A stretch of 62,915 nt of DNA, counting the filler, from Atractiella rhizophila (lineage: Eukaryota), in the NCBI GenBank assembly GCA_021432655.1. It is 3 parts of 3 records of this genome, joined end to end, with 100 filler letters (N's around TTAATTAATTAA, not from the genome) between each part and the next. Parts side by side here need not be neighbours in the genome. Positions count along the whole stretch, not along the records: positions 48,467 to 62,915 come from MU271322.1; 2 more parts are not named here. One strand, 5' to 3'. A model generated the notes under the pieces. It searched no databases, was not told the DNA's origin, and was given only the letters and a program-made list of their open reading frames with translations. The first letter of the stretch is position 1. Every line of letters starts with the position of its first letter. Shown in pieces: positions 1-62,915 of the stretch. A program made the position numbers and the translations under genes.

Positions 1-1703
1 ACTGCGTCCTGAAGCACTTTACAGAACCAAGAAGAGCTGCCGGACAAGGTGGAAAAGCGGATCGAACAGATGATGGTTCGGCTAGAGGAGATGTTGAAGA
101 CTAAGAAGGACCTAACGCCTGAGGAGAAGACTGTAGATAGGATGTTGCTGGACTTGGAAAAGACGAGGGACCTCTCGCAGACAATTGGTGCGTGTCCACC
201 GCCTGTTGTGGTTGCCGACACTGACGATGTTCCTGACTGGCACAGTCGTGGTTGACGCGGATGCGTTCTATGCAAGCGTGGAGGAGCTGTACAATCCTGA
301 ACTGAAAGGGAAGGTCCGTGTCAGACGCCTAACCTTTCAACGATAAAACAGCGACAAATCAGCTTTTCATAGATCTTCGCAGTTTCGGGAGGGGTTATAT
401 TGACCGCATCATACGAGGCTCGAAATTTGGTGTCAGAAGTGGGATGGCAGGTAAGCATCACCTTCTGCTTTGTCCTTAGCTCGCTGAAACTGGTTGACAG
501 GCTACATTGCTGGGAAGCTTTGTCCAGGGATCTTGATGGTCAAGCCAGACTTCAAACGGGTGCGCATTGTTCTTCAGACTTCATGTTTGCTGTTGACCAT
601 TGTGAAACGATAGTATTCGGAAGCATCGAAGAAAGTCATGGATGTGCTGGCCACTTTTGATCCGAATTATGCCCCTGCTTCGCTAGATGAAGCGTATTTG
701 AATGTTGTATGTGCCGTATTACCCTCTCTTGATAGCTGTCCGAGTAACACTTTAGACCCCTTATATCGTATCTCTCTATCTTAGAGTTTATTCAAATTCT
801 AACAAGAGGGATCAGAAACAGAATAGCCTTACCCCCGAAGAAGTCGGTGTCCGAATACGAGAGAGAGTAAAGGAGATATCTGGCCTGACCGTCTCTTGTG
901 GGGTCACATCACATCGAATTGTACACTCTCGAAAATTGCTGCAGACCTCAACAAGCCAAGTGAGGGTCTCTTTGCCGCTTTCCTAAGTTACATCCCTAAC
1001 TCTGATGTGATGATACATAGCCAATACGTGGTGCCTCCCGACAGAGACGCGATAAAGGAGTTCGTGAAGAACATGCCAGTTCGCAAAGTTCCAGGGGTCT
1101 GTCACCTGTGTTCGATAGTTGGAGGCGATCTCATTCGTAGATTGAGCGAGTCTCGGAATGCTGGCTTCAGGCACTGGAAATCAAGACCCTGGGGGATGTT
1201 TTCGACTCATGGGGACGTCTTTACTTGGTTCGAAATGAATGGGTCTCGGATTTCTTCTAAGAGGATATCTTGGGCTTGGTTCGACAAAGGTTGAGCGTCA
1301 CAAGCGAGAAAGGAGGAAGAGTATCGGGAATGAGCAGACATTCAGTACGAAAGGGGAAAGAGGAGACGACGGAAGAGTACGAGTGCCCTGTTTGCCTCAA
1401 GCTCTTCCAGATGGGTCTAGGAGAGTTCAAGTCTGTCCTTCCCCTCCTCTCCATTCCCCTTTGACGAAGCAAAGTTTGCTTATTTCATCGTTAGTTCGCA
1501 CGCCGACCAGCGCCTTAATCGTTCGTATTCACTCTCTTAGAATTAGTACGGACGAGTTAACGAATATTGCAAGTTCACTTGTGTTGGATTTAACCAAAGA
1601 TTCTTATGACAATTCCATTGAGAATGCTGTTTCGACAAAAGGGACAGAGTGGAACTCCAAAGTGACAATTGGTACCCAAAAACGCTTCCCCGTCGGCAAA
1701 TAA
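1..1703 (+). pseudogene. DNA polymerase kappa (DinB/Y-family) relic, copy 1
   Basis: Spliced reading gives DADAFYASVEELYNPELKGK, TASYEAR, SLDEAYL, KIAADLNKP, PVRKVPG, RKSIGNEQTF, then a UBZ-like ECPVCLKLF. There is a frameshift at ~423 (cgaaatttgg vs cgaaaatttgg in copy 2). The little-finger domain is not seen. Confidence 0.8.
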
Positions 1704-1963
1704 GGCTAAGGATAAAGAGAAAAAGAGAAAAAGATCCAAAACGAATACACTGGATGTAATGTGGGGGTACGAAATGAGGGTATATCAAATTGTTCTTGTT
1801 TGTTGTTGCCGTTGCTGGTGTCTTCTTGTGTTGTTTTGTTATCCAGAAGTTGTACCCAATTTTGTATTTCGCAATTCGGACCTCGTCCTTTCCAGATCAT
1901 AGCGTCCCTCAGTCACTGCCATCATATCGAAAGGCAAATGCTGACAGCCGTCACACTAAGTTT

Positions 1964-2217
1964 TCACGATGCCTTCTTCCGTCTGGCAACAACCATTCGA
2001 CTGGGAATCCAAGCTCTCCTTCTCGAATCTACAAAACATATGTTATTGTTCAGCGACAGCAGGAAAGAAGTAGGGAAACATGCCAGCCCATTCAATTCGA
2101 CAATTCTTATGGAGAGCCTGAATCCATCCCTCTGAGTATCCGAACAGCAGAAAGAGCGGTTTGGTCGTCTCCAGGGCAAGGAGACAATCTACACAAATCC
2201 ATCGAACATATCAGACC
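1964..2217 (-). other. 3' end of the SAM methyltransferase gene carried in duplicated segment A
   Basis: Same terminal exons (DSRRRAWIPSRMVVARRKKAS*) as at 8185-8438. It is cut by the gap. Confidence 0.75.
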
Positions 2218-2242
2218 NNNNNNNNNNNNNNNNNNNNNNNNN
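2218..2242. other. Assembly gap (25 N)
   Basis: Run of 25 N. Confidence 1.
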
Positions 2243-4095
2243 AATCTGGAAGTCCTTGGAGAAGAGATTGACCGTCTTATTCTGATCGAAGAGTCCGAAG
2301 AAGTCAGCTGAAGCACCCGCATTGACGTCTATGCCAGCTCCCAACTCTAAACATCCAGAAAATCGGCATCAGTGATTTGAGCGGGCTCTGAAGAGTTCCC
2401 GAGGTTCTTGCTGATCGTCGGGCCTTTAGCGTCCAGAGTTGCAGTGACGGTAGCAGATGAGTCGAGGTCGAGAAAACCTCTGCTTTAGCGACTGACAGCG
2501 CGTCCAGGCCGATCGAGATCTTATGCATCAAGCAGGTCAGAACCAACCTCGCCCGAAACGCGGGAGAAGCCACGTACCGTGGTATGAGGTGAAATTCGAG
2601 AGTGCCGCTAGCTCCAGCATCAGGGGAAACGCTGAGAGTGAGATCTGTAGTTGATTCATGAGGACGAGTGCGAAGGGAGAGAGGTGAACATACTGCGTCG
2701 GTTGGGTTGAAAGTTCCTTTACTTTTTATACTTTTCATTGGGAGGGAAAGTGAGGGTCGTATCCTTGGTTTTATAGGAAAGGTCGAACTTCAAGTCGACA
2801 TCGGCTTCGATGGCTGCTTTCGCCTGCGCTTTAACGCTGAAAGAAGGACCAACATTGAGGATTCTATGGGCGAAGGTTCATTCATGAACCCAAGTGTTGG
2901 ATTGAAAAACACACCCTGGGAAACTGAGGCCCGGAAGCCCAAGTTGGAATAACGTGATTTCGGGGGAAGAGATACTTGCTCCAGCATTGGCTTTCAGATC
3001 CAGAGTTCCACCAAAGAATGCGCTCAGACCTTCACCATGGCTCATGAGCACAACAGGTCAGTAGTGGAAGTATCAACGAACCAGCAAAAACGTTGAAGTT
3101 GTCTAGCTGAGGCGGTACAACGGTTCCCGTTGCGACAATGCCAAGGGTGACATCTCCCCAAAAGCAGCCATTAACTGAGATATCGAAACCAGCATCGAAG
3201 TTCCCTCCGCCTGGTAGGGGGCAGCTGATCTTTTCGTCTATCACTGGCAGGTTCTTCTGGAAGGAAATGTGGTCCAGCGTCTTTGTTTCATTAATGTTGA
3301 TCTGGTTGAACTTTCCCAGTGCGTCATCAACTACATCCAAGAGGCTACGATCCGCTGCTGAGGTGGAAGACGTCGTCGTCGTGGTATTTGAAGGAACGGT
3401 GGGGACGTTACTGCCTTGTATTGCGATGTTGAGAGTCCCAACACTGTGCAACCCAGTCAACAGTCTGATAACGCTTACAATAAGCAGGACGAACGTCTGT
3501 GGATCAATAGCCGCAAAATTGGTGTCAATTGCCAGACCGTGCACAATGGGACTGCTTCTTGAACGGGCGACATCCTGCGGTACTTGCTGGTTCTCATGTG
3601 TCCAAATCTTCGCCACTCTCGCAAATGCCATCTTTCCGCACTGTCCCACAACTTGCGTCGTCATAAGTGTACCAACGAAGGAGGGGGGCTCACGCTCTCT
3701 GGTAGCCGGACAAGCTTGTTCACACCACCTGTCGCTCCTGCAAAAAGATTGTTGCAACCATCTCCGTCTTCGTTGGTACACACGAGCCGAATCTCCTGTG
3801 CAAGAGAGGTAGAATTACATTCAAGGATCGTCCATCCTGCAGCAGTCGTGATGTCCGATAAGGCAGAGGTATTTCCCCACTGTTTCCCTTGCAAGTTTCA
3901 ACAGCTAGAAAAGGTAGAAGACAGATAAACACAGACAATTCGCATGCTTCCCGAAACGGTCGTTTTTGTGCGAGAGCTGACGGAAGGTGGAAGGTCGTAC
4001 GAACACTCTCCATCCAAGCAGGGTAGGGACCAATCATTTACCGCAGAAACGAGCGACAAGGTTGTGGCAATGACTGAGAAAAGAAGGGAATGCAT
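2243..4095 (-). CDS. Secreted Cys-containing uncharacterised protein (multi-exon, 3' end at gap, apparent frameshifts)
   Basis: Signal peptide MHSLLFSVIATTLSLVSA, then NDWSLPCLDGECSYDL, SDITTAAGWTILEC, IRLVC, VRLPESCGKMAFARV, GLPGLSFPG, GIDVNAGASADFFGLF. Single-base shifts occur near 2730, 2475 and 2360. Confidence 0.7.
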
Positions 4096-5617
4096 GGTCG
4101 ATGCACGTTTTCTAGAAAGAACGAAGGAAAGGTCGACAGCACCGTTGGAGAGGATATACGGTATGAAAGGAGAAAGAGCTTCAAGCTCCAAATCAGCTAC
4201 AAGCTGGCGTCGTCTGAAAAGAAAGCAAACTGGCTAGAACACAGAGCACGATATTTAACTCGTTCCTGCTCCCTCCGCCTTTCAATCGGTTTGCATTTCG
4301 CCTGCGTGGATCGATCGACGCATGTTCATCGCTTCTCCACCCAGCCCAAGCCAAATCTCTTGCTTGACAACCGTTTCGTTTGTCCAGCCGGCACCCTGTA
4401 AACTGCTGTACCAGTCACGACACCCGCAAAAGATGGTTATGCCATCACCAGAAATCATTCAGCTATGCCATCCCCAGTCAAAGTCAACACACTCTCGTGC
4501 TCCTGCGAGTTAACGTCTGCATGTCTGCACGTGAAGAAGCTTGCTCATGGAGTCCGATGTTCGGAGATAACGACTGCCTCTGCGCGATCCCACGCCGTCG
4601 TGCGACAGAACAACTGCGACGCGTCCACGACCACTGCCACTTTTTCAACGACCTCACCTGGATCATGACAGCGCACATTTTACCTGGAGGTTACATTTTG
4701 ACGTGTCTTAGTACGACTACGTGGGATGGTACGCGTCTTGGTCTTGTCTAGGGCTCACGTGCGGCGGGATGGTCCATTTTCTCACGCCATGTTCCCGCCT
4801 TCACTTGGGTCAGGAATCTGTTGTCCCGCTCCTAGGTCCCGACTGTGGGCATTCCGGCCTACATAAACGACGACGCAGTTTGAGTGCCTTCATATTCTTC
4901 AGACATCACAATCATCGACACAGACATGGCGCCTTTGCTCATTTGCGAGACTTTTACTTGGAAGTATTACCTCCTTTCTTCCCACCAGCTCGATCCCCTC
5001 TCTTCCCCGAGAGTTGAAAGCAAGTTCGCTGCAGTGTTTGCCACTCTGAACACTCAGGCCAACGCCTCGTTCGTCCTTTCTCCTATCCTCCTTTTCCCAT
5101 ATTCCTGCTACCACTTGATTTCTGACGTTTGGGGGGATAGTGGCAAAGTTCCGTTCCAAGGATATGGCGACTTTAAAACCAGCGAAATGCAATGGTACGC
5201 ATGGCTTTATCCATTTACCTGTCACCTTAACTGACCACGATGTCCTAGCGCTAAGACGATGGAATCTACTGGAAGCAGCTCCAGCAGTGTTTCCAGCGTC
5301 TTCGAATTGCATTCGGAGAAGTCTTCCCATACTACCTTGGGTCAATTAGAGTACGAAGCTTTGCAAGCAACGAAAGCGTGAGTCGCTCGTTCCAAGGAAT
5401 TTTGTGTCGAGGCTAAATTTCATTTGGATAGTCTGCCAATGACGGAGAGGACTTTCTTCTCCAAAGTCATTGCTCCTCCTCTTTCGGGGGATTTTGTCTC
5501 CGCCTCTTCTATGGGCAGCGTGGACGTCTGCGCGTCTAAAGTGACTGAAACGTATTGTCTCTCCTTCTAGCATTATTGCTGGACGCTAATCATAGTAATC
5601 GTGATGACAGGGAACCT

Positions 5618-6163
5618 ATGGAGAAGACGCTATCCGCTGGAATGGCCCGTGTCGACGCTTTTATGGCATCGGTCGACGGTGCCTTCATGAGTCCCGAACC
5701 CATGGCGGCGTCTTCGGCCGGATCCAATGAGAACAGCTCGTCCTTGGCTGATCCCGTCTCTCGCTCGGATTCGAACACGTCCAGCGCCAGTGTCCATTCG
5801 GACACAGTCTACATCGCTCACCACACCCCTGGACTTCGAGCGGGAATCGATTTCGAGCTCAAGTTGCTGTCTGAGCCCCCACTCTACACGCCAGAGGTCA
5901 GAAGGTACTATCCTCTCACGCCAGGAGAATGTGCCCAGTTCTTCGTCATCGAGATCGAAACGGTGGGCATCATCACTCTTTGTCTCACGAGGAGCGAAGT
6001 GTTCGCCGGCTTAGAGAATGGCTACTTCGCCAGTCTTGGAATGAAGAGACTCAAGTCTCACGCTGGAGAGATTGACTGGGTGGACATCGAGTCAGGTGTG
6101 CTCTTTCTTCTACTCCTACCGCAGGAGCTAATGAATCGTCTCGATCCGACAAGTGTCCTTTGA
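5618..6163 (+). CDS. Hypothetical protein
   Basis: Open ~180 codons with coding-like composition (Ser-rich N-terminus, globular-looking C-terminus). No recognised motif. The 3' end may be spliced. Confidence 0.45.
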   Translation: MEKTLSAGMARVDAFMASVDGAFMSPEPMAASSAGSNENSSSLADPVSRSDSNTSSASVHSDTVYIAHHTPGLRAGIDFELKLLSEPPLYTPEVRRYYPLTPGECAQFFVIEIETVGIITLCLTRSEVFAGLENGYFASLGMKRLKSHAGEIDWVDIESGVLFLLLLPQELMNRLDPTSVL

Positions 6164-6258
6164 GTAATAATGCGAGCATATTCCGAACTCTGTTATGCTC
6201 GAAACTGTGTGAATATACCCGTTTAACATAAACAAATTAAATGTCTTCTGTATATTCC

Positions 6259-7985
6259 ACTGCGCCGTGAAGTACTTTACAGAACCAAGAAGAGCTGCCG
6301 GACAAGGTGGAAAAGCGGATCGAACAGATGATGCTTCGGCTAGAGGAGATGTTGAAGACTAAGAAGGACCTGACGCCTGAGGAGAAGACGGTAGATAGGA
6401 TGTTGCTGGACTTGGAAAAGACGAGGGACCTCTCGCAGACAATTGGTGTGTGTCCACCTCCTGTTCTGGTTGCCGACACTGAAGATGTTCTTGGCTGGGG
6501 TAGTCGTGGTTGACGCGGATGCTTTCTATGCAAGTGTGGAGGAGCTGTACAACCCAGAACTGAAAGGCAAGGTACGGACCGTGTCAGGCGCTTAGCCCTT
6601 GAACAAGAAAACAGCGACAAATCAACTTTTCATAGATCTTCGCAGTCTCGGGAGGGGTTATATTGACCGCATCATACGAGGCTCGAAAATTTGGTGTCAG
6701 AAGTGGGATGGCGGGTAAGCATCACCTTCTGCTTTGTCCTTAGCTCGCTGAAACTGTTTGACAGGCTACATTGCTGAGAAGCTTTGTCCAGGGATCTTGA
6801 TGGTCAAACCAGACTTCAAACGGGTGCGCATTGTTTCTTCAGACTTCATGTTTGCTGTTGACCATTGTGAAACGATAGTATTCGGAAGCATCGAAGAAAG
6901 TCATGGATGTGCTGGCCACTTTTGATCCGAATTATGCCCCTGCTTCGCTGGATGAAGCGTATTTGAATGTTGTATGTGCCGTATTATCCTATCTTGATAG
7001 CTATCTGAGTACGCTTTAGACCTCTTATATCGTATCTCTCTATCTTAGCGGTTATTCAAATTCTAACAAGAGGGATCAGAAAGAGAATAGCCTTACCCCC
7101 GAAGAAGTCGGTGTCCGAATACGAGAGAAAGTAAAAGAGATATCTGGCCTGACCGTCTCTTGTGGGGTCACACCGAATTGTATGCTCTCGAAAATTGCTG
7201 CAGACCTCAACAAGCCAAGTGAGGATCTCTTGCCGCTTTCCTAAGCTACATCCCTAACTCTGATGTGATGAGAGATGGCCAATACGTCGTGCCTCCAGAC
7301 AGAGACGCGATAAAGGAGTTCATGAAGAATATGCCAGTTCGCAAAGTTCCAGGGGGTTTGTCACCTACGTTCGATAGTTGGAGGCGATCTCATTCGACGT
7401 TCGTAGATTGGACGCGTCTCGGAACGCTGGCTTCAGGCACTGGAAATCAAGACCCTGGGGGATGTTTTCGACTCACGGCGGACGTCTTTACTTGGTTCGA
7501 CGAAGGTTGAGCGTCACAAGCGAGAAGGGAGGAAGAGTATCGGGAATGAGCAGACACTCAGTACCAAAGGGGAAAGAGGAGACGATGGAAGAGTACGAGT
7601 GCCCTGTTTGCCTCAAGCTCTTCCAGATGGGTCTAGGAGAGTTCAAGTCTGTCCTTCCCCTCCCTCTCCCTTTCCCTTTGACGAAGCAAAGTTTGCTTAT
7701 TCCATCGTTAGTTCGCACGCCGACCAGCGCCTTAATCTTTCGTATTCACTCTCTTACGAATTAGTACGGACGAGTTAACGAATATTGCAGGCTCACTTGT
7801 ATTAGATTTAACCAAAGATTCCGATGACAATTCCATTGAGAATGCTGTTTCGACAAAAGGGACAGAGCGGAACTCCAAAGTGACAATTGGTACCCAAAAA
7901 CGTCGATCTTCCACGTCGGTAAATAAGGCTGAGGATAAAGAGAAAAGAGAAAAAGATCCAAAACGAATACACTGGATGTAATGTG
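6259..7985 (+). pseudogene. DNA polymerase kappa relic, copy 2
   Basis: DADAFYASVEEL, YEARKFGVRSGMAG, KLCP, SLDEAYL motifs. The N-terminus looks truncated, there is a 51-bp deletion relative to copy 1, and the little finger is absent before ECPVC. Confidence 0.8.
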
Positions 7986-8438
7986 GGGGTACGAAATGAG
8001 GGTATATCAAATTGTTCTTGTTTGTTGCTGCCGTTGCTGGTGTCTTCTTGTGTTGTTTTGTTATCCAGAAGTTGTACCTAATTTTGTATTTCGAAATTCG
8101 GACCTCGTCCTTTCCAGATCATAGCGTCCCTCAGTCACTGCCGTAATATCGAAAGGTATATGCGGACCGCCGTCACACTAAGTTTCACGATGCCTTCTTC
8201 CGTCTGGCAACAACCATTCGACTGGGAATCCAAGCTCTCCTTCTCGAATCTACAGAACATATGATATTATTCAGCGACAGCAGGAAAGAAGCAGGGAAAC
8301 ATGCCAGCCCATTCAATTCGACAATTCTTATGGAGTGCCTGAATCCATCCCTCTGAGTATCCGAACAGCAGAAAGAGCGGTTTGGTCGTCTCCAGGGCAA
8401 GGAGGCAATCTACACAAATCGATCGAACATATAAGACC
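6259..8438. repeat. Duplicated segment A, copy 2
   Basis: Direct match to 1-2217. Confidence 0.95.
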
Positions 8439-9814
8439 ATCAGACTTTCAATCTGTCACATCCATAACGGGAAGTAAAATCTGAGGGAGGATGAGGCGAC
8501 AAACCACGCAACAAGTACCGACCTGCCACCTTCAGGTCTTCATCGCTGGCCCAATCACCGATGGGACAATCCAACCTCTTCGCGAGGACTAATTGTAATT
8601 TTGGGTTCCGTCCCACCATTTCTGCTAGATGGGCTGGGGCATCAGGATGGGCTCCCTAATTTTTTTTTTGAGCGGAGCGCTCAACAGTCCATGAGGAGAT
8701 GGAAAGAAGGACAAACCCTTGCAGCCATGCATTCGCGCAGAGTACGCCACCACAATCTATCCCACGCATACGATCAGTATTTGTTATTATTTGGCTGAGA
8801 GAAGCAGATAAAGAAATTGGCGCACAAGGTCGCTTCTCCAACATTGCCCTCTCCCTCGAACACACTGAAAGGCATCTCCCCTGGCTCGATGAGGACCATC
8901 ATCCCGCCTACCTCCAGTCCCTGTGCGATTTGCTCAATTATGGCTTCCCAATCCCTTATCTGTACATCAATCATGATCAACCATCTATCCACAATCGGAT
9001 AAAGGAGTCAGCGACTCACTCCCCATATGAGACATCGCATGAATATCAGCTCAAACTTCCTCTTCTCCCCCTCCCCTATCCTGTCCTCCCTCTTCCGGAG
9101 GATATATGAGTAATCCAAGTCGTCCACCTTGGTGAAGTCTTCGCAAACAAAGGTCACGTTCGGAGGCACTCTTTCCGGTTGCACTGGCGCCAGATCCACA
9201 CCAATCACAGTGGAGTTGGGGAACTCGTCGCCCATCTGGATGGCCCAAACTCCAGAGCCGGTGCCGAGGTCTGTTCCATCCCATTCAAAACTCTCAGTGC
9301 ATGCCACCCAGGTTTTGAAGTTTGAGATGATAGGTGGAAGACGCACCAAGAATGGTTCGTGGGCCTGGAACGGGATCCTTCGGGTCGAGGTGCAATGAGA
9401 GGACTTCGATGGGGTAGTTCCGTCCTCCAAGCAGGAGTTTGTACCCCTCGTGTTGACAGTCCAGCCTGTCGAGCTCCTCGGCATCATTTGGGTAGTAATA
9501 AGCTGGGAGGAATTAGTCTCGACTGTTGTTCGTGAAGAAAGGAGGGACACACCGATGTCGTGTTCGGAATTGTGGAACCTATGGCATCGATACAACCAAA
9601 AGAAGTCACACTGAGCACGTATTTGAAGTAGGAAAACGAGAAGGACCAACCTCCTCCCTTCTGCGTAGGAGAACCAGGAAGCGCTGGAGCTCAAGCTGCT
9701 CCCTTCATCGTCCATGTTGACATCGTAGGTGCCAGCGCTAGCGAGGCTCCTTTGCGAGTTCGAGTCGGAGAATGCGATTGAAGGCTCCCTGTCATAACCA
9801 TATTCTTGAGTCAT
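8185..9814 (-). CDS. Class I SAM-dependent methyltransferase (LaeA-like family), multi-exon
   Basis: YYPNDAEELDRLDCQH, DLGTGSGVWAIQMGDEFP, VIGVDLAPVQP, NVTFVCED, FELIFMR, LEVGGMMVLIE, PIGDWA. The start codon is uncertain. Confidence 0.85.
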
Positions 9815-10222
9815 GGGCTTCGCAACGGCGTTGGGCTTGACGGTGGTGCTGGTGCACTGACAGACGTTGGTGGGAGGGGGTACAGGAATAGCTCGAAGAT
9901 GAAGTTTCCATTTGCTTGGTAGTTGCTCAGATCGATTGGGAGCCAGGGGACAGGAGCACAACCTCACGTCACCACAATCCTTTTGCTCATGCCCATATTT
10001 GTTTATCGATATCTATATGCTACAATGAAGACATCAACATGCAGATATAGACACTGAAATCCAGTGAGACATATCGCTCAGAGTGAAGCGTTCACCATTG
10101 TTGTGCCTCTCCAATCTGTCGGTACTCGGGCGACTTGCTTTCTTCGGAAGATTAATTGCACCAATGTTCAACCATTCAAAAGTTGATATTGACAACTTGA
10201 AGTTGTTACATTTTGACTGCAC

Positions 10223-12246
10223 CCCGTTGCAGTATTGAGCATCCGAGCTCAATTTGCCCTGCTTCATAGGGAAACCATAGAAACTTGAGTCGCATGAAAG
10301 CGAGGAATCTCAAAAATTTGAACTTGCAAGCTTAGACCAGCTATTTTCTCAGGACCACTTTTGCAGTCGTTCGAAATTTGAAACCCAATATAGGGCTCTA
10401 AAATGGAGTTTATTTTCTTCATGGTATATTGTAGTCAACGTCCCTAGTTTATGGAGCCTAATGCGAACCGACATGAATGTTTCTGCCTGACAATCATGAT
10501 GGCCACGTTCTGACTCTCCCTCATAAATTATAAATTTGTTCTTTTTTCTTGTTGAGGAAATCGTGAAGGCCCAACTTCATAAATCCCTGGGGCAGGTTTG
10601 TCCTGGGTCCATAGTCTCTCAGCGCCACACGATGAAAGGAGCCGTCTACTTTTTCCAGTTACCCTGTTCTTACCCCCATACAAAAGGGTGCCTTAGATCC
10701 ATCAGTCGAACTACCATCTATTATCCACTTTGACACCGACTTTCGCGGTAGTCCGTCTACCTCTTCTACATTCCCTAATTTTCTGGCTCATTGCTTTGCC
10801 ATGTCAGCAGCGACTGACAATTTGGACCACTCCTCTCATATGATACCATAATAAGTCTGTCACCGATATGGGCCGACACATTCCTCCTGTCCACTCACCT
10901 CCTCGTACCGCGGTACCACCATCGACTGGATGGACGTTAGGATCATTTGTGATCATGGTGAGGGAGAAAGGTGGCACGGCTGTAGACGACTAGATTGACG
11001 AGATCGCACGAGAAGAGGGGAGGAGGCAAGTTATAAAAGCTGCCTGATCTCTTTCCTTGCATGACATCAGCAATCTTTCTTGACCGCGAAGTAGACGAAC
11101 AAACTGAACAAAATGCCTCGAGTCTTTGTTATTACTAGTACTGCTAGGAGTGAGAAGTTGATTTCCTATCACTCAGCACTAATAGTCCCCAATCACTCAT
11201 CAGTGAGTGCAAGCAATACAAATAATTATGTGATTGGGGAAAAGAAGAAGAAGGGAAACACATCAAGCCATACTTATAAGTCCGAGGGACGATGACACGC
11301 TTGTTAGAATAAAGTATTATCATATCCCAAGACTCTACATTGTTTTGCTAACATCTACTAACGACACCCGTGCTTGCTTTGCCAGCATGCCCATCAAGAA
11401 TGGCAAATTGAACCAGTTAGTGGCAAAGGTGATGATTGAAGATCCATAACCAATGTTCACGCTCTTGTTGACAGTCGATCCCTTATTCAATGCTCCAGAT
11501 GATCCAAAAGTTGCGTGTATAACCTTATTAGCATAAACCTCCGGAGGCATTGATTTCCTTTGCCCTCGTTCCCTATTGGCGGTGAGCTGTTCAATGATAG
11601 CACTGGCGAATGGCGATCCTGCAGCGTTGTTTTGGAGTTATAATTGTTCCTGTGTGAAGGAGAGGAAGACCTGCCTTCCTTGATAATCGCTTCGTCAGGC
11701 ATTTTCTTGGTCATGTTTGACTTTATACCTCCTGAGTTAACATAGAGGACATCTATGTTAAATGGCCTCAGTTCTTCTCGCAAGGCCATGCTCCATCCAT
11801 GAACTCCCGCTTTAGCAGCAGAGTATGGCGAGCTCCAAATCTGAGGTCTGCGTCATTCTATTTAGATTGCGGTTGTAAGTGGAATGGAAAACACACAGCT
11901 TTGCTACAAGCGATCCAATGGTAATGATCAATCCATCCTTGTTCTGGAGCATCGATTTATTCAAAACCTCATGCGTAACACGCATGGTTCCTGTCAACTG
12001 GAATCTAGAATTATCTCAACGTTCGAAGTACGAGGAAACGCTTACGTTTACTTCTAAAATGTTTCTTAGCTCTTTCTCAAAATCAAACTCGACGAAGGCC
12101 CCGATTTTCAGTGCTCCAGAATTATTGATAAGAACGTCTATCCGTCCATTTGAGCCTGGGTGGGACAGAATGTTTGCAATTGCCTTCTTCACGGAGTCGG
12201 GGGACGTGATGTCCAGACATTCAAGGATGCAGCCCAGTTCTTCCAT
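10223..12246. repeat. Duplicated segment B, copy 1 (matches 16782-18803)
   Basis: Colinear high-identity match. Copy 2 is bounded by gaps on both sides. Confidence 0.95.
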
Positions 12247-12484
12247 GAAGTAGGCTGTGAGCAAAGTGATGTTAAAGACAAACTGACTGTACCTTGAAGT
12301 CCTTCCATGCCTTGTATCTTTCGTGAGGTAGCGAAGACTGTGCATCCTCTCTAAGACCACTCAGCTTTACCCATCCGATCAAACAGAGGAATCCAACCTC
12401 TACAAATGCCTTTGCTAGCTCGTAGCCTAGACCCCCTTTGGTGCAACCAGTGATAACAACTGTTATTTGTAGACTAGGTGTCAT
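11335..12484 (-). CDS. Short-chain dehydrogenase/reductase (Ayr1-like)
   Basis: VVITGCTKGGLGYELA Rossmann motif, LDIT, IDVLINNSG, YSAAK catalytic motif, LREELRPFNIDV, GGIKSN. Several short introns. Confidence 0.88.
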
Positions 12485-13342
12485 TGTTTCTTTCCTCCTT
12501 GAGTGTCCTATCTCTCTCGGTTTCCTGTATGAAATTGAGTGGCAAGTGGATGACATTCATTATATTTTATACTGTCCCTAATATTCTACACGGTGTGGAC
12601 GAGTAATATGGAGTGTTATGTCGCTTGGTGAATTCTTGCAGTGGCAGAAAACGAGGAGCGTGAGGCTGACAAATATTCCTGAGACCTGACATGCCTGACA
12701 AAGCAGCAAGGATACGAACACAGAATACAGTGACTCAAATTAGCTTCAAGATCACTAGCAGAAACATTAGTAAAGTTCGGTTTTCGCGTATCGTGGATCA
12801 AAGGCCAATCTCTACGAATTCACGCCCATCGATCCCAATCTCACATCCCTCCCCTACCAACATAAGCTGTGTGGATTTGAAGGTGCCCTTTCTCTTCGTT
12901 TCACGGTGGACTTTAACGCTATATGGAAATCACATTTCGCTTCTCCTGGGCTCAAACGAACACCAACTCGGCTAAGAGTGAGCGCAAGTGCCAGTATTCT
13001 TACATCGGTGTAGGATCCCAGCAGAGGGACAAAACGGCTCAATTGTAGCAGTTCCCGAGCCTTAGCGGCCGAGTAGGAGTGGGCAAAACAGGAATGGAAT
13101 GTAGGAGAGGCTGAAGGAACGACGGAGGCGAATTGGAAGGTGCCTACCTATGCACCATCACCCCTTTAAGTTGAAGTTTCAAGTCTAGATCGAGCTTCAT
13201 GCAGCTTCATAGGTGGCACTTGGTAACTTGCCTAAAGTTCAATAATACATTTGCATCATCAGTTGGCTAATCATGTAGTGCCGATACACGTTGGTAATCT
13301 TAGCATATGTGCACTATTACACTCACATACGCCATGTTGCGT

Positions 13343-16300
13343 TCATTCCAAGTCCCACACAATGCGTCCGCCAGCTACGTCGTCGACTTCAGTATCATGC
13401 TCAGAGAGATGAATTATACTTACCCAAAACACATCCCATATTTCATCTGATACCAATTCCTAAAGCTCCCTTCTGGTAGCGATTCTCTTCACAGTTCCCC
13501 AACTTCCACCTTTGACAACCCAATGATCGACTTGCCCTTCTTTCACGAAGAAGTCTTCAGAGTACTCGGGGTAAAGTCGAGACTTCACAAAACCGTCGTA
13601 CAAGTCGAAGGCGGTGCAAGTCCATTCCCATACTCCGCCAGAAGTAGGAGCATTGACGGTGGTACTAAAAGATGCAGCTCAGCCGAGGCAAGCGTTAGAT
13701 GTCAAAAGTCTGCCTACGGTACGGGATGCCAGGTCTGGAAGTCCACATTCGAGGTGAAGGGATTAATCGGATACTTGTCGTAGAGCATCTGCAACTCGAA
13801 TTCAGTGGGAAGTCTGCCCCCCTTCGACTATTGCAACATGTTAGTGATAAAATCAACGCAACTTAGGTGCCAACTCACTCTCGCGTAGTCGGTTAGCATG
13901 TTGCCGCACCCAGTGACGGGCCAATGATTCGCATATGCAAGCGGAACGAGCCCATAAACCCGTTTTGACGCTCACGTTGCCCGTTTCATCCACCTTCCAG
14001 CTCTCTGGGGTCTTCCTGCCTGGTTCCTGCTTCCAAAAGTCGTAGTAATCGCCATTCGTAATCATCAACAAGCTGATCTTGAAAGGTTTCTTCACCTCCA
14101 CGATCCTTGTCGGGGATTCGTTATCCCAGCCATAGACATGGGAAGGAGACAGGACTGCATTGTCACGAGTGTCGACATCGTCAATTCCGAAGTTTAACGA
14201 GGACGGCTGAAACGTCTCAGTGGTTCCTAAATCTTGAGAACGATAGAGAGCATTCCAATGATTTGAGAGGGAGCGGAAGTCTGGGAATACTCGCTGAACT
14301 TGGAGGGGTTAATTTTTTCTGGCGCCATTTGCACGATCATGTATAGAATCGTCTCCAGGTGCATGGCTACATTCAACTTCAGCAAAAGAACAAAGCAGCC
14401 AGTGAATGTACGGAACGCACCTTCATGTTCGTATCCTAACCACAGGCTCCTCCCAAATGCTCTATCGACACCTCCTCCTTCTCTCTCATATTTCTTCTCG
14501 TCGTAAATCGTCTCCACCCTTTTCCTCACTGCATCGCGGAAGGCGAGGATCTCCTCCAAAGTTGGCCAGTCTTCTTTCACCTTCGGGACCTTGGAGTGAC
14601 GGTGAATCTGCATAGAGGCGTTGAATGCTAAGTCACAGCAGAGAAGCTTTCCAAATGGAAAACAGACTTTCGTAGGGTCTTCCATGTCCGGATCGATTCC
14701 GCGCTCAAAGATATCTCCTGAAATAGGCTGGTTCGGTGAGGATTTCCATCCAGCGCTCTCGTGAGATGAATATCCAAGAAAGTTGGAATCTGTTTTGGAT
14801 CACCATCATGTCATCCAAAGCGAAAGGGTACAACGTACATGTCCCTATTCTCTCTAGTCAGGATGATAACCCAACAAAAGGAGTAGAAGGACTGACAAGA
14901 TAGAATAAATTAATGTGCCTAAGGTCAATAGGCTTTTCATGCAACATCTCCTTCGGTATGATCTGATTGCCCCGGTCAACAGCTTGCCACCTTGGGGCGA
15001 AAGGAACCACTCACGTTCAGCGTCACCTCATCCCAGAGCTTCCACAGTCCCCTCCACTCCTCCATACTAGGTAGATTGCGTCCCATCTCCGCATACTCGT
15101 CTCCCCTTTCCACCAAATAAACGCCATAATAATCACCACCGTCCCTCCCTCCCTTCCAACACTTGGACGACTCTCAATCCGCTCTTCCTGAACATCTCTC
15201 TCGCCTGCTTCTCCGTCAACTTGTAGCTGACTTCCACATTGACGAGCTCTCCTTCTTTGAACTCAAGCTCCTTCTCTTCCCCTTCCACCGTGACGATCAC
15301 CTTTCCACCCTCCCTCAACCTCATATACGCCTCGTGTCTTCCCTCCTGCGCATTGAACCTATTGACGTACTCAGCGGGTGGCATTCCACCCTTCGCCTGC
15401 AAGATGGCACCCGGCATTCCTCCATCCGTTCTGAAACCAAGCAGCCGTCTTCCCGAACTCGTCATTATACGCTCTCTCAATCTTCGTCGCATCCTGACAT
15501 CCATCCAAACAGATGAGCAGCTTGTCCACTCCGGGACGGAAGAGCTCCGAGATGCGGGAGAGGAACGAAATAGCAGAGGTAGGGCTGAAGTTTCCCAAGG
15601 AAGAACCTAGGTGCAATAGGCATTTGGGAGGGTCGGTCGTTGAAGAATTGTTCAGACCGCCAGACGAAAGCCATTTTAGGCCTTGGAAATAGTCGGCACA
15701 TATCCCCCCGACTGAGATCTTTGAAGGGTCGCTCGGATGAGCTGTGGCGACTTTGGGGAAGGAGGTGGTGAGTTCGGAAAGCGTCTGCACCAATTGACGC
15801 TTTTCCAGGTCCAGCTAAGAAGAAGACTCGTCGTTCAGAATACGCAGGAGGAGACAAGGCACGGGAGATACGAACGGCATAGTACTTGAGCCCTGGAATG
15901 TGGAGCTTGTGCAACCCTGGCGAGAAGATGGCTGGTCTTCTCCAAACGGCCTGTACCATCCATCCTACGTTCATTAACAGTAACGGAGAGAAGAAAATTG
16001 ACGGACCCAGCACCAAGCTCCACTACCACCGGGGTAACAGTGCCTCCACCAGCGGGACCTCCTAAATGAGAATCGCAGCCATTCATCTTGCCCAACGATC
16101 CATTGACACTGCACGGCAAGCGCATAACAGTCAGCAAAGGGCCAGAAGTGAGGCGAAGAGGATTCGAAAGCAGACCCGTAATTGTTCGCTCCCACTCTGT
16201 CGTCTCCCCATTTCTCCTTCCCGTTCTCGTTCAACTTCCCATTCGCTCCATGTCCATTCGTTCCGTTCATGCCATTCTGTTTCAACTTCTCTTCTTCTTC

Positions 16301-16735
16301 TCGGCGTGCCCCGCCTGAGCCCGTGAAAAGGCCCATCATTCTCGCCGCCTTCCCGCCACAATCAAAAGGCAACCCGTCAGTGATCGGAAATGGAACAGAA
16401 AGCAGGGGTTAGTGGACGCACAATATCGTCTCCATGCCTCTTCAAGATATCGAGTTCGTCTTTGAACAAGTAATATGCTTCGAGGTTTGCTACTTCGGGG
16501 TACATTTCGAGGCCGACATTGTCGTAGAGCACCACTTGAGCAGAAGCCCTCCCATCAGCCTCTAACCTCTTCTGGAGGCGAAAGGAGGGAGAAGACAAAC
16601 TGGGATCTATAGTTTTGGAGAATCTCCAATCGCTTCCCCTCTGACTTCTTTAGAAGAGAGAGAGTCAAACAGCTGGCTCCCCAAAGAGCCAGCCTCCATG
16701 CTGCCTGTTCGCAAGTCGACAATTTCTGGTTTCAT
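13343..16735 (-). CDS. EGT1: Ergothioneine biosynthesis protein 1 (histidine methyltransferase fused to sulfoxide synthase/FGE-sulfatase domain)
   Basis: LYDNVGLE, YYLFKDE, VELGAGS, LGSSLGNF, AYND, EVSYK (EgtD-like part). EKPIDLRH, FERGIDPD, EHEAMHLET metal motif, GWDNESP, GGVWEWT, GGSW, RRSFRNWYQ, AGGRIVWDLE* (sulfoxide synthase part). Some single-base shifts, e.g. ~14715. Confidence 0.92.
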
Positions 16736-16756
16736 GATTGCTGAGTATTCTGCTGA

Positions 16757-16781
16757 NNNNNNNNNNNNNNNNNNNNNNNNN
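16757..16781. other. Assembly gap (25 N)
   Basis: Run of 25 N. Confidence 1.
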
Positions 16782-18803
16782 CCCGTTGACAGTATTCGCT
16801 TGAGCGTCCGAGCTCAATTTGCCCTGCTTCATAGGGAGACCATAGAAACTTGAGTCGCATGAAAGCGAGAAATCACAAAAATTCGACTTGCAGGCGTGAG
16901 CCGCTATTTTCTCAGAACCACTTTTGCAGTCGTTCGAATTTGAAACTCAATATAGGGCTCTAAATGGAGTTTATTTGCTTCATGATATATTGTAGTCAAC
17001 GTCCCTAGTTTATGGGGTGACGCAAACCGACATGAATGTTTCTGCCTTACAATCATGATGGCCGATTTTTGACACTCCCTCATAGATTTAAATTCGTTCT
17101 TTCTCGTTGAGGAAATCGTGAAGGCCTAACTTCTTAAATACCTGCGGCAGGTTGGTCCTAGGTCCATAATCTCCCAGTGCCCACGATGAAAGGGGCCGTC
17201 AACATTTTCCAGTTACCCTGTTCTTACCCCCATACAAAAAGGGTGCCTTAAATCCATCAGTCGAACTACCATCTACATTTTGACACTCGCGGTAGTCCGT
17301 CTACCTCCGTCTTTTACATTCCTAATTTCAGGCTTATTGCTTTGCCATGTCAGCAGCGACTGACAATTTGCACCACTCCTCTCAAATGATACCATAATAC
17401 GCCTGTCACCGATATGGGCCGACACATTCCTACTGTCCCCTCACCTTCTCGTACCGCGGTACCACCATGGACTGGATGGACATGAGGATCATTTGTGATC
17501 ATGGTGAGAGAGAAAGGGGGCACGGCTGTAGACGACTAGATTGACGAGATCGAGGAAGAGGAGGGGAGGAGGCAAGTTATAAAAGCTGCCTGATCTCTTC
17601 CCTTGCATGACATCAGCAATCTTTCTTGACCAGAAAATTACGCGAAGTAAACAAAAAAACTCAACAAAATGCCTCGAGTCTTTGTTATTACTGGTACTGC
17701 TAGGAGTGAGAAGTTGATTTCCTATCACTCAGCACTAATAGTCCCCAATCATTCATCAGTGAGTGCAAGCAATACAAATAGTTATGTGATTGGGGAAAAG
17801 AAGAAGAAGGGAAACACATCAAGCCATACTTAAAAGTCCGAGGGACGATGACACGCTTGTTAGAATAAAGTATTATCATATCCCAAGACTCTACTTTGTT
17901 TTGCTAACATCTACTAATGACACCCGTGCTTGCTTTGCCAGCATGCCCATCAAGAATGGCAAATTGAACCAGTTAGTGGCAAAGGTGATGATTGAAGATC
18001 CATAACCAATGTTCACGCTCTTGTTGACAGTCGATCCCTTATTCAATGCTCCAGATGATCCAAAAGTTGCGTGTATAACCTTATTAGCATAAACCTCCGG
18101 AGGCATTGATTTCCTTTGCCCTCGTTCCCTATTGGCAGTGAGCTGTTCAATGATAGCACTGGCGAATGGCGATCCTGCAGCGTTGTTTTGGAGTTATAAC
18201 TGTTCCTGTGTGAAGGAGAGGAAGACCTGCCTTCCTTGATAATCGCTTCGTCAAGCATTTTCTTGGTCATGTTTGACTTTATACCTCCTGAGTTAACATA
18301 GAGGACATCTATGTTAAATGGCCTCAGTTCCTCTCGCAAGGCCATGCTCCATCCATGAACTCCCGCTTTGGCAGCAGAGTATGGTGAGCTCCATATCTGA
18401 GGTCTGCATCATTCCGTTTAGATTGCGGTTGTAAGTGGAATGGAAAACACACAGCTTTGCGACAAGCGATCCAATGGTAATGATCAATCCATCCTTGTTC
18501 TGGAGCATCGATTTATTCAAAACCTCATGCGTAACGCGCATGGTTCCTGTCAACTGGAATCTAGAATTATCTGAGTATCCCAAGTACGAGGAAAACACTT
18601 ACGTTTACTTCTAAAATGTTTCTTAACTCCTTCTCAAAATCAAACTCGACGAAGGCCCCGATTTTCAGTGCTCCAGAATTATTGATAAGAACATCTATCC
18701 GTCCATTCGAGCCTGGGTGGGACAGAATGTTTGCAATTGCCTTCTTCACGGAGTCGGGGGACGTGATGTCCAGACATTCAAGGATGCAGCCCAGTTCTTC
18801 CAT
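16782..18803. repeat. Duplicated segment B, copy 2
   Basis: Match to 10223-12246. Confidence 0.95.
17891..18803 (-). CDS. SDR, second partial copy (5' part lost in gap)
   Basis: Near-identical to 11335-12246. Confidence 0.75.
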
Positions 18804-18903
18804 NNNNNNNNNNNNNNNNNNNNNNNNNNNNNNNNNNNNNNNNNNNNTTAATTAATTAANNNNNNNNNNNNNNNNNNNNNNNNNNNNNNNNNNNNNNNNN
18901 NNN
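18804..18903. other. Artificial contig linker
   Basis: N44 + TTAATTAATTAA (stops in all six frames) + N44. An identical linker is at 48367. Confidence 0.95.
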
Positions 18904-19774
18904 GCGGCAGCGATGACGGACCCGAAGCAGGTCGATGATTCGGCGAACGACTTGATCTCCAAGCTTGGAGGAAGGCTTACCGATCTCGACCTCCTCATTC
19001 AAAAATTGAAAACCGGGCTCTCGGTTCAAGAAGCGGTTGAAGATATTGTCCAGAGGAACACAACAGAGCTTCAGAAGAAGATTTTCGGCAGTACACTTGG
19101 TGGATCTTTTGGAGAGATCCCGAAGGAATCACCCTGGACCCAAAAGCAGGCCTGGTTTCTCGTTAAAGCTTTAGCTGACAACGAAGAAGTGGGTTGCTAC
19201 CCCAATTGAATCTTCGCTAACACTTGAACAGATAAACTTTGCGGAAACCTTCGCCAACTCGCCCTTCGAAGGCGACAGAGCTGCTATGACTGCACTCGAA
19301 CAGATTGAAATGATTTCCATACAGAAAAAATCAGGTTCGTCCGAAACTCCTTTTGCCCGTTACGTGTCGTTTATATTTCGAATAGGTGGTTCTGTCATCC
19401 GGCCTGGTAAACCAGTTTATCGCTCTGTTTTCCAGCGCCTTGTCGCGGATCCAAACTTCGCAACAGTTCAAGAACTGCTCGTTACCTCCAAGTCCATTTC
19501 TTCCACTGAAAAAGCGATTAAGGACGCACAAGAGGAGCTTCTGGAACTGGGCAAGGTGTGGAGCTACTCGTCTAGTGGCACTCCTTATCCCATCACCGCT
19601 CGAATGAAGAAGGTTTTGGATGGAATGGAAGCGAATCAAAAGACGTTGGAGGGTCTAGAAAAGAAGCAGGGCGAGCTGATGAGAAAGATTAAAGCTCTAG
19701 GAAAGGAACGACGTGCTGACGAGGACGAGGAGGAGAAGAAGAATTCATTCGGTGTCGGCTGGTTCTCTAAATAG
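18904..19774 (+). CDS. YME2: Mitochondrial escape protein 2 (RNA12 domain), 3' part
   Basis: LGGRLTDL, AVEDIV, WTQKQAW, LEQIEMISI, IRPGKPVYRSVFQRL, followed by a C-terminal coiled coil. Confidence 0.85.
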
Positions 19775-22017
19775 TGGCTACCGACCATTGTGGATAGTTT
19801 ACTATGTATTTTATTCTGTTGCAAACGTATACACCATATTGCACCAGCTTTCAACTCCTTCAGAGCATGAAAGCTCTTCAGACAAATGTGATTGATTGAA
19901 TACATGATCCCATGTGCTAGAATTAACCCTGTGCGGTCCAGTAAGCGACCTAGAGAGAAATGGTTTCCGTCTGTTACACTTCTTTCATGTAGGAGTCCCC
20001 TTTCTAAACAATCGCGCACTTACAGCTCCGAAAGATGTATCAACCCAATAAAGAGTGAATTAGAAGAACTAATCGCAACTGCCAACCTTCAAATCAGATG
20101 AAGCCTGTGCCCATTGGTGCAGAGCCACTACCATTTCTTTCCTCCGTTATCCATGCCTAGAAACGTTTCAATAAGTACCGGAATGGAAGGTGACAATGCT
20201 TACAACGATAATATGCAGCGCAACAGTCGGCATCTCGCCTTGCGCCTCCTGTGCAGTGATGAATCCCGAGCTCCCTCTTCCCGAGCCCATCTAGCCGCAA
20301 CAAGTGGCGAAACCATCGAGGTCGTGCACGAGATAATCTTGCCGCCCCCTCCCCGCTGAATAAAGAACGAAACGTCACAGTTAATATTTCAATCTCCTCA
20401 TAATCAGACCAGACGACAGTAAAAGAAGCGAGCATCAATCGTCCACCAGTGACGAACGCGAGGAGGCGCTTGCGTCCTTTATACAAATGAGTTTATTTTT
20501 GCGAAGTAGAAAACCGTGGAGCCGGACGCGGAGGGGAGGTTTGAAATGTCTTTGCTCAAGGAATGGGAGGTACGTGCTGACAGCGTGAGCATGTAAGATC
20601 AAAGGTAGACATATTCGGTAAGCGAGAGAAAATGTCGGTAGAAGAGTAGAGGGCAAACGATAGGGAATATTTCCCAGCTGCAACAGACTTGTAATCGATT
20701 CAAGGACTTGAGGTGGTACATTCGAATCCAGTCAAGCGGTCAAGATGCTCCTTTTGCTTTCGCCAAGTCCAAATAGCCACGTAGACTGTGGAATTGAGAG
20801 GCATTCACCTTTCTCGACATCGTGGTCTTTAACGACGTGGACGCTGCCAAGGGCGACCTTGTTCAACTCGTAGACAAGGGAATCCAATTATCCACACAAG
20901 TAGCTTTGGCCATGTTGAGATATCCGCCTCAGTCCAAGGAATGAGGGTGGAGGGAGGTCGCAGACGAGCTCTGAGAGCGAAAGCAGTTCGATGTTGACTA
21001 GTTCCCCGTGATGAACCAATGAAAGTGGGGTCAGGATGTCGAAAGCCTTTGGTACCTCCGCTCCACATCGGAACGAGAGCCAACTCCAGCTTCCGACCTG
21101 GGCTCCAATCACCAGATCCTCCATCGCGCCAAAGTGGCGAAAGAACTCTATGGCCTACAATGTCTCTCAACCTAGAGCAGCTAATTGGTTGATTCTGTAC
21201 TCATTTTGTGAGCTGCAGTATGGAAAATAAACGGAGGCACACACGAACCGCACTGGGTGGCACAAAATGACTTACAGATGATAGAGATATAGTGGTTGTA
21301 GCACTACAATCGACGCTGGATGAGAAATTGCTAAAATCAATGTCATGAACCCCCGTAAATGCAATAACGAGATAGGAGTAGCTTGCACTGTCTAAGGATG
21401 CACTGCTGGTGTAATGGATACTGTCGAAATAGGTACCAAGAAAGTGTGAGAGCTTGCTGAGAAGCTAATGCTGGCCTCCTGTAATTGTAAAATTAGGCAC
21501 GAGAGAGCTGGCGGGATGGCTAGTCAGGATCACACCCAAGACAGGACGGATGGAAGACTAGGGAGTGGATAAGTCAATTTCTGAGCAATTCAAGGTGACT
21601 AGATTTGGTCTAGACATCTACTGTCATTCTACTTGCACTTAGCTTATCTCCTTTGACAGATGGCGGAATACAATGGCCACAAACGCAGCATCAAAGACAA
21701 ACAAAAATGGTTGGCCTGACATTTCCACAAACTTCCACGACCAGAGAATTGAATCCCATTTTGCATGCATGGCACATCACATTGCGAGTCGGACTCGGAA
21801 ATGTTCTAGACATTTCAAGTTGTCACGGTGCATGTTAACAATGCCTTGCGTAATCCGTGCTGAGGACGGAAACGGAGAGTGGAGAAGTACGTAACTGGCA
21901 GGAGTGCACAGGTTTGCCCACTCCTTAGACCACTTTGCCTCACGCGGCACGAGTATAATATAAGAGGATTTCCTCTGCGCTCTGCGCTCTTCGCAATTCA
22001 CCTCACGTTCCTGCAAA

Positions 22018-22787
22018 ATGAAGTCCCTCCTCCTCATTCCTGCGCTGCTTGCTGCTCAAGCTTCAGCTATCACCATTACTTTCACGAACCGATGCTCTTA
22101 CACGATATGGCCCGCTTTGGGAAGGGCGCCGTGGGGAGCTGTTGACCCCAGCGTTGCCTGGGGAGACGTCTTGCCGTCTGGTCAGACCAAGAGCGTTTCA
22201 GTTGATAGCAATCTCACTGTGCGTCTCCTGCTGTTCATCAGCTCTGAGTAATTTGTGACGTTACCCCAGGGAATCCGCGCTTGGGGAAGGACAGGCTGTG
22301 ACGGTTCGGGTGCTAACTGTGCGACTGGCAGGTGCAACGGAGGTTTGTGTCATCGCGCGAGCTTGTTTGCATTACTAACGCAACATCTTTTCAGGCTTGG
22401 TATGCAACGATGCCGGAATCACTGCTGCCGCCCTTTTTGCTGAGGAGGGTTACGCTGACTTTGGGCAGTGGGGAGGATTGAGGACGAGCTGGGACTTGAG
22501 GTAGGTTGTCAATTCGATCCTCGAATTCAATTTAACCTTTTTACCTGAATCTAGCTACGTTGGAGGATCCATTAATATCCCCATCAGGCTCAGTGCAGCT
22601 GATGGACAGAGTGTAACTTGCGTGCCAGGAAACTGCCCTAAAGATCAGGCATGGCAGACTAATGACGACGGAGGAGTTGCTGACAGGTCCGTCCATCCCC
22701 AATTATTTCACTCGTTCATGGAAAATTAATACTGGTTTCAGGAACTCCGCTCTTGGGACTGGGCTTACCGTTACTTTCTGTCCGTAA
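22018..22787 (+). CDS. Small secreted thaumatin-like protein
   Basis: Signal peptide, NRCSYTIWPA, RAWGRTGC, CATGRCNGGLVC, WDLSYV, TVTFCP*. Four short introns. Confidence 0.92.
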
Positions 22788-23276
22788 TTCCATAACCATG
22801 GCTTAGTTGAGAAGCAATCCATGAGACCTTTACTGTACTGGTAACTGAGATGCTGCGTCCAAATCTATGGTCAACTTATGACGAGGCTGCGCACGAAAGT
22901 GCAAAAGTACCCATACTCGTTGATTTGATTGCAGTCTTGTGTCGTAGTAATAAACTGTCCGAACTTTGTGACGGTCATTTCTTCCGTAGTTGTTTATGTA
23001 AAGCTTGAGACCTTCGTTGTAAGCCTTGAAGTGAACGAAGGAAAGGTCTTAAGCACGAAGAACAGTTAGTCAGCTACTTGAACTCATTTTGCGACCACAT
23101 TCCAACCCTCACTCTGCATTCAATATTGTGAGAACACACTCTATGTAATAGGCTTCATTTTTTCGTACAAAGTAAGTATCCAGTGATTATTGTATTACGA
23201 TGCAACTGTGGAAATATGCTCAAGGATTCTAGGAAGTAGTCCCAAGTGGCATCTCGGATTCCTTCGAGGTTTTATC

Positions 23277-24861
23277 ATGTCCCAGACCCTACTCAAACAG
23301 CTCAAGCAGTATCTTCTTCAGACTCACTTCTCCCTCCCAACGGCTCGCCAAGCGACTAGTTACAAAGCGAAATTTCTCAGCCCGCCCTCCACATATGCGG
23401 CTGCTCAAGAGCGAGGCGTGGTTCAATGCCATAGTCAACAGATTCTCGGCAGCTCAGATACGAAGAATGATATCTTCGTTCCCGAAGTCTTCGAAAACCA
23501 GCCTATCCAAATATACTCCAATGACATGGGGAAGGAACGAACGCGCCGTCAACTTGACGCTTTTACTCAACGCGTGGCCCGAGTGTCACCGATTTTGAGG
23601 CACCATTACAAGGCTTTGAAAGCTCGTTTCAACTCGGCGATGCTTTATCGCGAGCACAGTAGCCTTAGTTGGCTATATCGAGAGCAACCTTTTTCGGACA
23701 CTGGGGATGAGAGGACTCGACAACCATCTCTTTTGAATGAATTCAGATCGCTACTTCTCAACCGTATCAAAACTGCCGTTAACACGACTATCTTCGGTTT
23801 CAACAAGGAGCCTAATAGAGGCAGAATGAGTGTTGACAAAGTGTGTGGTTTCACGATCACATTTTCTACTTGCCTGATCCCCATTCTGGTTTAGTTCTCC
23901 AATGTCGCTAACACAGACGCCAACGCCAACTTTACACCGAAAGTTGGTCGCGGTAGCACTTTGTCTGATGGGGGGTATTCTCGAGAAGGCGACGGACCAG
24001 AGGATAACCCTTGCCGCGGTTTACATGAGCAACCATTCTGGGCTGGACAATGCCAACATCCACAGCAACTTGCATTTGATCTCTCCATGGTACTGAGTCT
24101 ATTTCTTTCAATTTCTTGTTTATCGCGGTGGTTGACCATGTTTAGATTCATCGTCTGAAAATTTTGTACAACTTGAGAGGGTACGACCTCAAAACCTACG
24201 ATCTGACCCTCGCTCTTGCTGGCACGATCCCGGCCGGTAAGGAATGGCCATCGGCAGCCGTATCTACACCAAGTGACGAGCCTCATATTTGTTTCAATTA
24301 TGAATGTGGTCCTAGGTGGGAGGGCGGGCAAGCCTTCAGAGGACATCTTCCCGGAACCTCCATGACCGTCATATCAAAGACATATGACGACGACACCAAA
24401 GAAAGGATGCTGCGTGAAGTATCGGTCTATCGTTATCTAGCTCCTCATCGGCTACCCTTCGTTCCTAAACTTTACGGTGTCTGGCAATTGGGGAGCGAGT
24501 ACCCAATGTACTGCTTCCTACTTGAAGATGTCGGGCAGTCAACGTGGGATCTGTTAGGGAAACCCATAGGGAATTTGTCCGGGCTCCCCGAGAGCGACAA
24601 GTGAGTCTTCCTTCCTTGAAACTTGTGGCGCGATTGTATTTGTTCTGATGCGAAATCGCTAGGGACCAACTTTGGCGACATGTGCTCCAGTTGCACTCCA
24701 TTGGAGTGACGCACGGGGATATTGATTCGTACAACATCTTTCGAAGACCTGACGGGTCGCTCGCTCTCATTGATTTCCACATGGCGAAGATTGGACACAA
24801 ATGTGAAGGGCCAGACAATTGCCCAGAAATGAAATCTTTGAGGCGGATGCTTTTCCCTTAA
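23277..24861 (+). CDS. Protein with C-terminal protein-kinase-like domain
   Basis: REVSVY, VPKLYG, LLEDVG, LHSIGVTHGDIDSYNI, LALIDF, HKCEGPDNCPE. The N-terminal ~250 aa are unrecognised. Confidence 0.7.
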
Positions 24862-25080
24862 GGAGGGACGCGAGAAGAGAGCACTCTCTTACTATATGTG
24901 TGCTAGGTGAGAATATTTGCGGTGCATTTGTGTATAGACAACAGATTAAGTATGTAGTGATCGTAACCCTTCGCACTCAGAAAATCCTTGGTTGATGCAA
25001 GACTGATATTCTCTCTCGGGAGAGGATAGAATGGAGAGACTCGAACATCGGATCGGATAGCAATTCCCACTATCACTAGA

Positions 25081-26752
25081 TCATACGACTTTGGCGAGAT
25101 GTGATCTGAGCGGTACATTCTTGCTCCCTCCGGTCTTCGGGAAGCCTTCCAGCTTCACTCCCTTCCTGAAGAGCAGACAATGGGTCGAACCTCCAAAGTG
25201 GAACCTATCTCCCGACAACGTGAATGAACTCCATGCCTTCCTTTAGCAAGAGATAGGCTGTAGAGGACGTACATTCCGATCTCATCTCCTTTCTTGACCT
25301 TCTGCCCGACCTGTTAACCATGGTGAGTTTTATAAGAGAGAGAATGCAGGAAGAGGCAAACCTTGACTCCGATGTCGCAAGTGCTGACTTCCACCATTCC
25401 CACGCCCACAAAACACGTCAGTCCAATCTTCTTATTATCGGCTTCGATAAATATCAGCGCGCGGGTCGCCACCGCCGCCTGATACGCCTGACTAGTGACC
25501 TCGCCCTGCGCATCCGCGCCGTCCTTCATCTCGTCGAAATCTGAGAACAACGGTTCAGAGTAATACGTGCCATCGATATTCCGAACTTTGACGATGGTTC
25601 CAGAGACGGGGGAATGCCATCGATGGTAGGACAGGGATGAGAGGAAAGCCTGGTAGATCGTCCCGCCTACGAATTGGTCCGCCCACTCATCGTTGTCCAG
25701 CATGTCATTGACAGAGTACGGCTGGCCCTTCGTCCAGAACCTATCTCGCGCCTTCACATTGTGTGCGACCGCATACGGCACGCTCTCGCATGCGTTCGCG
25801 ATTACGTCGTCGTCGTCTGGACTAGCAACTGGACGGACATGTTCGCGGAAATGGCGTGTGAAGAAGTCGTCCCAGCTCTTAAATCCATAGTGTTTCTTCT
25901 CCTTCTCGCACTCGTATATCTCCTCAAACTTCCTCTTCGGTCCCTCGACGTTCGCGGCTTCTTCGAGGTGTTGGAGACCGTGAGGGGACAGCCAGCCGTC
26001 GAGAACGTCGGCGGAAGCTGGGGAGCGGAGGTAGGACCCCCAGGCGTTGAGGATCTTTTTGAATGCTTGGTTGAGTTGGGGGTCGAGGAAGAGGGAGAAA
26101 CCGGCTTTGGTTCCCATTCCCCAGTCGAGGATCGCATTTATTGGGATCCCTGCATCCTCCTCAGTTCGCACAGCTTGAGGTATAGGAGAGGATAGACGCA
26201 CCGACTAGACCGACGCTCTCCCCTTTGTCGGACCACGCTGGAGCTGTGGTAATGACGTGGTTCAGGACTTCGAGGAGGTGGTGGTAGTCTCTTATCTCGG
26301 GATTTCCTTTTGGGTCCCTGTTGTAAGGCGCCTTGTTTGGTACTATCCCCAAATAGTCCAGTATCAGCCTCTTTCCAAGCAGTAACGAAGTCATCAGAAG
26401 TAAACGATCCCAGCTAACTGGCACAGGGATGTGTTGCCGAAAGCGAAAGACAAAAGAGGGGAAGGACATACTCTCAGAAAACATAGTCTCGAAAAGCATG
26501 AAGATCCTCGTATTGTTCTCAATCAAATCCTTAAGGCCTTTGATGGACTCATCAAACTTCTCTGGCGGAGTAGGATTGGATTCGACATGTTTCAGTGTGG
26601 ACTGGAGCCAGGATCGATGATGCTTATGGTCGCGGGGTAGCCAACCACCGTCGCTGTTTCCCAATGCCAAATGGTGAATTTCTGCAGGGCAGGATAGATG
26701 AAGAGACAGACGTCTGGAATCTTTGTTGTTCGCTTGATTTGTCGTTACCCAT
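25081..26752 (-). CDS. Phosphatidylserine decarboxylase-like protein (PSDC-domain/PsiD-like pyruvoyl decarboxylase)
   Basis: GGWLP, GLVG-IPINAILDW, YGFKSWDDFFTR, NACES, KGQPYS, YQAFLSSLSYHRWHSPVSG, GMVEVS, FHFGGSTH self-cleavage motif. Confidence 0.93.
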
Positions 26753-27133
26753 TGTGGTTCAATTTGCTGTTAATGGATGAGGGTGTGGATGAAGTGATGG
26801 ATTGTTCAAGTGGGCGACGAGGAAGAACATCCCCTTTTATGTGAATGTGATGCCTCGAATAGAAATCCATCAGACGCGTCTTGACGTGGTCTCTCTGACG
26901 TCAACCATTCCCAACTCCCACGCCGCATTTCTCGGAACGTCCCGATCGGTTAACTAGTAGAGCATAGTGGAGCGGCAGACTCCGCTTTCCCGCTTCCTCA
27001 ATTCTCGGAGCTCGGACTTTCCTCCTTCCCGACTGCTGACACGACGACGAACTCCTCCGCTTACTGTTGGCACAACGAATAATAACGCTCGCTACGAACT
27101 CCGGCTAGTTCCAGCTCTTCCCTAATTCCCAAC

Positions 27134-28121
27134 ATGCCGCTCCCCTCAGGTCCTTGGTACGCCGCTTCCCTCCCTACCTCCATTCCATCCACAGGCAAAA
27201 CTCACGACCTCCTCCGCTTCTGCTGCTTTTGTGCTCGGGTCATGTGATGCGTTTGCAGGCGTAATATCGATACGAACTCGTTGAAGAACACCTCGGAGCT
27301 GTTCGAGAACAACAATTCGTCCACTTTTGATTTTTTGGAGTTGTCCAAGACACAGAGGATATATGGATTCGTCGGTTGGTCCGTCTTCTCCTTCCCTATT
27401 TTATTTGTTCGTTTAGTGTAATGGGAACGGTGTTGATTGGAACTTTCTCCTTTGTCGTTGTGTGTGCCCTGTGTGTCCACTGTGGTTGGAATACAGTGTC
27501 GCGGCCGGTTTCGCAATCTCCATCGTAGGAGGTATCCTCTTCACAACAGGGAACGTCACCTCTTTCGCCCGTTCGTCTCTCTTCCCCTTCTCACCGTTCG
27601 TCCATTCATGAATTGAGCCAACAGTGCTCTACACCATCGGAGTCCTCGTCTCCCTCGTGGGCACAGGCTTCCTCATCGGCGTGCGTCCATTTCCTTGTCG
27701 CTCTCGAGCTCTAATGTGTATCTGTGACATCGTGGAATCAAGTTTAAGCGCCAATTGGAGCTCATGTTCAAACCCGTCCGACTCATAGCCACCATCGTCT
27801 TCGTATGTCTCTCTCCCTCCCATTCCCTCCTTCACCTTTAAGCATGTGCTGAGCGAGTGGTTGATTGGTTTGTGCTAGATCTCATCGATAGTCCTCGTCT
27901 TCATCTCCGCCTACGTGATAGGATCCGACGCCCTCGTTCTCGTCCGTCTCCTTCCTCCTTCCCACTCTTCTCCTTTCTAACTGACTTCTTTACTGTGTTA
28001 CTCTGCGGATGGATGATAGGTGTTCGCGGTAACGACATACCTTGCGTACATATGGTACTCTCTCTCATACATTCCGTTCGCGAGGGATCTCGTGAAGAGG
28101 ATGGCCGGGGCTATCTTTTAG
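27134..28121 (+). CDS. SFT2: SFT2-like vesicle transport membrane protein
   Basis: LSKTQRIYGF, FAVLYTIG, TGFLIGFKRQLELMFKPVR, WYSLSYIPFAR. Many short exons. The start is uncertain. Confidence 0.85.
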
Positions 28122-28250
28122 GTGTGCGGTTGGATGGTGGGAGGAAAATGTACCAGTACTTCATTTTACTTTGTTTGCTGTCACTCTGCAATCTTATGTC
28201 GCTCCGAGGATTGTTTCCATATTCCTTTCTTCTGGCGCTGAAGGTACGGT

Positions 28251-31200
28251 TAGGGCTTTGCACCGTCACCGTCAATGCGGCTGACGGGTCCGGGACGGAC
28301 GGCTTTTTGGCCCCCCCGTCCCGTCACCGTCACAGCTTGCTTTCTGTTGATGACGGACGGGGTTGTTGACGGGATTGTCCCGTCCGTCCCTTCCTGGAGC
28401 CTGTTCTGGAACGGTTTTAACGGGTGAGACGGTCGAAAGGTGAAAGTAGAGAGGAGGTGAAATGGGCTGAGTTTCCGTGTCCGTGAGTAGTTCGTGTTCC
28501 CGTTCCGGGTCTTTGGACAAAGCATTCCATGCATCCACCATCCAGCCTTCCATCCTGATTCCAGTCATTGCAACAGAGCTCCAACATTGTCATGAAGCAA
28601 GCGACGAAGTTCTCTCATCCTGTACTTGGAGTGGCCTCAGTTACCTTGATTCTTCCATACTGCGCCACCATCAACGTTCCCTTCCATTGCAATCACCACG
28701 ATTCACGACGGTTCATGTTCGTTAGCATTGTGCTGGCAATGGTTTGTGAGGTGAGTCCTTTGGTTCTTTGAGGACATGAGGGTCCATCATGGGTACTGCC
28801 GCTGCATGATGGTCTTGGAGCCAGAGACCCAAAAGTTACTGTCAAAGTCTCGCTGCTTTTGCAACTCTCCTGTATAAAAGCAGCCTGCCTTTTCAAGCTT
28901 TCCTCAATCAGAAAAATGGCAGAAAATAATCCCAACATTCGTAAAAGCATTCGGGCGAAAAAACCTGTTGACTTGGAGGCTAGGAATAATGAAAATGCGA
29001 CCGCTCTATCTCAACGCAATCAGGGGGCTGCTTTGCATGCAAAGTATGCTTTTTTTTGTTTTCATTCAATTTTAGTTGTGCTAAACGGATGTGCAAGGCT
29101 TCTAAAGGAGGCAAAAAGAAATGGATACGCTGCTACGAAGTATCTCCTGTCCGAAGGAGACAATCTCAGCAAGAGTTTGCTGAAGCTTTCGGTATGTCGT
29201 GTCCTTTTGTTATAGATGTCCTACATTTGCTAAATTTCAGATCAGGATGAAAATGCTACCCTGCCTATTGTCGTTCAGCTCCTCCTCGATATCGCTGTGA
29301 AAACGACTGCGGACAAGAACCAACCTCTCGATGACGATGACGAGTTCACCCAGTTCGGCAAGAAGAGCAAAGAGTTCACTGTGGACGACATTGGCGGCTC
29401 GGCGGGTGTCAAGATCTTCAGCAAGCTCTGGTCTTCGCTTTGGAACCAACTTGGTCGCTTTCCGCTCATCTCGGAACAGCGTTTGTGCCAGCTACATATC
29501 GTCAGAGCAGCTGTTGTCCACTTGCTCATCCAAGCTGGAGAACTCGACGATCCCATGCAAGATGCCCAAGATTTAGACTACCTACCTCCGGCTGCTGAGG
29601 AGAGGCTGAGCATGGAGCCAGAGGAGGAGATAAGCGATGAAGGAGAGAGAGAGATGAACCGAGCTGCCGCAGATGCATTGAAGGAGATGCGGAAAGGGGA
29701 TGGCGGGAACGGAAAGACTAGGAGTCAGAGGAAGAGGGAGAAGGGGAAGGATAAGAAGAAAAAGCGGAAGAGTACTGCTGTTGAAACAGTAGAGGTGAGT
29801 GATTCTTTTGCTGCCTTGACTCTGTGGCTCAAGGGATACCGTTGCAGGTGTGTACGGATGAAGAAAATTCAACTGTGAATGAAGAGACAAATGGAGACGG
29901 AAAACGGAAGGTATGCTATGTGCCTGTGCTCTTCTACCCACCTGGTGCTGATGCCATGACACTGTGTGCAGAGAATCGGAGTCGTACGAGGGAAAGCAAC
30001 CATCAAATTTTGCTACGAGGCTATTCAAGATCCTTCTAAACTTGCCAAGACCAGTCTCTCGCTTAGCTTCGGTGACGGTGCAAAGCTCCAGCCTGGCGAC
30101 CGCGTTTTCCAATGCCACAAATGCAAGCGACTCCTCCGTCAAACACCGGCACAAAAGTACAACTATGACGGTCTCATCAGGCACTGGTCCAGCCATGGTT
30201 CTGCTTACCAGACCTGCTTCACGCACCTTTGTGAAGTTAAACCCGGTGAACCCTTCAACGAGCTTGATTTATCCTTTGCGAAAGGGAACATGACTCCCGG
30301 AGACTACAGTCGGGAGAGGGGACTCAACACCCCTATTCCTGCATGGGCGCAACCGAAGCAAGTTGTCTCGAAGATGACTCGCAAAGGAGATCAGGCATGC
30401 ACCCATCTGCTTAATCCATGCCGAGAAGGCTGATCCGATATTTGTTTTGGAAACAGGCGGTCGACCCAGAACGGCTGAAGTATCTTATCTCCAGATGGAC
30501 TGCATCCTCTGCTCAATCGTTCACGGAAGTTGACTGTCCCGAACTTCGTGACTTGCTCACATATATTCACGGTACTCCACTCTCAATTCCGAGCTCTTGG
30601 ACCATCCGAAGAACAGCTCTCGAATGTGCGGCTCACCTCACCGCAAATCTTTCCTTCTTTTTCAAGGTATGTGCTTTCTGTTTTTGAGACACACCTCTGA
30701 GCACGGGATGATAGGACCAAATTGGTGATGGCGAGATCGCACTGTCTATTGACAGTTGGACATCGAGCAATCTCATCGCTTTTCATGCAATCTGTGCACA
30801 CTTCGTTGATAAGGAAGGACACCTTGTTAATGCTCTGCTGGATTTTGTTGAGCTGAAGGGAAAACATTCGGGGGAGAGAATGGCAAAAGTGGTCTACGGA
30901 GTGCTCAAGAAGCATGGATTGTTGGGAAAGGTAGCCTTTTCTGATATCCACTGTGAATGTTGCTGAATAATCTTGCTTTTAGATCTCGATTATAATGTCG
31001 GATAATGCGACTTCAAATGATACGATGATGGCCATGCTGGAGGATCTCTTCAATGCTGACAACATCGATTTCCCCGTAAACGAACGACGAGGCAGATGTC
31101 TCCCCCACATCATCCATCTTGCCGCCTTGTCTCTGTTGAATGCACTCGGTGCATGGCCAGCATCCACAAAAGCTGGCCGCGACGTCACTCCCAAGAACCC

Positions 31201-33001
31201 TCCCGAGTCCAGTGGCATTCCTCCTCAAGTTTCCGATGATAACAACAAACCCCCTCCTCTTGTTCCCATCGATGACGACGATGAATCCGCATTGCCGTAT
31301 CAGTGTCAGCTCGCAACCCTGCTTAATGCAGATGGGACTGTTTTCGTGGAAGAAGATCCCAAACTGGATGAAATGATGGATGGAATGGGATTGGGTGACA
31401 ACATAACGTCAGACATGAATGCTGATGTTGGAACGGCTATCCAGCGGGTAAGTTTCCTCTTGCTTTCTCCCTGTTAACATTGAACTGATGGATTGACAGC
31501 TCCGAGCGATCGTAAAATGTGCTCGCTCATCACCGCAGAAGAAGGAGATGTGGTTCAAGCTCCTCGGTCCCACCTTAGTCGAGAGTGAAGAGTCCGAAAA
31601 AGTTCTTATCCTTGACGTTCAAACGCGGTGGTCCTCAACTTGCAGCATGCTGCAGCGCGCGCTTCTCTTTCGCTCCGCCGTCGACCACTTTGCTCAATAT
31701 TACTCCCAAGATCTGAAAGGTGTGCGGTTGAGTGAGGAAGACTGGGATGCAATCAAGCTCGTCTTATCGTGGTTGGAGGAGTTTGCCGAAGTAACTGCTC
31801 TTATGTCTTCGGCCTCCGATGTCACCATCAGCAGCGTTGTTCTGCTATTCCTCAGCTTATTTGAAAAGTTGGAAGAGGCCTTTGCCTCTCTGCCACTCCG
31901 GACTCCGAAAAAGGTAAAGGATGGGCTCTCCAAGGCACATCAAAAGTTGGCAAAGTATTATGATAAATCTGATGCTTTCCCGTACTACTTTTGGGCTATT
32001 TGTGAGCTCTATCTTTCTTCCACATTCTTCTCATCCGGCTGCATATGTCTGTTTGCTGATTTGGATGGAGGGAATAGTACTCGACCCTAATGCTGGTCCT
32101 GCAACTTTGGAGGATCCGCGTTACGCTTTCGATCCCTTCTGGGTGGAGCATGCCAAGGACAACCTGAAGAGGAAGTTCGACAGCGACTACGGCCACTTAA
32201 CCCCACCACTCGCAACTCCTATCTCTGTGAAGGTCAACAACTCAAAGCCCGCATTGAGTGCACAGCAGAAGCTCAATGAGCGGATCGGTCGCCAAAACAA
32301 CGTTCAGACAGCAGCGTCGCCAACGCATATCCTCGATCGCTACTGGAAGCATATCCGCAAACTGCAAGATCCCGATGACGGAGAGCCTGATGTCGGCAGC
32401 TTGGATCCTCTCCAGTGGTGGCAAGCACAGGTTGCGGGTGGTAGATTCCAAGCTCTGGTCCCTTTAGTGCGAAGTGTGCTTTGCGTCCCTGGTGAGTCCT
32501 TTCTTATTTTCCATTCTTGCTTTGATGTTAATATCGCATTGTGATGGCAGCATCTGCAGTAGCTGTTGAACGGAGTGTTTTCCTCTGGCAGAGATGTCAT
32601 CTCATTGCGCCGAGCTTCCCTGAAGGCCGAAACAATCCAAAAACTCATGATGTTACGCTCTTGGTGGATGTTAGATAGGAAGAAGAACGGGGGTTTGTCT
32701 TGGCTGTTTGAACCTGTCAAGTTGTCTTCTTCTTCGAAGGATTTTGTTATGAACATTGATAGTGACTAGTGCTTCATTCAAGCTTGCTTGCTCATGTAGT
32801 CTACATACGCCAACTGACGATTAATCCACACCGTCATCACCATCCAACCCGTCCGCCAACCGCTTTTTTTCACCCGTCAACCGCACCGTCACCGTCAGAG
32901 GTGGTTTGTTGCTGATGACGGTGCGGGTGACGGTGCGGGTTCACCCGTCCCGTCACCGTCCCAGCCCAAAAAATCGACGGACGGGACGGTGCAAAGCCCT
33001 A
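28251..33001 (+). mobile_element. Full-length hAT DNA transposon (4751 bp)
   Basis: 17-bp perfect TIR TAGGGCTTTGCACCGTC. 8-bp TSD GGTACGGT at 28243-28250 and 33002-33009. CCGTC/GACGG subterminal repeats. Confidence 0.96.
28916..32769 (+). CDS. hAT transposase (multi-exon, apparent +1 shift near 32575)
   Basis: BED-like CHKC...RHWSSH, DCWTS, SDNATSND, RCLPHIIHL, DVQTRWSST, dimerisation domain DPLQWW...SAVAVER-VFSSGR. Confidence 0.88.
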
Positions 33002-33217
33002 GGTACGGTGCAGTAGCGATTGAAGTAACTTCAAATCTAAGATGGTAAAGTGCTTTTGATCCAAATGGGTGCACGACCATTGGACGGTTAGGAAAGTGAA
33101 TACCCCCTCTGTTTCTTGTATTTCCTTTGATGGCGACGAGCCAACTCGTTGTGAAATATATGCCAGCATCTCAGGGAGGTGTAGTACAAGAAAGTTCAAG
33201 TGAAAAGAGGGCCGTCC

Positions 33218-33619
33218 TTAGAGCCTGGCTCCCACCAAAGAAATGCTGTCAGCGCGTTGTAAGTGAAAGATGATGAAGCACTCACGATTTCAACAATCCT
33301 CACAGCTGTTTAAGAAGTCAGCGCGTGGACTGTTAGTGTCTATAGTCATCAAAAGGAACTTACAGAACCAGTTTGCAAGATTGCATAAGTCGCATATGGT
33401 AGATTTTAACAATTATTCATACTCATCGAATCCTCGCTGTGAAGAGCTAAACGTCAGACTAGCTACTCCGTAACGAAAAGCTGGAAATGTTCCCAACCAG
33501 TCATTCTCCCCGTATACGAAGGCTTATGCGTCATAAACACCCTCCTAGATGACAGCCAAAACTCCCTCCTTCTCGTCATTGTGCTTCCGCAACTCTTCCA
33601 TCGTGAAGTTCCTCGCCAT
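33218..33619 (-). pseudogene. Internally deleted relic of the cytochrome b5-acyl-CoA dehydrogenase gene
   Basis: 5' end MARNFTMEELRKHNDEKEG and 3' end GARL* resemble the ends of 35518-38127 but lie only ~400 bp apart. Confidence 0.75.
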
Positions 33620-34402
33620 TGTTCAACTCATTGTGGTTTAATGTGATTCTGAAAAAAATCCTTCTAAACGGTCGCGGAGTCGTGTTGACTGTTGGCATAG
33701 GTTGGCGAAATGTCAGACTGGGAGCTGCACGTTAATAATGAATGAAATGCGGATGCGAAATGGATGCTGAAAGACCAATGAGCGCATTTGTTTGTCGCTG
33801 ATGTGCACAGCAAACTGCGGTTAGCGAGCAACCTGAGACAAGATTAGGTTAATCACTCGTTAAGAGCTGACCCTGAGACTTCCTTCGATTACCAGTACCA
33901 GTAATTCGTAGATAAAAGAGCGCCAGTATCACAATGTTTCTGATATCCACTTGTGTCTGCTCGCAATTAGCATCCCGTTCTACCAAGTCCAATTGGTACC
34001 TTCCCAACTCGCACAACTCGGACCCCACAGCCCTTGTTGTGCCTTGAGCTTTCACCTCATATCCTCGCAAGCTTGAAGGTCAGCTCCATCAGTCATCGTC
34101 TGTCCCTCAATGGATTCGAGAATTTCGGGTGTTCAAACCAATTTATGGAAGAACCAAAGGCCAGTTGTTCTATCAGTCTCGTAAGGAACGGATATTGACA
34201 GGAATTCATCATAGGAATGAAGTAGGTGGGTTGCGCGCTGCGCCAAAGGTTCTTGGTTTTCGAGGTAAGCGCTCTGTAATACTTAAGTTTTGGAACTGAC
34301 CACTGCAGACGCTGACACTTCGTCTCAATGGTTCTATCTCCCCTCACTCATAAGTAATGTCTTATGATTAATGATCTTACCGTTAGCTCCGTCAATCTAG
34401 CC

Positions 34403-35009
34403 ATGGAAGGAACTGAAGCTGCCAACAACAACTGCTCTCCAGACGTCAGAGTGAGTTTCCAGTATCTGAAGATTCGAGCTTATGTATTCGTAGGACATAC
34501 ACCTCGAGTGGAAGCCACATTCGCCGTCCATGCCAAGCAACGTGCTTCAGAGTCAGACTGCTGCTCGTGTTAAACTTTCGCATTACCTCACTATCCTTGC
34601 GGCTACAATTGGATTAGTTCTCGCTTTAGTCGCGACACAAGACGCACGAAGGTTCTTCTGGTTTTCGATTGCCTCCTTGTTACTCACCACCAGCGTCGCA
34701 TGCGTCGACATTGCCTCACGTTATCGTTCCTGTTTGTCCCTTTCTCTGCTTTCTTTACGCTCAAAATAGTCTGATGCCACCCTTCCAATAGCTGTGGAGC
34801 CATCTCCTCCAGAAGCCGCAGACGGATTCGTCCCCTGGCTTTTATTCTGGAGTGTTCAGAATTTCATCGCCTTTTTTCACGGGACTTACGACTTTGAAGA
34901 ATACAAATCAGTGTTGTGGTCCTTGCCAGTCATTACCGGCGCTTGGTTCATAGCGGAAATCGTGATAATTGTTCGTCAGAACAGAAGAGGCCAGATACTT
35001 GCGGTGTGA
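34403..35009 (+). CDS. Small multi-TM membrane protein, copy A
   Basis: LAATIGLVLALVATQDARRFFWF, DGFVPWLLFW, WFIAEIVIIVRQ. Two introns. Paralogs at 43336 and 45451. The start is uncertain. Confidence 0.55.
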
Positions 35010-35517
35010 TGACAGTTAAAAGGAGGAGGATCGGCTCTCCTGAAGATACTGCGTGGTTCGCGAACAGTAGCAGAATATTGTTGTTATTGTATCGTGATGT
35101 GATTCTCTCGTTCTAGTACTACTAATCATTCTTTCTTGTGATTTCGTCTTGGATTTGTATTCGTAATGAATCTCGATGAGCGCGGATGTAGGTTGCAACC
35201 AACCAACTCTAACCTACCCGTATGCTGCCACTATTCCTAACCCTATGTATGGAGGCGATCACTTGAGGACATCACTCAGTCGTCTTTCTTTTCACTGGGA
35301 TTTCTCCATCAGCACCTCTCAGCACAGCTTAGTAATTCGTGCACCACCATTGGAGGGTTAGGAAAGGAATAAAAGCGCAAACACAGCCTCTGTTTCCTTC
35401 TATTTTCTCTGGCGACGACAAGCCGGCTTGGTGTGAAATATACGCCAACATTTCAGGAAGAATGCCGAATATAATACAAGAAATGTAACGTAAAACAGCT
35501 TCACTTTCTGTCGGTGC

Positions 35518-38127
35518 TTAGAGCTTGGCTCCCATCTAATAAAATGGTCAGAGATACTAAAATGGATGAAGCTGCAGGCCTCACGATTTCAGCTATCTTG
35601 ACCGCTGTGATACCGAAGAACGTGGATCAGTCTATGGTACAAGACGGACAGAAGGGGAGGCAAAGCGTACCTTGCCTCATTCCGAGATCCAGCATGATTT
35701 CCTCAGACCTGCAAAGAAGACATAATCAATATCCGCTTCATTCAGGCTGAAAGCAAGGAAGACTAACCCTCCAGGAATGGCGTATGCTCTCACTAAGCAC
35801 ACCAGCAATAAATGAGCTCCCTTCCTCCCGTTCCCTTAAACGATATATGAAAACGCACCTTCACGATACAGCCTCTCCACCTTCTCTCCCTGCCCACCTC
35901 TCGTATAAGCCAATCCACCGAAAATCTGTGCGGCTGGATATATCCCTTTCTTAGTATTGCCTAGGAGATAGGATGAGAAAACATACCTTCACGAGCGCAG
36001 TACTCAAAGGTATCCGTCGATTGAGCCTTGACGAGCGCAATGGGTCCGCCGCCCCGAAGCATTAGCGTGTCCTCGTCGTAAGTGTTCGCTTGGTACACGA
36101 GCGTTTCTATCCATGCGTGCGTGCTCTGTTCCCCATCACATAAACATCGTCACCCCAACCCCCGACCAAACCCGAGGTGGAAAGAAAAGAAAGAAGGGGA
36201 GGGTATCACAAACCTCAATCTTACGAGCCATATGCGCCATCTTATTCCTGATCACTGGATGATCCCTCAAGAGCACACCGAACGTCTTCCGCTTGCTGGC
36301 ATACTTGATTGATTCTTCTAAACAAACGCGGGCGAAACGGTTGGCCTGGATCGCGATCCCCATCCTGCCGTTTGCGATATCAAGAATAATTCATTCAGAA
36401 GAGGAAGATGGGATGTACCGCTCGGTGTTGAAGTTGGACATGATGAGTTGGAATCCTTTGTTTTCCTTCCCAATCAAGTTCTCCACGGGCACTTTTACAT
36501 CCCTTCGAACCGAAGTTAGTTCCTCCATCATAGCAGGATGGAAAGACGTACTCGAAAGTGATGTATGTTGTGCCGGAGGACCATACACCGGAACAATCCA
36601 TCTTCCTCGTCTATCGAATATGATTACGTTCGGTACTGTGGTCATCGATTTTGTGCTCACCTTTACTCCAGGCATATCCTTCTCGATGAGGAGGAGAGAG
36701 ATCCCTCCGAATCCTTTCCCTCCTGTCCGGACAGCGGTGGTGAAGTCTTTAAACGTCGATTAACGTCCTTATACCGTTTCAACTAGATGTGGAGTACGCA
36801 CAATCACAGTAGATACCTGATAACCTTCATCAACTCGTGCCCACTTCATAGAGAGAGACGAACCGTTAGTGATCCACTTCTTCTCTCCATTAACAATGTA
36901 ATGTTTCCCATCCTTCGTCTTCACCGCCGTCGTTGTCAAATTCGCCACGTCCGATCCACCAGCCGGTTCCGTGATGGCGAGACATATTCTCTTCTCGGCC
37001 TTCACGCACGGGGGCACGACACGCGCCTTCATCTCGTCCGTCCCAAAGCGTATCACAGGCGGAAGACCGATCCCAATACCTCCACAGAGACCCCAGAGGA
37101 TGCCTCCGCTCCCAGTGCGGGAGAGCTCGTCGACCACGATCAGATTGTGGAAGCCATCCCATTCGTCTATTTTCACTCCACCTGGTGGAGAAAGGCCGCC
37201 GTCGTATCTGTATGTTTGACCCTCAAGTTAGGGGTCGATTCGGTTTACCCATTGACGAGATGAAGTGAGAGAGATGGACGAACCCCACAGGCCAGTGTCC
37301 CGTCACGCTGGCGAGGATTCCTGCGTCCCCTACCTTCTTGTACACCTCCAAAGGGATCTCTTTAGCCTCGTCCCACTCGTGCACGTACGGCATGATCTCT
37401 TTGTCCACGAACTTGCGCATGAAGGATCGCAACCGCTTGTGCGAGTCGTTGTAGTAGGGGGAGGACCAGTCTTGGTACCAGAAGGGGTCGCCAAATGGAA
37501 CTGTGTAGATACAATCAGAAAAATGAGCGAAGGACGGAGGAGGACGAACCCAGGTCACCGAAATAAGTGCCGTCACCTTCTTCCTCTTCCTCCGCTGATG
37601 CTTCTCCTTCACTCGCCTTCGCTCCTCCAACTGTGTGGATGTAGCATAAACATCCGTTCCTTTGACAGAAGAAAGGTGGACGTACTAGTCCCAATCTTCA
37701 ATGGACCGCCCTGCTTCTCCAAAATAGCCTTGTTGTGGAACTTCCAGAACTCCTCAGACGAGTCTTTGCCGCTAGACCGGAGCAGGATCTTCTTTCCACC
37801 TGGATGCTCAGAGAGGAAGGAGGTCCTGGATGGTAATAATGTCAAAGTTAGCTCGTTGGCAACCGTAGGGAACACTTTTCAGCTCAAATGTACGAGATTG
37901 CACAACTGCCCAGCAGAAGTCGGGTGTGCAGATTCACAAGTAATGCTCCTCCCCTGGCGACAAAAGACGTATTCCATAGAAAGCTTGAAGTGTTCACAAC
38001 CATCCCCCTCCTTTTGAGCGAAGAGAAAAGCTTACACGTCATAAACACCTCCGTCAATGACGATCCAAACCCCTTCCTTCTCATTGTTATGCTTCTCAAC
38101 CTCCTCGATCGTGAAACTCTTCGCCAT
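35518..38127 (-). CDS. Acyl-CoA dehydrogenase with N-terminal cytochrome b5 domain, probably peroxisomal
   Basis: [19 protein letters not shown] (b5). [45 protein letters not shown]-terminal AKL* is a PTS1 signal. A few single-base shifts. Confidence 0.93.
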
Positions 38128-38364
38128 TTCTCAACTCTTCGTGGCTTATTTAATTCTGTATGGAGATTCTTCTAAGCGGTCGCGTAGTCGTTTGGCAGAG
38201 TGGAGGAAGCTGACAGGGGAAGCTGGATCTTATGTGCAAGCCAGCAAGTTGGTTGAAAGTGGGGGAGGTTGCCGAAATTACCGTGGACGAAGAGGGCGGG
38301 GTTTGGAAGGGTTTGTATTACCGGCCATTCCGCCGAAATGCGTTTGCAACTTTGGGTCGGGGGG

Positions 38365-38425
38365 AACATAAACCACCATCTCCAACATAAACCACCATCT
38401 CCAACATAAACCACCATCTCCAACA
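38365..38425 (+). repeat. 3.2 x 19-bp tandem repeat AACATAAACCACCATCTCC
   Basis: Exact copies at 38365, 38384 and 38403. Confidence 0.97.
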
Positions 38426-38459
38426 AAAAACTCCCTATCTTATCCTTCTATAATTCATC

Positions 38460-39526
38460 ATGGCGGCGAGTGGTGGCGCTCGTCCAATATCCTTATCTAA
38501 CTTACAAAGCGCTGGTGGCGGTGGCGGTGGTGAAGGAGTGTTTGGGATTATGGAGGGTGTCGGTCCGGAATCTTCGAGTGTAGCGGGTGGAAGTGTTCGA
38601 GATGGGAATCAGGGAGAGGAGCATGCGCCCCTCCCATCGCTGATTGGTGCGTCCCCTCGAAAGAAAGCGAAAACCCAGAAGAGGAAGGCCGCAATGAGTG
38701 GTGAGGAGCTGGAGCTTCTGGAGATGGGAAGGAGCAGTTTACCTCGCTAGATGCTGATAGGCAATGGGATTTATTCTCTGAACTATTGGCACATGTGAAG
38801 TCCCTGACGAAGGATGTTGAGGAAATGAAGGTGTCGCAGAAGAAGCTGATGGAGAGGAACAACGAGTTGACAGCGGCAGCAACAGCTCATTCCCCTCCGT
38901 CTCAACCTCGTCCTCCCCTCGCCCCATCTTCAACCCCCGCTGAGAGGCCTACCTACGCTGCTATTGCGCAAGCTCACCTCCAGACTATCCCCGTCCACGA
39001 CCACGAACGCGCCCAATCCCTGCTCGATGAGTTACGCCCCCTCCCTACCCCGCGCAGACCCTCTCCAAACCCTTCCTCTCCTACGCTCTCAGCCGACAAA
39101 CTCGAACCTGTGTACGTCAAACTCAGATGGTCGGCCTACAGGAAGGTCAGAGAGACTTTCCGAGCGCTTCAAGATAGGACGGTCAACATTGCTCACCTTT
39201 CTTGGGTTGGAAAGGACACCCTGGAAGTCCTACTTGATCAGTCCTACTCGCAGACCTTTCGGGAGATTATGCTGGCGAGCAAAGTCTCCATTGTCTCGGA
39301 CTATGACCCTAGCAAGCCGCACAACCCTGAAGCTCCTCAGGATGTTGTCAACCGCATTCGTAAAGACTGGCTAGCCCGTCTTCACAAGATCACAGAGCTG
39401 GACTCCTCTGCCAGCCCCGCTACGAAGGAATACTTCTCGCATCTGCTCCGCTTGGACGGAGGCGAGGTTCCTGTTGTGAACGAGATGGACGTAGATGCGA
39501 CACTGGCTGTCGACGGCCGCTTATGA
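38460..39526 (+). CDS. LINE ORF1 (one frameshift near 38728)
   Basis: Basic patch PRKKAKTQKRK, coiled coil, TYAAIA motif. Its stop overlaps the ORF2 start (ATGA). Confidence 0.7.
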
Positions 39527-42500
39527 GTTCCCCTGTCCTCTCCCAACCTCTTGCAGTGATGAATATGCGAGGTTTACAGTCCGAGAAGTGGGCCACTGTC
39601 CAACAGTGGTTCTCTTCTTCCTTTTGTCGCATTCTAGCTGTCACTGAAGACTGGTTCATTCAGTCCCGCACAGCCTATAGTTCTTCTCCTTATTTTTTAA
39701 TAGGCTCAAAGAGACCGGAGGCTCAGGAAAGGAGGGATGTCGGCCATGAGAATGGAGGAGTGATGCTCTTTATCGACCATTTCCCTCAAGTCCGGAGTTG
39801 AAGGTGTCGCATCTGGAGTGAATTGGGTCTGGTTGAAGCTCTCTGGGAAGAGTCTCGCATTCGTGTATCTTCCTCCGTCTTTCTCGAATGCTCGCTGTCG
39901 GCAACTCCTCTCTGAACTCCCCCCAGTCGATCTGGTCGCCGGCGACTTTAATATTCGATTCAACTTAACTGTGTCCCCCTCTGATAGGGTTTCCTGCATC
40001 GTCACTTGGATGGCAATGCGTCAGCTGTTTGTCTCTTCTCCTCAGTCTACTCATCCCGCTCTCCTTAATCCCCTCGATCACATCTTCACTTCGCCTTCAA
40101 CTCCTGTCCACTCACTTTCACTCATTCATCAGTCCTCCTTATCTATCTCCTCCGACCATCCTCTCCTCCTCTGCCAACTCTCTCTCCCTCTTCTCCCTCG
40201 CCTTGTAGATCCTGGCCTCTCCCGTCCTTGCATCTCCAACATGGACATTCCTTTCGCTACCGAGGTGCTCCTCTACGCGTACTCCGAGCTGTCCTCTGAT
40301 GTGGAAACTCTCTTGAAACTGAGCTGGAATCTCGCAAGAGAGGCAGCTGGTCTAGGGGAGGTGGAGAAGCTGCAAAGTATAGTGGACAATGCTGATTTGG
40401 CAGTCTACAATGCTGTTGATGTGGTAGCGCGGTCAGTGTTGGGCGAGTATAATGCCTCTGCAGTTCGGCTGGACCCCGACTTTGTGCTCGACGAGATCTC
40501 TCGTTCTCGCTCACCTCTTGCTGCCGTCCGCCTCTTCAAGAAATCTCGTCGCAGTGGCCCTCGTCTCCTCGTTCCATCCGCTGCTGGGGCTCAGATTGGA
40601 CTCACTGCCAGATGAAGCTGTGCAGCTTTGGAGCAGCATCTACGAAAGTAACCTCCCCCCTCCCCAGCGGCCTCAGTTCGAGGGTCCTGTCTTCGATGAG
40701 CACGGCTGGGGGCTTTCTCACCTCTTCTCCTCATCAGCTGTGCGGAGCGCTCTTGCTCGCTATCCAAAAGGCAAATCCCCTGGCATTGATGGCGTCCATG
40801 CTCGCCTTCTCGCGGCTCTCTCGTGTTTCTCCTCAGATGAAGAGAAGGAAAAGGCTCCATCTGGCTTCTACGTCCTTGCTGATCATCTCTCGTCACTGTT
40901 CCGCCTTGTTGCTGCTACTCGTCGGACTCCTTCTCGCTGGGGAGAACAAGTGATGCCCTTTATTCCTAAGGGTAAAGATCGCCCACCCACTGCTGAGGAC
41001 AGCCGTCCCCTCTCCCTCTTTGTCATGTTTCGCCGCCTGTGGGAGATACTCTTCCTTCCTGCCCTCACCAGCGAGGATCCCTCCAGTTGGAGCTTCACCC
41101 ATATGGCTCAGGCCGGCTTTAAACGCGGATTTTCTTGCTTATCAAACTTGCTAATAGTTGATTCTGCTGTACGGTCTCACCAGCGCCCTATTGCGATCTT
41201 CCTGGACTTCGAACGTGCCTTTCCGTCAGTTCGACACGACATTGCCGACGCCAACTTCAAGTCTCGAGGTGCTCCACCAGCTATACGCGAGCTCGTCTGG
41301 CAACTTTGCACTCATAATGCTATGGCAACAATCGTAGTCAACGGCGAGCGCCAACTTCCCATTGCCATTCATCGCGGCTACCCACAGGGTGGTCCGATCA
41401 TTCCCATGCTCTTTGATCTCTTCATTGACCCACTTGTCTGCCTCCTTAACCCGCTCCTCCCTCGCTCACTTGCCTCTCCTCTCCTCGCCTCCCAGCCATC
41501 ACCCTCAAGCTCCCAGTCGCCCTCTCCTCTCCCGCCAAATGCCTCTTCCCTTGTCTCTGCTCCCTCCTTTGCAGATGACATTGCCTGCATCCCCAAAACT
41601 GTCGATGAAGGCCAGCATCAGCTCGATACAGTTAGCAGGTGGTCTCATCAGAACGGGATGAAGCTCAATATCCCAAAATGTAAAGCTGTTGCCCCCTTCC
41701 CTGTTACTCTTTGTATCAACGGCACTCCAATTCAGCAGGTCAGCAGCGCAAAGTATCTCGGCATGTCTCGGGGTCCTGACGGGATTGACTTCGAGGCCTG
41801 GCTTTTGGAGAAGTCGGACAAGCAAGACCGCTTCCTGAGGAGCCTCCAGGTGGTTGGGAATGGTTGGAACGAACTAGTCCGCTTGGCCAATTACCGCACC
41901 TTCGTTCGTCCCATTTCAGACTATGGGGGCGGACTCTTTCACTACTGGATTGTTTGCGACGAGCGTCGACGCTCCTCCTCTCCCGGAATGCTGGCGGCCT
42001 CCCAGCACTTCAAACTTGCAGTCTCCTGGATAGCTGGGGTATCCACTGACCGCTGGAAACTCGCATCCTCCGCCACAGGCCTACTTCCCCCTCGCGAGCG
42101 CTTCCGCCAGCTTGGTGCTGGTCTCACAGCTCACCTCCGCTCCCTTTCCCGCTTCAACCCAGCCCTCCCCCTCGTTGTGTCCCCCTGGCCAACCGCTCCC
42201 ACTAGCTCAGACATCGTGCCACAAATCCAGACTTGCGAACTGTTTGCTCGCTTTCTCAATGCTCAGGCCAACGAGGAGGTCAACGGTTACATTCTCACAC
42301 TTCAGGCATTCCTTCGTCACGAACGGCTTCGCCTCCTGAGCTCATCTGAGCTTGTTGGCACGCTAGGTTCCCTCATCTCGCCTCTCCAGCGGACGGCTTC
42401 TCTCGTGGACAGGATTCTCCTTATTCCTGATGATGCCTTGCGGAGGCTCGTCATCAAGTGGAGGATGGGACGTTTCGGATTCAACCGCCCTTGCTCTTGT

Positions 42501-42725
42501 GGTCTCCCTTTTTCTCGTGGTCATATTAGCTGTTTGATTTCATCCTTAGGTTTCTTTTCTTCTGCTAATTCTCCCTTCACGGATCTCTCTTTCTTTTCCA
42601 AAGTGCCTCTTCCCTCTATTCCCAACTCCACTCTCTTAGATGCTATCATTGGTCATAGAAATAGTGCTTTCTCTTCCGTAGCCTATCAGACACTTCTTGT
42701 TTGGTCTGATTTCTTACACAGATAA
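39523..42725 (+). CDS. LINE ORF2 endonuclease-reverse transcriptase (frameshifts near 39790 and 40600)
   Basis: APE motifs NMRGL, VTEDW, GGV, YLPP, GDFN, LDHI, SDH. RT motifs KSPGIDG, RPLSL, QAGF, FLDFERAF, GYPQG, FADD, KYLG. Confidence 0.9.
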
Positions 42726-43335
42726 TTTGTAGTCACAGTCGTACTCATCTCCTGCCAATCCATTCTTAAACCCCCCGGGAGCCTAGGAGGTTCCCGCGGG
42801 TTCTCGCCCCGTGATCTTGTTGTAGAAATCAATTCATTCATTCGCAATCCCATCTAAGCGCCAGTAAGCCATAGACAAAAGAGCAGATAAAAGAGCGTCA
42901 ACATCACAATGTACGCCTGCAGAGAGCATCCCATTTCACCTTCTCCAACTTGCACAATCCCCCGCCTTGAATTTTTACTTGTATCCTTGCAAGCTTGGTC
43001 AACTCTCAAGTGTTTCGAGAATGTCGGATAGTCAGAGTTTATCGAAGAACAGCCAACTTGAAAGGTCAGTCATTTATTCATCAGCCTCGTTAGGAATGGA
43101 TATTGACCAAGTCGTCTTAGATTCGAAGTGGAGGACAGGCTGTGTTCTGGGCCAAAGGTTCTCGTTTCGAGTATTTCTCGAAGTAAGAATTCCTTATAAC
43201 AGCTGAATGTTGGAGCTGACTGTCTTTGGTTGTCGTAGAGGAGGGCGCCTTGCCGAATTGGTTCGAATACCCTTTACTCATGCGTAATATCTTTTGTTGA
43301 ACGATTTTATCGACAGGCCCAACAATCCTCCAACC

Positions 43336-44003
43336 ATGGAAGGAGATGAAGCTGCGAATAATCACTCTTTACATATCATAGTGACCTTCCAGCATCATCT
43401 AGTATGATTCGTGCTGAGGTATATCCAGGGCAAATATCTCGAGCTGGAGCCACAATCGATTTCCACGCCAAGTAGCGCACTTCAGACTGCTGTTGAAGGC
43501 AGAGCTCATGTGAAACCTTCAGAGAACCTCCCTGTCCTCGCTGCAGCAATTGGGTTAGTTCTCACTTTGGTCATGACGCAAGATGCGCGAAGGCTCTTCT
43601 GGTTTTGGATCGCCTCCTTGCTCCTCACCACCTGTGTCGCATGCGTTGACATTACCTCACGTTATCATGCCTGTACGACCCATTCTTTGCTTTCTTACGC
43701 ACAAGATATTAGGCTAACTCTTTACTGATAGCCGTACATCAATGCCATTCTCCAGCTGGAGAATCTGGAGACGGATTCGTCCCCTGGCTTTTATTTTGGA
43801 ACACCCAGAATTTCGTCGCTTTTTTCCACGCCGCGGACGACGTTGAAGAGTACAAACCAGTGTTGTGCTTCTTGTCAGTGCTAACCGGCACATGGTTCAT
43901 AGCGGAAATCGTGATTATTGTTCGTCAGAGCAGAAAAGGACAGATTAGATGTCAGGATCGGGGATGCTTGGGATGTGATGAAGGTGCTAAGGAGGACGAT
44001 TGA
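43336..44003 (+). CDS. Small multi-TM membrane protein, copy B
   Basis: LAAAIGLVLTLVMTQDARRLFWF, DGFVPWLLFW, WFIAEIVIIVRQ. Confidence 0.5.
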
Positions 44004-44189
44004 CGCGAGGACTCTCCGTCTTTAATAAATAACGTGATGACATTACGCTATGTGGTACGCAGGGTGTTTGATAGGGTTATTTCGCTCCTGAGCACAAGTC
44101 GTTCTTTGATTTTACCTTGGACTTGTTTGCATGTATTTGTAATGAGTCGAAATGAGTGCAGACAAAGATGTCTACGGGCAGACAAATGC

Positions 44190-44575
44190 CTCTACCAGGA
44201 TGGTCAGAGAGGAAGGAGATCTTAGATCTCAATCAACATCAATGTTCACAGGCATGGAAAGGGTTGTTCAGCTTGAACGTGCAAGATTGGATAACAGCTC
44301 TGAAACAATCGTATGTAGGCCACCTTGAGAGGTCAAACTGAGTAAGATAAGAGCAACATATTCACCCTCGGTGACGTGACGAGTGGTGGCCAAGCCACTA
44401 AGCTTTGACCGAGCCGGTTCTTGTAGAATCCTCAAAGCCTTTGCAACCATCCTCCCTTGACTTCCCTGTGAAGAGGAAAGCTTATACGTTGTAAACGCTC
44501 CATCAATGATGCCCCAAACTCCGACCTTCTTGGTATTGTGCTTCTCAACTTCCTCGATCGTGAAATCTTTGCCAT
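44190..44575 (-). pseudogene. Second relic of the cytochrome b5-acyl-CoA dehydrogenase gene
   Basis: [26 protein letters not shown] matches the intact N-terminus and then degenerates. The lower boundary is approximate. Confidence 0.75.
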
Positions 44576-45450
44576 TTCTCAACTCTCCCTAGGTGGTTGT
44601 GATTCTGTGTGGAGTTCGCGGAGTAGTGATGGGTTAGTAGTAGATGTTAGAATCTGAGGACGCGGAGGAAGCAACAAAATATTCAGGGGCGGGAAACTTT
44701 ATGACGATGTGTTGAGAGGTGAGTTGCAATAGGTTCAGTTGCGGAACCGTAATGGCGATTCATTGCTAGGCCCCTAGGGGTGAGGCATAAGCGAGCTCGT
44801 AGTAATTATACCGTACTGCCAATTCTTTCATTTGCCAAACATGATGCATGATGATCGACGTTTTTTTCCCGACCCTTGACTGCTATTTTTCTGAGCAGCT
44901 ACCCATAGATAAAAGGGCATCTGCGTTGCAATGTTTTTTACGACGGTATCCACTTGTGTCTGCCCGCAGATAGCCAGATAGCATCCCAGCCCCATTTCAC
45001 CACTGACAACTCGACCTGTGACCACAACTTCCAATTCGCCCAACCATTGTCCGGCTTGAATCTTAGTCTTTGCCTATGCAAGCTTGGATATCAGCTCCAT
45101 AAGTCGTGTCACTGTCTGTCCCTCAATGGATCCGAGAATTTCGGGGGTTCAAGCCAATTTATCGAAGAACAACCAAAGGTCGCTCGTTTATTCTATTGGC
45201 CTCGTGAGGAATGGATATTGAGAGGACTTCGTCTTAGAAATGAAGTGGATGGCAGGTCGCTTTCTACACCAAAGGTTCTCGTTTCGACTGTTTCTCTAGG
45301 TAAGCACTCCCCTACACTTGAGTCTTGGAACTGACCATCTCTGGTCGTTGTAGACGCTGACACCTCGTCTCATTGGTTTCATGTCCCCTTACTTATCAGT
45401 AATATCTTATGATTAATAATCGTATCGTTAGCTCCGTCAGTCCTCCAATC

Positions 45451-46043
45451 ATGGAAGGGACTCAAGCTGCCAAAAACGACAACTGCTCCCCAGACATCAG
45501 AGTGAGTTTCCGTGTCTGCTAAGATTCGAGCTGATGTATTCGTAGGACATACACCTTGAGTGGAAGCCACGTTCGCCGTCCATACCAAACAACGTGCTTC
45601 AGGCTCAGAGCGCTGCTTGTGTGAAACCTGTCCAGTGGCGAACAATCTTTGCGGCGGCAATTGGATTGGTTCTCGCTTTGGTCGCGACACAAGATGCACG
45701 AAGGTTCTTCTGGTTTTGGATCACCTCCTTGTTACTCACCACCTGCGTCGCGTGTGTTGACATTACTTCACGTTATCGCGCCTGTTTGTCCCCTTCTTTG
45801 CATTCTGGACACTCAAGATTGGCTGACGCCATCCTTACTAATAGCTGTCGATCCATCCGCTCCTCCAGAACCCCGCGACGGATTCGTCCCCTGGCTTTTA
45901 TTCTGGAGCTTTCAGAACCTTGTCGGTTTTTTCACACCACCGACGACTTTGAAGAATACAAACTGGTCTTGTACTTCTTGCCCGTGATTACTAGCACATG
46001 GTTCATTGCGGAAATCGTAATAATTGTTCGTCAGAGCAGATGA
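45451..46043 (+). CDS. Small multi-TM membrane protein, copy C (possible frameshift near 45930)
   Basis: FAAAIGLVLALVATQDARRFFWF, DGFVPWLLFW, WFIAEIVIIVRQSR*. Confidence 0.5.
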
Positions 46044-46839
46044 GGTCAGATGCTTGATGTGTGATGAGGGTTAAAAGGAGTATGTGGTTCAGTAGCAGCA
46101 GGTTGTTGTCATTGGTTCTCGTTCTTGAGTCCTGATCATTCTTTCATCTGATTTCATCTCAGAGTTGTATTTGTACTGAGAGGCAATCGGTGCAGAAATA
46201 GTTCTTTTTACAAGCGACCATTGACAAGAATGTTCCTCCCCTACGACGTGAGCGAAAGGTTTGAAACTAACCAGTTCGCATAGACGCTTGAATGTTCGCA
46301 ATCGTCCTCCATTTCCTTTCACAGTACAGTGAAATACCTTCATCATGATTACACTCAAACTTTGTCATATTTGTTCTGGTAGCGAATAAAGAGAAATTTT
46401 ATCCAGTTTGGCCTCAAAATAAAGGCTTTGATGGAAGGTTTGTACAAGTCGATGCAGTTTGTAGCTATGTCACCGGTGTTAGGAAGGACGATAAATCCTG
46501 GTTGCAGAATCATTCATTGATGCATGCTTGGTTGCTCTTAGTTATCACCCTTTGCTATGTTGTTCCTTTGTAGAACGGAGCTACTGTAAGGAGACTTTTG
46601 CGGAGAATTATGGGATGTTGGAGGTGATCATCGAACAATGGAGACTAAACACGGAAGCACATGGAGGCTAGATAGATTAAGATGGGTAGGCACCGACCTT
46701 TAGTGTAAGTGTGACGATTGAAGCCCTTAACAGGTAACAAGTAGATAGCCGCCGGAGCATAGAGGAATAACTGTTCGGGCGTGAAGAAGGGGAGTTCAAA
46801 TTCTCACTCTATCCCATACCAATCCAGTCAGCACCAACT

Positions 46840-47417
46840 CAGCCGTCGAGGTATAGTCCGACGAAAAGTACTGACTGCGATCGTATCAGCCCAATCAGGA
46901 GGATCCACCGTTCCAGCTGCGTCGGCGAGTAGAAACTGGCGCCATGTCGACGCGAGAAGGGGAGAACGGCTTTCGCTTTAGGGATCCACTTGGTTGCGTT
47001 CGTCGCGGATAGCTTCCAGTTCGTGACCACGACGACGTTGAATCTAGCATCAGAATTCCCGAACAAAGTGCGTGTCAGACTTCGTTCTTGCAATTATAAA
47101 CAGAAATGGGACGCACCCCTCTGCGTGGAGTTTCCATAACTGGTCTGTTACACAAGGATCCTAAAACATCCAGCCCAATCATACTGAGCGAAGCTGCCCT
47201 AGATTGAGTGTCCCATCGAGGTCGAGCGCCGCAATCTTTACTTCCTCCATTCCCCAAACTCACATCCCCCGTCTCCCGTCGAAGAAGCAGGAGAAGAAGA
47301 AACAGGAGAAGAACCTCCCAAGGTCGCGCGCGGAAAACGGTATGCCCACCACAAACAAGTAGTATTGTGAGACGGACGTTGTATGATCGGCGGTGGAAGA
47401 CCCTTTTTCTTGGGCAT
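46840..47417 (-). pseudogene. Degenerate polynucleotide kinase 3'-phosphatase-like (HAD) relic
   Basis: KIAALDLDGTL (HAD motif I) near 47206-47238, then YDW, KLHAEG and VVVVTN (motif II) in shifting frames. Confidence 0.5.
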
Positions 47418-48013
47418 TGGGAGGGGAGGAAGAAAGGATGGTTGTCTTTTCCCCTCCCTCCGTTGTAGTTGTTGGCGAGTGAAGAGGGAAAGTGTGATCC
47501 AGGTCCTCGTTCCCTCCCCATTCCATGGGAGAGTTGGGAGGGAAACCACGGCCGCCCGCGGGAGGGTTAGAAAGTGGGGGCGGTTGGTGAGAGCTCGGAA
47601 GTGCCAGTCGTGGAGGCTACTAGTGATTCGAAAGCTGACGCTTCGCTAGAATTAGAGGTACGGGAGAATTTGGGGGAATGTGTCCTTATGTCGCTCTACT
47701 CTCAAATATCCATGAGTCCAGTTCTGTTCTAATCGGAGCGCGAATTCGGAATCTTACGAAATAAAAGAGAGAGAAGACGGACTGCATACCCGTTCCTCCT
47801 CCCGTAATCTGACCTTTAACTTTACTCTACCGATCCCCCTGCCTCGCCCCCTCCCCTCCCCAATCCTGACTCTTGAGGTCTCTCCCGCGCATTCTGCGAC
47901 TCACTGGATCAGCCTCGATCTTCTTCTGCTGCCTATTGCGCGGTGGCAGGCCTCCGAGTTTGGGCACAGGGGGGACGAGAAGATCGGTGGAGGCAGAGGC
48001 TAGCGCCGGAGCA

Positions 48014-48366
48014 TAGGGCTGTCCACCGTACCGAACCGGTGCCGTAAGGGGTCCTTACGGTCGGTGCGGTTAGGGAATCGTAACCGCACCGTAACGTTAC
48101 CGAACTGAACAACTCAAGACGGTCGGTTGGGCATTCGGTACGGTTTAATGAGCCGTATTACGACGTACCACGGTGCAAGATAAGGGGGAATAGACAAAAT
48201 CTCGTTGCAAATACCATGTCGTTCCCGTCAGGCTTCCCGTACTATATCACTTCTGCACTGGTAGTGAGGCCTCCAATTGTGCAATTGCGGCTCGCAATGC
48301 CCGTGCTTCCTGATCTCTCTCCAACTTCAAATGTGCTTTCAGCACCATCAAAACCCGTATAGTTTC
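48014..48366. mobile_element. Terminus of a related hAT element, cut by the linker
   Basis: Begins TAGGGCTGTCCACCGT and is followed by many CCGTA/TACGG subterminal motifs. Confidence 0.65.
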
Positions 48367-48466
48367 NNNNNNNNNNNNNNNNNNNNNNNNNNNNNNNNNN
48401 NNNNNNNNNNTTAATTAATTAANNNNNNNNNNNNNNNNNNNNNNNNNNNNNNNNNNNNNNNNNNNN
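48367..48466. other. Artificial contig linker
   Basis: N44-TTAATTAATTAA-N44. Confidence 0.95.
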
Positions 48467-48955
48467 GCCTGCTCCAGGACATACTCCACAGCCAGGGGAT
48501 ACTTTTTTTCAGCTCGAGTTTTGGAGCAAGAACATTACCATCCGCTGAGGAACAGCAGGCTGTGTTTAGATATCGCAGCTTTACTTCACAAAAGTGGTAC
48601 ACAGACTCTGACTCTGTGAGTGCTTTCGATTGCGTGAAAGAAATAGGGGACACGTTGCTTGCTCCAAGTCGTGCGAAGCAATCGCACAAGTCAGCGTTGA
48701 TTTGAGCCACCGTTTCCGCCGGCTGCGTATATCCAGAGTATATCTTCCGCTCGAGCTTCCTCTTTCTCCTCTTTCGCACACGCATGCGCAGAGCATTCAT
48801 GCAGACACTGACAGAACTTTGACAGGGCGAATAACCAAACTGCCATTCTTCAATACCGCTTACATCCAACAACGGGTAACCGCGATCATCTGCCTTCCCT
48901 CGCTCAAGCCACCGAAGCCCTTCTCCTACCTCATCCAACCTACGTCTAGGAGACG

Positions 48956-50426
48956 ATGTTCCGTTCCACCTCCATCCGTCGGAGCGCCACACCCACTGGG
49001 CACTCTCGTTCCGGGAGCAACGCAGGAGGTACAGGAACCGGCGCGACTTCGTCATCTGGGGTGGGAGTGACGATCGATCATCCCGGGCTGGTCAACATGG
49101 GCAACACCTGTTTCCTCAACTCCGTCCTCCAATCTTTGTCGACCTCTCAACCCCTCATCAAAGCCCTCCAACACCCTCCTCCTTCTTCACCTTTCCTTAA
49201 TGGCGTCAGTCCTCCGGAGGGAGAGGAGGTCCAGTTAGGCATTGGGAGGGAGTTTAGGAGGGTCATGGCCTTGTTGGCGGACATGGAACCGCCGAATGTG
49301 GCCGTAGAAGAGAAAGAGAAGGAGAAGGTGCATGGCAAAGATAAAGACAAAGAGAACGAGTTAGAACAGAAACACGATCCCGACCCGACTCCGCTGGCTC
49401 GCGTCGCTCCCCTGACCGTACCAGACACTCCACAATCCATCGCTCAGTCGCTAAAGATCACCACGGATCCTATTCCCGAAGAGTCTCCAAGCATTCAATC
49501 TACGAATTCAGATACGATCGAAGGCGTCAAATCCAGAATCCTCTCTCCCGCTCCTTCCAGCGCTCTCATACAATCCCCGGATGGGCCGTTCAGTCCAGAA
49601 GGGAAAGAGGAGAGTGGGAGGTGGATCACGTTTGAGAGCATCGATGAACCTTTGCCACCTGTCGAGACGAAGGTGAAGCGGTTGTCGGAGGAGTTTAAGG
49701 AGCTGGAGAAGGCGAAGGAGGAGCAGAAATTGAAGGAGAAGGAGAAGGAAGATAAGAAGAAGGCGCTCCTCGATGCGCTCGATCCCTATTCCCCACCTCC
49801 TTCCGCCTCCTCCCATCTTTCACCTCCTCCATCCACCTCCCAGTTACCGTCCAGACAGCCGTCGCCGAGACCAGACAAGGAAAAGAAGAACGTGTTCACA
49901 CCGAAAGCTCTATTGAAACAGATCGCTAGGGTCAGGGAAGAGTTTGGAGACTATGAACAGCAGGATGCGCATGAGCTCTTGATGGTCTTACTTGGAGGGA
50001 TGGAGACGGAAGAGGGTGAAGTGAGTGTTTCATTTGGGAGATTTGGTTGTCGAATGGAAGCAGGAAGAAAGCCTCAGCCTTCACTTCGTCCGTGGAATTG
50101 TGCTAGAGTGGAAACTGATCTTTTTCTTCCTTTAGCTCATCCGTAAAATCTCGCCGTCCCCTGCTCGTCCTCCCAAACAACGTCGAGCACCAAACGTCCG
50201 TCGAGGTACCTTGAAACCGAACGGAGCGAAAGTCGGCAACCTGTCCGATTCTTCGTGTTCGACTTGCTCTTCGTCCAGCGAACGGAGTGGGGAAATGGAT
50301 AGATGGCATCATCTAGAACAGATACTTGCCCTGTCCTTAGTCACCTATTTTCAATGTTGTGTCAGATGTAGACGCATACGAACTGCACCTTCCTTGTCTG
50401 TCCTGCAATTTGGCTGGAGAAGATAG
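48956..50426 (+). pseudogene. Ubiquitin-specific protease (peptidase C19), N-terminal half only
   Basis: Cys box GLVNMGNTCFLNSVLQSL and EQQDAHELL. Intron at ~50021-50135. No His box was found downstream. Confidence 0.7.
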
Positions 50427-51194
50427 TCCCGATCATTGCATGGGCATCGCCGTGATCAGACTGTAATCGAATCAACACCAGAGCAAAGGAGAGCAAAGTA
50501 TGTAACATTGAAACGAAGCAAGGTTAAGCAGCACATCTGGAATGTCATTCCGAATTGATGAATGACATGCTGATGTGTTCCAATTTCGCGAAAAGACGAA
50601 GAAAGCAACATCGATGCCCTTCTGTGGGAGCTACTTAGGAGAGCAGTTATTGAACAAGCTGAACTTTGTGATCGGTACCTTCAAAGCTGTGTACTTTACC
50701 TGCTAACGAACACTCGTTTGTATGGGGCCAGATGGGAAACACTCAGACGGACCAATCACTGTAAACTAGCATGTTTTGCGGCGCGTTGCGTTACATACCG
50801 AGTAAACGCTCAGTGACATCTCCATGAAGTGATGCCATTGAAGCCAGTATTGGAGCATCGAACCTTATAGCAATAATGTTGAGGAAGGCATGAGGAACGG
50901 TTTAGCGTGCCATCGTGTTTTTACGCTGTCACTACCCTTCTTTCAACTTCCATGACGTACGGTCAGTGTTGCTTTGAGCTGAGTTGTTCTACGCTTGTGA
51001 CCACTTCCTCCTCAAAGCTTTCCTGCGACTGTTGGAATCAGGCTTTTTCTCTTGTGGAATGACTGAGGCATTGCTTTCAACATAGCTGCCCATGTTACGA
51101 TTGAGCTTTGCATGCTGCATTGGCACCGTTGCAATGCAAAAGTGGATATTGTATTGACCTTTATCTTTGTTAGAACGGAAAAACGTGTACGCTC

Positions 51195-54100
51195 ATGAAC
51201 AACCATTCCCGATGCATCTGCTGCCTCCGCCGTTCCACATCTTACGACGCTGACGCTGAGGTTGCAAAACCCGCTGATTCATTTCCGAACGAATCAAATG
51301 GGAGTCAACCGAAGTTACACCCATCACAACCTGCGTACCCCCGCGTAACGCTACCAAGTGTTCCTCTATCAAATCAACCGATCCCTCCGCCGTCCATATC
51401 GCATTCCGAGCCCATCAGAAATACGATGATCGACCGCGACTTGCAGATACGGCTTGCGGATATCAAGAAGGTTAATACCAAAGGTCTTCGGATCCTTTCG
51501 ATCGACAATGGAGGCGTCTGTGCCTTCTCGTGCCTTTACATGCTCGAAGCCATCATGGAGCAAGTAGCCGATCTTCTTCCTGGGAAGCCAGACTCCAGAA
51601 CCCTTCCCCCATGCCAATTCTTCGACCTCATCTGCGGCACTTCGACCGGAGGATGGATTGCTTTGATGCTTGGGAGGTTGGGGATGACTGTCCGAGAGTG
51701 TATGGATGCTTTCGACGAGATCGTAAGGGAGGTCTTCTCCGAGAAGACGCTTCGTACAGAGGGCTCATCCGCTTATTCCGACAGAGCCTTTGAGCGCATT
51801 TTTGAGAGGATCGCCAGAGATCACGCCCCACCGTCCGAAAGATCGTTGCTCTCCACCTTGGACGATGCGCGCCTTCCAATGCTCGATCCCAACTTCGACG
51901 AGCGATGTCGAGCCTTTGTCATTGCGACTTACGGAGCCAACTCAGTAGTTCCTGTAGAGATGCGCACTTACCATCTCCCCTCTGGTCGCAGGTCTGTCAA
52001 GTGCTCCATAGTAGAAGCTGCGAGAGCGACATCCGCTGAACCGACGTTCTTTCCTCCGATCACTCTCGACAGGACAGAGTATGTCCTGATTGGCAACAAC
52101 AACCCATCCTCTTTCGCTGCGACAGAGGCAAAGAGGATCTGGGGGGATGGGACTGAAGTCATTTGTTTCCTCTCCTTGGGAGTTGGTATTCGTTCCACAG
52201 TAAAACTTGGGTCGACGCCGAACAAAATCAAGGATGCCTTCAAAAAAGTCGTTGAAGACTGCTCTCGCGTCGACAAAACAATGAAGGACGAAATGCGAAT
52301 GCGTGGGATCGGCCACTGCTACCATCGATTCAACGTCGACACGCTGGGTTGTGTCGAATGGGACGAGTTTGAGAGGATGAAGGAAGTTGTTGGAGAAACG
52401 AAAGCTCACTTGGAGGGACTGCGTCATGAAATGAAAGCCGTGGCAGAATCTATAATCCTCGGTATGCTTTTCGGTCCGCCTTCATCATGGGCTAATGAAA
52501 AGTCCGTCAGCTCAACCTACTCGTGTAGCGGTTCATGAGAAAGAGCCTGTCCCGCCACGAGGACTTTGCTACGGGCGAACGAAGGAGATTGAAGCTGTGC
52601 GGACGGCCATTCGAAACGGTCAGCACGTAGCAATCATAGGTTTAGCCGGAAACGGAAAATCGACGGTCGCACTTGCTGCGTTGCATGACGAGCTTGTGAA
52701 AGCTGCTTTCATAATTCGAGAGGGAGATTTTCTGGTCGAGCGACGCTTTTGGGTCCGTTGTGACGGCTTCACTTCCTTCACTGCGCTCGAGAGCCATCTG
52801 CGTTCCCATGTTTTCACTCTACCTCGCCAGTTGGATACCACAGATTTGATGGCCGTCGCTGATTTTTTTCGGAGCAATAAATGTCTTCTCGTCTTGGACA
52901 ACTTTGAGACGCCTGCACATTCAGATTCGAAACGGATGCAACATTTCCTTCAGGCCGTTGTTGGGGAACCTGGAGTGGGTTCTATTCTCGTCGTTGCCAT
53001 GCGTGGGCAGCGTGTGCCCCTTATCGACGTGAATAGCACTGCCTTTGCGCCTGTAGTCATTGGCACGCTGAAGGAGGATAAGGAAGCAGCAACCAATACC
53101 TTTTGTCACTTCTATGAGAAAGCTCGTGACCCGCAAAATGTGGCGGTCACACAAGACATTTTATTGTGCTTGGATTACCATCCACTGTCGATCCGCCTTT
53201 TTGCTCTGAGAGCACGTTCCGATCCTTTCTCGAGTGCAGCAGTCCTTCTAGAAAAGTGGCGGCATCAAGCCAGCGCAGTTTTTTCGGAAAACGCTGATGG
53301 CAGAGACGGTACACCTACTCTAGACGTATCGCTCAGATTTTCTCTCACGTCTCCCATTCTCAAAGAACTGCCCGGCAGTTCCCTCGCCCTATCATTTCTT
53401 TCTTGGTCTCCAGATGGTCTCCTGCTCCTCGACCTGGAAGACTTACTTGCTGGAGATTACCGTGCCCTTGTCTCCATCGTGGACGTTGGTCTTGCAGACG
53501 AGGTTCCTGGGTCGAAGAGACGCTTGCGTATGCTCGCACCTGTTCGAAAATATATGAACGAACTTGTTTTGAGGCGAATCGACCCATTCTCTTTGCATGT
53601 CGCAGAATCGCTTCAGCCTCTCGCCAATTGCCTGTTGGGCAGAGCACAAGAAAGAATCGCCCAATTTTATGGGACGAAGAAGCAAGACGCCTTACTGGAG
53701 TTCAGAGATGAATATGTGAACCTTCAACAAGTCGTTTTTGACAGTCTACTGCATGTTCCAGAAATGAACGAAAGCATTGAAGCATTCGTGTTGAAAAATG
53801 CAAACATCCTCCAATTCAAGAGCTTTGATACAACGCAACTGCTCCAGAGAATGCTATCAAGAAAGGAGTTGTCTACTGTGGTGATGAGTCGCTTGCAGTT
53901 CTACCTTGGAAAAGAACTTGATTTTCGAGGGTATACTAGTAGAGCCTTAACAGAGCTGCATGACTCTATGAAGAACAGTATAAGCATTAGACACCGTGCA
54001 GACTGTGTCCAAGCCATTGCGAAGATCGATTTCCGATGCGGAAGGAACGACGAAGCGCTGGAGCGATTCAAGGACGCAGAGGAGCTGTACATCTCGATGG

Positions 54101-55356
54101 GAGATCGACAGGGCAGAGCAAACTGTGTCCAATCCATGGGGGACATCGATTTCCAATGCGGGAGGAACGACAAAGCGCTGGAGCGATTCAAGCAGGCAGA
54201 GGAGCTGTTCATCTCGACGGGAAGTGCACAGGGGAGAGCAAGCTGCATCAAATCCATGGGGGACATCAATTTCCGATGTGGGAGGAACGACAAAGCGCTG
54301 GAGCGATTCAAGCAGGCAGAGGAGCTGTTCATCTCGACGGGAAGTGCACAGGGGAGAGCAAGCTGCATCAAATCCATGGGGGACATCGATTTCCGATGTG
54401 GGAGGAACGACGAAGCGCTGGAGCGATTCAAGCAGGCAGAGAAGCTGTTCATCTCGACGGGAAGTGCACAGGGGAGAGCAAACTGCGTCAAATCCATGGG
54501 GGACATCGATTTCCAATGCGGGAGGAACGACGAAGCGCTGGAGCGATTCAAGCAGGCAGAGAAGCTGTTCATCTCGACGGGAAGTGCACAGGGGAGAGCA
54601 AACTGCGTCAAATCCATGGGGTACATCGATTTCCAATGCGGGAGGAATGACGAAGTGCTGGAGCGATTCAAGCAGGCAGAGGAGCTGTACATCTCGACAG
54701 GAAGTGCACAGGGGAGAGCAAACTGCGTCAAATCCATGGGGGACATTGATTTCCAATGCGGGAGGAATGACGAAGTGCTGGAGCGATTCAAGCAGGCAGA
54801 GGAGCTGTACATCTCGACAGGAAGTGCACAGGGGAGAGCAAACTGCGTCAAATCCATGGGGGACATTGATTTCCAATGCGGGAGGAACGACGAAGCGCTG
54901 GAGCGATTCAAGCAGGCAGAGGAGCTGTACATCTCGACAGGAGATCCACAGGGCAGAGCAAACTGTGTCAAATCCATGGGGGACATCGATTTCCGATGCG
55001 GGAGGAACGACGAAGCGCTGGAGCGATTCAAGCAGGCGGAGGAGCTGTTCATCTCGACGGGAAGTGCACAGGGGAGAGCAAGCTGCGTCCAATCCATGGG
55101 GTACATCAATTTCCGATGTGGGAGGAACGACGAAGCGCTGGAGCGATTCAAGCAGGCAGAGGAGCTGTTCATCTCGACGGGAAATGCACAGGGGAGAGCA
55201 AGCTGCATCAAATCCATGGGGTACATCGATTTCCAATGCGGGAGGAACGACGAAGCGCTGGAGCGATTCAGGCAGGCAGAGGAGCTGTACATCTCGACGG
55301 CTGATCAACGTAGGGCCTACTGCCTCGACCGCATCCCGATGATCAAGGCACACTGA
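51195..55356 (+). CDS. NLR-like protein: patatin-like domain + NB-ARC/STAND NTPase + TPR array (~1370 aa; intron 52462-52510)
   Basis: LSIDNGG, FDLICGTSTGG, ARATSAEPTFF (patatin). Walker A GLAGNGKST, Walker B LLVLDNFE, YHPLSI. A 49-nt GT..CTAAT..AG intron joins the two long ORFs in frame. Confidence 0.93.
53995..55300 (+). repeat. 11 x 120-bp (40-aa) highly conserved TPR repeats
   Basis: GAGCGATTCA recurs every 120 bp from 54061 to 55261. Confidence 0.98.
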
Positions 55357-58300
55357 ACTGGATGGACGGAGGTGAGGACCCATTCACAAGGCCATCGTGA
55401 GTCATGCTTGATATCCAGTACCTATGTTTGGGCAAACATTAACCTAGCTCATTAGTACAGTTTCGTAGGCAAAGCGCAATGAATGAACTATGCTAACTCG
55501 TATAAAGAGAACTTTTGAGCTTCATGAAGAAGTGCGAATGGATTCAGGGTCAACTCCATGTAAAGAGAGAAATCAAAGGAAATTACGTTCAGTCATGATT
55601 CTCAGGACATGTAGACACTCAATCCTAACTGAAATACATCCTCTTTGAGGTCATGAACCCGGTCAGGCTTGGCTCCACGCCATCATTTAATGACAAGCGC
55701 ACGCAACTTTGACCCGAAAGTAACCTTCAACATTCTTGACGAAGAACTCCGTCGATGATGAAGATTGTTATCAGACCCACGTTTAGGCATTGTATCATAG
55801 ACATACTGCTCATGTGTAAGTGCAAAGACACTTACAAACATATGAGCACAACTTCAGTACGATGGTCCATGACCATATCCAAGCTATCAATGATCTACCA
55901 CGATATCCCCAATGACTTTCTCTCCTCAGAAGGCATATCAAACCACCTCCCCATCTCCTCTACTCCCGAAAGCAGGTTGACCTTCTCCTTCCCTCCAATT
56001 TCCCTTGATTCCACAATCTCCACACCTCTATCGTCCAGCTCTCCTTCCAACTCGAAACACTTGCCCTCAGCCGTCCGTCCGCGACTTCCAGCGCACAGAA
56101 CCACTTTTGCAATTTCTTCTTTTCCACGTACGATTCAACCTTTCCAAGTGCGAATCCTCGTCCTCCCACCTCACAGCCTGCTCTCGTCACCATGCCTGTG
56201 CTGCAATGGCTGTGTCGCTTTGGGCACCAGCTTTAGGATCGTCTTCATACGATCTTTCTCTAAGAACTTCATAGTGTGTGTTCGTGTCGGAGCACAGGAG
56301 GACTGACTGCAAGAATTGGTGTTTTGGTTGGATTTTCAGCGGAGGAGGATGAGCCCTCACACCTCCCTCACCATGTGCAATAGAATGAAATAAGTTATGC
56401 CATCATGATCCAAATGCTTCCCCATTTCTGTAACCCACAGTGATCCCCCTGTCTCATTGAACCCTTATTAAAAGGAACTTTGTGAGCATCGAGCAAGCCA
56501 CTGCGCGTTTGTTGTTGTTGGGGGATAACATTTGCCCATTTGTTCTCAACAGAAACGATGAAATATAGAACTAGGCATTCAGGTCCAGTCACTGCAATAA
56601 AGGCATACTCTAGTGGTTAACTTATGCTGGCCTGACCTTGGCGTGCAAACTGCCATTCATCATCTTTGTCACAGATTTCTCAAATCAGCCCAAGAATCCT
56701 CTGATGTGCCCATCAGTTAACAATCATCTGCTCTGATGATACACAATGCACCACGGTTTGGTTGCATCTCAATTCAAAATCTGCCTTCCACGCAAGCTTG
56801 CAAGCACCTTCGTATCGGATGTTTAATCTTCTTTGTATTCACATCATCTGACGTGTAGTTGTTAGATTTCTGAGATGCTCCCTCGGTATTGTGTTAAGTT
56901 ATCTGAAAGAAGAATACAGGCTGATGTTTGTTGAGGCTTGACCCTCTTCCTTGAACATGTCAAAGCAGAATCGAAGCAAGAAAAGCCAAATAACGTCACA
57001 TTTATTCTTCCCCGCGCTCGCTTGCTTGACTTGATGCTGCTCTCGTCCTAAACCCTTATTGCCTATAGGAATACGCAATCTTTCGCCATTTCTGCCAGAT
57101 TTCTTGTCCTTCAGATAAGTTGTCGTTCAGGCAAGTTTATTCTAGAGAACATATAACTTTTGATTAATTACCCCAATGCTGTATTTCTAGATCTCTACCA
57201 CCACTGTTATTGTAAATAATAAATCTTAGGTACTAATACACATTCATCCTTCTCGGTATCGATTTGATGCCCATCGTCAAAAATAATGCTCATGGCCCCA
57301 AGTCTCGCTGTCTTGACCTGAGAAACTAGTTGTCTTTAACCGTATGAATTGAGATAGGTCAACTGTTTTGCCAGCGATTATCTCTGCTCTGCAACAGTAG
57401 AGTCCTTTTGATTCGTAAAGAGCTTTGACCTAATAACACAATTGCATTAATTTTTGTCTGTGAATTTGGCACGAACCATAACACAGGCCATCATTAGCAC
57501 CGGCCATCATTTGACACCTTTTCAACCCAAACGTGGGGTCAACGACGTAGAGCCAGGCCGAGAAAAAGTGCTGTTCGTTGGAAGTTATGCAGAAGTGGCG
57601 TTGACCTCGTTCGCTGCACTCTCTGTTCGAGTTATTCATAGCCAGTATGTCAACAGGAGGGTAAGCCTAAACTCCAAGACCAAATTTGGGATTCTTTGCC
57701 CGTTCTCCATGCAGAAAGAGCTCAGTGTTTTCGAAGAGCATCATACGTTTGATACCCATGCTGTTACCTGGTAGGTTTCCCATGCTTCAACATTGAGGTA
57801 TAGGATTTACCGTCTAGCTATGGCAGTGGAATTGGAAGGGGAGAAAGGATGGGGGCTGGAAGTGGGAAACTCTCACAATGCACATTGGGATCAATCAGGG
57901 GATGGTGACGATGGAGCTTTCATAAGAGAAGCAGTAAAAAACTGGTTGCCATTCCGTTATTCTTTGAGTACAGTCCCATGAGTACGTTTCCATTTCAGAC
58001 GACGTAGATAACATTGAAGAAAGGTATGGGCTATGTCCCTTTGCATTTTTCCCGCTTGGCGCAAACGAGCGCAAACAAGTACAAAAACTTCTGTTCTGTG
58101 CGCTGATTTGCGCACATTGACCAACTTCGCTCTGCGACATTGCTCTACCATGCATTCAGGGCAATGACGGAGATAGCACATTCTTATACCTTCAGACTTT
58201 GCTGACAGGCTGACAGTAAGGCAACAAGACATCTAGATTTAATATCTGCTTGTCTCCTTTCTCCTTCAAAGCTTGACACAGGAGACACAACACAATCATG

Positions 58301-58766
58301 TTTACGGCCGGGTTCTTGCTTTCACCTTATTTACAATGCATCAATGGAACAAGTCACGGCCGATTGAAGGGGGACACAATTCTCTACCCGTTGAAGTACA
58401 AGCCAGAGACAAGTGAAATTTACTAATACTCCCAAAATTTGCCATGACATACCGTGGTGGGAACAGGGCAGCTCTTTTGCAGGACAGATGTCTTGTAGAA
58501 AAATCAACATGTCAAGTCATAAAGCAGTGGTCTCTATCATTGGCAACTAGCACTTGTTCAGGTTGGGGTTGTCGTCATTGAAAAGAAAAAAAGATGGCAT
58601 GGAGCGGCGGATGGATCGTCTGGAGCCTAAAATTTTAGCGAACGGACAGCTTATTGCCTCCCGTGTGACCTGTAGGGTAAGCAGAACCGAGGGCATAACA
58701 GACGTGTCAGGCCCTTATGAACCAGCCGAGTAGTTTAGCTGCAGTAGCGGACGCAGGGAAGGGAGG

Positions 58767-59110
58767 TGTGGATCTGCTCATCCCTGGTGGTAAGCACCTA
58801 GCATGACTATTATCCGAGACTCCTACCTGCTCATCCCTGGTGGTAAGCACCTAGGGAGAGCAGGTCATTGACCGTTCGTACGTACACCCGTGTGCGGTGA
58901 TCGGACCACACTGGATACCTCCAACACCCCTCCTCGATCGCCGCACACCGCTCCTCCACCTTCATGCCCCTCCTCTTTCCGCCTCTCCATGCCCTATCCC
59001 GTTTCGGTCCACTCAATCCCCGTGTTTGTCTCGATGGTCCCCCGTGCACATCAGCGTTCTAATGGTAACCCGATAATAGAATTGGACAGACCGTTTCCAC
59101 GGGTCTTACA
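58767..59110 (-). repeat. 3' LTR of the Copia element (~344 bp)
   Basis: On the minus strand it reads TGTAAG...TCCACA. The TCCACA end matches the 6 bp next to the PBS (62659-62664). The inner boundary is inferred. Confidence 0.7.
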
Positions 59111-59145
59111 TCTTCAATAGAACGCCCGCTTGTATCCCCATCCCC

Positions 59146-61295
59146 TCATAGCAGTCCTAACGACGAGCAGAAAGGGTAATGTGGCTCAGCACCCAACCCT
59201 TTTGTGAACACGTCCGCTGACATCTCCGAAGTAGGGACCCACTTCATCGCAATTTCCTTGCCCTGAACCCTTTCTCTCATGTAGTGATAATGCACGCCGA
59301 TGTGCTTCGTTCGATTGTGGTTTGCGGGATGTTTCGCGAGGATTATTGCGCTCTGATTGTCACCCCGTATTATCGTTGGGAATCTCTGTTCAAATCCAAG
59401 TGTCCTCAGGATCTCTCTCAACCATACCGCCTCCCTCACAGCCAAAGAGAGTGCCATGTATTCGGCTTCTGTAGACGAGATTGCTACCGATTTCTGAGCA
59501 GTCGAAAAACAAGAGACCATCCCGCCCGCCAGATTGAAATGGCAACCAGATATTGACCGTCTACTGTCGATGTCCGCCGCATGATCCGCATCGCACCAGC
59601 CCACCAGTTCATTCGATGTACCCTTCCCATCCCATCTTAAAACCCTTCCGGTTGTCCTTTTTAAATATCGGTAAATCCTCGTTACTGCCTTCCAATGTCC
59701 CATCCCCAGGTTTACCATATACCTACTCACTCGATTTACGGCATATAGAATGTCTGGCCGCGTGTTGACTGCCAGATACATCAACGCGCCAACTGCCTCC
59801 GAGAACGGTATCCCTCCCATTTCCGCCTTCTCCCGTTCAGTCTTCGGTGACATATCGTTTGTCAACTTGTCCTTCGGATCGCAAGGTGTGCTGACAACAG
59901 AATGGTCCTGAAACCGTATTTCGCAATACATCTCTTGATGTAGTCGATCTGATCCATCGTTATACGCCGATTCTCGCGATCCTGGGTAATCCGCATCCCA
60001 AGGTACTCTCCCACTTTGCCGTGTGTAACTCTCTTGAAGACCACCACCATTTTCTTCATCAAGCTGTCTCGCAAATCCGTCGACGTCAATGCAACGAGTC
60101 CATCGTCCACGTGTAAGAGTACTATTACCAGGCCCCTATGATCCTGTCTAACGTACATTCCGTGATCAGCCTGTGATTTCACGAATCCTTCCTCCTTCAT
60201 CATCGTGCTGTATTCTTCGTTCCAACTCTTCCCCGCCCGTTGCAACCCGTAGAGACTCTTCTTTACTCGGTAAACCCAGTCAGGATGTTCGGGATCAACA
60301 AGGCCCGGTGGCTGCTGGACATATATCTCTTCCTCTAATTCTCCATGTAAGAATGCATTTCCAACGTCGAACTGTCCCAGGGTCTATCCGTTTATGGCGG
60401 CAAGCGCAAGGACAACTCTGATGGTGGACATGCGTACCGTCAGAGCGTAGGTTTCCGTAAAATCTCGACCCTCCACCTGCTTATTTCCAAAGGCAACTAG
60501 TCGCGCCTTATATTTCAGAAATTCGACCCCCAACTTCCTCTTCTCGCTTAACACCCACTTCAGTGGAATAGGAACGACTCTGTCCGGTTTCGGCTGTAGC
60601 GGACCCAAAACCCCCATCCCTGTGATTTGTCCCCACTCCCCTCTGCATGCTCCAGTCCACCCCCTCTATTTCTCGAACACTGTGAAGTAAGTTGAAGGAG
60701 GAAACCATGTGATATGTGGCACCGTGTCATGTATCATCTTCAATGTAGCCAGCGCAGTTCGCGGTGGAAGAATGTCCTCATGCCAATCGATTACTCGGAA
60801 CTTTGAATCCAGAATGGGTCCATCATCTCTTGCCTTCCCAGCAAATGCTCCGTTCCATACACACCACACCCCATCCATTCCCGAAGGCATCTCCCAGTTC
60901 TGTACCCCAAGAGCGCCTCCCATGACATCTCTGTCATATTCTTCATATTCTATTCCTTCAGACGAATATCTGCATTCTTGGTTGAAGGCTGGATGTTCGG
61001 GAGGGAGAGGATTGTCTTTGCCATAACCAGGGACATAGATCGGGAAGGTGGATAATGCAGCAGGATTGGCGGGAAGGTGTCGTCCCCGCTGTTCAAACGC
61101 CTCCTGTACATAGGCAGGAACCCAAGCAAGGTCATTAGGTCCGAACACGGCTGATCCATCTCCAGTTCCATCAGCTCTCCCGTCGTCGATGTGCACGTTA
61201 ACGGCTCCCACAATGTTCTTTGTTCCGTCATCGTCTACCATCGTATTCAATCGAGAGACAGCCAGGCCACTGACGTTCCATTGAGTGATACCCGT
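59146..61295 (-). pseudogene. Copia pol remnant (RT-RNase H) with in-frame stops and one frameshift
   Basis: In frame with gag. Stops at 60666 and 60384, frameshift near 59920. Confidence 0.88.
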
Positions 61296-62612
61296 TTAAT
61301 ATCTCCCTACTTCTGCCACTCTTGCTCTCATTCGGGTGTTGACATCCGCCCCCTTCAGTCTACACGTTTCTCCACGATGCCCCTCCTGAAAACAGACATG
61401 ACATCTCCCATTCAACATCAGCTTTCCGCCAGCTGTAAATCCACCATTCCAAACTCTTCCAGGAATCTCTTGCAATTGATCAACACGTGTTGGATTTCCT
61501 CCATTCCTCAGAGGTAGCGCATATATCATCCTCTCGGACGATAGGAGAACGTTTCGGTATGGTCTTAGTGTGGGCATAAGCTGCTGTGACTTCGGACGGA
61601 ATACACGTTGAGGTGGCGTCATTGTCGTGGAACCTCTCCTTGTCGGCGTGCCTGGAATGAAGTTATGCGTCCTGTTAGCAGTAGGTGTCCGTGGGCTCTG
61701 GACGGAATATGCGCTGGAGGGTTCGTGAGTCGGATAGTCGAGGTATGTCCCGTTGGTAGGAGGTTGTCCCATCTCGATCCTCTTTAAGTCCATGTCCCAC
61801 TGCTTGATACAGAAATCCAGGATTCCGTCTAACATGGACTCAAACTTCTTATCCCTTAACGTCGGACTGGTGTAATCCCTCGCCCATTTCGGATCATTCT
61901 CTACCTTCTCCATCAACCCCGTCCATGGCGGGATTGATTGAGCCTTCAGGAGGTCAAGGAAGAACGAATTCAGGACTTTGTCTTCAGATCTAGCATCGCT
62001 AATAGCTCGTTTCTTGGTTCGCCACTTATTCCACCATTCCTTCTGGTCTTCTCCCGCAACTTGCCTCATATTGACGAAATTGAGGAGGTCGAATATTTCC
62101 GATTGCTTCTGCAGAGCCCTGTATTGCGTCTTCAGGACATTGATCCTCTCACGACATGTCCCAAGTTTCGCCATCAAATCCCAATCACTCTCCGTCACGA
62201 GAGCCTTCAGGATAGTATTGGCAGCCACATCATTTGAGATCCATTTCTGATAGGTGGTCATCTTAGAGGTAAACGAGGTTGCATTCTCCTTCAAACCGCC
62301 GATCGCGAAAGTAGGAAGTTCTGGTTTAGGCGTACCTCCACTCCCTTCCTCAAGAACAACCTCCCCAAAACCACTCCCTACCGCCAAGCGAATAAACTCT
62401 TCATACCAAGATTTCCAGTTCCCTGCCTCCAGCTTTCTACCACTCCAAAGACTCATCAAGTTTTGTGCCATTGTCGCGACCGCCGCCTTCTCTTTCTCGT
62501 GGTCCAAGATGAGATCCAGGGTCTCACTAGATGCGTTTGATTCGGTTTCCTGCTCAGGAAAAGGGGTTGGAGCCGGCGATGGGGGCAGAGATATTAACTT
62601 GTCAACGTTCAT
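61296..62612 (-). CDS. Copia Gag
   Basis: 438-aa ORF with KLEAGNWKSW and the CHVCFQEGHRGETC zinc knuckle. Confidence 0.8.
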   Translation of the reverse strand: MNVDKLISLPPSPAPTPFPEQETESNASSETLDLILDHEKEKAAVATMAQNLMSLWSGRKLEAGNWKSWYEEFIRLAVGSGFGEVVLEEGSGGTPKPELPTFAIGGLKENATSFTSKMTTYQKWISNDVAANTILKALVTESDWDLMAKLGTCRERINVLKTQYRALQKQSEIFDLLNFVNMRQVAGEDQKEWWNKWRTKKRAISDARSEDKVLNSFFLDLLKAQSIPPWTGLMEKVENDPKWARDYTSPTLRDKKFESMLDGILDFCIKQWDMDLKRIEMGQPPTNGTYLDYPTHEPSSAYSVQSPRTPTANRTHNFIPGTPTRRGSTTMTPPQRVFRPKSQQLMPTLRPYRNVLLSSERMIYALPLRNGGNPTRVDQLQEIPGRVWNGGFTAGGKLMLNGRCHVCFQEGHRGETCRLKGADVNTRMRARVAEVGRY

Positions 62613-62645
62613 TCAACAGCGTTTTCAAAAATTTTCCCCCAACCT

Positions 62646-62658
62646 GCTCTCGCTACCA
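62646..62658 (-). promoter_or_regulatory. Primer-binding site
   Basis: TGGTAGCGAGAGC directly follows the LTR end ...CA. It resembles the initiator-tRNA-Met PBS of Ty1 (TGGTAGCG). Confidence 0.75.
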
Positions 62659-62664
62659 TGTGGA

Positions 62665-62915
62665 TAGGGCTGTTCACCGTCCCGTCCGTCGAATTTTTGA
62701 GCTGAGGCGGGAGCGGGGCGGCTGGACCCGTCACCGTCGCCGTACCGCATTGATCACCAACTTCCTTTGACGCTGACGGAGCGGCTGACGGTTCAAGACG
62801 GGTTGTTGACGGACGGGTCAACGGTGTAGAAGACATGCAATATTATTGTGTTGCTGTAAAATATATCGAAAAACAGAGAACAAAGCTTTGCAACCCAAAA
62901 CCACTCGAGCTCCTA
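62665..62915. mobile_element. Terminus of a related hAT element inserted in the Copia 5' LTR
   Basis: TAGGGCTGTTCACCGTCCCGTCCGTCGA resembles the reverse complement of the 33001 end and is followed by a GACGG/CCGTC array. Confidence 0.8.

Follow-up and report, generated by a model that had tools for sequence, protein, structure and literature searches.

The window (62.9 kb; the whole 62,915-nucleotide stretch of Atractiella rhizophila DNA that was analysed) carries a gene at 51195-55356 on the plus strand that encodes a 1370-aa protein with patatin, NB-ARC, and TPR parts (Table 1). The relatives nearest to this protein are A. rhizophila proteins. The joined coding sequence is 4113 nt long, and its sole stop codon is the terminal one. 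We found that the junction of the single intron is spliced in contigs from run X1 (shorter side, 109 letters) and from RNA run X4 (60 letters). The protein has the STAND NTPase with a P-loop that characterizes fungal NOD-like receptors (NLRs), as indicated by a Pfam nSTAND1 match of 29.7 bits against a cut-off of 27.1, and it also has their C-terminal repeats (TPR_12, E 5.3e-47). AAA_16 scored 24.3 bits, under its cut-off of 32.6. The gene is an intact, transcribed patatin/NB-ARC/TPR NOD-like receptor. Exon 1 read by itself would give a 447-aa "patatin-only" protein.

Table 1. Features of the patatin/NB-ARC/TPR gene, in window positions. Residue numbers are those of the encoded protein unless stated otherwise.
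Feature	Position	Strand	Evidence
Exon 1: 80-residue N-terminal extension and patatin-like domain (residues 81-422)	51195..52461	+	ORF, Pfam PF01734, AlphaFold, Foldseek
Block I, oxyanion loop: DNGGVCA in place of DGGG(V/I)RG; Gly->Asn105, Arg->Cys109, Gly->Ala110	51504..51524	+	Alignment
Block II, nucleophile elbow GTSTG; Ser150 kept	51636..51650	+	Alignment; matches G-x-S-x-G
Block III, ATSAEP	52026..52043	+	Of the A-S-x-x-x-P type; Pro kept
Glu282 in block III, Ala in relatives	52038-52040	+	Alignment
Beta-hairpin ITLDRTEYV	52059..52085	+	DSSP on model: strands at domain residues 209-211 and 214-217
Asp292, in the turn of the beta-hairpin	52068-52070	+	DSSP on model
Block IV: Leu298-Ile299-Gly300 replaces catalytic D-G-G; loop to NNP 2 residues shorter	52086..52094	+	Alignment
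NNP motif after block IV, kept	52098..52106	+	N223 and P224 each 17/17 in clade
Intron, 49 nt, GT..AG; links the patatin ORF in frame with the NB-ARC/TPR ORF	52462..52510	+	Spliced contigs
Exon 2: NB-ARC/STAND NTPase and TPR repeats, including stop codon	52511..55356	+	Pfam nSTAND1, AAA_16, TPR_12
Walker A/P-loop GLAGNGKST of NB-ARC	52639..52665	+	Translation; Pfam nSTAND1 and AAA_16 matches
Walker B-like LLVLDNFE	52885-52908	+	Translation
Tandem TPR array: 120-nt (40-residue) unit, 10.6 copies, 94% matches	54025..55300	+	Tandem Repeats Finder; TPR_12

The N-terminal domain belongs to the patatin family by sequence (PF01734, E 1.8e-14; 54.8 bits, cut-off 27.7), with a match that ends at profile position 177 of 191, ahead of the Asp block. 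A phmmer search with the domain against solved CBASS patatins gave an E value of 1e-12. AlphaFold modelled the domain with a pLDDT of 91.8 and a pTM of 0.92. When we ran Foldseek on this model, the best matches were CapV, CapE, iPLA2-beta, and patatin, with TM scores of 0.70 to 0.74 to CapV, iPLA2-beta, and patatin-17. In the model, the patatin alpha/beta fold is intact.

We compared the catalytic motifs of the domain with those of its relatives, using for them the names block I to block IV of the patatin literature. The earlier note had placed an altered oxyanion loop, an intact GTSTG elbow, and an altered Asp motif in this gene, and we located all three where it had put them. It had also described changes in two catalytic motifs that spare the reading frame and the Ser elbow, which agrees with the open 1370-codon frame and the presence of GTSTG. 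In block I, the sequence D-N-G-G-V-C-A departs from the pattern G-G-G-x-[RK]-G. The new Asn is found in 17 of the 19 clade members and fragments that could be scored (the clade is described below) and the Cys in 11 of 17, while other relatives have Gly (197/205) and Arg or Lys (190/207) in these columns. The nucleophile itself is Ser in all 19 clade members and fragments. Trp154, which follows the elbow, is specific to the clade (20/20, versus 2/230 elsewhere).

Block IV, whose motif FFPPITLDRTEYVLIGNNNPS terminates at about 52109, has L-I-G where competent patatins have the catalytic Asp in D-G-[GA]. The earlier note took this for an in-frame loss of DGG. We found instead that Asp is replaced by Leu298 and Gly by Ile299 in a loop that is 2 residues shorter, because the HMMER alignment to solved CBASS patatins pairs EYVLIG--NNNPS of the window with EYVDGGLFANDPS; this is not a clean excision. 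Outside the clade, 213 of the 233 relatives have D in column 298, and within it (n = 16) the residues are A (11), L (4), and T (1). Thus, the clade has no conserved stand-in for the Asp, position 298 being A, L, or T throughout. Judged by these column frequencies, the departures in blocks I and IV exceed chance. With the dyad Asp absent, the domain cannot operate as a canonical Ser-Asp lipase, as the earlier note had reasoned. We infer from the aligned motifs that phospholipid hydrolysis by the canonical Ser-Asp mechanism has been lost.

The loss is not peculiar to this gene. We found that it is common to the window and all 16 database members of a monophyletic clade of A. rhizophila paralogs (43-77% identical). 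In a quick tree, 15 of the 16 paralogs (those long enough) formed one clade (SH-aLRT 97), which is sister to P0059 and P0127 (SH-aLRT 99). P0059, an A. rhizophila protein of 323 aa, keeps both DGG and the Arg. Since the Asp loss is common to the whole family of sister genes, it is inherited and is neither a sequencing error nor a one-off mutation; the comparison with paralogs that the earlier note had suggested thereby rules out a private allele. We also scanned metagenomes for clade DNA (422 relatives; 80 loci kept, best segment 25-59% identical) and found no clade member and no Asp-less loop among them. Among the 80 loci, all of those spanning the Asp site have D there, except L020, L029, and L061, which are intron broken or truncated.

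Most family-conserved positions of the domain are kept. In 233 other relatives, 52 columns reach 85% conservation or more, and 40 of these do so within the clade as well; of the 12 that have changed, 7 fall within or beside blocks I, III, and IV. The new Asn105 is itself conserved within the clade. The patatin domain is 76.6% identical to that of P0001, versus 75.4% for NB-ARC, and it diverges no faster than NB-ARC. The best explanation of these comparisons is that the Asp-less patatin domain is a lineage-specific variant that has probably been kept by selection.

With moderate confidence, we propose that the patatin module has been remodelled and maintained, has abandoned Ser-Asp chemistry, and acts non-catalytically upon NLR oligomerization. 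According to this model, the TPR array would recognize a ligand and NB-ARC would oligomerize. The patatin domain would serve as an output module that binds lipids or membranes and has weak catalysis at most; once clustered, these patatin-fold domains would target membranes or a downstream protein, with the dyad dispensable.

Three observations sit against a non-catalytic reading. Ser150 is invariant over a clade with a long tree; E, D, or H occurs at position 282 in 9 of the 17 members of the clade, among them the protein encoded in the window; and the clade-specific conserved residues beside the active site, Asn105 and Trp154, suit re-specialization and loss equally well. The first, set against the loss of Ser in 26 of 29 degenerate relatives, hints at a remaining role for the Ser. 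A residue of this kind at 282 could be a replacement base. The site may be rewired, leaving a working serine hydrolase or acyltransferase in which Ser150 is activated by Glu282 in the subclade of the window or by an acidic residue supplied in trans from a neighbouring protomer on oligomerization. We regard this as doubtful but worth serious consideration. Consistently with it, relatives outside the clade mostly have Ala in column 282 (199 of 233), and neither D nor E is among their six commonest residues there; in the clade (n = 17) the column is E in 5, D in 3, H in 1, A in 7, and T in 1. Residues 282-288 are also predicted, from the topology of the hairpin, to lie on the same side of it as position 298, and the new residues Asn105 and Trp154 are conserved. 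In contrast, 7 members of the clade have Ala at 282 and another has Thr, which leaves no single base for the whole clade, and the phosphate-binding Arg is gone too. The earlier note had offered the Asp of the LDR motif, Asp292, as the rewired residue, and this we did not find to hold. In the AlphaFold model, it is in the hairpin turn, at the end away from 298. Asp occupies this column in 16 of 17 clade members but also in 28 of 145 canonical relatives, among them P0007, which keeps DGG. If the site is rewired, Glu282 would be a more likely base than Asp292.

Unlikely in our view is that Ser150 sits in a pre-formed patatin pocket without a base. Such a pocket might become competent only in the oligomer, through an acidic residue in trans or a repositioned Glu282, or the domain might kill by catalysis-independent lipid binding. 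If this were true, it would be a new way to hold off and switch on a patatin-type immune effector.

We then asked what surrounds the gene. The earlier note had suggested that the receptor is a sensor or decoy whose signal passes through a partner, and the neighbourhood does not bear this out. A tblastn search of the 62.9-kb window with the patatin and NB-ARC parts matched only the gene itself, so that the window holds no second patatin or NB-ARC. Pfam found no NLR family in 9 long ORFs of the flanks and no NLR or SNARE family in 71 of the 79 ORFs, read from stop to stop and 70 or more residues long, at 42.9-51.3 and 55.7-62.8 kb, a search that intron-split genes could escape. In Neurospora, plp-1 is linked to the polymorphic SNARE gene sec-9; a SNARE partner gene could sit beyond the window. 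The results in the flanks also weigh against an Asp-less domain that is an inert homotypic adaptor, recruiting or activating a separate competent patatin or a helper NLR, and we consider such an adaptor improbable. A candidate for the competent protein is P0059, the A. rhizophila sister protein that keeps DGG and Arg, and patatin-fold enzymes, CapV among them, reportedly assemble into dimers, tetramers, and filaments (PMC12480259). P0059 may, however, be a truncated gene model, as the length of exon 1 of the window by itself illustrates.

It is more improbable still that the family is decaying, with catalysis lost, drift under relaxed selection, and genes on their way to becoming pseudogenes. 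Two or three catalytic positions are gone, residues 298, 109, and 282 vary within the clade, and many A. rhizophila gene models are partial. Against this, the 1370-codon frame is open, spliced transcripts are present, and the TPR array is 94% regular. The family-conserved columns are largely retained, the patatin domain keeps pace with NB-ARC in its identity to P0001, and at least 17 clade members have an intact domain.

We aligned contigs from four public runs on 51195-53200. The earlier note had looked to raw reads at the DGG site, and here the outcome was mixed. Indels occurred only at 52497 and 52850, and there were none at 52060-52110 in the three runs with depth there. Among the contig pieces listed over 52060-52110, none is more than 99% identical to the window. 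RNA run X4 has no contig across 51999-52333, which takes in the Asp region, and so bears on it in neither direction. We find it barely credible that an error of assembly or sequencing, or an allele private to this assembly, explains the absent DGG: the window does contain N-run gaps, but 16 independently annotated paralogs in another assembly have equal loop length and no Asp, and the contigs of the three runs are free of indels at the site. We also considered and rejected a cryptic intron (GTATGT at 52080) that would excise YVLIGNNNP. These residues are read in frame, all paralogs conserve them, and no splice joint is found there among the run contigs.

Bacterial (CBASS CapV) and fungal (PLP-1) immunity both commonly employ patatin-like phospholipases as death effectors. 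Killing by patatins has depended on the Ser-Asp dyad in the cases studied. The clade described here means that either an NLR output domain functions without textbook chemistry or the patatin fold has another active-site solution. Taken with the 29 of 221 fungal relatives in which a dyad residue is missing, it also suggests that the label "patatin" in catalogues of fungal NLRs mixes active enzymes with non-canonical or pseudo-enzymes, and its members offer naturally occurring variants with which to test what an NLR patatin domain must do. In a literature search that covered mostly titles and abstracts, we found no publication that describes patatin domains of fungal NLRs as Asp-less or as pseudo-enzymes. 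Likewise, among mostly titles and abstracts we found none stating that fungal NLR patatin annotations mix active and pseudo-enzymes. In PMC9815663, "patatin" occurs twice, and "catalytic," "inactive," and "Atractiella" are absent.

The gene shares its layout with known allorecognition-death NLRs. PLP-1 of Neurospora crassa, HET-Z1 of Podospora anserina, and VIC2 of Cryphonectria parasitica have the same three parts of patatin, P-loop NB-ARC, and TPR. Cell death by PLP-1 is reported to require patatin activity (PMC12881547; bioRxiv 10.1101/2022.04.03.486892). In contrast, the domain in the window lacks both the dyad Asp and the oxyanion-loop Arg of a competent patatin.

Other patatins have also left the canonical motifs. 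Plant pPLAIII proteins, a naturally occurring subfamily of patatins, reportedly carry a non-canonical catalytic motif that is retained across species (PMC7284883). The subfamily differs from the window clade in having GxGxG for GxSxG, so that the Ser is lost, whereas the window keeps Ser and has lost Asp; pPLAIII proteins are, moreover, not known as NLR domains. Ser, Asp, or both are missing in 29 of 221 fungal relatives that span both sites, and thus loss of patatin catalytic residues recurs in fungi. Of these 29, 26 have lost Ser, usually as Ser to Gly, for example as GTGTGG in Ceratocystis HET-E-1-like, Aspergillus, and Mycena proteins. Only 3 of them (P0144, P0237, and P0127) keep Ser without Asp, and none combines the 2-residue-shorter loop with DNGG, which is the signature of the Atractiella clade.

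The closest structural and sequence matches of the domain are CapV and CapE (for example, PDB 8zr9, 9kh6, 9ion). These are immune effectors that are reportedly turned on by oligomerization or filament formation, and AbCapV has the dyad S58/D192, with R21 proposed to hold the lipid phosphate (PMC12480259). The corresponding residues of the window are Ser150 but Leu298 and Cys109. CapV is also a stand-alone protein activated by cyclic dinucleotides, while the domain in the window forms the N terminus of an NLR.

The patatin domain of the NLR (protein residues 81 to 422) retains an intact nucleophile elbow, GTSTG (block II), with Ser150 present, as the earlier note had read from the DNA; the motif positions given there were borne out. 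We also confirmed the altered oxyanion loop (block I), DNGGVCA, in which Gly is replaced by Asn105, Arg by Cys109, and a second Gly by Ala110. In a HMMER alignment with solved CBASS patatins, EYVLIG--NNNPS of the Asp block (block IV) pairs with EYVDGGLFANDPS, and a profile of 87 relatives gave the identical block pairing against solved CBASS patatin structures. Leu298 occupies the catalytic Asp site and Ile299 that of the next Gly, with two residues fewer in the loop leading to NNP. By this alignment the Asp is indeed missing, but the proposed in-frame loss of DGG is a substitution combined with loop shortening and not a clean excision. A passage of PMC12480259 gives the AbCapV counterparts as the dyad S58/D192 and as R21, proposed to stabilise the lipid phosphate. 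Among relatives outside the Asp-less clade described below, the Asp column is D in 213 of 233, the Arg column R or K in 190 of 207 filled cells, and the Gly column (Asn105 here) G in 197 of 205. This combination of changes is far from chance.

Features of the NLR gene and its surroundings (window coordinates)
Feature	Position	Strand	Details
N runs	2218-2242, 16757-16781		Masked or gap stretches of the draft assembly; six N runs in all, each of 25 or 44 bases, four of which form two close pairs
Joining filler	18804-18903, 48367-48466		N stretches; nearest N run about 2.7 kb upstream of the NLR gene
PS decarboxylase ORF	25314-26201	-	PS_Dcarbxylase 2.7e-24, PSDC 3.2e-23; ordinary lipid-metabolism gene, unrelated
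Non-LTR (LINE-like) retroelement	39818-42725	+	ORF with Exo_endo_phos_2, E 1.2e-4 (below Pfam cut-off), then 757-residue ORF with RVT_1, E 2.8e-20
Ubiquitin carboxyl-terminal hydrolase	48956-50146	+	Upstream neighbour; UCH E 4.4e-16; long low-complexity insert, Lys- and Glu-rich
NLR gene	51195-55356	+	
ORF	51195-52538	+	Pfam Patatin PF01734, E 1.8e-14, 54.8 bits (cut-off 27.7)
DNGGVCA	51504-51524		Block I
GTSTG	51636-51650		Block II
Glu282 codon	52038-52040		Block III
...ITLDRTEYVLIGNNNPS	ends near 52109		Block IV
Intron, 49 nt	52462-52510	+	GT..AG; joins both ORFs; spliced contigs, runs X1 and X4
Overlapping ORF	52495-55356	+	STAND NTPase (nSTAND1, AAA_16) and many TPR matches
TPR tandem array	54025-55300		C-terminal part of gene; 120-nt unit, 10.6 copies, 94% matches, no indels
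Copia-type RVT_2	59865-60665	-	Two adjoining ORFs: 59865-60383, E 2.7e-34; 60387-60665, E 3.6e-12; likely a decayed retroelement, some 4 kb downstream of the NLR

Exactly the intron is absent from contigs of two public runs, X1 and X4, the latter an RNA run from a root metatranscriptome. Splicing yields a 4113-nt CDS that has its only stop at the end and encodes 1370 residues, including the P-loop GLAGNGKST in the NB-ARC. The TPR repeat also leaves long ORFs in other frames and on the minus strand (53901-55292, 53947-55383), most likely repeat by-products and not genes. The closest database proteins all carry the NCBI name Atractiella rhizophila, and since the top match is just 77% identical, the window's own protein is missing from them.

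Our alignment covered the patatin domains of 257 proteins, all those that three protein searches returned. The Asp loss is common to the window protein and 16 A. rhizophila database proteins, 43 to 77% identical to it (P0001-P0006, P0053-P0058, P0060, P0124, P0125, and P0241). Fifteen of the 16 share the two-residue shorter loop, with Ala, Leu, or Thr as residue 298; in P0006 the gap is larger. DNGG is found in almost all clade sequences, with Asn105 in 17/19 (six N-terminal fragments counted), and Cys109 in 11/17, Arg still being present in three fragments. In a quick maximum-likelihood tree of 51 domains, which omitted clade members P0058 and P0241, the 15 long-enough clade members group together (SH-aLRT, 97). 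Their sister in this tree is a pair of other A. rhizophila proteins (SH-aLRT, 99): P0059, which keeps DGG and the Arg and has the elbow GTSIG, and P0127, a third variant in which Ala takes the place of the Asp. Because the loss is common to one clade, it occurred once, before the expansion of a family with at least 17 paralogs. The Asp-less loop was seen in none of 80 metagenome loci encoding relatives; to date this loss is known only from this fungal lineage. The Asp-less state is real and inherited. A private allele was ruled out by the 16 paralogs sharing the loss in one clade.

AlphaFold models residues 81 to 422 with confidence (mean pLDDT 91.8, pTM 0.92), and Foldseek matches the model best to CapV, CapE, iPLA2-beta, and potato patatin (TM, 0.70 to 0.74). 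Conservation of at least 85% holds at 52 columns in the 233 other relatives and persists in the clade at 40 of them. Seven of the 12 changed columns are specified by position (domain numbering; protein number is 80 higher): 25 (G to N), 29 (R to C), and 30 (G to T) in block I, 201 (A to S) and 202 (A to A/E/D/H/T) in block III, 218 (D to A/L/T) in block IV, and 250 in the SLGTG turn. The clade changes lie mostly at the active site. Identity to the closest paralog, P0001, is 76.6% in the patatin domain, 75.4% in the NB-ARC, and only 35% in the N-terminal 80-residue extension.

We lean toward a maintained, remodelled module that has abandoned Ser-Asp phospholipase chemistry. On this reading, oligomerisation of the NLR would switch on an output domain directed at membranes or lipids, with weak catalysis at most or none. 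The main rival, a rewired serine hydrolase, is possible but on the unlikely side. It draws its support from Ser150, which is invariant (19/19 in the clade), and from conserved, clade-specific residues around it, such as Trp154 (20/20 versus 2/230 elsewhere). The earlier note had offered the Asp of LDR (Asp292) as the new base, and this is not supported. The model places Asp292 in a two-residue hairpin turn between strands spanning domain residues 209-211 and 214-217, a topology that would put it at the opposite end of the hairpin from position 298. Its column is also Asp in 28 of 145 canonical relatives, DGG-bearing P0007 among them, so it is no compensating novelty. Glu282 of block III is the more likely candidate base, on a loop that hairpin topology would put on the active-site side. 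Outside the clade this column is Ala in 199 of 233 relatives, with D and E absent from the six commonest residues; within it, of 17 members, five have E (the window's subclade), three D, one H, seven A, and one T. The nine with E, D, or H are the window protein, P0001, P0002, P0004, P0005, P0056, P0057, P0124, and P0125. Since 8/17 lack an acid or His there, Glu282 is no clade-wide solution, and E/D/H would either be a base that stands in for the missing Asp or reflect relaxed constraint on the active site.

The remaining explanations are less likely than either of these. Signalling through a paired partner, as an adaptor, is improbable: no second patatin or NB-ARC was found within the 62.9-kb window, and no NLR or SNARE family in 71 of 79 flank ORFs (the eight left out overlap the NLR gene itself or the UCH gene). 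Nine long ORFs matched a UCH hydrolase, LINE-type families, and further unrelated ones. Decay is more doubtful still, since the 40 retained columns and a patatin identity like that of the NB-ARC are unlike the pattern expected of drift after the loss; the domain is most likely maintained. An artefact is very unlikely: across 51195-53200, contigs from four public runs show just two indels (52497 and 52850). Neither falls within 52060-52110, a stretch with depth in three of the runs. The pieces listed over that stretch are 91 to 92% identical and therefore probably paralogs, so base-level confirmation is partial.

Outside the clade, 221 relatives cover both dyad sites (14 more do not), and 192 have both Ser and Asp. 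Ser alone is lost in 17, mostly as GTGTGG, both residues in 9, and Asp alone in 3 (P0144 of Gloeopeniophorella, P0237 of Myriangium, and Atractiella P0127). A GTGTGG or GSGTGG elbow occurs in P0011, P0030, P0032, P0034, P0038, P0039, P0043, P0126, P0193, and others, several of them NLR-like. With one or both dyad residues missing in 29 of 221, degenerate patatin domains are recurrent in fungi. Because the Ser is missing in 26 of 221, "patatin" effector labels in fungal NLR sets mix canonical and non-canonical domains. The Atractiella clade is unusual in keeping Ser while losing Asp and Arg. In literature abstracts and passages we found no account of fungal NLRs whose patatin domain lacks the Asp or is a pseudo-enzyme. 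The patatin/NB-ARC/TPR architecture of this gene matches the one that passages of PMC12881547 and PMC10197012 describe in fungal NOD-like receptors such as PLP-1. A parallel in plants is pPLAIII, in which, according to a passage of PMC7284883, GxGxG replaces GxSxG.
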